Sequence record: MG966531
Length of the DNA: 39,752 bases
Reading direction: 5' to 3' (one strand)
Source of the DNA: Escherichia phage Ebrios
The notes beneath the pieces are model-generated. The model worked only from the letters and a program-made list of their open reading frames with translations, was not told the origin of the DNA and ran no database searches. Positions 1-39,752 of the stretch are shown in pieces (position 1 is the first letter of the stretch; every line of letters begins with the position of its first letter). A program made the position numbers and the translations under genes.

Positions 1-209
1 TCTCACAGTGAAGAAACCCAAAGTTCCCCCATAGGGTATCCCAAGGGCCGCCCCCCTCAATGGCCCCTTGAGACGCTTTGAGAGACCCTAAGGGATGGCC
101 TAAGGTTGACCATTGAGTGACCCTAAGGACTAGGCCTAGACCTAAGGGGAGACCATTAGAGGAGACTTTGAGGGGACATTGAGTGTCCTAGTGTCCCTAT
201 CTGTTACAA
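1..209 (+). repeat. Genome left end; putative direct terminal repeat region (right copy lies outside the window)
   Basis: Starts with TCTCACAGTG as at the T7 left end; ends near ...CCCTATCTGTTACA as the T7 terminal repeat does. Length cannot be verified without the right end. Confidence 0.45.
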
Positions 210-380
210 CCTCCTAAAGTATCCCATAAAGTCACCTCATAAAGTATCTCATAAAGCCACCTCATAACGTCCTTCCTAAAGCCAACACCTAAAGTCTACA
301 CCTAAAGACGCCATCGAGTAAAGGCCTATCTTAAAGTATCCCTAAAGCCAACACCTAAGGCCAACACCTAAAGATGCCTT
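210..380 (+). repeat. Array of short CCTAAAG / CATAAAG / CACCTAAAG heptamer-type repeats near the left end
   Basis: Repeated cctaaag, cataaag, acacctaaag motifs visible directly; T7 carries similar short repeats next to its terminal repeat. Confidence 0.6.
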
Positions 381-420
381 GTTGTTAGCCATAGAGAGAT
401 AATCTTAAAATCATTGTCTT

Positions 421-443
421 TAATACAACTCACTATAGAGAGA
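421..443 (+). promoter_or_regulatory. phiOL-like phage promoter variant (TAATACAACTCACTATAGAGAGA) fused to an (AG)n run
   Basis: Matches the T7 promoter 23-mer except G-to-A at -11 and at +2; followed by agagagagagag. Confidence 0.5.
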
Positions 444-498
444 GAGAGACCACTTAAAGACCTTAAAGGGATTAATTTAAGATTTAACAAAAAGAGTA

Positions 499-535
499 TT
501 GACTTTAGGTCTAGCCTATAGGATACTTTGAGCCA
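499..535 (+). promoter_or_regulatory. Host RNAP early promoter A1 (sigma70)
   Basis: TTGACT at 499-504, 17-bp spacer, GATACT at 522-527, then ATCGAGAGGGACACGGCGAA as in the T7 A1 transcript start. Confidence 0.75.
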
Positions 536-625
536 TCGAGAGGGACACGGCGAATAACCATCCCAATTGATACCGGAGTCGACCGGATAAGTAGACAGCC
601 TGATAAGTCATACGAAAAACAGGCA

Positions 626-661
626 TTGACACCGAGAGTAACCTAAAGTAATATAATCAGC
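626..661 (+). promoter_or_regulatory. Host RNAP early promoter A2 (sigma70)
   Basis: TTGACA at 626-631, 17-bp spacer, TAATAT at 649-654. Confidence 0.6.
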
Positions 662-723
662 GTCAACACCACGGTGGCCCTCTGAAACGATATTGAAGGC
701 GTCACGGCAAAGAAAACTAGGGG

Positions 724-760
724 TTGACACTGAACGAAACACGAAGTACACTGTAAGCAA
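724..760 (+). promoter_or_regulatory. Host RNAP early promoter A3 (sigma70)
   Basis: TTGACA at 724-729, 17-bp spacer, TACACT at 747-752. Confidence 0.55.
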
Positions 761-892
761 CTTAACGAAGACACCGAACGGCACGGTATACTGTCGGGCT
801 CAGGATGGATTCCCTCTTGTGGGATGAAAAAGTGGGCATGGCGAAGGCACGAACTGCTACGCACAAGTAGCTATACCCAACGCCGAACACTG

Positions 893-945
893 AATGACTA
901 ACTCAAGGTCGTTCGCTAAGAGCGGCCTTTATGATAGTCACTCAA
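893..945 (+). promoter_or_regulatory. RNase III processing hairpin (R0.3-like)
   Basis: aactcaaggtcg...cggcctttatgat motif, which recurs between early genes at 1430, 2195, 3400, 6655, 14011, 18404 and 36689. Confidence 0.6.
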
Positions 946-970
946 CGAACTAACAAGAGGTAACACCAAA

Positions 971-1426
971 ATGATTTTCACTAAAGAACCTGCTAACGTC
1001 TTCTATGTGCTGGTCTCTGCGTTCCGCTCAAACCTCGACGACGCTGAGAATATGAGCAGACACCGCCATATGGTTAGCACTTTACGTGCCGCAGAAGGTC
1101 TTTATGGCTCCATTGAGTCAACCGATTTGACCGGATGCTATCGTGAGGAAATCGCAAGCGCACCGACTGAGGAAAAAACTGTACGTGTACGCTGCAAGGA
1201 CAAGGTGCAGGCACTCAATGTTGCACGTCTAGCTTGCAATGAGTGGGAACAAGATTGTGTGCTGGTATACAACTCCCAGACTCACACTGCCAGCCTGATG
1301 TACGCTAAAGGTCTCGATGGGTATAAGACCGAACGTCTGGGTAGCTTCCAAGAAGTACCTAAAGGCGCACCGCTGCAAGGCTGCTACACGATTGACGAGT
1401 TTGGCCGCCGCTGGCAAGTGCAATAA
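971..1426 (+). CDS. 0.3: Gene 0.3, T3-type S-adenosylmethionine-degrading enzyme (SAMase; anti-restriction)
   Basis: 151-aa ORF MIFTKEPANVFYVLVSAFRSNL... closely resembles the T3 gp0.3 SAMase as I remember it, not the 117-aa T7 Ocr; RBS AGAGG upstream. Confidence 0.85.
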   Translation: MIFTKEPANVFYVLVSAFRSNLDDAENMSRHRHMVSTLRAAEGLYGSIESTDLTGCYREEIASAPTEEKTVRVRCKDKVQALNVARLACNEWEQDCVLVYNSQTHTASLMYAKGLDGYKTERLGSFQEVPKGAPLQGCYTIDEFGRRWQVQ

Positions 1427-1429
1427 GTG

Positions 1430-1482
1430 ATAAACTCAAGGTCGTGCACGATGCGTGGCCTTTATGATTATCACTTTGGAAC
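1430..1482 (+). promoter_or_regulatory. RNase III processing hairpin (R0.5-like)
   Basis: aactcaaggtcgtgcacgatgcgtggcctttatgatt shares the recurring hairpin motif. Confidence 0.6.
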
Positions 1483-1501
1483 AACGCACGGGACTACTGT
1501 C

Positions 1502-1639
1502 ATGCTGAAACATTACGTTATGCCAATCAGGCACTCCACTGGTGCCACTGTATGCACTCCTGATGGGTTCGCAATGAAAGCGCGTATCGAGCGCCTTAAG
1601 CGTGAACTCCGCACCAATCGCAAACTGAACAACATCTGA
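1502..1639 (+). CDS. 0.5: Gene 0.5-like small early protein
   Basis: MLKHYVMPIRHSTGATVCTPDGFAMKARIERLKRELRTNRKLNNI resembles T7 gp0.5; the first in-frame ATG lies after the RNase III hairpin. Weak RBS. Confidence 0.5.
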   Translation: MLKHYVMPIRHSTGATVCTPDGFAMKARIERLKRELRTNRKLNNI

Positions 1640-1669
1640 TAACACACACACAACCTGAGGTAACACACT

Positions 1670-2194
1670 ATGAAACGCAATGCTAACGCTTATTATGAAC
1701 TGCTGGCCGCTGCCGTTGAGGCATTCAATGTGCGCATCCAAGAAGACCAATTGACCGAGCACCACGATTATCACGCTGCCTTGCACGAAGTGGTTGACAA
1801 GATGGTTCCGCACTGTTACTGGGAAATCTTCATGGTCATGGCCGCTGATGGTATTGACGTTGAGTTTGACGACGCTGGACAGATGCCAGACACCAAGGAC
1901 GTTACCCGAATCCTGCAAGCTCGCATCTATGAGGCGCTATATAACGACGTGCCTAGCGATAGTGGGATTGAATGGTACGAAGGCGAGGAGGAGGAGGAGT
2001 CTGAGGAGCCCTGCGAGTGGTACGTAATCAATGACGAGGAGTCTGGCCCGTATGTTGTGGCCTATTACGACTCACTAGAGGCAGCCATTGAGGCAGCCAA
2101 TGAGCGATACAACACGCTTGGCAAGCGGTGCCACGTTGAGGACGATGTCAGCTCAGAAGTGCTTTACAAGCCGGTTCCTACTGCTAACGAGTGA
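1670..2194 (+). CDS. Strongly acidic early protein of unknown function (gene 0.6 position)
   Basis: 174-aa ORF with RBS TGAGGT; contains the run EGEEEEESEEPCE. I do not recognise it as a T7 protein. Confidence 0.7.
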   Translation: MKRNANAYYELLAAAVEAFNVRIQEDQLTEHHDYHAALHEVVDKMVPHCYWEIFMVMAADGIDVEFDDAGQMPDTKDVTRILQARIYEALYNDVPSDSGIEWYEGEEEEESEEPCEWYVINDEESGPYVVAYYDSLEAAIEAANERYNTLGKRCHVEDDVSSEVLYKPVPTANE

Positions 2195-2240
2195 TAGCCT
2201 AAAGGTCGTTCTTTAATGAGCGGCCTTTATGATTACCACT
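2195..2240 (+). promoter_or_regulatory. RNase III processing hairpin (R0.7-like)
   Basis: cctaaaggtcgttctttaatgagcggcctttatgatt. Confidence 0.55.
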
Positions 2241-2268
2241 TGCAACCAATCATAAGGACAAACTTGAA

Positions 2269-3387
2269 ATGAACGTTAACGCAATCTCCGCCCGTGTCTC
2301 TGAAATTGCTGCTCTAGGTATCTCTGAGTTGACCAAGCGTCAGCTTATGTTGGTGGAGCTGGTTGCCGACATTGTAAACCACGAAACGGAAAACGGCTAC
2401 TTGACCATGAAAGAAGGCAACCTTCCGCTCACTATGATGCCCTATTGGAACAGCCTGATGATTTACTTGGATGATGCGGGCTTTGAGCTGCTGGGCAATG
2501 GTCACTTTTCGGCTGCCTTTAAGCACCACCTTCTGCCGCAAAAGGTTATCAAGGTGGGATTCAAAAAGGAGGACTCTGGGGCCGCCTATGCCGCGTTCTG
2601 CCGCATGAACCAAGGCAAGCAGGGTATACCTACCATCCACAACATTCAACGCCACGCTGGCTGCTACACTGTTGTCCTTGACGAGCTGCGCCCACTGGTG
2701 ACAACCCTATGGGGAGACGTTGACGAGAACTACGAAGACGAAAACGTGGTTGACCAGTTCAACACTGTGCGCGGGATTATCTCTTGCAACGAGACCTTTG
2801 GCGGTGGCGCTGACCAGCTCCTTGATGCTTTAGCGGAAACCGCAAAGGAAATCCGCAAGTTCTTCGACGGTATCGCAAGTTTCGATATGCACTCAGGGAA
2901 CGCAATGGTTGACCACAACGGGCACGTTATCATCACTGACCCCGTGTCTTTCACTGACAAGGCCGTCGAACATTCTCGGGACGGCTTTATGATTGACCCT
3001 GAGGAACTGCTTAAGGAAATCGAACAGCTTGCTGAGCTGCGAATAATTGAGCGATGCCGTGAGCGCAAGGCTAAGCGTGACCCGAAGGGACAATTCCGGC
3101 TCGACCTCAAGCAGCGCCAAAAGCGCCGCAAGGAATACAAGAAGGCCGAGCGCTTTTGGAAACGGGACGCTGCCAAGCGGGCACTCAAGGCGCACAACAG
3201 AAACGTGGCCTTTAAAGAGCTGGGCAGCACTCTCTGGATGAAAGCCTACTTCAACCTCCCCGATGCAAAGATGGTCGAAATGGAGGCGCAAATTGCCGCC
3301 AAGGTCGCTAACCGCAACCACAAAGCAATTGCACTGGGTCAGGCTCTCGACATTGACAAAGAACTTGATGCAATGTTTCAAGGTTAA
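2269..3387 (+). CDS. 0.7: Gene 0.7 Ser/Thr protein kinase / host transcription shut-off protein
   Basis: 372 aa; conserved LGNGHFSAA...KVGFKKEDSGAAY..FCRM..G..GIP......RHAGCYTVVLD block as in T7 gp0.7. Confidence 0.9.
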   Translation: MNVNAISARVSEIAALGISELTKRQLMLVELVADIVNHETENGYLTMKEGNLPLTMMPYWNSLMIYLDDAGFELLGNGHFSAAFKHHLLPQKVIKVGFKKEDSGAAYAAFCRMNQGKQGIPTIHNIQRHAGCYTVVLDELRPLVTTLWGDVDENYEDENVVDQFNTVRGIISCNETFGGGADQLLDALAETAKEIRKFFDGIASFDMHSGNAMVDHNGHVIITDPVSFTDKAVEHSRDGFMIDPEELLKEIEQLAELRIIERCRERKAKRDPKGQFRLDLKQRQKRRKEYKKAERFWKRDAAKRALKAHNRNVAFKELGSTLWMKAYFNLPDAKMVEMEAQIAAKVANRNHKAIALGQALDIDKELDAMFQG

Positions 3388-3399
3388 CAATGAGTCTTA

Positions 3400-3440
3400 T
3401 CTTCAAGGTCACTGCGGTGGCCTTTATAGGTACGATTTAC
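3400..3440 (+). promoter_or_regulatory. RNase III processing hairpin (R1-like)
   Basis: cttcaaggtcactgcggtggcctttatagg. Confidence 0.55.
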
Positions 3441-3459
3441 CAACACAACGAGGCACAAA

Positions 3460-6111
3460 ATGACTGTAATCGCAATCGAAAAGAACGACTTCTCCGACGT
3501 TGAGCTGGCTGTTATCCCGTTCAACACACTGGCAGACCACTACGGTGAGAAGCTGGCCCGCGAGCAGTTGGCACTTGAGCACGAAGCTTATGAAATGGGT
3601 GAGGCTCGTTTCCGCAAGATATTCGAGCGTCAGCTTAAGGCTGGTGAGGTTGCCGATAACGCTGCCGCTAAGCCGCTGGTCGCAACCCTGCTCCCCAAGA
3701 TGATTGAGCGAATCAACATTTGGTTCGAGGAGGTTTCCGCTAAGCGTGGCAAGCGCCCGACTGCCTTTAAGTTCCTGCAAGAGGTCAAGCCCGAGGCTAT
3801 CGCTTACATCACCATCAAGACCGTTCTGGGTGCTCTGACCAGTGCTGAGCAAACCACTGTGCAAGCCGCTGCGTCTGCTGTTGGTCGCGCCATTGAGGAC
3901 GAAGCCCGCTTTGGTCGCATCCGTGACCTTGAGGCTAAGCACTTCAAGAAGAACGTGGAGGAACAGCTCAACAAGCGCGTGGGCAACGTCTACAAGAAGG
4001 CTTTCCTGCAAGTGGTTGAGGCTGATATGCTGAGCAAGGGACTGATGGGTGGCGAAGCGTGGTCTAGCTGGCACAAAGAGGACTCCATTCATGTTGGTGT
4101 GCGTTGCATCGAAATGCTCATTGAGTCAACCGGTCTGGTCGTCCTTGAGCGTCAAAACGCTGGCGTTGTTGGCGCTGATGCTGAGACCCTGAGCCTTGCC
4201 TCTGAGTACGCTGACGCAATCGCCACCCGCGCTGGTGCTCTTGCTGGTATCTCCCCAATGTATCAACCTTGTGTAGTTCCGCCGAAGCCTTGGACAACCG
4301 TGACTGGCGGAGGCTACTGGGCTAACGGTCGTCGTCCGCTGGCTCTGGTGCGTACCCACGGCAAGAAGGCGCTGATGCGCTATGAGGACGTTTACATGCC
4401 TGAGGTTTACAAGGCGGTCAACCTTGCACAAGCCACCGCATGGAAAATCAACAAGAAGGTGCTGGCGGTAGCCAACGAGATTACCAAGTGGAAGCACTGC
4501 CCTGTTGAGGACATTCCGGCAATCGAGCGCGAGGAGTTGCCTGTTAAACCGGACGACATAGACGAGAACCCTGAGGCGCTGACCAACTGGAAACGCGCTG
4601 CTGCTGCTGTGTACCGCAAGGACAAGGCCCGCAAGTCTCGCCGTCTGTCCCTTGAGTTTATGCTTGAGCAGGCCAACAAGTTCGCAAACCACAAGGCCAT
4701 TTGGTTCCCTTACAACATGGACTGGCGTGGTCGCGTTTACGCGGTCTCCATGTTCAACCCGCAAGGCAACGATATGACCAAGGGCTTGCTGACTCTGGCT
4801 AAGGGCAAGGCAATCGGTAAGGAAGGTTTCTACTGGCTGAAAATCCACGGTGCAAACTGTGCTGGTGTCGATAAGGTTCCGTTCCCTGAGCGCATCAAGT
4901 TTATCGAAGACAACCACGAGCACATCATGGCGTCTGCTAAGAACCCGCTTGAGTACACTTGGTGGGCCGAACAGGATAGCCCGTTCTGCTTCCTTGCGTT
5001 CTGCTTTGAGTACGCTGGTGTGATGCACCACGGCTTGTCTTACAACTGCTCTCTGCCGCTGGCGTTCGATGGCTCCTGCTCTGGTATCCAGCACTTCTCC
5101 GCGATGCTGCGAGACGAAGTTGGTGGCCGTGCGGTGAACCTGCTCCCGAGCGAGACCGTGCAGGACATTTACGGCATCGTAGCCAAGAAGGTGAACGAAA
5201 TCCTGCAACGCGATGTTATCTCTGGCACCGATGACGAGTTGGTCACTGAAACCGACAAGACCACTGGGGAAATCACTGAGAAAACCGTACTGGGCACTCG
5301 CACTCTGGCGGGCCAGTGGCTGGCCTATGGGGTCAACCGTAGCGTGACCAAACGTTCCGTAATGACTCTGGCGTATGGCTCCAAGGAGTTCGGTTTCCGT
5401 CAGCAAGTCCTTGAGGACACTATCCGTCCGGCTATCGACTCCGGCAAGGGCCTGATGTTCACCATCCCGAACCAAGCGGCTGGCTACATGGCTAAGCTGA
5501 TTTGGGACTCTGTGAGTGTGACCGTGGTTGCTGCGGTAGAGGCCATGAAGTGGCTCCAAAGCGCCGCTAAACTGCTGGCCGCTGAGGTCAAGGACAAGAA
5601 GACTGGCGAGGTTCTGCGTAACCGCTGCGCTGTTCACTGGGTAACTCCCGATGGTTTCCCTGTGTGGCAGGAGTACCGCAAGCCGCTGCAAACCCGTCTG
5701 AACCTGATGTTCCTCGGTCAGTTCCGCTTGCAGCCAACCATCAACACCAACAAGGACTCTGGGATTGACGCGCACAAGCAGGAGTCGGGCATTGCGCCTA
5801 ACTTCGTTCACTCTCAGGACGGCTCTCACCTGCGCAAGACCGTAGTATGGGCTCACGAAAAGTACGGCATCGAGTCTTTCGCTCTGATTCACGACTCTTT
5901 CGGCACCATTCCGGCTGACGCTGGCAACCTGTTCAAGGCTGTGCGTGAGACAATGGTTGACACCTACGAGAACTGCGATGTTCTGGCTGACTTCTACGAG
6001 CAGTTTGCAGACCAGCTCCACGAGTCCCAACTGGACAAGATGCCTGCTCTGCCGAAGAAAGGTAACCTGAACCTGCGAGACATTCTTGAGTCTGACTTTG
6101 CATTCGCTTAA
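3460..6111 (+). CDS. 1: Gene 1, single-subunit DNA-dependent RNA polymerase of T7 specificity
   Basis: 883 aa, near-collinear with T7 RNAP as I remember it, including the C-terminal ...LRDILESDFAFA; the PTINTNKDS region matches T7 rather than T3, consistent with the CGACT promoters. Confidence 0.98.
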   Translation: MTVIAIEKNDFSDVELAVIPFNTLADHYGEKLAREQLALEHEAYEMGEARFRKIFERQLKAGEVADNAAAKPLVATLLPKMIERINIWFEEVSAKRGKRPTAFKFLQEVKPEAIAYITIKTVLGALTSAEQTTVQAAASAVGRAIEDEARFGRIRDLEAKHFKKNVEEQLNKRVGNVYKKAFLQVVEADMLSKGLMGGEAWSSWHKEDSIHVGVRCIEMLIESTGLVVLERQNAGVVGADAETLSLASEYADAIATRAGALAGISPMYQPCVVPPKPWTTVTGGGYWANGRRPLALVRTHGKKALMRYEDVYMPEVYKAVNLAQATAWKINKKVLAVANEITKWKHCPVEDIPAIEREELPVKPDDIDENPEALTNWKRAAAAVYRKDKARKSRRLSLEFMLEQANKFANHKAIWFPYNMDWRGRVYAVSMFNPQGNDMTKGLLTLAKGKAIGKEGFYWLKIHGANCAGVDKVPFPERIKFIEDNHEHIMASAKNPLEYTWWAEQDSPFCFLAFCFEYAGVMHHGLSYNCSLPLAFDGSCSGIQHFSAMLRDEVGGRAVNLLPSETVQDIYGIVAKKVNEILQRDVISGTDDELVTETDKTTGEITEKTVLGTRTLAGQWLAYGVNRSVTKRSVMTLAYGSKEFGFRQQVLEDTIRPAIDSGKGLMFTIPNQAAGYMAKLIWDSVSVTVVAAVEAMKWLQSAAKLLAAEVKDKKTGEVLRNRCAVHWVTPDGFPVWQEYRKPLQTRLNLMFLGQFRLQPTINTNKDSGIDAHKQESGIAPNFVHSQDGSHLRKTVVWAHEKYGIESFALIHDSFGTIPADAGNLFKAVRETMVDTYENCDVLADFYEQFADQLHESQLDKMPALPKKGNLNLRDILESDFAFA

Positions 6112-6131
6112 TACGACTCACTATAAGGAGC
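6109..6131 (+). promoter_or_regulatory. Phage promoter phi1.1A (variant, A at +1)
   Basis: TAATACGACTCACTATAAGGAGC, overlapping the gene 1 stop codon. Confidence 0.7.
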
Positions 6132-6146
6132 TCCCGATGGTGGTCT

Positions 6147-6169
6147 TAATACGACTCACTATTGGGAGA
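6147..6169 (+). promoter_or_regulatory. Phage promoter phi1.1B
   Basis: TAATACGACTCACTATTGGGAGACC; the same 25-mer recurs at 8135. Confidence 0.75.
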
Positions 6170-6259
6170 CCTTAAGGTTCTACTTTAAGACCCTTAAGAC
6201 TCTTACTTTAAGATTTAATTTAAGACCAAATTTAAGACTTACTCTAAGGAGACTTTAAG
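6165..6259 (+). other. AT-rich region downstream of phi1.1A/B; putative primary replication origin
   Basis: Runs of ttaag / tttaag repeats in an AT-rich stretch directly after the two promoters, where the T7 primary origin lies. Confidence 0.4.
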
Positions 6260-6382
6260 ATGCGTAACTTCGAGAAATTCACCAAGCGTTCTTCCCGCAA
6301 AGACTTCGCTGAGTTCGCCCAAGAGGGACGCAAGATGAACAAGGTCAAGCGTGACCGTTCTCACAAACGCAACTGGGCATAA
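6260..6382 (+). CDS. 1.1: Gene 1.1 small basic protein
   Basis: 40 aa, MRNFEKFTKRSSRKDF...KRDRSHKRNWA, close to T7 gp1.1; RBS TAAGGAG. Below the size cutoff of the ORF track. Confidence 0.75.
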   Translation: MRNFEKFTKRSSRKDFAEFAQEGRKMNKVKRDRSHKRNWA

Positions 6383-6392
6383 GGAGGTCTTT

Positions 6393-6632
6393 ATGGCACT
6401 CGATGTGATGTTCTTTGAGAACCGCCTCAATAAGCTGGCCGCCTACGCTAACAGCATTGGTCTGCGCCTCCGGTGGATGAACGAGCCGATGACCCTATCG
6501 CTGCGCGTGGGAATCTTTGAGCTAGGCTCTCAGGAGCCGCTTGCAGAGAAGACGTTCGAGTGGGGCGCTAGTAGCCTTGACGTAGAACGCTGGGTCGCCA
6601 CGGTCTGCAAGGACTACGCAAGCTGGAACTAA
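6393..6632 (+). CDS. 1.2: Gene 1.2-like protein (by position; possible host dGTPase inhibitor)
   Basis: 79 aa starting MALDVMFFENRLNKL; RBS AAGGAGG 6 nt upstream. The upstream extension from 6351 in the ORF track overlaps gene 1.1 and has no RBS. Confidence 0.65.
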   Translation: MALDVMFFENRLNKLAAYANSIGLRLRWMNEPMTLSLRVGIFELGSQEPLAEKTFEWGASSLDVERWVATVCKDYASWN

Positions 6633-6652
6633 TACGACTCACTATCGAGGAA
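6630..6652 (+). promoter_or_regulatory. Phage promoter phi1.3 (variant)
   Basis: TAATACGACTCACTATCGAGGAA, overlapping the gene 1.2 stop. Confidence 0.6.
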
Positions 6653-6654
6653 GA

Positions 6655-6700
6655 ATGCCCAAGGTCGCTCGCTGAGTGGCCTTCATCATTCTACTCAACA
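6655..6700 (+). promoter_or_regulatory. RNase III processing hairpin (R1.3-like)
   Basis: gcccaaggtcgctcgctgagtggccttcatcatt. Confidence 0.55.
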
Positions 6701-6720
6701 ACCTGCAAGGGAGAATCGTT

Positions 6721-7743
6721 ATGATGAACATCAAGACCAACCCATACAAAGCTGTGTCCTTCAACGAGAAATCCGTTGAGAAGGCGCTCAAGCGTTCGCA
6801 CTACCTGATTGCTGACATCAAGTATGATGGTGTGCGCGGGAACACTCTGGTCAAACCGTCTCAAGGTGCTTGCTGGCTCTCTCGGGTATCGAAACCGATT
6901 CCGGCGATTGAGCACCTGAACGATGGCGCTGCCCGTTGGGACAACCTGCTCAAGGACAACCGCTGCATGTTCCCGACTGGCTTTATGCTCGATGGCGAGC
7001 TGATGGTTGACGGTGTGGATTTCAACACTGGCTCCGGCCTGCTGCGAACCAAGTGGCTAGACTCCAAGAATCAGGAGTTCCATAATGAGTTCCTGCCGCG
7101 CAATGTCAAGAAGTCCGAGAAGATTCCGTTCCGTCTGGACGCTGGCCTGCTCAAGGTCGTAATTTACGCTGTGCTCCCGATTGAAGTGGTGGAGTCCGGC
7201 GATGACTATCCGGTCAAGAACCTGCTGATGCAGGAACACGTCAAGAACATGCTGCCTCTGCTCCGCGCTCACTTCCCTGAGATTAGCTGGCAAGCGGCTG
7301 AGTCCCATGAGGTGTACGATATGACCGAACTGTCTGCACTGTACGAAATGAAACGCGAGGAGGGTCACGAAGGTCTCATTGTGAAAGACCCGAGCGACAT
7401 CTACAAGCGCGGCAAGAAGTCTGGGTGGTACAAACTTAAGCCGGAACAAGAGGCTGACGGCATCATCCAAGGCGTCAACTGGGGAACAAAGGGCTTAGCC
7501 AACGAGGGCAAGGTAATCGGCTTTAGTGTGCTTCTTGAGTCTGGCCGTCTGGTAGATGCCAACAACGTCTCACGCGTGCTGATGGACGAGTTCACCGCCA
7601 ACGTTAAGGAGCACGGTGCGGACTATTACAACGGCTGGCAGTGCCAGATTGCCTATATGGAGGAGACCAAAGATGGCTCACTGCGTCACCCGTCTTTCAG
7701 TTGCTTCCGAGGAACTGAGGACAATCCAACAGAGAAGATATAA
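6721..7743 (+). CDS. 1.3: Gene 1.3 ATP-dependent DNA ligase
   Basis: Starts MMNIKTNPYKAVSF; active-site lysine motif IADIKYDGVRG; ends ...SLRHPSF..FRGTEDNP.EK as T7 ligase does. Confidence 0.95.
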   Translation: MMNIKTNPYKAVSFNEKSVEKALKRSHYLIADIKYDGVRGNTLVKPSQGACWLSRVSKPIPAIEHLNDGAARWDNLLKDNRCMFPTGFMLDGELMVDGVDFNTGSGLLRTKWLDSKNQEFHNEFLPRNVKKSEKIPFRLDAGLLKVVIYAVLPIEVVESGDDYPVKNLLMQEHVKNMLPLLRAHFPEISWQAAESHEVYDMTELSALYEMKREEGHEGLIVKDPSDIYKRGKKSGWYKLKPEQEADGIIQGVNWGTKGLANEGKVIGFSVLLESGRLVDANNVSRVLMDEFTANVKEHGADYYNGWQCQIAYMEETKDGSLRHPSFSCFRGTEDNPTEKI

Positions 7744-8137
7744 GCTAGACCCTGCGGCTCCTTCCGGAGTCGCTTCTTCCAAAGGTAAGCCGATTGGCTC
7801 ACGAAGAAAGGATGGCTACTGGGTTCTGTCCTGTGGTGGCAAGCACATCCTTGCGCATAGGGTAGTCTGGGTGCTTCACAATGGGCCAATACCTGATGGC
7901 TTGGTCATTGACCACATCAACAGGAATCCTAGTGACAACCGGATAGAGAACCTACGATGCGTACCGCAATCGGTGAACCTTGCGAACGTCAGTGTTCGGC
8001 CACATTGTAAGAGCGGCGAGAAGTACATTGCGTTCGATAGTAGAACTGGTCGATTCACTGTGAGAATCAGGCGGGTTAACCACGGAACCTTCGCCACTCT
8101 TGAGGAGGCGATAGCGAAGCGCGACTCTGTGATGTAA
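7673..8137 (+). CDS. HNH homing endonuclease with C-terminal AP2-like DNA-binding domain
   Basis: HNH motif HRVVWVLHNGPIPDGLVIDHINRNPSDNRIENLR....N and C-terminal GEKYIAFDSRTGRFTVRIRRVNHGTFATLEEA. ATG at 7673 has RBS GGAGGAG; the open frame extends up to the GTG at 7616, so the exact start is uncertain. Confidence 0.8.
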   Translation: MAHCVTRLSVASEELRTIQQRRYKLDPAAPSGVASSKGKPIGSRRKDGYWVLSCGGKHILAHRVVWVLHNGPIPDGLVIDHINRNPSDNRIENLRCVPQSVNLANVSVRPHCKSGEKYIAFDSRTGRFTVRIRRVNHGTFATLEEAIAKRDSVM

Positions 8138-8157
8138 TACGACTCACTATTGGGAGA
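8135..8157 (+). promoter_or_regulatory. Phage promoter, exact duplicate of the phi1.1B 25-mer
   Basis: TAATACGACTCACTATTGGGAGACC, overlapping the HNH stop codon. Confidence 0.7.
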
Positions 8158-8162
8158 CCATT

Positions 8163-8199
8163 GGCCTGCACCTCCTGAGGGTGTGGGCCTTTGTAGTTT
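8163..8199 (+). terminator. Early intrinsic terminator (TE-like) for host RNAP
   Basis: GGCCTGCACC/GGTGTGGGCC stem with 7-nt loop, then a T-rich tract TTTGTAGTTT; resembles the T7 TE hairpin CACCTTCGGGTGGGCCTTT. Confidence 0.6.
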
Positions 8200-8226
8200 C
8201 TACAAGACTCACTAAAGGAGGCCATT

Positions 8227-8478
8227 ATGCTGATGAACAACTACCTGACCAATCCGGCTCACCCGCTGAGCCCTCTGAATCCAATCAGCCCAATTAGCAT
8301 TTGGAATCAAGGATGCTCGCGAGAGGAGACCGTTGAGGTAGTCTCGCAACGCCAACACCGCGAGCTTGACCCTAAAGAGAAACTGGTACTGGGTGCTGGG
8401 TTCGGTGTCTGCCTTGCTCTGCTGCTGACCCTTGTGCTGGTTATGGTGTTCGGAGAGATTGGCCGACCGCGCCACTAA
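8227..8478 (+). CDS. Hypothetical small protein with C-terminal transmembrane helix (gene 1.4/1.5 position)
   Basis: 83 aa; RBS AAAGGAGG; Pro-rich N-terminus and hydrophobic stretch LVLGAGFGVCLALLLTLVLVMVFG. Not recognised. Confidence 0.55.
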   Translation: MLMNNYLTNPAHPLSPLNPISPISIWNQGCSREETVEVVSQRQHRELDPKEKLVLGAGFGVCLALLLTLVLVMVFGEIGRPRH

Positions 8479-8498
8479 TACGACTCACTAAAGGAGAC
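8476..8498 (+). promoter_or_regulatory. Phage promoter phi1.6-type (CACTAAAGGAG class II variant)
   Basis: TAATACGACTCACTAAAGGAGAC. Confidence 0.75.
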
Positions 8499-8502
8499 CA
8501 CT

Positions 8503-8769
8503 ATGAAATTCAAGCTGCATTACCATAAGCTGTTCAAGCACTTTACCGTTCGCCGCTCCGATACCCGAGCAATCGTGTTCACCACCGAGCGCCGCTTTGC
8601 CATTCCGCTGATTGGCCAGACTGTTGAGCTGGCCCCGAAGGTTCACGTAATCATCACCCGTGGCAAATTCCAAGAAGCAACCAACAAGACCCGTCCGGTT
8701 CTTAACGTGGCAGTGACCCGTTTCCCGTTCGTCAAGTTGCTGATTGAGCGCGTCAAGGAGGTGTTGTAA
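8503..8769 (+). CDS. 1.6: Gene 1.6 protein (unknown function)
   Basis: 88 aa, same length and position as T7 gp1.6; RBS AAAGGAGA. Confidence 0.65.
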
Positions 8770-9125
8770 TGGGACACTACGATTGCCATAAATGTGGAGA
8801 ATACCTGTGCCTTGGTGATTGCGATGTGCCTGTTGTAGTAAACGAGAAGGCCGTTGCTGTAGGGCCGAGCAAGCAAGCACCTAAGCAAATCGAAGGCGTC
8901 CAGAAGCCGTCCCACTATTACCTGTTCGATGACATCGAGGTCATTGAGGTAATCGCCCGTAGCATGACCCGCGAGCAATTCAAGGGCTATGTCCTTGGGA
9001 ACATCCTCAAGTACCGCCTGAGGGCAGGTAAGAAGGGCGAACTGGCCTACCTTGAGAAGGACATGGCGAAAGCCGAGTTCTATGAGACCCTTTACGAACA
9101 ACACAAAGGGAAATGCTATGCGTAA
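8769..9125 (+). CDS. 1.7: Gene 1.7 nucleoside-monophosphate (dGMP/dTMP) kinase, short form
   Basis: C-terminal half ...[73 protein letters not shown] matches T7 gp1.7; 118 aa versus about 196 in T7. Confidence 0.85.
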   Translation: MGHYDCHKCGEYLCLGDCDVPVVVNEKAVAVGPSKQAPKQIEGVQKPSHYYLFDDIEVIEVIARSMTREQFKGYVLGNILKYRLRAGKKGELAYLEKDMAKAEFYETLYEQHKGKCYA

Positions 9126-9309
9126 CCAACGCCAAGCCCCAACCTACCGTAATGCGTCAGACGACAAGGACTTTCCGTCCAGCCCACATCATAACCTGTG
9201 CTCCGATTGGTGCCATAGGCAGTGGGAGTCTGCCCTGAATCAGGGAGACCATCGAGCCGCTGACGCCTACATGAAGATGTACGAAATGTGGAAAGCGAGG
9301 AACCAATAA
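9118..9309 (+). CDS. 1.8: Gene 1.8 protein
   Basis: [16 protein letters not shown]...[10 protein letters not shown]...[13 protein letters not shown] resembles T7 gp1.8; start overlaps the 1.7 stop. Confidence 0.7.
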
Positions 9310-9530
9310 TGACTACTCTGTATGATACAACTACCAACAATAACATGGACAAAGGGTCTGCCGTGGTGGAAAACCGGAAGTTCTGGGCCACCGTCCAGAC
9401 CGCTGAGCACTCCTACGAAATGCCCATTTACGCTGTGAGCCTTGAAGAGGCCACCGAGCTGGCTGAGCGTCAATACGTTCCGGCAGGCTTTGAGGTAATC
9501 CGAGTGCGTCCCTGCCGACTGCCGCGTTAA
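9309..9530 (+). CDS. 2: Gene 2, inhibitor of host RNA polymerase
   Basis: ...[42 protein letters not shown] as in T7 gp2. Confidence 0.9.
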
Positions 9531-9550
9531 TACGACTCACTATTGGGGAC
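9528..9550 (+). promoter_or_regulatory. Phage promoter phi2.5
   Basis: TAATACGACTCACTATTGGGGAC. Confidence 0.75.
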
Positions 9551-9593
9551 ACACCCCGCATCAACATTAACAAGCACTTTAGGAGACTCATTT

Positions 9594-10286
9594 ATGGCTA
9601 AGAAGATTTTCACTTCCGCTCTGGGAACCGCTGAACCTTACGCTTATCTGGCTAAGCCCGACTACGGCAACGAGGAGCGTGGTTTCGGCAACCCTCGTGG
9701 TGTCTACAAGGTTGACCTGACTATTCCCAACAAAGACCCGCGCTGCCAGCGTATGGTCGATGAAATCGTGAAGTGCCACGAGGAGGCTTACGCTGCTGCC
9801 GTTGAGGAATACGAAGCCAACCCGCCTGCTGTTGCCCGTGGCAAGAAACCGTTGCAACCCTACGAGGGCGACATGCCGTTCTTCGATAATGGTGACGGTA
9901 CGACTACCTTTAAGTTTAAATGCTATGCGTCTTTCCAAGACAAGAAGACCAAAGAGACCAAGCACATCAATCTGGTTGTGGTTGACTCCAAAGGTAAGAA
10001 GATGGAAGAAGTGCCGATTATCGGTGGCGGTTCCAAGCTGAAAGTCAAATACTCTCTGGTTCCCTACAAGTGGAACACTGCGGTAGGCGCGAGCGTCAAA
10101 CTGCAACTGGAATCCGTTATGCTGGTCGAACTGGCTACCTTCGGTGGTGGCGAGGATGACTGGGCAGACGAGGTGGAAGAAGGCGGTTACGTTGCCTCTG
10201 GCTCTGCACGAAGCAAGCCACGCGACGAAGAAGACTGGTCTGAGGACACCGAAGAAGAGTCTGCTGGTGACGACGAGGACTTCTAA
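9594..10286 (+). CDS. 2.5: Gene 2.5 single-stranded DNA-binding protein
   Basis: MAKKIFTSALGTAEPYAYLAKPDYGNEERGF... with acidic C-terminal tail ...EESAGDDEDF, as in T7 gp2.5. Confidence 0.95.
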   Translation: MAKKIFTSALGTAEPYAYLAKPDYGNEERGFGNPRGVYKVDLTIPNKDPRCQRMVDEIVKCHEEAYAAAVEEYEANPPAVARGKKPLQPYEGDMPFFDNGDGTTTFKFKCYASFQDKKTKETKHINLVVVDSKGKKMEEVPIIGGGSKLKVKYSLVPYKWNTAVGASVKLQLESVMLVELATFGGGEDDWADEVEEGGYVASGSARSKPRDEEDWSEDTEEESAGDDEDF

Positions 10287-10742
10287 ATGGCTGGCGCATA
10301 CGCTGCGCGTGGTATCCGAAAGGTCGGGGCATTCCGCTCCGGCCTTGAAGATAATGTCTCTAAGCAGCTAGAGATTAAAGGAGTGAAGTTTGACTACGAG
10401 TTGTGGAAGATTCCCTACGTAGTCCCTGCAAGCAATCATTGGTATACACCAGACTTCCTGCTGCCTAACGGAATCTTCATTGAAACCAAGGGCCTATGGG
10501 AGAGTGACGACCGAAAGAAACACTTATTGATTCGTGAACAGTTTCCCGAACTGGACATCCGTCTAGTGTTCTCAAGCTCTCGCACGAAGCTATACAAAGG
10601 GTCTCCGACCAGTTACGGTGAGTGGTGCGAGAAGCACGGTATCCTGTTTGCTGACAAATTAATTCCTGTAGAATGGCTCAAAGAACCCAAAAAGGAGGTG
10701 CCATTTGACAAGCTGAAACAATCGAAGGGAGGAAAGAAGTAA
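10287..10742 (+). CDS. 3: Gene 3 endonuclease I (Holliday-junction resolvase)
   Basis: MAG..A.GIRKVGAFRSGLED.VSKQLE.KG.KF.YE.WK.PYV.PASNH.YTPDFLLPNGIF.ETKGLWESDDRKKHLLIREQ as in T7 gp3. Confidence 0.95.
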   Translation: MAGAYAARGIRKVGAFRSGLEDNVSKQLEIKGVKFDYELWKIPYVVPASNHWYTPDFLLPNGIFIETKGLWESDDRKKHLLIREQFPELDIRLVFSSSRTKLYKGSPTSYGEWCEKHGILFADKLIPVEWLKEPKKEVPFDKLKQSKGGKK

Positions 10743-11197
10743 TGTCACGAGTACAATTCAAACAGAGGGAGGCGACTAACGCCATTTTCGTACACTGCTC
10801 TGCAACCAAGGCAACTCAGGACGTTGGTGTCCGTGAGATTCGCCAGTGGCACAAGGAGCAGGGCTGGCTTGACGTAGGCTACCACTTCATCATTCGCCGT
10901 GATGGTACTGTTGAAGATGGTCGAGACGTTAACGCCGTGGGCTCTCACGCCCGTGGTCACAACCACAACTCCGTAGGCGTGTGCCTTGTTGGAGGCATTG
11001 ACGAGAAGGGTCGGCACGAAGCCAACTTCACCCCTCAACAGATGTCTTCCCTGCGCACTCTGCTGGAAGTCCTGATGGACAAGTACCCGAGCGCGGTACT
11101 GAAAGCTCACCATGATGTTGCACCGAAGGCTTGCCCTTCGTTCGACCTGCAACGCTGGTGGAAGCACAATGAGCTGGTCACTTCTGACCGAGGCTAA
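10742..11197 (+). CDS. 3.5: Gene 3.5 lysozyme (N-acetylmuramoyl-L-alanine amidase; RNAP inhibitor)
   Basis: M.RVQFKQRE...AIFVHCSATK...VGVREIRQWHKEQGWLDVGYHFII.RDGTVE...APKACPSFDL.RWW..NELVTSDRG as in T7 gp3.5. Confidence 0.95.
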   Translation: MSRVQFKQREATNAIFVHCSATKATQDVGVREIRQWHKEQGWLDVGYHFIIRRDGTVEDGRDVNAVGSHARGHNHNSVGVCLVGGIDEKGRHEANFTPQQMSSLRTLLEVLMDKYPSAVLKAHHDVAPKACPSFDLQRWWKHNELVTSDRG

Positions 11198-11217
11198 TAC
11201 GACTCACTAAAGGGAGA
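11195..11217 (+). promoter_or_regulatory. Phage promoter phi3.8
   Basis: TAATACGACTCACTAAAGGGAGA; the transcript start could form the hairpin gggagagcgtaatgttctccc. Confidence 0.8.
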
Positions 11218-11255
11218 GCGTAATGTTCTCCCTCATTCAACTAAAGGAGGAAGCT

Positions 11256-13435
<2,180 letters not shown>

Positions 13436-13473
13436 TGGGATAACCCACACACCAACCAAGAAGGAAACACACT

Positions 13474-13692
13474 ATGAGCACTATGAACATCATCAAAGGT
13501 TTTGGTCGCATGGTCGTTCGCATGTATAACCGCGAGGCTGCCCGCCTGAACAAGGTTGCCCGTGCGGAAGCCACTCTGGCCCGTGAGCTGGCCGAGCGTT
13601 CCAACAAGCTGAGTGTAAGCTCTATGAAGAACATCGACGAGGCCGCTAAGGTAGCCTCTCAGGCCCAAGAGCTGTCCAAGTTCTTCGCTTAA
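13474..13692 (+). CDS. 4.3: Gene 4.3 protein (by position)
   Basis: 72-aa ORF with RBS AAGAAGGA, between gene 4 and 4.5. Confidence 0.6.
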   Translation: MSTMNIIKGFGRMVVRMYNREAARLNKVARAEATLARELAERSNKLSVSSMKNIDEAAKVASQAQELSKFFA

Positions 13693-13735
13693 TCCTACAG
13701 ATACCAACCTGACAACCACAAGAGGAGAGTTCACT

Positions 13736-14008
13736 ATGAGCAAGGTATCCCAAACTATCGCCCTGTCCGACACCATCGACCAGTGGGGCCGCAAGGTTCA
13801 CATCAACGTTCGCAACGGTAAGGCCACTATGGTCTACCGCTGGAAGGACACCAAGTCCAACAAGAAGCATACCCAGCGCATGACTCTGAATGACGAGCAA
13901 GCGTTCCGTCTGCTGAAAGCACTGACTGGTGCTGTTGTCCACGCGGTTGAGACCAGTGGTCGCCAAGAGCAGGCTATGGAGATTCTGAACCGAATAGAGG
14001 CTGAGTGA
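13736..14008 (+). CDS. 4.5: Gene 4.5 protein (by position and size)
   Basis: 90 aa (T7 gp4.5 is about 89 aa); RBS AGAGGAGAG. Confidence 0.65.
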   Translation: MSKVSQTIALSDTIDQWGRKVHINVRNGKATMVYRWKDTKSNKKHTQRMTLNDEQAFRLLKALTGAVVHAVETSGRQEQAMEILNRIEAE

Positions 14009-14010
14009 TA

Positions 14011-14050
14011 GGCTTAAGGTCGTTCCTTCGATGGAGCGACCTTTGTGACT
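14011..14050 (+). promoter_or_regulatory. RNase III processing hairpin (R4.7-like)
   Basis: ggcttaaggtcgttccttcgatggagcgacctttgtg. Confidence 0.5.
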
Positions 14051-14051
14051 G

Positions 14052-14074
14052 TTATTCGACTCACTAATGGAGGT
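14052..14074 (+). promoter_or_regulatory. Degenerate phage promoter (phi4.7 position)
   Basis: TTATTCGACTCACTAATGGAGGT: core GACTCACTA retained, upstream TAATAC altered to TTATTC. Confidence 0.4.
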
Positions 14075-14081
14075 AGACACT

Positions 14082-14510
14082 ATGCGTAGCCAATTCGTAA
14101 TCGAAGCCGAGATTGCCAAACTGCAAGCTGAACTAGAAGACGTTAAGGCCCACGAATCGAAAGTCATTGCGGCTGCCCACATCCTGACCAACCTTGGCTG
14201 GACTTGGACTCGCAAAGACGGCTGGAAGAAACCGGTAGCTCCGATTAAGCCTACCGTGTTCGACAAGGACACCATGACCCACATCAAGAAGGGCGACTTC
14301 TGCCTGTACGCTAAGGGAACAGTTCTGGAAGGCTTTGTGCTTGTCCGTGAAGTGAACGGTGCCGAATGCACTGTATCCTATGTGTCCAGTATCGCAGAGT
14401 TCAACCGTCCGGTTGTCGCTACGTTGAAATTCCGTTGTCATGCAAACATGCTAAAGGTTGTCTCTAGCCAGACACTTGTTGACTGCATGAAGAACAACAT
14501 GGTTATTTAA
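14082..14510 (+). CDS. 4.7: Gene 4.7 protein
   Basis: 142 aa from the ATG at 14082 with RBS GGAGG; the ATG at 14067 lies inside the promoter core and has no RBS. Confidence 0.7.
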   Translation: MRSQFVIEAEIAKLQAELEDVKAHESKVIAAAHILTNLGWTWTRKDGWKKPVAPIKPTVFDKDTMTHIKKGDFCLYAKGTVLEGFVLVREVNGAECTVSYVSSIAEFNRPVVATLKFRCHANMLKVVSSQTLVDCMKNNMVI

Positions 14511-14529
14511 CCACATTTGGAGAATCACT

Positions 14530-16644
14530 ATGCTCGTTTCAGACATCGAAGCTGATGCACTCTTGGACAAAGTTACTAAGTTCCACTGTGGTGTAATCTA
14601 TGACTATCGCACAGACGAATACGTCAGTTACCGCCCTAAGGACTTCGCTGCGTACCTTGATGCGCTTGAAGCGGAGGTTGCACGAGGCGGGCTGATTGTG
14701 TTCCATAATGGTCACAAGTATGACGCTCCGGCTCTTGAGAAGCTGGCTAAGCTGGTGCTTGACCGTGAGTTCCACATCCCCAGAGAGAACTGCATCGACA
14801 CTCTCGTTATGTCTCGCCTGATTCACTCGAACCTCAAGGACACCGATATGGGCCTCCTGCGCTCCGGTAAACTGCCGGGCAAACGCTACGGTTCCCACGC
14901 TCTGGAAGCATGGGGCTACCGCTTAGGCGTAATGAAGGGTGAGTACAAGGACGACTTCAAGGCTGCTCTTGAGGAGCAAGGCGAGGAGTACGTTGAGGGC
15001 ATGGAGTGGCGCTCATTCAACGAGGACATGATGGCCTATAACGTTCAGGACGTTGTGGTCACTAAGGCACTCCTTGAGAAGCTGCTTTCCGACAAGCACT
15101 ACTTCAAGCCTGAGATTGACTTCACGGATGTCTCTGCGGATACCTTCTGGATGGAAGCTATTGAGGCGATTGACGTGGAGCACAGAGCCGCTTGGTTGCT
15201 CGCTAAGCAGGAGCGCAATGGCTACCCGTTCAACACCAAGGCTATCGAAGACCTGTACGTTGAGCTGGCCTCTCGCCGCTCTGAGCTGCTGATGCGCCTG
15301 ACTGATACCTTCGGCTCTTGGTATCAGCCAAAGGGCGGAACCGAAATGTTCCTACACCCGCGCACTGGTCAGCCGCTCCCGAAGTATCCGCGAGTGAAGA
15401 CCCCGAAGGTAGGTGGTATCTTCAAGAAGCCCAAGAACAAAGCCCAACGTGAAGGCCGTGAGCCCTGTGAGCTGGACACTCGGGACTTCGTTGCTGGTGC
15501 AGTTTACACTCCGGTGGAGCACGTAGTCTTCAACCCTTCGTCCCGTGACCACATCCAGAAGAAGCTCCAAGAGGCTGGCTGGGTTCCCGAGAAGTTCACC
15601 GATAAGGGTGCTCCGGTAGTGGACGACGAGGTGCTTGAAGGCGTTGTTGTGGATGACCCCGAGAAGCAAGCCGCTATAGACCTCATTAAGGAGTACCTGA
15701 TGATTCAGAAGCGAATCGGTCAGAGTGCTGAGGGCGACAAAGCGTGGCTGCGCTACGTTGCGGAGGACGGTAAGATTCATGGTAGTGTTAACCCGAACGG
15801 TGCGGTTACTGGCCGTGCCACTCACGCCTTCCCGAACCTTGCGCAAATACCTGGGGTTCGGTCTCCGTATGGCGAACAATGTCGTGCTGCATTCGGGGCT
15901 GAACACCATCTGGATTACGTCACTGGGGAACCTTGGGTTCAAGCTGGTATTGACGCATCTGGTCTGGAGCTGCGCTGCTTGGCCCACTTCATGGCTCGAT
16001 TCGACAACGGCGAGTATGCCCACGAGATTCTGAACGGCGACATTCACACCAAGAACCAGTTGGCTGCCGAGCTGCCGACCCGAGACAACGCCAAGACCTT
16101 CATCTATGGTTTCCTCTATGGGGCCGGAGACGAGAAGATTGGTCAGATTGTTGGTGCTGGTAAGGAACGCGGTAAGGAGCTCAAGAAGAAATTCCTTGAG
16201 AATACCCCTGCGATTGCTGCGCTCCGTGAGTCCATCCAATCGACTCTCGTTGAGAGTTCCCACTGGGTGGCTGGTGAGCAGCAAGTCAAGTGGAAGCGCC
16301 GCTGGATTAAGGGCATGGATGGTCGTAAGGTTCACGTCCGTAGCCCACACGCTGCGCTGAACACTGTGCTGCAATCCGCTGGTGCGCTTATCTGCAAACT
16401 GTGGATTATCAAGACCGAGGAAATGCTCATTGAGAAAGGCTACAAGCACGGCTGGGATGGAGACTTTGCGTATATGGCTTGGGTTCACGACGAAATCCAA
16501 GTGGCCTGCCGCACTGAGGAAATCGCCAAGGCAGTCATTGATACCGCCCAAGAGGCTATGCGCTGGGTAGGTGAGCATTGGAACTTCCGTTGCCTTCTGG
16601 ACACCGAAGGTAAGATTGGCCCGAACTGGGCTGTGTGCCACTAA
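14530..16644 (+). CDS. 5: Gene 5 DNA polymerase (family A, with 3'-5' exonuclease)
   Basis: 704 aa, same as T7 gp5; N-terminus M.VSDIEA.ALL..VTKFHCGVIYDY...EYVSYRP.DF.AYLDALEAEVARGGLIVFHNGHKYD matches. Confidence 0.98.
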   Translation: MLVSDIEADALLDKVTKFHCGVIYDYRTDEYVSYRPKDFAAYLDALEAEVARGGLIVFHNGHKYDAPALEKLAKLVLDREFHIPRENCIDTLVMSRLIHSNLKDTDMGLLRSGKLPGKRYGSHALEAWGYRLGVMKGEYKDDFKAALEEQGEEYVEGMEWRSFNEDMMAYNVQDVVVTKALLEKLLSDKHYFKPEIDFTDVSADTFWMEAIEAIDVEHRAAWLLAKQERNGYPFNTKAIEDLYVELASRRSELLMRLTDTFGSWYQPKGGTEMFLHPRTGQPLPKYPRVKTPKVGGIFKKPKNKAQREGREPCELDTRDFVAGAVYTPVEHVVFNPSSRDHIQKKLQEAGWVPEKFTDKGAPVVDDEVLEGVVVDDPEKQAAIDLIKEYLMIQKRIGQSAEGDKAWLRYVAEDGKIHGSVNPNGAVTGRATHAFPNLAQIPGVRSPYGEQCRAAFGAEHHLDYVTGEPWVQAGIDASGLELRCLAHFMARFDNGEYAHEILNGDIHTKNQLAAELPTRDNAKTFIYGFLYGAGDEKIGQIVGAGKERGKELKKKFLENTPAIAALRESIQSTLVESSHWVAGEQQVKWKRRWIKGMDGRKVHVRSPHAALNTVLQSAGALICKLWIIKTEEMLIEKGYKHGWDGDFAYMAWVHDEIQVACRTEEIAKAVIDTAQEAMRWVGEHWNFRCLLDTEGKIGPNWAVCH

Positions 16645-16664
16645 TACGACTCACTAAAGGAGGC
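16642..16664 (+). promoter_or_regulatory. Phage promoter upstream of gene 5.5 (class II CACTAAAGGAGG type)
   Basis: TAATACGACTCACTAAAGGAGGCC, overlapping the gene 5 stop; the same leader CACTAAAGGAGGCCATTATG recurs at 8210-8229. Confidence 0.75.
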
Positions 16665-16668
16665 CATT

Positions 16669-16971
16669 ATGGCTATGACCAAACGATACAAAGTAACCTT
16701 CGAGATTACCGCGAAGCTGACCACCAAGGATGTGGACGAGTTCACCAAGGGTCTTATTGAGACCTCCCGCAAAATCGTTGAAGGTAAACCCGTTAATCCA
16801 GAACTTCGTGCTTGCGTAATGGCTGCCCTTGAGGGAGGCGTTGAGGCCGCTGTTGAGTGCGCCTATCGCCGTGGTGTCCGTGAACTGATTCGCGATGCCT
16901 ACAACGAAATGTGCAGCGAGGAACGCGCAGCCACTAAGTTCTCACCAGCAACCGTGGAGGTGTTGAAATGA
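16669..16971 (+). CDS. 5.5: Gene 5.5 protein (H-NS-binding in T7)
   Basis: 100 aa starting MAMTKRYKVTFEITAKL, resembling my recollection of T7 gp5.5; RBS AAAGGAGG. Confidence 0.7.
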   Translation: MAMTKRYKVTFEITAKLTTKDVDEFTKGLIETSRKIVEGKPVNPELRACVMAALEGGVEAAVECAYRRGVRELIRDAYNEMCSEERAATKFSPATVEVLK

Positions 16972-17177
16972 GTGATTACATCAAGGTTCTTCAAGCAATC
17001 AAGGGCTGCCCTAAGTCCTTTCAGTCTAACTACGTGCGGAACAATGCGAGCCTCGTTGCTGAGGCCGCTTCCCGTGGGCACATTTCGTGCCTGACTACTG
17101 GTGGCCGCAACGCTGGGGTCTGGGAGATTACCGCATACGGTGTCCAATTCCTTGACGAAATGGGAGGTTGCGTATGA
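16968..17177 (+). CDS. 5.7: Gene 5.7 protein
   Basis: 69 aa, same length as T7 gp5.7; ATGA overlap with the 5.5 stop. Confidence 0.7.
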   Translation: MSDYIKVLQAIKGCPKSFQSNYVRNNASLVAEAASRGHISCLTTGGRNAGVWEITAYGVQFLDEMGGCV

Positions 17178-17404
17178 GCATCCGTAAGTGCTGGAATGAC
17201 GAGGTGGTCTCTATGACTGCCGAAGCGTGGAACGAGACCTTGAAGAACATCAAGGAACTCGAAGACCGCATTGAGGAGCTTGAGCAGATTTTGGCTGACC
17301 ACGAAGAAGACGTTGCGTTCCTAGATGCGCTGCGTTCTGCTGGCGTGGACAACTGGGACGGCTACGACGTTGCTTGCGAGATTCACAAAGGGGAGGGTTT
17401 CTGA
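17174..17404 (+). CDS. 5.9: Gene 5.9-like acidic protein (possible RecBCD inhibitor)
   Basis: 76 aa from ATG 17174 with RBS GGGAGG; acidic, WNDE... and ELEDRIEELEQ resemble T7 gp5.9, but longer than the 52-aa T7 protein. Confidence 0.6.
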   Translation: MSIRKCWNDEVVSMTAEAWNETLKNIKELEDRIEELEQILADHEEDVAFLDALRSAGVDNWDGYDVACEIHKGEGF

Positions 17405-18318
17405 TGGCTGTACTGAGTCTCAAAGAGTTCCGCGATATTCGCGAAGGCTGTGACGATAAGGGCATCCTTGTGATGGATGGCGACTGGCTGGTCTTTCAGG
17501 CAATGAGTGCCGCTGAGTTCGATGCCTCTTGGGAGGAGGAGATTTGGCACCGCTGCTGTGACCACGCTAAGGCCCGCCAGATTCTTGACGATTCCATCAA
17601 GTCCTACTCAACCCGCAAGAAGGCGTGGAACGGTGCGCCTATCGTTCTCTCCTTTACGGACACCATCAACTGGCGTAAGGAGCTGGTTGACCCGACATAC
17701 AAGGAGAACCGTAAGGCCACCAAGAAGCCTGTTGGCTACTTCGAGTTCCTTGACGCCCTGTTCGAGCGCCATGAGTTCTACTGTGTGCGCGAGGACATGC
17801 TGGAAGGTGATGACGTTATGGGCATCATTGGGTCTAACCCAAGTGCCTTTGGCGCCCGCAAGGCGGTCATTATCTCCTGCGACAAGGACTTCAAGACCAT
17901 CCCTGACTGCGATTTCCTGTGGTGTACCACTGGGAACATCCTGACCCAGACCCAAGAGTCCGCCGATTGGTGGCACCTGTTCCAGACCATCAAAGGTGAC
18001 ATCACCGATGGCTACTCTGGGATTGCTGGCTGGGGTGACTCCGCTGAGGGCTTCCTCAATGACCCGTTCATAACCGAGCCTCAAGTCTCCGTATTGAAGT
18101 CCGGTAAGAACAAAGGGCAGGAGGTCACGAAGTGGGTCAAACGCGCTCCTACCGAATCTGAGACGCTGTGGGACTGCATCGTGTCAATCGGTGCGAAAGC
18201 TGGGATGACCGAGGAGGATGTCATTAAGCAAGGCCAGATGGCCCGCATCCTTCGGTTCAACGACTACAACATCGACACCAAGGAGATTACGCTATGGAGA
18301 CCTTCGGCATCGTTCTGA
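17404..18318 (+). CDS. 6: Gene 6 5'-3' exonuclease
   Basis: ...REGCDDKGILVMDGDWLVFQAMSAAEFDASWEEEIWHRCCDHAKARQIL.DSIKSY... as in T7 gp6. Confidence 0.95.
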   Translation: MAVLSLKEFRDIREGCDDKGILVMDGDWLVFQAMSAAEFDASWEEEIWHRCCDHAKARQILDDSIKSYSTRKKAWNGAPIVLSFTDTINWRKELVDPTYKENRKATKKPVGYFEFLDALFERHEFYCVREDMLEGDDVMGIIGSNPSAFGARKAVIISCDKDFKTIPDCDFLWCTTGNILTQTQESADWWHLFQTIKGDITDGYSGIAGWGDSAEGFLNDPFITEPQVSVLKSGKNKGQEVTKWVKRAPTESETLWDCIVSIGAKAGMTEEDVIKQGQMARILRFNDYNIDTKEITLWRPSASF

Positions 18319-18350
18319 TAGTCGGCCTTGTGGCATTGCCGTATGTGTTG

Positions 18351-18404
18351 ATGATTTTCAAAACTGTCAAGTTCTTCAACGCAATGTCTAAGATTAAGTG
18401 GTAA
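18351..18404 (+). CDS. Possible gene 6.3-like micro-ORF
   Basis: MIFKTVKFFNAMSKIKW (17 aa), or 24 aa from the GTG at 18330; no clear RBS; call is by position only. Confidence 0.25.
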   Translation: MIFKTVKFFNAMSKIKW

Positions 18405-18475
18405 ACTCAAGGCCCTTATCGAGTCCGAAATTAATACGACTCACTATAGGAGATAGGGGCCTTTATGATTATTAC
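18404..18475 (+). promoter_or_regulatory. RNase III processing hairpin (R6.5-like) with embedded phi6.5 promoter
   Basis: aactcaaggccc...taatacgactcactatagg...ggggcctttatgatt: the hairpin arms flank the promoter. Confidence 0.6.
18432..18454 (+). promoter_or_regulatory. Phage promoter phi6.5 (class III)
   Basis: TAATACGACTCACTATAGGAGAT. Confidence 0.85.
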
Positions 18476-18518
18476 TTAAAGACCTTTAAGGTTTAACTTA
18501 GAGTGAGGAATCATTATC

Positions 18519-18767
18519 ATGTTAAAACCAATCCAACACTTTATGAATCACCCTGAGGATGTACCCGATGTGCCCCTAGCGGTCACTGAGTACCTACAGG
18601 TTCGATTCAACTATACGTACCTCGAAGCAACCGGTCACATTGGTCATATGCGAGCCTCTGGCTGTAGCGAAGCGCACATCCTTGGGTTCATACAAGGGCT
18701 GCAATACGCGGCCAACGTGATTGACGAAATCGAGTTGCGTAAGGAGCAACTGAACGAGGAGGAATAG
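18519..18767 (+). CDS. 6.5: Gene 6.5 protein
   Basis: 82-aa ORF, first gene after phi6.5; RBS GAGTGAGGAA. Confidence 0.65.
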
Positions 18768-18770
18768 GCT

Positions 18771-19022
18771 ATGTGCTTTTCGCCTAAGATTAAAGTCCCT
18801 CAGATGAACGTGGAGAAGGCCCCTGAGCCAGCACCGCTGACCGAGCTGCCAACTGGGGTAGAGTTTGGTGGTGATACTCCTACCGATGGGACTGAGGAGG
18901 AATCCGGTCGTAAGGCCCTCAAGGTCGAACGGAAGGAGACTTCGATGACCAAGCCAAAGAGTGGCCCTAGTGGTAGCATGAAGTCAACAATCCGTAAGTC
19001 CGCATTTGGGGGTGCTAAGTGA
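18771..19022 (+). CDS. 6.7: Gene 6.7 small virion protein
   Basis: 83 aa (T7 gp6.7 is about 88 aa); basic C-terminus. Confidence 0.7.
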   Translation: MCFSPKIKVPQMNVEKAPEPAPLTELPTGVEFGGDTPTDGTEEESGRKALKVERKETSMTKPKSGPSGSMKSTIRKSAFGGAK

Positions 19023-19432
19023 TGACCAAGAAGCGGTTCGTTAGTGTAGAGGCGGTCAGTCGCTTCCACGCGATTATGTGGACTGTGCAGCACCTTGGGG
19101 TGCCAACTGGGTTCCGCGACTTCTGGGATTACGAAGGATACGTCAATACCCTCATGGACGCTGCTGGGTTCGAGGAGGAGTACATAATGGACTCCACTAC
19201 TGGCAACTTGGTGGCCTACTTCGCGTGGTGTGTCAGTAACGACATCCACCACAAGGGAGACATTATGGACGTGACGAACTTGGTTATTGCCCCAGAGTTC
19301 GAGTCGCGGGAACTCCATAGGTTCCTGAGTGGCCGCTTTAAGGAGCTGGCCGAGCTGAATGGTCTACAATGGGTGTCCCGCTGTAAGCACGACTCTGCGG
19401 GGACAATGAAGGTTTACTTTAAGGAGGTATGA
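19022..19432 (+). CDS. 7: Gene 7 protein (host-range / virion)
   Basis: 136 aa from ATG 19022, which overlaps the 6.7 TGA; by position and size. Confidence 0.75.
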   Translation: MTKKRFVSVEAVSRFHAIMWTVQHLGVPTGFRDFWDYEGYVNTLMDAAGFEEEYIMDSTTGNLVAYFAWCVSNDIHHKGDIMDVTNLVIAPEFESRELHRFLSGRFKELAELNGLQWVSRCKHDSAGTMKVYFKEV

Positions 19433-19435
19433 GTC

Positions 19436-19738
19436 ATGGGTAAGAAAATCACGAAGGCGGTGAAGAAGGTGGTCAGAGAGGTTGCCCGTCCGGTCAAACA
19501 GGCTGCCAAGGAAATTACCCGTCCGATCAAACAGGTTGCTGGCGCTCTGGCAGGTACTCCTGACATGCCTGAGATTGCACCGCCGACACCTTCTGCTGCA
19601 CTGGTCGAAGTTCCTCAACAAGAGGAGGCACAGACCGATACTGATGCTGATACCGCAGCCAGCCGTAAGAAAGCCCGAGCAGGCGGTAAGAAATCGCTGA
19701 GCGTGGCCCGTAGTGCTGGTGGCGGTATAAACATATAA
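19436..19738 (+). CDS. 7.3: Gene 7.3 tail/adsorption protein
   Basis: 100 aa (T7 gp7.3 is about 99 aa); Lys/Ala-rich with internal repeat VARPVKQAAKEITRPIKQVAG. Confidence 0.75.
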   Translation: MGKKITKAVKKVVREVARPVKQAAKEITRPIKQVAGALAGTPDMPEIAPPTPSAALVEVPQQEEAQTDTDADTAASRKKARAGGKKSLSVARSAGGGINI

Positions 19739-19751
19739 AGAGGAGTGACAC

Positions 19752-21362
19752 ATGGCTGAGAAACGCACTGGCTTTGCCGAGGAGGGCGCGAAGTCCGTGT
19801 ACGAACGCTTGAAGAACGACCGTGCTCCCTATGAGACACGAGCCGAGAACTGTGCGAAGTACACCATTCCGTCCCTCTTTCCGAAAGACTCAGATAACGC
19901 ATCGACTGACTACACGACTCCGTGGCAAGCGGTAGGTGCCCGTGGTCTGAACAACCTAGCGTCTAAGCTCATGCTTGCGCTGTTCCCGATGCAGACGTGG
20001 ATGAAGCTGACTATCTCCGAGTTTGAAGCCAAGCAACTGTTAGGAGACCCCGAAGGTCTCGCCAAGGTTGACGAAGGACTCTCGATGGTCGAGCGAATCA
20101 TTATGAACTACATCGAATCCAATAGCTACCGTGTTACCCTCTTTGAGGCCCTTAAGCAACTTGTGGTGGCTGGTAACGTCCTTCTGTACTTACCTGAACC
20201 CGAGGGTGTCTCGTATAACCCGATGAAGCTGTACCGACTGTCTTCTTATGTTGTCCAGAGAGACGCATACGGCAACGTACTTCAAATGGTTACTCGCGAC
20301 CAGATTGCTTTTGGTGCCCTCCCTGAGGATGTTCGCAAGGCTGTAGAGGGCCAAGGTGGCGAGAAGAAGCCTGACGAAATCGTTGACGTTTACACTCACG
20401 TCTACCTTGACGATGAATCTGGCGAATACCTCAGATACGAGGAGGTGGAAGGTAACGAGATTCAGGGCTCTGACGGTTCATACCCGAGGGACGCCTGCCC
20501 GTACATTCCGATTCGCATGGTTCGTCTGGATGGTGAATCCTATGGCCGCTCCTACATTGAGGAGTACCTTGGGGACTTGCGTTCCCTTGAGAACCTTCAA
20601 GAGTCCATCGTGAAGATGTCGATGATTAGCTCCAAGGTCATTGGTCTGGTTAACCCTGCTGGTATCACCCAGCCGCGCAGACTGACCAAAGCCCAAACGG
20701 GTGACTTTGTGACTGGCCGACCGGAGGACATTTCGTTCCTCCAACTGGAAAAGCAAGCAGACTTCTCTGTGGCTAAGGCCGTCAGTGACGCTATCGAGGC
20801 TCGCCTCTCGTTTGCCTTCATGTTGAACTCTGCGGTTCAGCGTACTGGCGAGCGGGTGACTGCCGAGGAAATCCGATACGTTGCGTCCGAACTCGAAGAT
20901 ACTCTTGGCGGTGTCTACTCCATCCTCTCTCAGGAACTCCAATTGCCTCTGGTACGTGTGCTGCTCAAGCAACTCCAAGCAACCCAACAGATTCCTGAGC
21001 TGCCCAAGGAGGCCGTAGAGCCGACCATTAGTACAGGTCTGGAAGCAATCGGTCGGGGCCAAGACCTCGATAAGTTGGAACGCTGTGTGGCCGCTTGGAC
21101 TGCCCTTGCGCCTATGCAGGAAGACCCTGACATTGACGTTGCAGTCATTAAGCTACGAATAGCTAACGCTATCGGTATCGACACGTCTGGCATCCTGCTG
21201 ACTGACGAGCAGAAGCAACAGCGGGCCGCCATGAAGGCTGCTCAGATGGGCATGGACTCCGGTGCTGCTGCACTTGGTCAAGGCATGGCCGCTCAGGCTA
21301 CAGCTTCACCCGAGGCGATGGTCGCTGCTGCCGACTCCGTGGGCCTCAAGGTAGGACTTTAA
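19752..21362 (+). CDS. 8: Gene 8 portal (head-to-tail connector) protein
   Basis: 536 aa, same as T7 gp8; gene order 7.3-8-9. Confidence 0.93.
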   Translation: MAEKRTGFAEEGAKSVYERLKNDRAPYETRAENCAKYTIPSLFPKDSDNASTDYTTPWQAVGARGLNNLASKLMLALFPMQTWMKLTISEFEAKQLLGDPEGLAKVDEGLSMVERIIMNYIESNSYRVTLFEALKQLVVAGNVLLYLPEPEGVSYNPMKLYRLSSYVVQRDAYGNVLQMVTRDQIAFGALPEDVRKAVEGQGGEKKPDEIVDVYTHVYLDDESGEYLRYEEVEGNEIQGSDGSYPRDACPYIPIRMVRLDGESYGRSYIEEYLGDLRSLENLQESIVKMSMISSKVIGLVNPAGITQPRRLTKAQTGDFVTGRPEDISFLQLEKQADFSVAKAVSDAIEARLSFAFMLNSAVQRTGERVTAEEIRYVASELEDTLGGVYSILSQELQLPLVRVLLKQLQATQQIPELPKEAVEPTISTGLEAIGRGQDLDKLERCVAAWTALAPMQEDPDIDVAVIKLRIANAIGIDTSGILLTDEQKQQRAAMKAAQMGMDSGAAALGQGMAAQATASPEAMVAAADSVGLKVGL

Positions 21363-21382
21363 TACGACTCACTATAGGGAGA
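21360..21382 (+). promoter_or_regulatory. Phage promoter phi9 (class III)
   Basis: TAATACGACTCACTATAGGGAGA exact consensus, overlapping the gene 8 stop. Confidence 0.9.
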
Positions 21383-21428
21383 CCACACAACGGTTTCCCT
21401 GTAGTTTTAACTTTTAAGGAGATTGATA

Positions 21429-22352
21429 ATGGCTGGTGAATCTAACGCTGACGTTTACGCATCCTTTGGTGTTAACTCTGCTGTGATGACTGGGGACTCT
21501 GTAAGTACCCATGAGCAAAACATGCTGGCTCTTGATGTTGCTGCCCGTGATGGCGATGATGCAATCGAGCTGGGCGAACCGACCGAGCGTGACCTTTATG
21601 ACAACTCTGACCCGTTCGGTCAAGAGGACGACGAAGGTCGCATTCAGGTTCGTATTGGCGAAGACGGTCAGTCCGTTGAAGAAGTCTCCCAAGAGGTTGA
21701 GACTGGTGGTGAACAAGATGGCGAACCAACCGAGTTCACTCCGCTGGGTGATACACCTGAGGCACTGAAAGCTGCCCAAGCGCAACTGGCTGAGCATGAC
21801 GCTGGCTTCCAAGAGATGATTGGCATGGCGATGGAACGTGGCTTGACCGCTGAGACCATCGAGCGAATCCAAGCCGAGTATGACTCCGAAGCTGGTATCT
21901 CTGATAAGTCCTATAAGGAACTCGCTGAGATTGGCTACACCAAGGGTTTCATCGACTCTTACATCCGTGGTCAAGAAGCTCTCGTTGAGCAGTACGTTGC
22001 GGGTATCGTAGAGTACGCTGGTGGTCGTGAGCAATTCGATGCTCTGTACCAGCACCTTGAGAACACCAACCCAGAGGCATCCAAGGCCCTTGAGACTGCC
22101 CTTGAGAACCTTGACGTTGCAACCGTTAAGGCAATCATCAATCTGGCTGGTGAATCCCGTGCGAAGACCTTTGGTCGCAAGCCGACCCGAAGTGTCACTC
22201 AACGTGCTGTCCCTGCGAAACCTCAGGCTCCCAAGAAGGTAGGCTTTGAGTCACGCGCTGAAATGGTCAAAGCAATGAGCGATGTACGCTACAGGACTGA
22301 CGCTAAGTATCGCGCAGAAGTTGAGCAGAAAGTGTGGAACTCCAACTTCTGA
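21429..22352 (+). CDS. 9: Gene 9 capsid assembly (scaffolding) protein
   Basis: MAGESNADVYASFGVNSAVM... and C-terminus ...RYRTDAKYRAEVEQKVWNSNF match T7 gp9; acidic. Confidence 0.92.
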   Translation: MAGESNADVYASFGVNSAVMTGDSVSTHEQNMLALDVAARDGDDAIELGEPTERDLYDNSDPFGQEDDEGRIQVRIGEDGQSVEEVSQEVETGGEQDGEPTEFTPLGDTPEALKAAQAQLAEHDAGFQEMIGMAMERGLTAETIERIQAEYDSEAGISDKSYKELAEIGYTKGFIDSYIRGQEALVEQYVAGIVEYAGGREQFDALYQHLENTNPEASKALETALENLDVATVKAIINLAGESRAKTFGRKPTRSVTQRAVPAKPQAPKKVGFESRAEMVKAMSDVRYRTDAKYRAEVEQKVWNSNF

Positions 22353-22364
22353 CCAACGGTAAAT

Positions 22365-22387
22365 TAATACGACTCACTATAGGGAGA
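22365..22387 (+). promoter_or_regulatory. Phage promoter phi10 (class III)
   Basis: TAATACGACTCACTATAGGGAGA followed by a long leader and RBS AAGGAG before gene 10. Confidence 0.9.
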
Positions 22388-22451
22388 AGGTAATCCGCCG
22401 ACTCCCTGTAATCCAACTTTGAAGTTAACTTTGATAGAAGGAGAATGAACT

Positions 22452-23489
22452 ATGGCTAACATGCAAGGCGGTCAACAACTGGGTACTAACCAAGGCAAGG
22501 GCGCTAACAACGCTGGTGACAAGCTCGCACTGTTCTTGAAGGTATTCGGTGGCGAAGTCCTGACTGCGTTCGCTCGTACCTCTGTGACCACTTCTCGTCA
22601 CATGATGCGCTCCATTTCAAGTGGTAAGTCAGCTCAGTTCCCTGTGCTGGGTCGAACCAATGCGGCCTATTTGGCACCGGGCGCGAACCTCGATGACATC
22701 CGTAAGGATATTCCGCATACCGAGAAGACCATTTCCATTGATGGTCTACTGACTGCGGACGTTCTGATTTACGACATCGAGGACGCAATGAACCACTATG
22801 ATGTTCGCTCTGAGTACACCGCCCAACTTGGTGAGTCTCTGGCGATGGCAGCTGACGGTGCTGTATTGGCTGAAATCGCTGGTCTGTGCAACCTGCCGGA
22901 AGCTACCAACGAGAACATCACTGGTCTTGGCAAGGCAACCATTCTGGAAACCTCTAAGCCGAAGGGCGAGCTGTCTACCCCTGCGGCAATCGGTATCGAA
23001 GTCATTGAGCTGCTGGCCCGTGCCCGCGCTGCTCTGACCAAGAACTACGTTCCGGCTTCCGACCGTGTGTTCTTCTGTGACCCTGACACCTACTCTGCGA
23101 TTCTGTCTTCGCTGATGCCGAACGCTGCGAACTACGCTGCAATCATCGACCCTGAGCGTGGCTCTATCCGCAACGTCATGGGCTTTGAGGTAGTTGAGGT
23201 TCCGCACCTGACCTCTGGTGGTGCTGGCGATAGCCGTGAGGAGCGGGATTCCACCCAGAAGCACCAGTTCCCTGCTACCGTTCAGGGTAACGCCAAGGTT
23301 GCCAAGAGCAACGTTATCGGCCTGTTCATGCACCGCTCTGCGGTAGGTACTGTCAAGCTGAAAGATTTGGCTCTGGAGCGCGCTCGCCGTGCTAACTTCC
23401 AAGCTGACCAAATCATTGCTAAGTACGCTATGGGCCACGGTGGTCTGCGACCGGAAGCTGCTGGTGCCATCGTTTTCAAGGCGGGGTAA
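22452..23489 (+). CDS. 10A: Gene 10A major capsid protein
   Basis: 345 aa; GGQQ.GTNQGKG...GDKLALFLKVFGGEVLTAFARTSVTTSRHM and C-terminus AKYAMGHGGLRPEAAGA.VFK match T7 gp10A. Confidence 0.98.
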   Translation: MANMQGGQQLGTNQGKGANNAGDKLALFLKVFGGEVLTAFARTSVTTSRHMMRSISSGKSAQFPVLGRTNAAYLAPGANLDDIRKDIPHTEKTISIDGLLTADVLIYDIEDAMNHYDVRSEYTAQLGESLAMAADGAVLAEIAGLCNLPEATNENITGLGKATILETSKPKGELSTPAAIGIEVIELLARARAALTKNYVPASDRVFFCDPDTYSAILSSLMPNAANYAAIIDPERGSIRNVMGFEVVEVPHLTSGGAGDSREERDSTQKHQFPATVQGNAKVAKSNVIGLFMHRSAVGTVKLKDLALERARRANFQADQIIAKYAMGHGGLRPEAAGAIVFKAG

Positions 23490-23647
23490 TGCTGGGAGAG
23501 GCCTCAACGGTCGCTGCTAGTACCGAAGAGGTGAGTGTTACTTCAACAGAAGAAACCTTAACGCCAGCACAGAAGGCCGCACGTACCCGCGCTGCTAACA
23601 AAGCCCGAAAGGAAGCTGAGTTGGCTGCTGCCACCGCTGAGCAATAA
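23469..23647 (+). CDS. 10B: Gene 10B C-terminal extension, reached by -1 frameshift near the end of 10A (minor capsid protein)
   Basis: The -1 frame is open from the T-run GTTTTCAAG (23472-23480) to TAA at 23645-23647, encoding ...GVMLGEASTVAAS...TLTPAQKAARTRAANKARKEAELAAATAEQ. Confidence 0.6.
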
Positions 23648-23696
23648 CTAGCATAACCCCTTGGGGCCTCTAAACGGGTCTTGAGGGGTTTTTTCG
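23648..23696 (+). terminator. Tphi late transcription terminator
   Basis: CTAGCATAACCCCTTGGGGCCTCTAAACGGGTCTTGAGGGGTTTTTTCG matches the T7 Tphi sequence almost base for base. Confidence 0.92.
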
Positions 23697-23719
23697 CGTT
23701 AACCACATAAGGAGGCTCT

Positions 23720-24310
23720 ATGCGCTCTTATGACATGAGTGTTGAGACCGCCGCTGAGCTTGCAGCCGTGAACGACATCTTGGCCGCTATCGGTGAACCT
23801 CCGGTATCGACCCTTGAAGGTGACTCGAACGCTGACGTTGCGAACGCCCGCCGGATTCTCAACAAGATTAACCGTCAAGTCCAATCACAGGGCTGGACGT
23901 TCAACATTGAGGAAGGCGTAATGCTTCTCCCTGACGTGTTCTCCAACCTGATTACCTACAGTGACGACTACCTGTCCATTATGTCTCCTTCTGGACAATC
24001 AACCTACGTCAATCGTGGTGGTTACGTCTACGACCGGACTAACCGGACAGACCGCTTCACTGAGGCTATTACCGTAAACCTGATTCGTCTCCGTGAGTTT
24101 GACGAAATGCCAGAGTGCTTCCGCTATTGGATTGTCACTAAGGCGTCCCGTCAGTTCAACAACCGGTTCTTCGGGGCACCAGAAGTAGAAGGTGTCCTCC
24201 AAGAGGAAGAAGACGAAGCACGGCGACTCTGCATGGAGTACGAAATGGACTACGGTGGGTACAACATGCTGGATGGTGATGCGTTCACTTCTGGTCTACT
24301 GACTCGCTAA
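23720..24310 (+). CDS. 11: Gene 11 tail tubular protein A
   Basis: 196 aa, same as T7 gp11; first gene after Tphi; RBS TAAGGAGG. Confidence 0.93.
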
Positions 24311-24321
24311 TAGGAGGCACT

Positions 24322-26703
24322 ATGGCTCTAATTTCTCAAGCCATTAAGAACTTGAAGGGTGGTATCAGCCAACAGCCTGACATCCTTCGCTATCCCGACC
24401 AAGGCTCTCGCCAAGTCAATGGGTGGTCTTCGGAGTCTGAGGGTCTTCAAAAGCGCCCTCCTATGGTGTTCATCAAGACCCTTGGCGACCAAGCCGCTTT
24501 GGGTAAGTCTCCGTACATCCACTTGATTAACCGTGACGAATACGAGCGGTACTACGTTGTGTTCACTGGTAGCGGTATCCGAGTGTTCGACCTTGCTGGT
24601 AACGAGAAGGCTGTCCGGTACAGCGCGAACAAATCATACATCACCACGGCCACTCCAAGGGAAGACCTTCGGATGGTAACGGTGGCTGACTACACGTTCA
24701 TCGTGAACAGGAACTACACTGTTGCTTCCGGCGGTTCCATCAACATGCACGGGTTCAACCCTAAGCAGGACGCCTTGATTAACGTTCGAGGTGGCCAGTA
24801 TGGACGAACTCTGCAAGTGATGATTAACGGTGGCACTCAGGCGACCTACCGGATTCCAAATGGTGACAACCCTACGCACGTTCAGAATACCGATGCCCAA
24901 TGGCTGGCAGAGGAGCTAGCCAAACAGTTGCGAGTCAACCTCCCTGCGTGGTCATTCACAGTCGGCCAAGGGTACATCCACATCGTGGCCCCTGCTGGTC
25001 AACAGATTGATTCCCTTGTGACGAAGGATGGTTACGCTGACCAGCTAATCAGTCCCGTGACTCACTACGCCCAGACCTTCACTAAGTTGCCGCTCAACGC
25101 TCCCGATGGGTACATCGTGAAGATTGTTGGGGACACCGCTAAGTCTGCCGACCAGTATTACGTGAAGTACGATGCGTCCCGTAAGGTCTGGTCTGAGGTT
25201 GTTGGGTGGAACGTGGAGGTTAACCTTCGGGCCGAGACGATGCCACATGCGCTCGTTCGGGCTGCTGATGGTAACTTCGAGTTCAAGACGCTGAGCTGGT
25301 CTGACCGGAAGTGCGGTGACAACGACACTAACCCGTGGCCCTCATTTGTTGACTCGACCATCAACGATGTGTTCTTCTTCCGTAACCGTCTGGGCTTCCT
25401 GACTGGCGAGAACATCGTGCTCAGTCGAACCGGTAAATACTTCAACTTCTTCCCTGCGTCCGTTGCGAACCTTAGCGATGATGACCCGATTGACGTTGCT
25501 GTGAGTGTGAACCGGATTTCCATCTTGAAGTACGCCGTTCCGTTCTCTGAGGAGCTGCTGATTTGGTCTGACGAGACTCAGTTCGTGTTGACCTCTGCGG
25601 GAACCTTAACGTCCCGTTCGGTTGAGCTGAACCTGACCACTCAGTTCGATGTGCAAGACCGAGCTCGTCCCTACGGGATTGGTCGTAACGTGTACTTTGC
25701 GAGCCCACGGTCTAGCTTTACGTCCATCAGCCGTTACTATGCGGTGCAGGATGTAAGTTCCGTGAAGAACGCCGAGGACATTACCGCCCACGTCCCGAAC
25801 TACATCCCGAATGGTGTGTTCGCCATCTGTGGCTCTGGAACCGAGAACTTCTGCTCAGTGCTGACCGATGGAGACCCTAGCAAGATTTTCATCTACAAGT
25901 TCCTGTACCTCAACGAGGAGCTTCGCCAACAGTCTTGGTCTCACTGGGACTTTGGGCCGAACGTTCAGGTACTCGCTTGTCAAGCTATCGGGTCTGACAT
26001 GTACGTGGTGATGCGGAACCAATATAACACCTTTATGTCTCGAATATCTTTCACTAAGAACGCCATCGACATCGTTGGGGAGCCTTACCGAGCCTATCTG
26101 GACTTCAAGGTTGCCTACACGATTCCCGCTGGTACTTACAACGATGATACCTACGAGACAACAATCAATCTCTCGACCATCTACGGTGCTCGTTTTGACC
26201 GTGGTGAGGTGACTCTTCTGGAGCCTGATGGTCGTTCCCACACCTTTGAAGACCCCGATGGCGGCTGGGCCAATGAGCCGCTGATTCGCCTAACGGGTAA
26301 CATGGAGGGCAAGAGGGTGTTCCTTGGTTTCAACTTCGCGTTCGTCTATGAGTTCTCGAAGTTCCTCATTAAGCAGACCGCCGATGACGGTTCAACCGCT
26401 ACCGAGGACATTGGGCGACTCCAACTGCGAAGGGCATGGGTGAACTACGAGGACTCTGGCACCTTCGACATCTACGTGGAGAACCAATCGTCAAACTGGA
26501 AGTACACGATGGCTGGTGGCCGCTTGGGCTCCAACTCGCTGAGGGCCAGTAAGTTGAACCTTGGCACGGGCCAGTACCGATTCCCTGTAGCGGGGAACGC
26601 CAAGTTCACTACGGTCTTCATCACGTCTGACGAGGCCACACCGCTGAACGTTATCGGCTGTGGCTGGGAAGGCAACTACCTGCGCCGGAGTTCCGGCATC
26701 TAA
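24322..26703 (+). CDS. 12: Gene 12 tail tubular protein B
   Basis: 793 aa (T7 gp12 is about 794 aa); RBS TAGGAGG. Confidence 0.93.
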   Translation: MALISQAIKNLKGGISQQPDILRYPDQGSRQVNGWSSESEGLQKRPPMVFIKTLGDQAALGKSPYIHLINRDEYERYYVVFTGSGIRVFDLAGNEKAVRYSANKSYITTATPREDLRMVTVADYTFIVNRNYTVASGGSINMHGFNPKQDALINVRGGQYGRTLQVMINGGTQATYRIPNGDNPTHVQNTDAQWLAEELAKQLRVNLPAWSFTVGQGYIHIVAPAGQQIDSLVTKDGYADQLISPVTHYAQTFTKLPLNAPDGYIVKIVGDTAKSADQYYVKYDASRKVWSEVVGWNVEVNLRAETMPHALVRAADGNFEFKTLSWSDRKCGDNDTNPWPSFVDSTINDVFFFRNRLGFLTGENIVLSRTGKYFNFFPASVANLSDDDPIDVAVSVNRISILKYAVPFSEELLIWSDETQFVLTSAGTLTSRSVELNLTTQFDVQDRARPYGIGRNVYFASPRSSFTSISRYYAVQDVSSVKNAEDITAHVPNYIPNGVFAICGSGTENFCSVLTDGDPSKIFIYKFLYLNEELRQQSWSHWDFGPNVQVLACQAIGSDMYVVMRNQYNTFMSRISFTKNAIDIVGEPYRAYLDFKVAYTIPAGTYNDDTYETTINLSTIYGARFDRGEVTLLEPDGRSHTFEDPDGGWANEPLIRLTGNMEGKRVFLGFNFAFVYEFSKFLIKQTADDGSTATEDIGRLQLRRAWVNYEDSGTFDIYVENQSSNWKYTMAGGRLGSNSLRASKLNLGTGQYRFPVAGNAKFTTVFITSDEATPLNVIGCGWEGNYLRRSSGI

Positions 26704-26731
26704 CAGTTTCTCCCTGTAGTTGGGTCAAGAT

Positions 26732-26754
26732 TAATTCGACTCACTATAGGGAGA
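26732..26754 (+). promoter_or_regulatory. Phage promoter phi13 (variant, T at -13)
   Basis: TAATTCGACTCACTATAGGGAGA followed by ACAATACGACTACGGGGAGGG as in the T7 phi13 leader. Confidence 0.75.
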
Positions 26755-26782
26755 ACAATACGACTACGGGGAGGGTTTCTTA

Positions 26783-27190
26783 ATGTTCATCCGTAACACT
26801 ACACCTAACGATTTCACTATGTTCACTCCGGCCTACCATGACATTCTTGAGGCTAAGGCTATGGGCATCACCCCAAGTTTCCCTGACGCTTCCGAGTGTG
26901 TCACGCTAGACCACGGTGGAACTCCTCTGGCTATCGGAGGTAACTGCGGCGACCAATGCTGGTTCGTGACGAGCGACCAAGCGTGGAAGCTCTCAAGGAA
27001 AGACAAGATGCGTTTCCGTAAGGCAATCATGGAGTACCGCGATAAGATGCTTGAGAAGTACCCTGTGCTCTGGAATTACGTGTGGGTAGGCAATACCACT
27101 CACATTAGGTTCCTCAAGACTATCGGAGCGGTGTTCCATGAAGAATACACTCGTGATGGTCAGTTTAAACTATTCACGATAAGGAGGTGA
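26783..27190 (+). CDS. 13: Gene 13 internal virion protein A
   Basis: 135 aa (T7 gp13 is about 138 aa), first gene after phi13. Confidence 0.85.
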   Translation: MFIRNTTPNDFTMFTPAYHDILEAKAMGITPSFPDASECVTLDHGGTPLAIGGNCGDQCWFVTSDQAWKLSRKDKMRFRKAIMEYRDKMLEKYPVLWNYVWVGNTTHIRFLKTIGAVFHEEYTRDGQFKLFTIRR

Positions 27191-27194
27191 CGCT

Positions 27195-27785
27195 ATGTGC
27201 TGGATGGCCGCAATTCCTATCGCAATGGCTGGCGCTCAGGCCGTTAGTGGTCAAGCCACTGAGGCCAACGTTCTTGGTGCTCAGATTAACGCTGGTCGCC
27301 GTCAAGCGATGGAACTCCTAAAGCAGACAAACATTCAGAATGCGGACTTAACGCTTCAAGCAAAGTCCAACCTTGAGGAAGCCTCTGCGGAACTGTCTAC
27401 TCAGAACATGCAGAAAGTTCAAGCTATGGGCGCTATCCGTGCGGCTATCGGAGAGTCAAACCTTGAGGGCCGCTCAATGGAGCGAATCCAGAGAGTGACC
27501 GAGGGACAATTCATCCGAGAGGCCAACATGGTCACTGAGAACTACCGTCGGAACTATCAGGCTATCTTCGCCCAACAGATTGGTGCCCACCAGTCTACCG
27601 TAAGTCAAATCCAAGAGATTTACAAAGGGGAGCCGAAGGGTAAGAGCAAGCTGCAACAGATTCTCGACCCGCTGGCTGTTGTCGGTGGTCAGACTGCCTC
27701 TGCGTATGCTTCTGGTGCGTTCGATGGGCCAGCCTTCGGAGGCAAGTCCTCTAGCAAGTCCACCGCGAAAGGAGGTAAGAAATGA
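27195..27785 (+). CDS. 14: Gene 14 internal virion protein B
   Basis: 196 aa, same as T7 gp14; RBS AAGGAGGTGA. Confidence 0.88.
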   Translation: MCWMAAIPIAMAGAQAVSGQATEANVLGAQINAGRRQAMELLKQTNIQNADLTLQAKSNLEEASAELSTQNMQKVQAMGAIRAAIGESNLEGRSMERIQRVTEGQFIREANMVTENYRRNYQAIFAQQIGAHQSTVSQIQEIYKGEPKGKSKLQQILDPLAVVGGQTASAYASGAFDGPAFGGKSSSKSTAKGGKK

Positions 27786-30037
27786 GTAAACTGAGTGCCG
27801 CGCTTCAAGTGGCCCAACCGGGTCTTAGCCGTCTGCGGTCTGGTGGAGGTGGTATGGGCTACCGTGCTGCCACTACTCAAGCGGAAGACGTAAGGCCGAG
27901 TCTTCTGGACTCTGTGCTGCGATTCGCTAAGGCTGGTGCCGACATGTACCAAGCAAAGGAGCAACGCCAACGTGACCTTGCGGATGAACGCTCCAACGAG
28001 ATTATCCGTAAGTTGACCCCTGAGCAACGCCGTCAAGCCCTGAACAACGGGACTCTGCTATATCAGGATGACCCATACGCTATGCAAGCACTTAGGGTCA
28101 AGTCTGGCCGTAACGCTGCGTATCTTGTCGATGACGAGGTGATGCAGAAGGTACGCATGGGCCACTTCCGTTCCCGAGAGGAAATGGAGGAGTACCGCCA
28201 CCAGCGTCTCCAAGAAGGCGCTAAGTCCTACGCTGAGTCCTTCGGGATTGACCCTGATGACGCTGACTTCCAACGAGGGTTTAACGGTGACATCACCGAG
28301 CGTAACATTTCGCTGTACGGTGCTCACGATAACTTCCTGAGCGAACAGGCTCAGAAGGGTGCCATCGTGAACAACCGAGTGGAACTCAACGCTGTCCTTA
28401 ATGACCCCGAGCTGCTGCGCCGCCCTGACTCTGGGCACTTCTTCGAGACATGGATGAACAACAACCTAGCCTCTGGCGCAATCCCTAGTGATGCCCAAGC
28501 GACCCAGCTTATTAGTCAGTCGTTCAGCGACATTTCTAATCGGGCTGGTGGTGCTGACTTCCTGTTGCAAGTCGAGAACAAGAAGGTGACACTCAACGGG
28601 GCCACTTCGACTTACCGAGAGTTACTTGGGGACGAACAGTGGAATGCCCTGATGGTCAACGCTCAGAAGTCCCAGTTCGAGAATGACGCAAAGCTCAACG
28701 AGAAGTACCGCTTGCAGATTAACTCTGCGCTCAATCAGGATGACCCTCGCCAGTCTTGGGAAATGCTTCAAGGCATCAAAGAGGAGCTGGACAAGATTCA
28801 GCCTGACGAGCAGATGACCCCTCAACGGGAATGGCTCATTAGTGCTCAGACCCAAGTGCAGGACAAGATGCGAGCATGGACAGACGCCCAAGCGAAAGCT
28901 CTGGACGATGCCCAAAAGTCCCTCAACAAGCGAGCCGTTATTGACGCTCAGTTCGAGAAGCGTATGGCTGGTCAGTGGGTCTCTACCGACCTCAAAGACA
29001 TGCCAACCAACGAGAACACTGGGGAGTTCAAGCGGAGTGACTTGGTGAACTATGCCAACGCCAAACTCGCTGAGATTGACCAGATGCAGATTCCCGATGG
29101 GGCCAAAGACCGCTTGAAGTTGAAGTACCTTCGGGCCGACTCAAAGGATGGAGCTTTCCGTTCCGCCTTCGGCACTATGGTGACTGATGCTGGTCAAGAG
29201 TGGTCTTCTGCTGTGATTAACGGTAAGATGCCCAACGAGACTCCTGCTCTGGACGCTCTGCGCCGAGTTCGTAACGCTGACCCTCAACTGATGGCCGCCC
29301 TCTACCCAGATGCCGCCGAGTTGTTCCTGACGATGGACATGATGGACAAGCAGGGGATTGATGCTCAAGTCATTATCGACGCTGACCGTCTGGTTTCCAC
29401 TCGCTCCAAGGAGCAACGGTTCGAGGACGATAAGGCGTTCGAGTCTGCCCTGAACAGCTCAACGGCTGCCGAGATTGCCCGTATGCCCGCTTCCCTTCGG
29501 GACTCTGCACGGAAGATTTATGACTCCGTTAAGTACCGCTCAGGGAACGAGAATATGGCAATGGAGCAGATGACTAAGTTCCTTCAAGATTCCACCTACA
29601 CCTTCGAGTCCGATGGTGTGGAGAGTGGGACTATCGGTGTCATTCCGAAGAACATGATGCAGGTCAGCGATGACCCCAAATCGTGGGAGCAGGGACGTGA
29701 CATCCTTGAGGAGGCCCGTAAGGGTATCATTGCGCAGAACCCTTGGATTACCAACCAGCAACTCACCATGTACGCTCAAGGCGAGTCAATCTACATGATG
29801 GACACCACTGGTGAAGTTCGCATTCGGTATGACAAGGAGCTGCTGACCAAGGTGTGGCAGGAGAACTCCCGCCGAGCCGAAGAGAAAGCCCGAGAGGAAG
29901 CCTTAGCCAAGGCCAACAAGCGAGCACCAATCACCGCGGTCAACAAGGCCAAGGAAACCGCTCGTAAGCGCTCTGAGGAGAAACGTAAGCGTACTCCGAA
30001 GTGGATTTACCGTAAACCGCCTGAGGGCGAACAATAA
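27782..30037 (+). CDS. 15: Gene 15 internal virion protein C (ejectosome core)
   Basis: 751 aa (T7 gp15 is about 747 aa); ATGA overlap with gene 14. Confidence 0.9.
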   Translation: MSKLSAALQVAQPGLSRLRSGGGGMGYRAATTQAEDVRPSLLDSVLRFAKAGADMYQAKEQRQRDLADERSNEIIRKLTPEQRRQALNNGTLLYQDDPYAMQALRVKSGRNAAYLVDDEVMQKVRMGHFRSREEMEEYRHQRLQEGAKSYAESFGIDPDDADFQRGFNGDITERNISLYGAHDNFLSEQAQKGAIVNNRVELNAVLNDPELLRRPDSGHFFETWMNNNLASGAIPSDAQATQLISQSFSDISNRAGGADFLLQVENKKVTLNGATSTYRELLGDEQWNALMVNAQKSQFENDAKLNEKYRLQINSALNQDDPRQSWEMLQGIKEELDKIQPDEQMTPQREWLISAQTQVQDKMRAWTDAQAKALDDAQKSLNKRAVIDAQFEKRMAGQWVSTDLKDMPTNENTGEFKRSDLVNYANAKLAEIDQMQIPDGAKDRLKLKYLRADSKDGAFRSAFGTMVTDAGQEWSSAVINGKMPNETPALDALRRVRNADPQLMAALYPDAAELFLTMDMMDKQGIDAQVIIDADRLVSTRSKEQRFEDDKAFESALNSSTAAEIARMPASLRDSARKIYDSVKYRSGNENMAMEQMTKFLQDSTYTFESDGVESGTIGVIPKNMMQVSDDPKSWEQGRDILEEARKGIIAQNPWITNQQLTMYAQGESIYMMDTTGEVRIRYDKELLTKVWQENSRRAEEKAREEALAKANKRAPITAVNKAKETARKRSEEKRKRTPKWIYRKPPEGEQ

Positions 30038-30056
30038 GTGAAAGAAGGAGACCCTA

Positions 30057-33000
30057 ATGGATAAGTACGATAAGAACGTACCAACTGAGTACGATGGTCT
30101 GTTCCAGAAAGCTGCTGATGCCAACGGGGTCTCCTATGACCTTCTGCGCAAAGTGGCGTGGACAGAATCCCGCTTCAAGCCTACCGCCAAGTCTAAGACT
30201 GGCCCGTTGGGCATGATGCAATTCACACAGGCAACCGCTAAGGCGATGGGCCTCAAAGTAACCGGAGGTGATGACGACGAACGTCTGGTGCCCGAACTGG
30301 CAATCAACGCTGCCGCTAAGCACCTAGCGACCCTCGTGGGGAAGTTCGACGGTGACGAACTCAAGGCTGCCCTTGCGTACAACCAAGGGGAAGGCCGAGT
30401 TGGCGGTAAGCAATTGGAAGCCTACGCCCGAGGCGACTTCGCGTCTATCTCTGAGGAAGGTCGCAACTATCTGCGCTCCCTGATGGACGTGGCTAAATCT
30501 CCTATGGCTGGTCAATTGGAGTCCTTTGGTGGCATCACCCCGAAGGGTACTGGTATCCCTGCTGACCAAGCGTTTGCAGGAATCACCAACGACCGGAAGC
30601 GCAAGGTAGGCACTGACCTGCCGGAGTCCACTGGGTTTGACGTTAAGGGTATCGCACAGGAGGGAAAGGCCGACTCGTTCGGTCATTCCTTTTGGAAGTA
30701 CCACGGTGAAACCCTTGACGAATACAACGAGCGTTCCACATTCTTCGGATTCTCTGGTGCTGCCGAAGCCGAACTCTCTAATTCACTCCTTGGAGTTGCC
30801 GCTCGTGCTGCTCGCCTCGACAACGGTTACGATGTTTTCATCGACACTATTACGCCGACTCGCTGGAACTCTCACGTCTGGACTCAAGAAGAGTTAGCGA
30901 AGATTAGAACTGAGGTGAAGAACCCTGCGTACATCAACGTGGTAACTGGTGGTTCCCCAGAGAACCTTGACGCCCTCATTAAGCTGGCTAACGATAACTA
31001 TGCGCTGGACGCTAAGGCGGCTGATGCGGGCCTTGGGGCTAAGCTGAGTGCGGGTGTCTTGGGTGCTGGTGTTGACCCGTTGAGTTACGTTCCGATGGTA
31101 GGCGTGACTGGTAAGGGATTCAAACTGGTGAACAAGGCGATGGTAGTAGGTGGCCAGAGTGCTGGACTTAACGTAATCTCTGAGGGTCTGCGTACCTCCG
31201 TTGCTGGTGGTGATGCTGACTACGCTGGTGCTGCCTTGGGTGGCTTTGTGTTCTCCGCTGGCATGACTGCCTTGGGTGACACCTTGGCTTCCCGAATGAG
31301 CCGCAATAAGCCGGACGCTCAGTTCACCAACGAGTTCGCTGGGCCAGCCATCCGAATGGAGGCCCGAGAGACTGCACGTAACGCCAACTCCACTGACCTG
31401 TCCCGAGTGAACACCGAGGGCATGGAGTTCAAAGGAGAACACAACGGTGTTCCGTATGCAGACTTCAAGGCCGAGGAAGGCGCTGTAGTCCTACACGATG
31501 GTTCAGTCATTAGTGCTGGCAACCCGATTAACCCGAAGACTCTGAAAGAGTTCTCCGAGGTTGACCCAGAGAAGGCCGCTTGGGGCATCCGCCTTGGTGG
31601 GCTGACCGAGATTGGCTTGAAGACCCTTGGGTCTACCAATGCTGACGTTCGGAGACTTGCGAGTGACCTTGTGCGCTCACCGACTGGTATGGAGTCCGGT
31701 GCTTCTGGTAAGTTCGGGGCTACCGCCTCTGACATCCATGAGCGTCTTAAGGGCACCGACCAGCGCACCTACAACGAGCTGTATGCTGCGATGCGGGTAG
31801 CGATGGATGACCCTGAGTTCTCCACTGGTGCCGCCAAGATGTCTCGGGAACAGGCCCGCTACGAGGTTTACCGCAGGGCTGCCCTTGCGATTGAGCGACC
31901 GGAACTCCAAGCAAACCTGACGAAGGCTGAGCTAGGCGTGATGAACATCATCAAGCGGCACTTCGACACTAAGCGTGAACTGATGGAGAACCCTGCGACC
32001 TTTGGGCGATTGGATGCCAAGAGTATCTTCCCAGAGAGTCGCCATAAGGGAACCTACGTCCCGCACGTTTACGACCGAAGTGCTAAGCAACTGATGATTC
32101 GGCGGTACGGTGCCGAAGGTCTCCAAGAGGCCATTGCCCGTTCGTGGCTCACCAGCTACGCATCCCGTCCCGAGGTTAAGGCACGAGTTGATGAAATGCT
32201 GGCTGAACTTCACGGTGTCAAAGAGGTAACGCCAGACATGGTGACTAAACACGCTATGGACAAGGCTTACGGTATCTCTCACTCCGACCATTTCTCCAAT
32301 AGCTCTATCATTGACGAGAACATCGAGGGTCTGGTAGGTATCGAGAACAACTCCTTCTTGGAGGCTCGTAACCTCTTTGACTCTGACCTTCCGGTGACTC
32401 TGCCGGACGGCCAACAGTTCTCCGTGAATGACCTGCGTGACTTCGATATGTTCCGCATCATGCCAGCGTATGACCGCCGCATCAACGGTGACATTGCCAT
32501 CATGGGCTCAACAGGGAAGACCACTAAGGAACTAAAGGACTCCATAATGGAGCTGAGCAAGAAGGCCGAGAACAACGGTCAGCTAAAGGGCGAAGTGGAG
32601 GCTCTCAAGGATACCGTCAAGATTCTCACTGGGCGAGCCCGTAGGAATCAAGACACTGCCTTCGAGACTGCGCTACGTTCCATCAATGACCTTGGGTTCT
32701 TCGCTAAGAACGCCTACATGGGCGCTCAGAACATCACCGAGATTGCTGGTATGCTGGCAACAGGTAACGTTCGAGCATTGGGTCATGGTATCCCGATTCT
32801 GCGGGACACTCTCTACAAGTCTAAACCTGTGAGTGCTTCTGAGCTCAAGGAAATCCATTCGTCTCTGTTCGGACGTGAGGTTGACCAGTTGATTCGTCCC
32901 AAGCGAGCTGACATTGTGCAACGCCTTCGGGAATCGACCGACACTGGGCCACTCACCGCCAACATCGTTGGAACCTTGAAGTACAGCACTCAGGAACTTG

Positions 33001-34022
33001 CAGCCCGCTCTCCGTGGACTAAGCTGCTGAATGGTACGTCCAACTACATTCTCGATGCCGCACGTCAAGGGCTCCTTGGGGATGTCATTGAGGCGACCCT
33101 CAAGGGCAAGACTACCAAGTGGGAATCTGAGGGTTTCCTTCGAGGTGCCTCTGTGTCTCCTGAGCAGATGGCCGGAATCCGGTCACTCATTAAGGAACAC
33201 ATGGTTCGTGGAGAGGACGGTAAGTATTCCGTTAAGGACAAGCAGGCATTCAGTCTTGACCCACGGGCGATGGACTTGTGGCGACTGGCCGATAAGGTTG
33301 CCGATGAAGCGATGCTGAGGCCGCACAAGGTTTCCTTACAGGACTCCAAGGCGTTCGGTGCGCTTGGTCGGATGGCGTTGCAGTTCAAGACCTTCACCAT
33401 CAAGTCCCTGAACTCCAAGTTCCTGCGGATGTTCTACGATGGCTACAAAAATAGCCGAGCGATTGACGCTGCACTCACTGGGATTATCTCAATGGGTCTT
33501 GCTGGCGGATACTACGCTATGGCTGCCCACGCTAAAGCCTACGCTCTACCTGAGGAGCGGCGAAAGGAGTACCTTGAGAAAGCACTGAACCCGACCATGA
33601 TTGCTCACGCTTCATTGTCCAGAAGTGCCCAACTGGGTGCCCCGATGGCGATGGTTGACCTTGTAGGTGGTGGTGTCTTCGGCTTTGAGTCCTCAAAGAT
33701 GGCCCGTTCGTCAATCCTTCCTAAGGACACTTCGTACCAGCGCGACCCCAACAAGCCGTACACCGCTCAGGAGGTACTTGGAAACATGGGGCCTAACCTG
33801 CTGGAGCAGATGCCTTCGGCTGGCTTTGTGGCTAACGTTGGTGCTTCCGTGCTTAACGCTGCGGGAGTCGCTACGGCACCCAACAAGGCTACCGAGCAGG
33901 ACTTTATGACTGGCTTGATGAACTCCTCTAAGGAGCTCGTACCGAATGACCCGTTGACCCAACAGCTAATCCTCAAAATCTACGAAGCCAATGGCATCAA
34001 TTTGAAGGAGAAGCGCAAGTAA
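30057..34022 (+). CDS. 16: Gene 16 internal virion protein D with N-terminal lytic transglycosylase domain
   Basis: 1321 aa; N-terminus MDKYDKNVP..YDGLFQKAADANGVSYDLLRKVAWTESRF.PTAKSKTGPLGMMQFT.ATAKA.GL matches T7 gp16. Confidence 0.95.
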   Translation: MDKYDKNVPTEYDGLFQKAADANGVSYDLLRKVAWTESRFKPTAKSKTGPLGMMQFTQATAKAMGLKVTGGDDDERLVPELAINAAAKHLATLVGKFDGDELKAALAYNQGEGRVGGKQLEAYARGDFASISEEGRNYLRSLMDVAKSPMAGQLESFGGITPKGTGIPADQAFAGITNDRKRKVGTDLPESTGFDVKGIAQEGKADSFGHSFWKYHGETLDEYNERSTFFGFSGAAEAELSNSLLGVAARAARLDNGYDVFIDTITPTRWNSHVWTQEELAKIRTEVKNPAYINVVTGGSPENLDALIKLANDNYALDAKAADAGLGAKLSAGVLGAGVDPLSYVPMVGVTGKGFKLVNKAMVVGGQSAGLNVISEGLRTSVAGGDADYAGAALGGFVFSAGMTALGDTLASRMSRNKPDAQFTNEFAGPAIRMEARETARNANSTDLSRVNTEGMEFKGEHNGVPYADFKAEEGAVVLHDGSVISAGNPINPKTLKEFSEVDPEKAAWGIRLGGLTEIGLKTLGSTNADVRRLASDLVRSPTGMESGASGKFGATASDIHERLKGTDQRTYNELYAAMRVAMDDPEFSTGAAKMSREQARYEVYRRAALAIERPELQANLTKAELGVMNIIKRHFDTKRELMENPATFGRLDAKSIFPESRHKGTYVPHVYDRSAKQLMIRRYGAEGLQEAIARSWLTSYASRPEVKARVDEMLAELHGVKEVTPDMVTKHAMDKAYGISHSDHFSNSSIIDENIEGLVGIENNSFLEARNLFDSDLPVTLPDGQQFSVNDLRDFDMFRIMPAYDRRINGDIAIMGSTGKTTKELKDSIMELSKKAENNGQLKGEVEALKDTVKILTGRARRNQDTAFETALRSINDLGFFAKNAYMGAQNITEIAGMLATGNVRALGHGIPILRDTLYKSKPVSASELKEIHSSLFGREVDQLIRPKRADIVQRLRESTDTGPLTANIVGTLKYSTQELAARSPWTKLLNGTSNYILDAARQGLLGDVIEATLKGKTTKWESEGFLRGASVSPEQMAGIRSLIKEHMVRGEDGKYSVKDKQAFSLDPRAMDLWRLADKVADEAMLRPHKVSLQDSKAFGALGRMALQFKTFTIKSLNSKFLRMFYDGYKNSRAIDAALTGIISMGLAGGYYAMAAHAKAYALPEERRKEYLEKALNPTMIAHASLSRSAQLGAPMAMVDLVGGGVFGFESSKMARSSILPKDTSYQRDPNKPYTAQEVLGNMGPNLLEQMPSAGFVANVGASVLNAAGVATAPNKATEQDFMTGLMNSSKELVPNDPLTQQLILKIYEANGINLKEKRK

Positions 34023-34042
34023 TACGACTCACTATAGGGAGA
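34020..34042 (+). promoter_or_regulatory. Phage promoter phi17 (class III)
   Basis: TAATACGACTCACTATAGGGAGA, overlapping the gene 16 stop. Confidence 0.9.
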
Positions 34043-34092
34043 GGGAAGACCTCCTTCTCCCGCTTTCTGATTCACTTTAAGAGGAGGTTTGC

Positions 34093-36048
34093 ATGGCTAA
34101 CGTGATTAAAACTGTGCTGACTTATCCGCTGGATGGCTCGACTACGGACTTCAACATCCCGTTCGAGTATCTGGCCCGTAAGTTTGTAGTGGTGACTCTG
34201 CTTGGTGCAGACCGCCGAGTCCTGACGTTGCCCACCGATTACCGATTCGCTACCCGCACGGTCATTGCAACCAACAAGGCGTGGGGGCCAGCCGATGGTT
34301 ACACTCAAATCGAAATCCGCCGAGTGACTTCGGCCACTGAGCGACTGGTGGACTTTACGGATGGCTCGATTCTCCGAGCGTATGACCTGAACGTCGCCCA
34401 AATCCAGACCATGCACGTTGCTGAGGAGGCCCGTAACATGACCGCCGATACTATCGGTGTCAACAACGATGGTCACTTGGATGCCCGTGGTCGTAGGATT
34501 GTTAACTTGGCGTATGCCACAAGTGACTATGATGCCGTTCCTTTAAAGCAGATTAAAGAGCGTGAATTCTCTGCATGGAATGCCGTAACAAAAGCTAACG
34601 AACACGCTGACCGTTCCAATAAGGAAGCAAACAGTTCTCGTGACGAGGCCAACCGCGCTCAACGTGAAGCTGACCGCTCAACGCAACAGGCAGGCGTCTC
34701 TACTCAACAAGCAGTCGAGTCCAAGAAGCAAGCTGACCGTTCCGGCTCCGAGGCTAACCGAGCTAAAGGCTATGCTGATGGCATGACCGCAAGCGTCGCT
34801 GAGGCCAAGACGCAAGCTGACCGTTCCGGCTCTGAGGCCAATCGTGCCAGTGATGGGGCCAATCGTGCTGCCGGAGAAGTGACTAAAGCTGCTGCTGAGG
34901 TTGCCAAGGCTGCTGCACATGTTGAGACCGCTAAGGGACATGCTGATAGGGCTAACGTTGAGGCAAACCGCTCCAAAGGTGAGGCTGACCGTGCTAAGTC
35001 TGAGGCCAATAGGGCACAACAAGCAGTCCAATACGTGAAAGACCTTGGTGCTGTTCCTGTAGGTACTATCGCTATGTTCGGAACTGCCGCCATTCCTGCT
35101 GGCTGGTTGTCCCTTATGGAGGACGACCCTATCTTTGATGTTAGGGTTTACCCAGACTTGGCCAGATTGTACCCTACAGGACACCTACCGTCCTATAAGG
35201 ACAGGGTGCCGGAAGGTGTAGGCTCAGGTATCACTCTTGGTCAGAAACGCGCTGGTAATGTTGGTGTAACTTCGGCTATTATGCTACAGACCGATACAGT
35301 TGACTTAAACCATTCACATGATTTCTCAGGGAGCACAACAAGTGGTGGCGAACATGAGCACTTCATTAACTCACTAAACCAGCGGTCTGACTCAGGGGTT
35401 TACCCTACAATCGAATGGTCGAACTGGCGCTCGCCAAACCCGCCAAACTGGACTAAGACAGCAATTGGTGGTAAGCATTCCCACTCAGTCAGTGGTATTA
35501 CAGCCGGTATGAAAAATGGAGTTGGTCAGAAACACAACCACACTATCTCTGGTGTAGTTGGGTCTGGTCGGAACTTAGTTGATGCAACGGGTACTATTTT
35601 TGCGATTAAAGCATTTGGGACAGTTGCCAATGAAGGGTCTCTAGATGCACCTGCACTTAGTGGCTCAATCCAGCGTGTTAACAACAGGGTCAGTACACTT
35701 GAAACAGCAGTTGGGTATGGGAGGAAGGTGAACATTTCCGACCTTCTTGTTCCAGCAACTGGGTGGACTTTTAATAATGATGAATGCCCAGTCCTAGAGA
35801 CAGCTAGTGGGTACATCGTGAGAGCCATATTCCGAGGAATTGGAAGCTCTGGCTCTACAACACGCAACATGTGTACGTTGAAAGCTGGTCTCAAGTGTGT
35901 TGGTTATTCAGCCGCTGTTGTGTATAACCCTACCCTTCCAACAGGAGCTGGTTATGTCGAGTTACTACACCCAAATTACCTAGCCGTTGCTGGGAGTAAT
36001 GGCCCGTATGGGTGGGTTATGGCAACACTAACATTAGAGAAAGTATAA
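34093..36048 (+). CDS. 17: Gene 17 tail fibre, chimeric: T7-like N-terminal and shaft regions, divergent distal collar/HxH domain
   Basis: First ~150 aa match T7 gp17 (MANVIKTVLTY.LDGS...VNNDGHLDARGRRIVNLA); middle has ADRS/EANRA-type repeats; distal ~330 aa carry PVGTIAMFGTAAIPAGWL and HSH/HEH/HSHS/HNH motifs. 651 aa versus 553 in T7. Confidence 0.9.
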   Translation: MANVIKTVLTYPLDGSTTDFNIPFEYLARKFVVVTLLGADRRVLTLPTDYRFATRTVIATNKAWGPADGYTQIEIRRVTSATERLVDFTDGSILRAYDLNVAQIQTMHVAEEARNMTADTIGVNNDGHLDARGRRIVNLAYATSDYDAVPLKQIKEREFSAWNAVTKANEHADRSNKEANSSRDEANRAQREADRSTQQAGVSTQQAVESKKQADRSGSEANRAKGYADGMTASVAEAKTQADRSGSEANRASDGANRAAGEVTKAAAEVAKAAAHVETAKGHADRANVEANRSKGEADRAKSEANRAQQAVQYVKDLGAVPVGTIAMFGTAAIPAGWLSLMEDDPIFDVRVYPDLARLYPTGHLPSYKDRVPEGVGSGITLGQKRAGNVGVTSAIMLQTDTVDLNHSHDFSGSTTSGGEHEHFINSLNQRSDSGVYPTIEWSNWRSPNPPNWTKTAIGGKHSHSVSGITAGMKNGVGQKHNHTISGVVGSGRNLVDATGTIFAIKAFGTVANEGSLDAPALSGSIQRVNNRVSTLETAVGYGRKVNISDLLVPATGWTFNNDECPVLETASGYIVRAIFRGIGSSGSTTRNMCTLKAGLKCVGYSAAVVYNPTLPTGAGYVELLHPNYLAVAGSNGPYGWVMATLTLEKV

Positions 36049-36060
36049 GGAGACAATACA

Positions 36061-36177
36061 ATGGCCCTTGAAACTTCACAGGCAGGAGACCAGCTCTTAT
36101 GGGCACTCCCTGTTGGTGGAGCTATTGCCACTAACATTGTGGCTATACAGTTCATAGGCCTTACACTTAACGACTAA
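36061..36177 (+). CDS. Small hydrophobic ORF between tail fibre and holin genes (unknown)
   Basis: 38-aa ORF MALETSQAGDQLLWALPVGGAIATNIVAIQFIGLTLND with RBS TAAGGAGA 7 nt upstream; T7 has no gene here as far as I recall. Confidence 0.35.
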   Translation: MALETSQAGDQLLWALPVGGAIATNIVAIQFIGLTLND

Positions 36178-36198
36178 CTATATGGAGACATTTCGTGT

Positions 36199-36402
36199 AT
36201 GTTGACGCTAGATTTTAACAACGAGGTCATTAAGGCTGCGCCCATTGCTGGCGTGGCCGGTGCCGATGGTGTGGCTCGCCTGTTCTGGGGCTTGTCGCTT
36301 AACGAGTGGTTCTACGTGGCCGCTATCGCCTACACAGTGGTTCAGATTGGTGCCAAGGTAGTCGATAAAGTAATTGACTGGAAGAAAGCCAGTAAGGAGT
36401 AA
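36199..36402 (+). CDS. 17.5: Gene 17.5 holin
   Basis: 67 aa, ML.LDFNNE.IKAAPI.G...ARLF.GLSLNEWFYVAAIAYTVVQIGAKVVDK.IDWKKA.KE as in T7 gp17.5. Confidence 0.92.
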   Translation: MLTLDFNNEVIKAAPIAGVAGADGVARLFWGLSLNEWFYVAAIAYTVVQIGAKVVDKVIDWKKASKE

Positions 36403-36407
36403 CCACT

Positions 36408-36686
36408 ATGAGCAAACAACAGGACAAGAGCCTGACGGTGTTCCTCGAAATGTTGGACACTGCGATGGCTCAACGAATGCTTGCAGACCTTGGGGATGAC
36501 GACCGCCGTTCTCCTCAACTCTACAACGCAATCAACAAACTACTTGACCGCCATAAGTTCCAAATCGGCAAGCTGCAACCTGACGAGCACATTCTCGGTG
36601 GACTTGCGGGTGCCTTGGAGGAATACAAGGCGAAGGTGGGCGATACTGGTCTGACTGACGACGACCTGTACTCCACCATCCAGTGA
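36408..36686 (+). CDS. 18: Gene 18 terminase small subunit (DNA maturation protein A)
   Basis: MSKQQDKSLTVFLEMLDTAMAQRMLADL... matches T7 gp18. Confidence 0.92.
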   Translation: MSKQQDKSLTVFLEMLDTAMAQRMLADLGDDDRRSPQLYNAINKLLDRHKFQIGKLQPDEHILGGLAGALEEYKAKVGDTGLTDDDLYSTIQ

Positions 36687-36688
36687 CA

Positions 36689-36735
36689 TACTCAAGGTCT
36701 CCCATTCGGGTGACCTTTATGGATGTCATTGACAC
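36689..36735 (+). promoter_or_regulatory. RNase III processing hairpin (R18.5-like)
   Basis: atactcaaggtctcccattcgggtgacctttatgg. Confidence 0.55.
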
Positions 36736-36752
36736 AAACAGAAGGAGGTACT

Positions 36753-37190
36753 ATGGGACTTCTCAAGAAGCTGATTCCGTGGGTCTTCGCTGGGATGCTG
36801 TTCGGAACTGGATGGCATCTGGGCGCTGACTCTATGGATACTAAATGGAAACAGGAGGTACATCGTGAGTACGTTAAGAAAACCGAGGCAAGAGCTGCCA
36901 CTCAAGCAGAAGTCGATAAGATTAGCCAAGGATACCAGCAAAAGCTGTCCACTCTGGAGGGCGACACTGATAGGCTTGTTACTGGCCTGCGTAGCGACAA
37001 TAAGCGGCTGCGTGTCCGCATCAAGCAACTTAGTGAAACCCCAAATGGTGACAGTGGATGCTTCCCTGATGGTCGAGCCGAACTTGACGAACGAGATGCT
37101 AAGCGTATTCTCGCAGTGACCCAAAAGGCAGACGCATGGATTCGCGCTCTGCAAGAGACTATCAGGAAACTTCAAGAACAAAATCAATAG
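36753..37190 (+). CDS. 18.5: Gene 18.5 i-spanin (Rz-like)
   Basis: 145 aa from ATG 36753 with RBS GAAGGAGG; N-terminal TM segment LIPWVFAGMLFGTGW, then coiled-coil-like region. Confidence 0.85.
   Translation: MGLLKKLIPWVFAGMLFGTGWHLGADSMDTKWKQEVHREYVKKTEARAATQAEVDKISQGYQQKLSTLEGDTDRLVTGLRSDNKRLRVRIKQLSETPNGDSGCFPDGRAELDERDAKRILAVTQKADAWIRALQETIRKLQEQNQ
36865..37119 (+). CDS. 18.7: Gene 18.7 o-spanin (Rz1-like), embedded in the +1 frame of 18.5
   Basis: GTG start with RBS AGGAGG; lipobox-like LLACVATISGC and C-terminus PQMVTVDASLMVEPNLTNEMLSVFSQ resemble T7 gp18.7. Confidence 0.85.
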   Translation: MSTLRKPRQELPLKQKSIRLAKDTSKSCPLWRATLIGLLLACVATISGCVSASSNLVKPQMVTVDASLMVEPNLTNEMLSVFSQ

Positions 37191-37291
37191 GAGGTACTCT
37201 ACGGTTCTATTTCGTGAGAACATCGTGCGGACTTACTGGAACGCCTGATGATACGGAGTAATCCGTTAGAGATAACATTTGGAGGAACGCT

Positions 37292-39052
37292 ATGTCTGTG
37301 CAGTCTAACCGTAATGCGCTCGTAGTGGCGCAACTGAAAGGCGACTTCGTGGCGTTCCTGTTCGTCCTTTGGAGGGCTCTGAATCTACCGGAGCCCACAA
37401 AGTGTCAAATTGACATGGCCCGAACGCTGGCGAATGGGGACAACAAGAAGTTCATCCTACAGGCTTTCCGAGGTATCGGTAAGTCGTTCATTACGTGTGC
37501 CTTCGTTGTGTGGTCGCTGTGGCGTGACCCTCAATTGAAGATTCTCATTGTGTCTGCCTCTAAGGAACGTGCAGACGCTAACTCAATCTTTATCAAGAAC
37601 ATCATCGACCTGTTGCCCTTCTTGGCTGAGCTGAAGCCTAGAGCTGGTCAGCGGGACTCCGTAATCAGCTTTGACGTTGGCCCTGCGAAGCCTGACCACT
37701 CTCCGAGTGTGAAGTCCGTGGGTATCACTGGTCAGTTGACTGGTAGTCGTGCCGACATCATCATTGCGGATGACGTTGAGATTCCGTCTAACAGTGCGAC
37801 TATGGGTGCCCGAGAGAAGCTGTGGACTCTGGTTCAGGAGTTCGCTGCGTTGCTTAAGCCCCTGTCGACTTCCCGAGTGATTTACCTTGGGACACCTCAG
37901 ACAGAAATGACCCTCTACAAGGAACTGGAAGATAACCGTGGCTACACCACCATCATCTGGCCTGCCCTGTACCCGAGGAGCCGTGAAGAAGACCTGTACT
38001 ACTCACAGCGTCTCGCACCGATGCTCCGAGCGGAGTACGACGAGAACCCTGAGGCCCTGTCTGGTACACCTACCGACCCTGTGCGCTTCGATAGGGAAGA
38101 CCTGAGGGAACGTGAGCTGGAATACGGCAAGGCTGGCTTTACGTTGCAGTTCATGCTCAACCCTAACCTGAGTGATGCTGAGAAGTACCCTCTGAGGCTC
38201 CGTGACGCTATCGTAGCGGCTCTGGACTTGGAGAAGGCACCGATGCACTACCAGTGGCTCCCGAACCGTCAGAACCTCATTGAGGAGCTGCCAAACGTGG
38301 GCCTTAAGGGTGATGACCTTCATACGTATCACGCTTGCTCCAACAACACCAGTAAGTACCAACAGAAGATTCTGGTCATTGACCCGAGTGGTCGTGGTAA
38401 GGACGAAACTGGCTGGGCAGTACTCTATACGCTCAACGGCTACATCTACCTTATGGAGGCCGGAGGTTGCCGTGATGGTTACTCTGATAAGACGCTCGAA
38501 TTGCTCGCTAAGAAGGCCAAGCAGTGGCAAGTCCAGACTGTGGTCTTCGAGAGTAACTTCGGTGACGGTATGTTCGGTAAGGTGTTCTCTCCGATTCTCC
38601 TTAAGCACCACAACGCTGTCCTTGAGGAAATCCGTGCGAGAGGCATGAAGGAGGTTCGCATCTGTGATACTCTGGAACCTGTCATGCAGACTCACCGCTT
38701 GGTTATCCGCGATGAAGTCATTAGGGCCGACTATCAGACCGCTAGGGACGCTGATGGCAAGCATGACGTGAAATACTCACTGTTCTACCAGATGACCCGT
38801 ATCACCAGAGAGAAGGGAGCACTGGCTCACGATGACCGCTTGGATGCTCTGGCGCTTGGCGTAGAGTTCCTTAGGGAGTCCATGCAGCTCGACTCAGTGA
38901 AAGTGGAGGATGAACAGCTCGCAGACTTCCTTGAAGACCATATGAACCGTCCTGCGGTCTCTGGTCACAATATCATGGAGCTGGCTGTGGGTGGCCTTCA
39001 CATCTACTCTGAGGATGACGATGGGTTCTCCGGTGGGTTCATTGAGTGGTGA
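37292..39052 (+). CDS. 19: Gene 19 terminase large subunit (DNA maturation protein B)
   Basis: 586 aa, same as T7 gp19; Walker A-like motif near the N-terminus ([10 protein letters not shown]); RBS TGGAGGAA. Confidence 0.96.
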
Positions 39053-39133
39053 TTTAGTCACGTAATGTGCATAAGGAAGCACTTTAGGCCACGGAAGGCC
39101 AATATGATAAGTTGCTGATTTCCAAGGACAAAT

Positions 39134-39156
39134 TAATACGACTCACTATAGGGAGA
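39134..39156 (+). promoter_or_regulatory. Phage promoter phiOR (class III)
   Basis: TAATACGACTCACTATAGGGAGAGG. Confidence 0.9.
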
Positions 39157-39310
39157 GGAGGGACTAAAGGTTATATATAGTGTACTGAATGAATAGACTT
39201 TGAGTGCATAAAGACCGAATAAAGTCCTACCTAAAGTTTCCATTAAGTGGTGGTGGTTATTATCAACAATACACCACCTAACTCTAAGAACACTCTAAGG
39301 AGGAGACCTC

Positions 39311-39463
39311 ATGTTCCGCTTTGTGCTGACCCTGCTGAAACATAGGGTCACTTACCGATTTCTCGTTGTACTTGTTGCTGCCCTTGGGTGTGCATCAACT
39401 ATTGGGGACACCATCGGTACATTGGAGTCTTACGTCTGTGCTGTACTCTCTTGTAGCGATTAG
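39311..39463 (+). CDS. 19.5: Gene 19.5 small hydrophobic protein
   Basis: MFRFVLTLLKHRVTYRFLVVLVAALGCAST... (50 aa) resembles T7 gp19.5; RBS TAAGGAGGAG. Below the ORF-track cutoff. Confidence 0.8.
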   Translation: MFRFVLTLLKHRVTYRFLVVLVAALGCASTIGDTIGTLESYVCAVLSCSD

Positions 39464-39479
39464 GGTTCTAGTGACCGAA

Positions 39480-39740
39480 TGAATCAGCATTGCTTTCCGC
39501 TTAGCTGTGGCCTACTGGGTCTACCTAAGGCTCAACGCTGAGGGATTCAGCGGTATGATTACATCACACCACTTCATCCCTATAGAGTCAAGTCCTAAGG
39601 TATACCCTATAGGCCACACCTAAGGACTATCAATGGGTCTACCCAAAAGTCCACCTAAGGGTGGGCTGTACTGTGTGTGGTCTTAAAGAGGGAACCTAAG
39701 GAGGTGCCCTAAGGAGACCCTTTAAAATATACCACAAAAA
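39480..39740 (+). repeat. Right-end region with short CCTAAGG-type repeats, just before the expected right terminal repeat
   Basis: Recurrent cctaagg / acctaagg motifs; the window ends ...AAAATCTGAGCGACTA, as T7 does immediately before its right terminal repeat. Confidence 0.5.
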
Positions 39741-39752
39741 TCTGAGCGACTA

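What the first reader, a model, noticed from the sequence alone, without database searches (positions are those of the whole stretch)
39157..39310. Non-coding stretch between phiOR and gene 19.5 with a GGTGGTGG / CCACC hairpin
After the right-most promoter there are about 150 nt with no convincing ORF. They contain a potential stem (AAGTGGTGGTGGTT ... ACACCACCTAAC) and AT-rich runs. In T7 this end region takes part in concatemer processing and packaging.
Basis: partly seen in the sequence, partly recalled or inferred. Interest (0 to 1): 0.2.

Follow-up and report, generated by a model that had tools for sequence, protein, structure and literature searches.

The report
Conserved hairpin in T7-type phiOR leader
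The 160-base untranslated stretch after the last promoter of this T7-like phage holds a small stem-loop that related phages keep by matching mutations on both sides, so it is a real but uncharacterised signal, and it is not the hairpin known from T7 DNA packaging.

Summary
The window is a T7-like phage genome (Teseptimavirus, about 97.5% identical to phages IME15 and PZL-Ah1 over its right end). A perfect consensus T7 promoter (phiOR, 39134-39156, +1 = 39151) is followed by a 160-nt AT-rich leader with no credible ORF, then gene 19.5 (39311-39463). The stem is present: GGTGGTG 39249-55 / CACCACC 39272-78. The register shared with relatives is GGTGGT 39252-57 / ACCACC 39273-78.

Alone, the hairpin is no better than chance (z about -1.0 to -1.4). 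Relatives settle it. At least ten stem versions occupy the same position across eight or more Studiervirinae genera, with compensatory changes. A blind consensus fold of whole leaders predicts this helix and nothing else. A covariance model finds it only at this position in about 305 kb. Phages that lack gene 19.5 keep it.

It is not the T7 packaging "M-hairpin". That is most likely the 19-nt-arm inverted repeat downstream of gene 19.5 (39541-39581), which matches T7 at 40 of 41 bases. My best reading is a structural element of the phiOR transcript. Its function is untested. Rfam and the GenBank records I inspected carry nothing for it. Interest is modest.

The parts
39134..39156 (+). phiOR promoter: perfect T7 class III-type consensus, positions -17 to +6, with +1 = G39151
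   Evidence: 23/23 match. Only 4 of the 11 promoter-like sites in the window are perfect, and 0 are expected by chance. It aligns with the annotated T7 phiOR at 39229.
39151..39310 (+). 160-nt untranslated, AT-rich leader of the phiOR transcript. It is also the promoter-adjacent region of the phiOR secondary replication origin.
   Evidence: No ORF with a ribosome-binding site. G+C is 39% against 52.9% genome-wide, the 1.3rd percentile. It is 97.4-99.3% identical in four close relatives, although the spacer upstream of the promoter drops to 74-78% in two of them. phiOR is named as a secondary origin in PMC8373140.
39249..39257 (+). 5' arm of the hairpin. GGTGGTG 39249-55 is the 7-bp register. 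GGTGGT 39252-57 is the register shared with relatives.
   Evidence: (I12)
39258..39272 (+). A/T-rich loop TATTATCAACAATAC. Its 5' part, TTATTATCA, recurs in other genera.
   Evidence: The same motif is seen in Citrobacter YSYH, Klebsiella 5OI88, T3, K11-like variants and Dickeya Katbat. PP81 has the related ATTATAACAATA.
39272..39278 (+). 3' arm of the hairpin: CACCACC (ACCACC 39273-78 in the shared register)
   Evidence: The covariance-model hit spans 39245-39284 (37.5 bits, E 1.3e-5).
39296..39305 (+). Shine-Dalgarno sequence TAAGGAGGAG of gene 19.5
   Evidence: Read directly from the sequence. It is not paired with the hairpin in any predicted fold.
39311..39463 (+). Gene 19.5: a 50-aa small protein with a hydrophobic stretch
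39541..39581 (.). Context only, not part of the finding. Long inverted repeat AGGGATTCAGCGGTATGAT-tac-ATCACACCACTTCATCCCT, the probable counterpart of the T7 M-hairpin.
   Evidence: I4; T7 copy; 40 of 41 bases match T7; literature pointer

Best explanation
The stretch is the 5' leader of the transcript that T7-type RNA polymerase starts at phiOR. About 100 nt downstream of the start (+99 to +128) the + strand folds into a stem-loop. It has a 6-7 bp stem whose 5' arm is G/T-rich and whose 3' arm is C/A-rich, closing a loop of about 15 nt rich in A and U that begins UAUUAU.

Shown:
- The helix is kept by compensatory substitutions across Studiervirinae.
- It is the only conserved helix in the leader.
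- It is unique in the genome.
- It survives in phage lineages that have lost gene 19.5.

Inferred: the element works as RNA in the phiOR transcript, and its shape plus the first loop bases matter more than the arm sequence. Most likely it is a cis-acting stability or processing element, or a protein-recognition hairpin, that protects or marks the right-end transcript. That transcript is the gene 19.5 mRNA where the gene exists. In all of these phages it runs on towards the concatemer junction.

Nothing here tests what the hairpin actually does.
For: 1. Covariation.
- In a MAFFT alignment of 9 lineages (A3), 54 of 54 cells pair and 4 of 6 pairs carry double changes. The covariation score is 0.50 against 0.146 in shuffles (0 of 500 reach it). 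Sliding the partners gives 37-73% paired.
- In a blind alignment of 11 whole leaders (A6), RNAalifold predicts exactly this helix and no other. There, 95.5% of 66 cells pair and 13 cells carry double changes, against 5.4 +/- 2.4 in shuffles (0 of 500).

2. Many stem versions at one position: GGTGGT/ACCACC, GGTGAT/ATCACC (T7, T3), GGTTGT/ACAACC, GGTGTT/AACACC, GAGGGT/ACCCTC, AGAGGGT/ACCCTCT, GGATGGT/ACCATCC, GGGATG/CATCCC, GGGATGG/CCATCC and TGATGG/CCATCA.

3. Folding. In 18 lineages, a fixed window from -85 to -13 relative to the ATG always has the hairpin in its minimum-energy fold. All z-scores are negative, with a mean of -1.36.

4. Specificity. Covariance model R1 hits only this position in 176 kb and then 129 kb of loci plus the window. 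The only strays were two hits at E of 4.6-4.9 in the first search, which was run up to E = 10.

5. Independence from gene 19.5.
- The Pectobacterium phages PP81, PPWS4 and MA1A and the Escherichia phages SRT7 and P1723 have the promoter and the hairpin. In PP81 and SRT7 I found no 19.5-like ORF, and no CDS is annotated across the region in any of the five records.
- PP47 is 98.4% identical to PP81 over this region and also has no CDS annotated there, but I did not read its hairpin.
- Within the PP81/MA1A and SRT7/P1723 pairs the stems are unchanged and the differences fall in the loop.

6. Signs that the + strand or RNA is what folds.
- Wobble pairs on the + strand (G.T or T.G) occur in L076, L258, L268 and L074.
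- One clear A.C mismatch on the + strand occurs in L095. Two K11-like variants (L048, L055) may carry another in the inner stem.
- Pseudomonas phages replace the open loop with a 4-nt bulge, a covarying upper stem (UGCU/AGCA against UGGC/GCCA) and a tetraloop: GAAA, GCAA, GAUA or AAUA.

7. Contrast with the neighbouring DNA-level element. The M-hairpin-type repeat is conserved in sequence (40 of 41 bases with T7), whereas here the arm sequences drift and only the pairing is kept.

8. RNA-seq of wild-type T7 found gene 19.5 RNA to be the most abundant phage RNA late in infection (PMC6938266). This is compatible with a stable transcript.
Against: - No experiment bears on this hairpin.
- The sequence cannot separate an RNA hairpin from the same hairpin in the displaced non-template DNA strand.
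- The wobble count is small: 4 wobbles against 1 clear mismatch and 2 possible ones.
- Only two of the four Pseudomonas tetraloops are GNRA.
- The hairpin lies about 100 nt from the 5' end, unlike classic 5'-terminal stabilisers.
- In phages without gene 19.5 there is no obvious message to stabilise.
- High 19.5 RNA could simply reflect the perfect-consensus promoter.
- Insertions in most intergenic sites at the T7 genome ends were tolerated (PMC11482910), so any effect is probably modest in the laboratory.
- I picked the nine sequences of alignment A3 because MAFFT aligned them consistently. A6 was not selected that way.
Confidence: 0.45

Rival explanations
1. DNA-level element of the phiOR origin or of right-end processing. 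When T7 RNA polymerase transcribes from phiOR and the RNA stays hybridised (an R-loop), the displaced + strand folds into the same hairpin. This would stabilise the open complex that primes replication, or prepare the right end for processing.
For: - phiOR is a secondary origin, and a phiOR-origin plasmid replicated in E. coli only with a T7 RNA polymerase variant and RNase H inactivated. The authors propose, as speculation, an R-loop priming mechanism (PMC8373140).
- The first 60 nt of the leader have 18 G and 4 C on the non-template strand.
- The hairpin persists where gene 19.5 is absent.
- The G-rich arm always comes first, and no C occurs in any 5' arm.
Against: - From my memory of Fuller and Richardson's work, RNA-to-DNA transitions at the T7 primary origin lie 10-60 nt from the promoter, upstream of +99.
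- No preferred T7 primase site (GGGTC, TGGTC or GTGTC) lies in or beside the hairpin on the + strand.
- The covariance model finds nothing similar near phiOL or the phi1.1A/B-type promoters of the window.
- A 6-bp DNA stem with a 15-nt loop is weak: -6.9 kcal/mol for the 61-nt DNA fold, z = -1.2.
Confidence: 0.25
2. Translational control of gene 19.5. The hairpin sits 19-46 nt upstream of the start codon and tunes ribosome access, for example as a standby site or by holding an anti-SD-like 3' arm away from the Shine-Dalgarno sequence.
For: - The distance from the stem to the ATG stays within 19-46 nt in all phages that have 19.5, even in the short-leader group (L004 type) that lost about 60 nt upstream.
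- In the Pseudomonas phage locus L253 the 3' arm with its flank reads ATCACCTCCTTA. Phage Vasula (L086) reads ATCACCTCCTAC. From memory, the first is identical to the 3' end of 16S rRNA and could pair with the Shine-Dalgarno sequence.
Against: - Two independent lineages without gene 19.5 keep the hairpin.
- In the window, and in the other lineages folded, the predicted folds do not pair the hairpin arms with the Shine-Dalgarno region where that region is included.
- The anti-SD resemblance is confined to a few Pseudomonas phages.
Confidence: 0.1
3. Double-stranded binding site for a dimeric protein, for example the small terminase gp18 (a PacB-type site) or a host factor, which recognises the inverted repeat and the AT-rich centre.
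For: - The loop motif TTATTATCA is conserved across genera.
- Its AT-rich core is kept in Dickeya phage Katbat, and a related GATTATCAATTATGATA in Yersinia phage fPS16, both of which lack the GC stem.
- T7 Pac includes a PacB site bound by gp18 (PMC9860248), and I could not find its coordinates.
Against: - The arm sequences differ freely between phages while staying complementary. Wobble pairs occur. That is the signature of base pairing, not of sequence read-out.
- Loop length varies from 5 to 19 nt.
- In the Pseudomonas phages the centre is replaced by a bulge, a stem and a tetraloop.
Confidence: 0.08
4. This hairpin is the T7 M-hairpin of concatemer processing, which is what the first reader implied.
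For: The library text says only that the M-hairpin is 'adjacent' to gene 19.5 (PMC2680503). That wording does not formally exclude the upstream side.
Against: - A much better snap-back candidate lies downstream of gene 19.5: 19-nt arms with a 3-nt spacer, centred 190 bp left of the terminal repeat in both T7 and the window, and matching T7 at 40 of 41 bases. This fits my recollection of the site mapped by Chung et al. 1990.
- A 6-7 bp stem with a 15-nt loop is a poor fold-back primer.
Confidence: 0.05
5. Chance stem with no function. The conservation reflects only shared ancestry.
For: Single-sequence z-scores are weak, from -0.05 to -2.5. A perfect 6-bp stem is expected about 0.5 times per 100 nt (my own calculation).
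Against: - Compensatory double changes occur at 3-4 of 6 pairs and exceed all 500 shuffles and all slid controls.
- The same helix appears in 18 of 18 lineages.
- Changes in close pairs fall in the loop.
Confidence: 0.05

Closest known systems
T7 'M-hairpin' (hairpin end formed during concatemer processing; Chung, Nardone and Hinkle 1990; Kim and Chung 1996; Kim et al. 1997)
   Same: Both are inverted repeats in the non-essential right-end region between phiOR and the terminal repeat, and both are transcribed from phiOR.
   Different: - The probable M-hairpin repeat lies downstream of gene 19.5 (window 39541-39581, T7 39568-39608).
- It has 19-nt imperfect arms and a 3-nt spacer.
- It is conserved in sequence: 40 of 41 bases match T7.
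- The hairpin of the finding lies upstream of gene 19.5. It has a 6-7 bp stem and a loop of about 15 nt, and its arms drift while staying complementary.
T7 secondary replication origin phiOR (a T7 promoter plus adjacent AT-rich DNA)
   Same: The finding's coordinates are the AT-rich DNA directly downstream of phiOR. T7 origins need a T7 RNA polymerase promoter, and phiOR can drive plasmid replication (PMC8373140).
   Different: Published descriptions define the origin by the promoter and the AT-rich region, not by a hairpin. The hairpin starts at +99. Nothing similar follows the other origin-associated promoters of this genome.
T7 RNase III processing sites (R0.3 to R18.5)
   Same: Both are stem-loops in intergenic parts of T7 polymerase transcripts. 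In several lineages the flanks (CTAAG ... CTTAAG) can pair and extend the stem across an internal loop.
   Different: - From memory of Dunn and Studier 1983 and Nicholson's work, RNase III sites are about 20 bp of irregular helix. This one has 6-10 bp.
- No RNase III site is listed at this position in the annotated T7 records.
- The covariance model finds no sibling elsewhere in the genome.
5'-UTR stabiliser hairpins (for example the T7 phi10 leader stem-loop and the ompA 5' UTR)
   Same: A stem-loop in the leader of a highly abundant late phage RNA.
   Different: Those hairpins sit at the very 5' end. This one is about 100 nt in and is retained where no ORF follows.
T7 class I terminator (Tphi type)
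   Same: A G+C-containing hairpin in a T7 polymerase transcript.
   Different: There is no U run after the stem (it is followed by TAACTCTAAG), and the stem is short. The terminator scan found nothing here on the + strand.

Membership tests
T7-group phiOR promoter and leader of gene 19.5 | T7-type promoter as the last promoter of the genome, between gene 19 and gene 19.5 | tested here: met
   23/23 consensus at 39134-39156, the last of 11 promoter-like sites. It lies after the gene 19 stop at 39052 and before gene 19.5 at 39311, and aligns to the annotated T7 phiOR.
T7-group phiOR promoter and leader of gene 19.5 | Untranslated, AT-rich stretch downstream of the promoter | tested here: met
   No ORF with a ribosome-binding site. 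39% G+C, the 1.3rd percentile.
T7 secondary origin phiOR | Supports initiation of DNA replication dependent on T7 RNA polymerase | not testable with these tools
   Known only from the literature for T7 itself (PMC8373140). Here it is inferred from homology.
Conserved structured cis element (RNA or single strand) | The same helix at the homologous position in diverged relatives | tested here: met
   18 of 18 lineages. RNAalifold on whole leaders predicts only this helix.
Conserved structured cis element (RNA or single strand) | Compensatory base changes beyond the controls | tested here: met
   A3: 100% paired, 4 of 6 pairs with double changes, 0 of 500 shuffles reach the score. A6: 95.5% paired, 13 double-change cells against 5.4, 0 of 500. 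Slid controls give 37-75%.
Conserved structured cis element (RNA or single strand) | Formed in RNA rather than in DNA | tested here: inconclusive
   On the + strand: 4 wobble pairs against 1 clear A.C mismatch, plus 2 possible ones in an inner stem. GNRA-type tetraloops occur in some Pseudomonas phages. This is suggestive only.
T7 M-hairpin (concatemer processing) | Long inverted repeat able to snap back, adjacent to gene 19.5 and about 190 bp left of the terminal repeat | tested here: not met
   The finding's stem has 6-7 bp with a 15-16 nt loop and lies about 490 bp left of the repeat boundary. The repeat that fits the description is 39541-39581. The mapped coordinates come from memory and were not read.
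T7 RNase III site | About two helical turns of imperfect duplex with an internal loop; cleaved by RNase III | tested here: not met
   The helix is 6-10 bp in all lineages. No similar element occurs elsewhere in the genome. Cleavage itself cannot be tested here.
Intrinsic or class I terminator | Stable hairpin followed by a U/T run | tested here: not met
   No T run follows the stem. The scan found no + strand terminator-like site in 38900-39752.
Any Rfam family | Match to a curated covariance model | tested here: not met
   Rfam 15 in E-value mode on 38950-39752 gave nothing at the hairpin. The only hits were sub-threshold miRNA-model matches at 39501-39709.

The most novel reading that the evidence does not exclude
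The hairpin is a dedicated cis element of the right-end transcription unit and does not depend on gene 19.5. It would be a structured RNA, or the same hairpin in the displaced DNA strand, that couples phiOR transcription to a DNA transaction. One possibility is R-loop priming at the right-end origin. Another is recruitment of terminase to the polymerase that later pauses at the concatemer junction. Either would be a previously unrecognised component of T7-group replication or packaging, conserved from enterobacterial to Pseudomonas phages.
Probability: 0.2. Interest if true: 0.55.

Novelty: new member of a known kind. Interest (0 to 1): 0.35.

Why it matters
T7 is one of the best-annotated genomes. 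Its right end (phiOR, gene 19.5, the M-hairpin and the terminal repeat) is used in phagemids and transducing particles. It is also where replication, transcription and packaging meet.

A stem-loop kept by compensatory evolution across many genera, including phages that lost the downstream gene, points to a function that current annotations miss. If that function is RNA stability, it is a useful part for engineering. If it links phiOR transcription to replication or packaging, it fills a gap in a mechanism unresolved since 1990. The practical stakes are modest, because the region is non-essential in the laboratory.

Tried and rejected
- Rfam, E-value mode: nothing at the hairpin.
- Sigma-70 promoter and intrinsic terminator scans: nothing on the + strand in the leader.
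- Small ORFs 39204-39281 and 39247-39345: no Shine-Dalgarno sequence, and not conserved.
- DnaA box: TTATCAACA matches the consensus TTATCCACA at 8 of 9 positions. An IHF site was also considered (the TTR part of the consensus is missing). Relatives share only TTATCA, so both were dropped.
- Mini-ORF in the loop: T7 has TTG-TAT-TAG after the SD-like GGTGAT. The window and most lineages have no start codon there, and L016 extends the frame.
- SD/anti-SD switch: the 3' arm resembles the 3' end of 16S rRNA only in a few Pseudomonas phages.
- Long-range pairing of the 5' end of the leader with the region just upstream of the hairpin (window fold): not recovered by RNAalifold, and L061 inverts the partner.
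- Direct repeat D2 (ACAATACACCAC-like motif at 39266, 39561 and 39724): 10 of 12 matches within 700 nt were judged compatible with chance.
- Alignment A4 from the covariance model mixes hits from both strands, so I did not use it for pair counts.
- Literature: the Chung/Hinkle and Kim/Chung papers and Pajunen 2001 are not in the library. No coordinates for PacB or the M-hairpin could be obtained.

Full report
WHAT THE WINDOW IS. The 39,752-base window is a complete T7-like phage genome carrying one copy of the terminal repeat. It starts with TCTCACAGTG, as T7 does. The left repeat ends near the class II pause-like TATCTGTT at 198-205. The right end stops where the second repeat copy would begin. 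Its last 713 bases are 97.5% identical to Stenotrophomonas phage IME15 and Aeromonas phage PZL-Ah1 (genus Teseptimavirus) and about 78% identical to T7.

THE OBSERVATION.
- Gene 19 (large terminase) ends at 39052.
- A perfect 23/23 T7 consensus promoter lies at 39134-39156, so +1 is G39151. It is the last of 11 promoter-like sites in the genome, with 0 expected by chance. It aligns with the annotated T7 phiOR.
- Gene 19.5 is the 50-aa ORF at 39311-39463, behind the Shine-Dalgarno sequence TAAGGAGGAG at 39296-39305.
- The 160 nt in between hold only two GTG-initiated ORFs, of 25 and 32 aa, with no ribosome-binding site.
- This leader is 39% G+C against 52.9% for the genome, the 1.3rd percentile.
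Two alternative registers exist because of the GGT repeat.
- On its own the stem is not remarkable. RNA and DNA folds give z = -1.44 and -1.22.

COMPARATIVE EVIDENCE. I collected the region downstream of gene 19 from about 270 loci in IMG/VR and GenBank.
- A hairpin sits at the same place in every genus examined that has a GC stem there. It lies 19-46 nt upstream of the gene 19.5 start and usually 90-125 nt downstream of the promoter.
- The arms differ between lineages: GGTGAT/ATCACC (T7, T3, Pseudomonas phage Vasula), GGTTGT/ACAACC, GGTGTT/AACACC, GAGGGT/ACCCTC, AGAGGGT/ACCCTCT (K11-like), GGATGGT/ACCATCC, GGGATG/CATCCC (BA14), GGGATGG/CCATCC and TGATGG/CCATCA.
- The window's homologous register is GGTGGT 39252-57 / ACCACC 39273-78.
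- In a MAFFT alignment of nine lineages, all 54 cells pair and 4 of 6 pairs show changes on both sides. The covariation score is 0.50 against 0.146 in shuffles (0 of 500). Sliding the 3' partners drops pairing to 37-73%.
- To avoid my own selection of sequences, I gave RNAalifold 11 whole leaders of 147-172 nt. It predicted exactly one helix, this one. On that alignment 95.5% of 66 cells pair. Thirteen cells carry double changes, against 5.4 +/- 2.4 in shuffles (0 of 500).
- In 18 lineages, a fixed window from -85 to -13 relative to the ATG always contains the hairpin in its minimum-energy fold. All 18 z-scores are negative, with a mean of -1.36.
- A covariance model built from the nine sequences hit only this position in 176 kb and then in a further 129 kb. 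That included lineages not used to build it. The only strays were two hits at E of 4.6-4.9 in the first search, which was run up to E = 10.

The element is therefore real, position-specific and unique in the genome.

FURTHER ANATOMY.
- The loop is A/T-rich and begins with a TATTAT-like motif. The window's TTATTATCA recurs in Citrobacter, Klebsiella, T3-like and K11-like phages and in Dickeya phage Katbat; PP81 has the related ATTATAACAATA.
- Pseudomonas phages keep the lower stem. They turn the loop into a 4-nt UUAU/UUAA bulge, an upper stem that itself covaries (UGCU/AGCA against UGGC/GCCA) and a tetraloop: GAAA, GCAA, GAUA or AAUA.
- Only G-C, A-U and U-A pairs occur. No 5' arm contains C.
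- Rare imperfect variants are mostly G.T or T.G on the + strand (L076, L258, L268, L074). One clear A.C mismatch occurs in L095, and two K11-like variants (L048, L055) may carry another in the inner stem.
- In the window's four closest relatives the leader is 97.4-99.3% identical. In two of them the spacer between the gene 19 stop and the promoter falls to 74-78%.

WHAT THE HAIRPIN IS TIED TO. Two independent lineages have the promoter and the hairpin but no gene 19.5.
- Pectobacterium phages PP81, PPWS4 and MA1A: PP81 has no 19.5-like ORF, and no CDS is annotated between the terminase gene and the terminal repeat in these records. PP47, 98.4% identical to PP81 over this region and with no CDS annotated there, was not read at the hairpin.
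- Escherichia phages SRT7 and P1723: SRT7 has no 19.5-like ORF and neither record annotates a CDS there.
- Within each lineage the stems are unchanged and the differences fall in the loop.
- The short-leader group (L004 type) lost about 60 nt of upstream leader but kept the hairpin.

A role limited to translating gene 19.5 is therefore unlikely.

RELATION TO T7 PACKAGING.
- The library gave only indirect text. The T7 'M-hairpin' is adjacent to gene 19.5 and was deleted together with it (Kim and Chung 1996; Kim et al. 1997, cited in PMC2680503).
- Phagemids need a T7 origin, a pac site and a terminal repeat. Pac comprises PacB and PacC.
- In T7 the only long inverted repeat nearby is AGGGATTCAGCGGTATGAT/ATCACACCACTTCATCCCT at 39568-39608. 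It is centred 190 bp left of the terminal repeat.
- The window has it at 39541-39581, matching T7 at 40 of 41 bases, although the flanks are poorly conserved.
- This fits my recollection of the site mapped by Chung et al. 1990, and it is a far better snap-back structure than a 6-bp stem.
It is not annotated in the T7, BA14, IME15 or other records I inspected, and it is not in Rfam.

MECHANISM.
- Shown: a single-strand helix under selection, in a region always transcribed from a consensus phage promoter, and independent of gene 19.5.
- Inferred: it acts in the phiOR transcript.
- Arguments for RNA: drifting arms with kept pairing, in contrast to the sequence-conserved M-type repeat; the + strand wobbles; the tetraloop and bulge architecture in Pseudomonas phages; and the very high late abundance of 19.5 RNA in wild-type T7 (PMC6938266).
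- Main rival: the same hairpin in the displaced non-template strand of an R-loop at the phiOR secondary origin. phiOR-origin plasmids need RNase H inactivated, and the authors speculate about R-loop priming (PMC8373140). The first 60 nt of the leader have 18 G and 4 C on that strand.
- Weaker readings are a protein-binding palindrome, a gene 19.5 translational switch, an RNase III site, a terminator and chance. The reasons are given under the rivals and the membership tests.
- Insertions at most intergenic sites near the T7 ends are tolerated (PMC11482910), so the element is probably not essential in the laboratory.

VERDICT.
- The finding is a new member of a known kind, a conserved leader stem-loop of a phage late transcript, in a very well-studied genome.
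- Interest is 0.35.

Noticed in passing
window 39541-39581: Inverted repeat AGGGATTCAGCGGTATGAT-tac-ATCACACCACTTCATCCCT just downstream of gene 19.5. It matches T7 39568-39608 at 40 of 41 bases although the flanks are poorly conserved. It is centred 190 bp left of the terminal-repeat boundary in both phages. It is probably the T7 M-hairpin of concatemer processing. Variant copies with changes on both arms occur in Klebsiella phage 5OI88, BA14 and SRT7.
   Followed up: partly
window 39087-39100: Small hairpin GGCC-ACGGAA-GGCC about 35 nt after the gene 19 stop and upstream of phiOR. The same position has GACC..GGTC in T7 and GCCAC..GTGGC in L074/L075, so it also appears to covary.
   Followed up: partly
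window 39184-39194 and 39474-39484: The motif ACTGAATGAAT lies in the leader, and ACCGAATGAAT lies just after the gene 19.5 stop (D14). T7 has the identical CTGAATGAAT in its leader. K11-like phages and phiEap-1 carry it in the opposite orientation (TTCATTCA).
   Followed up: no
window 39067-39077 and 39204-39214: Repeated GTGCATAAGGA / GTGCATAAAGA (D11). TGCATA/ATGCA motifs recur before and after phiOR in T7, T3, BA14, K11-like and Pectobacterium phages. They could be a repeated protein-binding motif.
   Followed up: no
window 39333-39352 and 39470-39489: A 20-nt inverted repeat, 80% complementary, brackets most of gene 19.5: TGCTGAAACATAGGGTCACT / AGTGACCGAATGAATCAGCA (I3).
   Followed up: no
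L004, L005, L007, L012, L013, L015, L017, L019, L023-L025, L068, L079: Many relatives carry an extra ORF of about 140 aa inserted between gene 19 and phiOR. It is annotated as a putative HNH endonuclease in Serratia phage SM9-3Y. In the T7-like subset (L004 type) the phiOR leader is shortened to about 97 nt but keeps the hairpin.
   Followed up: partly
L158/L276 (Pectobacterium phage PP81), L157 (Escherichia phage SRT7): These phages have no gene 19.5 at all between the terminase gene and the terminal repeat, yet keep the phiOR-type promoter and the hairpin.
   Followed up: yes
L088 (Yersinia phage fPS16) about 230-680; L091 1-60: In fPS16 the region upstream of gene 19.5 is a tandem array of units of about 85 nt. 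Each unit carries an AT-rich core (TATGATTATCAATTATGATATTA) without the GC stem. Yersinia phage AKS2022HT31GU has tandem TAGTGACTACTCT repeats upstream of its hairpin.
   Followed up: no
L253 and L086 (Pseudomonas phages): In L253 the 3' arm of the hairpin with its flank reads ATCACCTCCTTA. From memory this is identical to the 3' end of 16S rRNA (the anti-SD region). Vasula (L086) reads ATCACCTCCTAC. It lies 20 nt upstream of the gene 19.5 start.
   Followed up: no
window 1-210 and 39752: The window carries only the left copy of the terminal repeat, which ends near TATCTGTT at 198-205, a class II pause-like sequence. The right end stops at the repeat boundary, so the true genome is about 200 bp longer.
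   Followed up: partly
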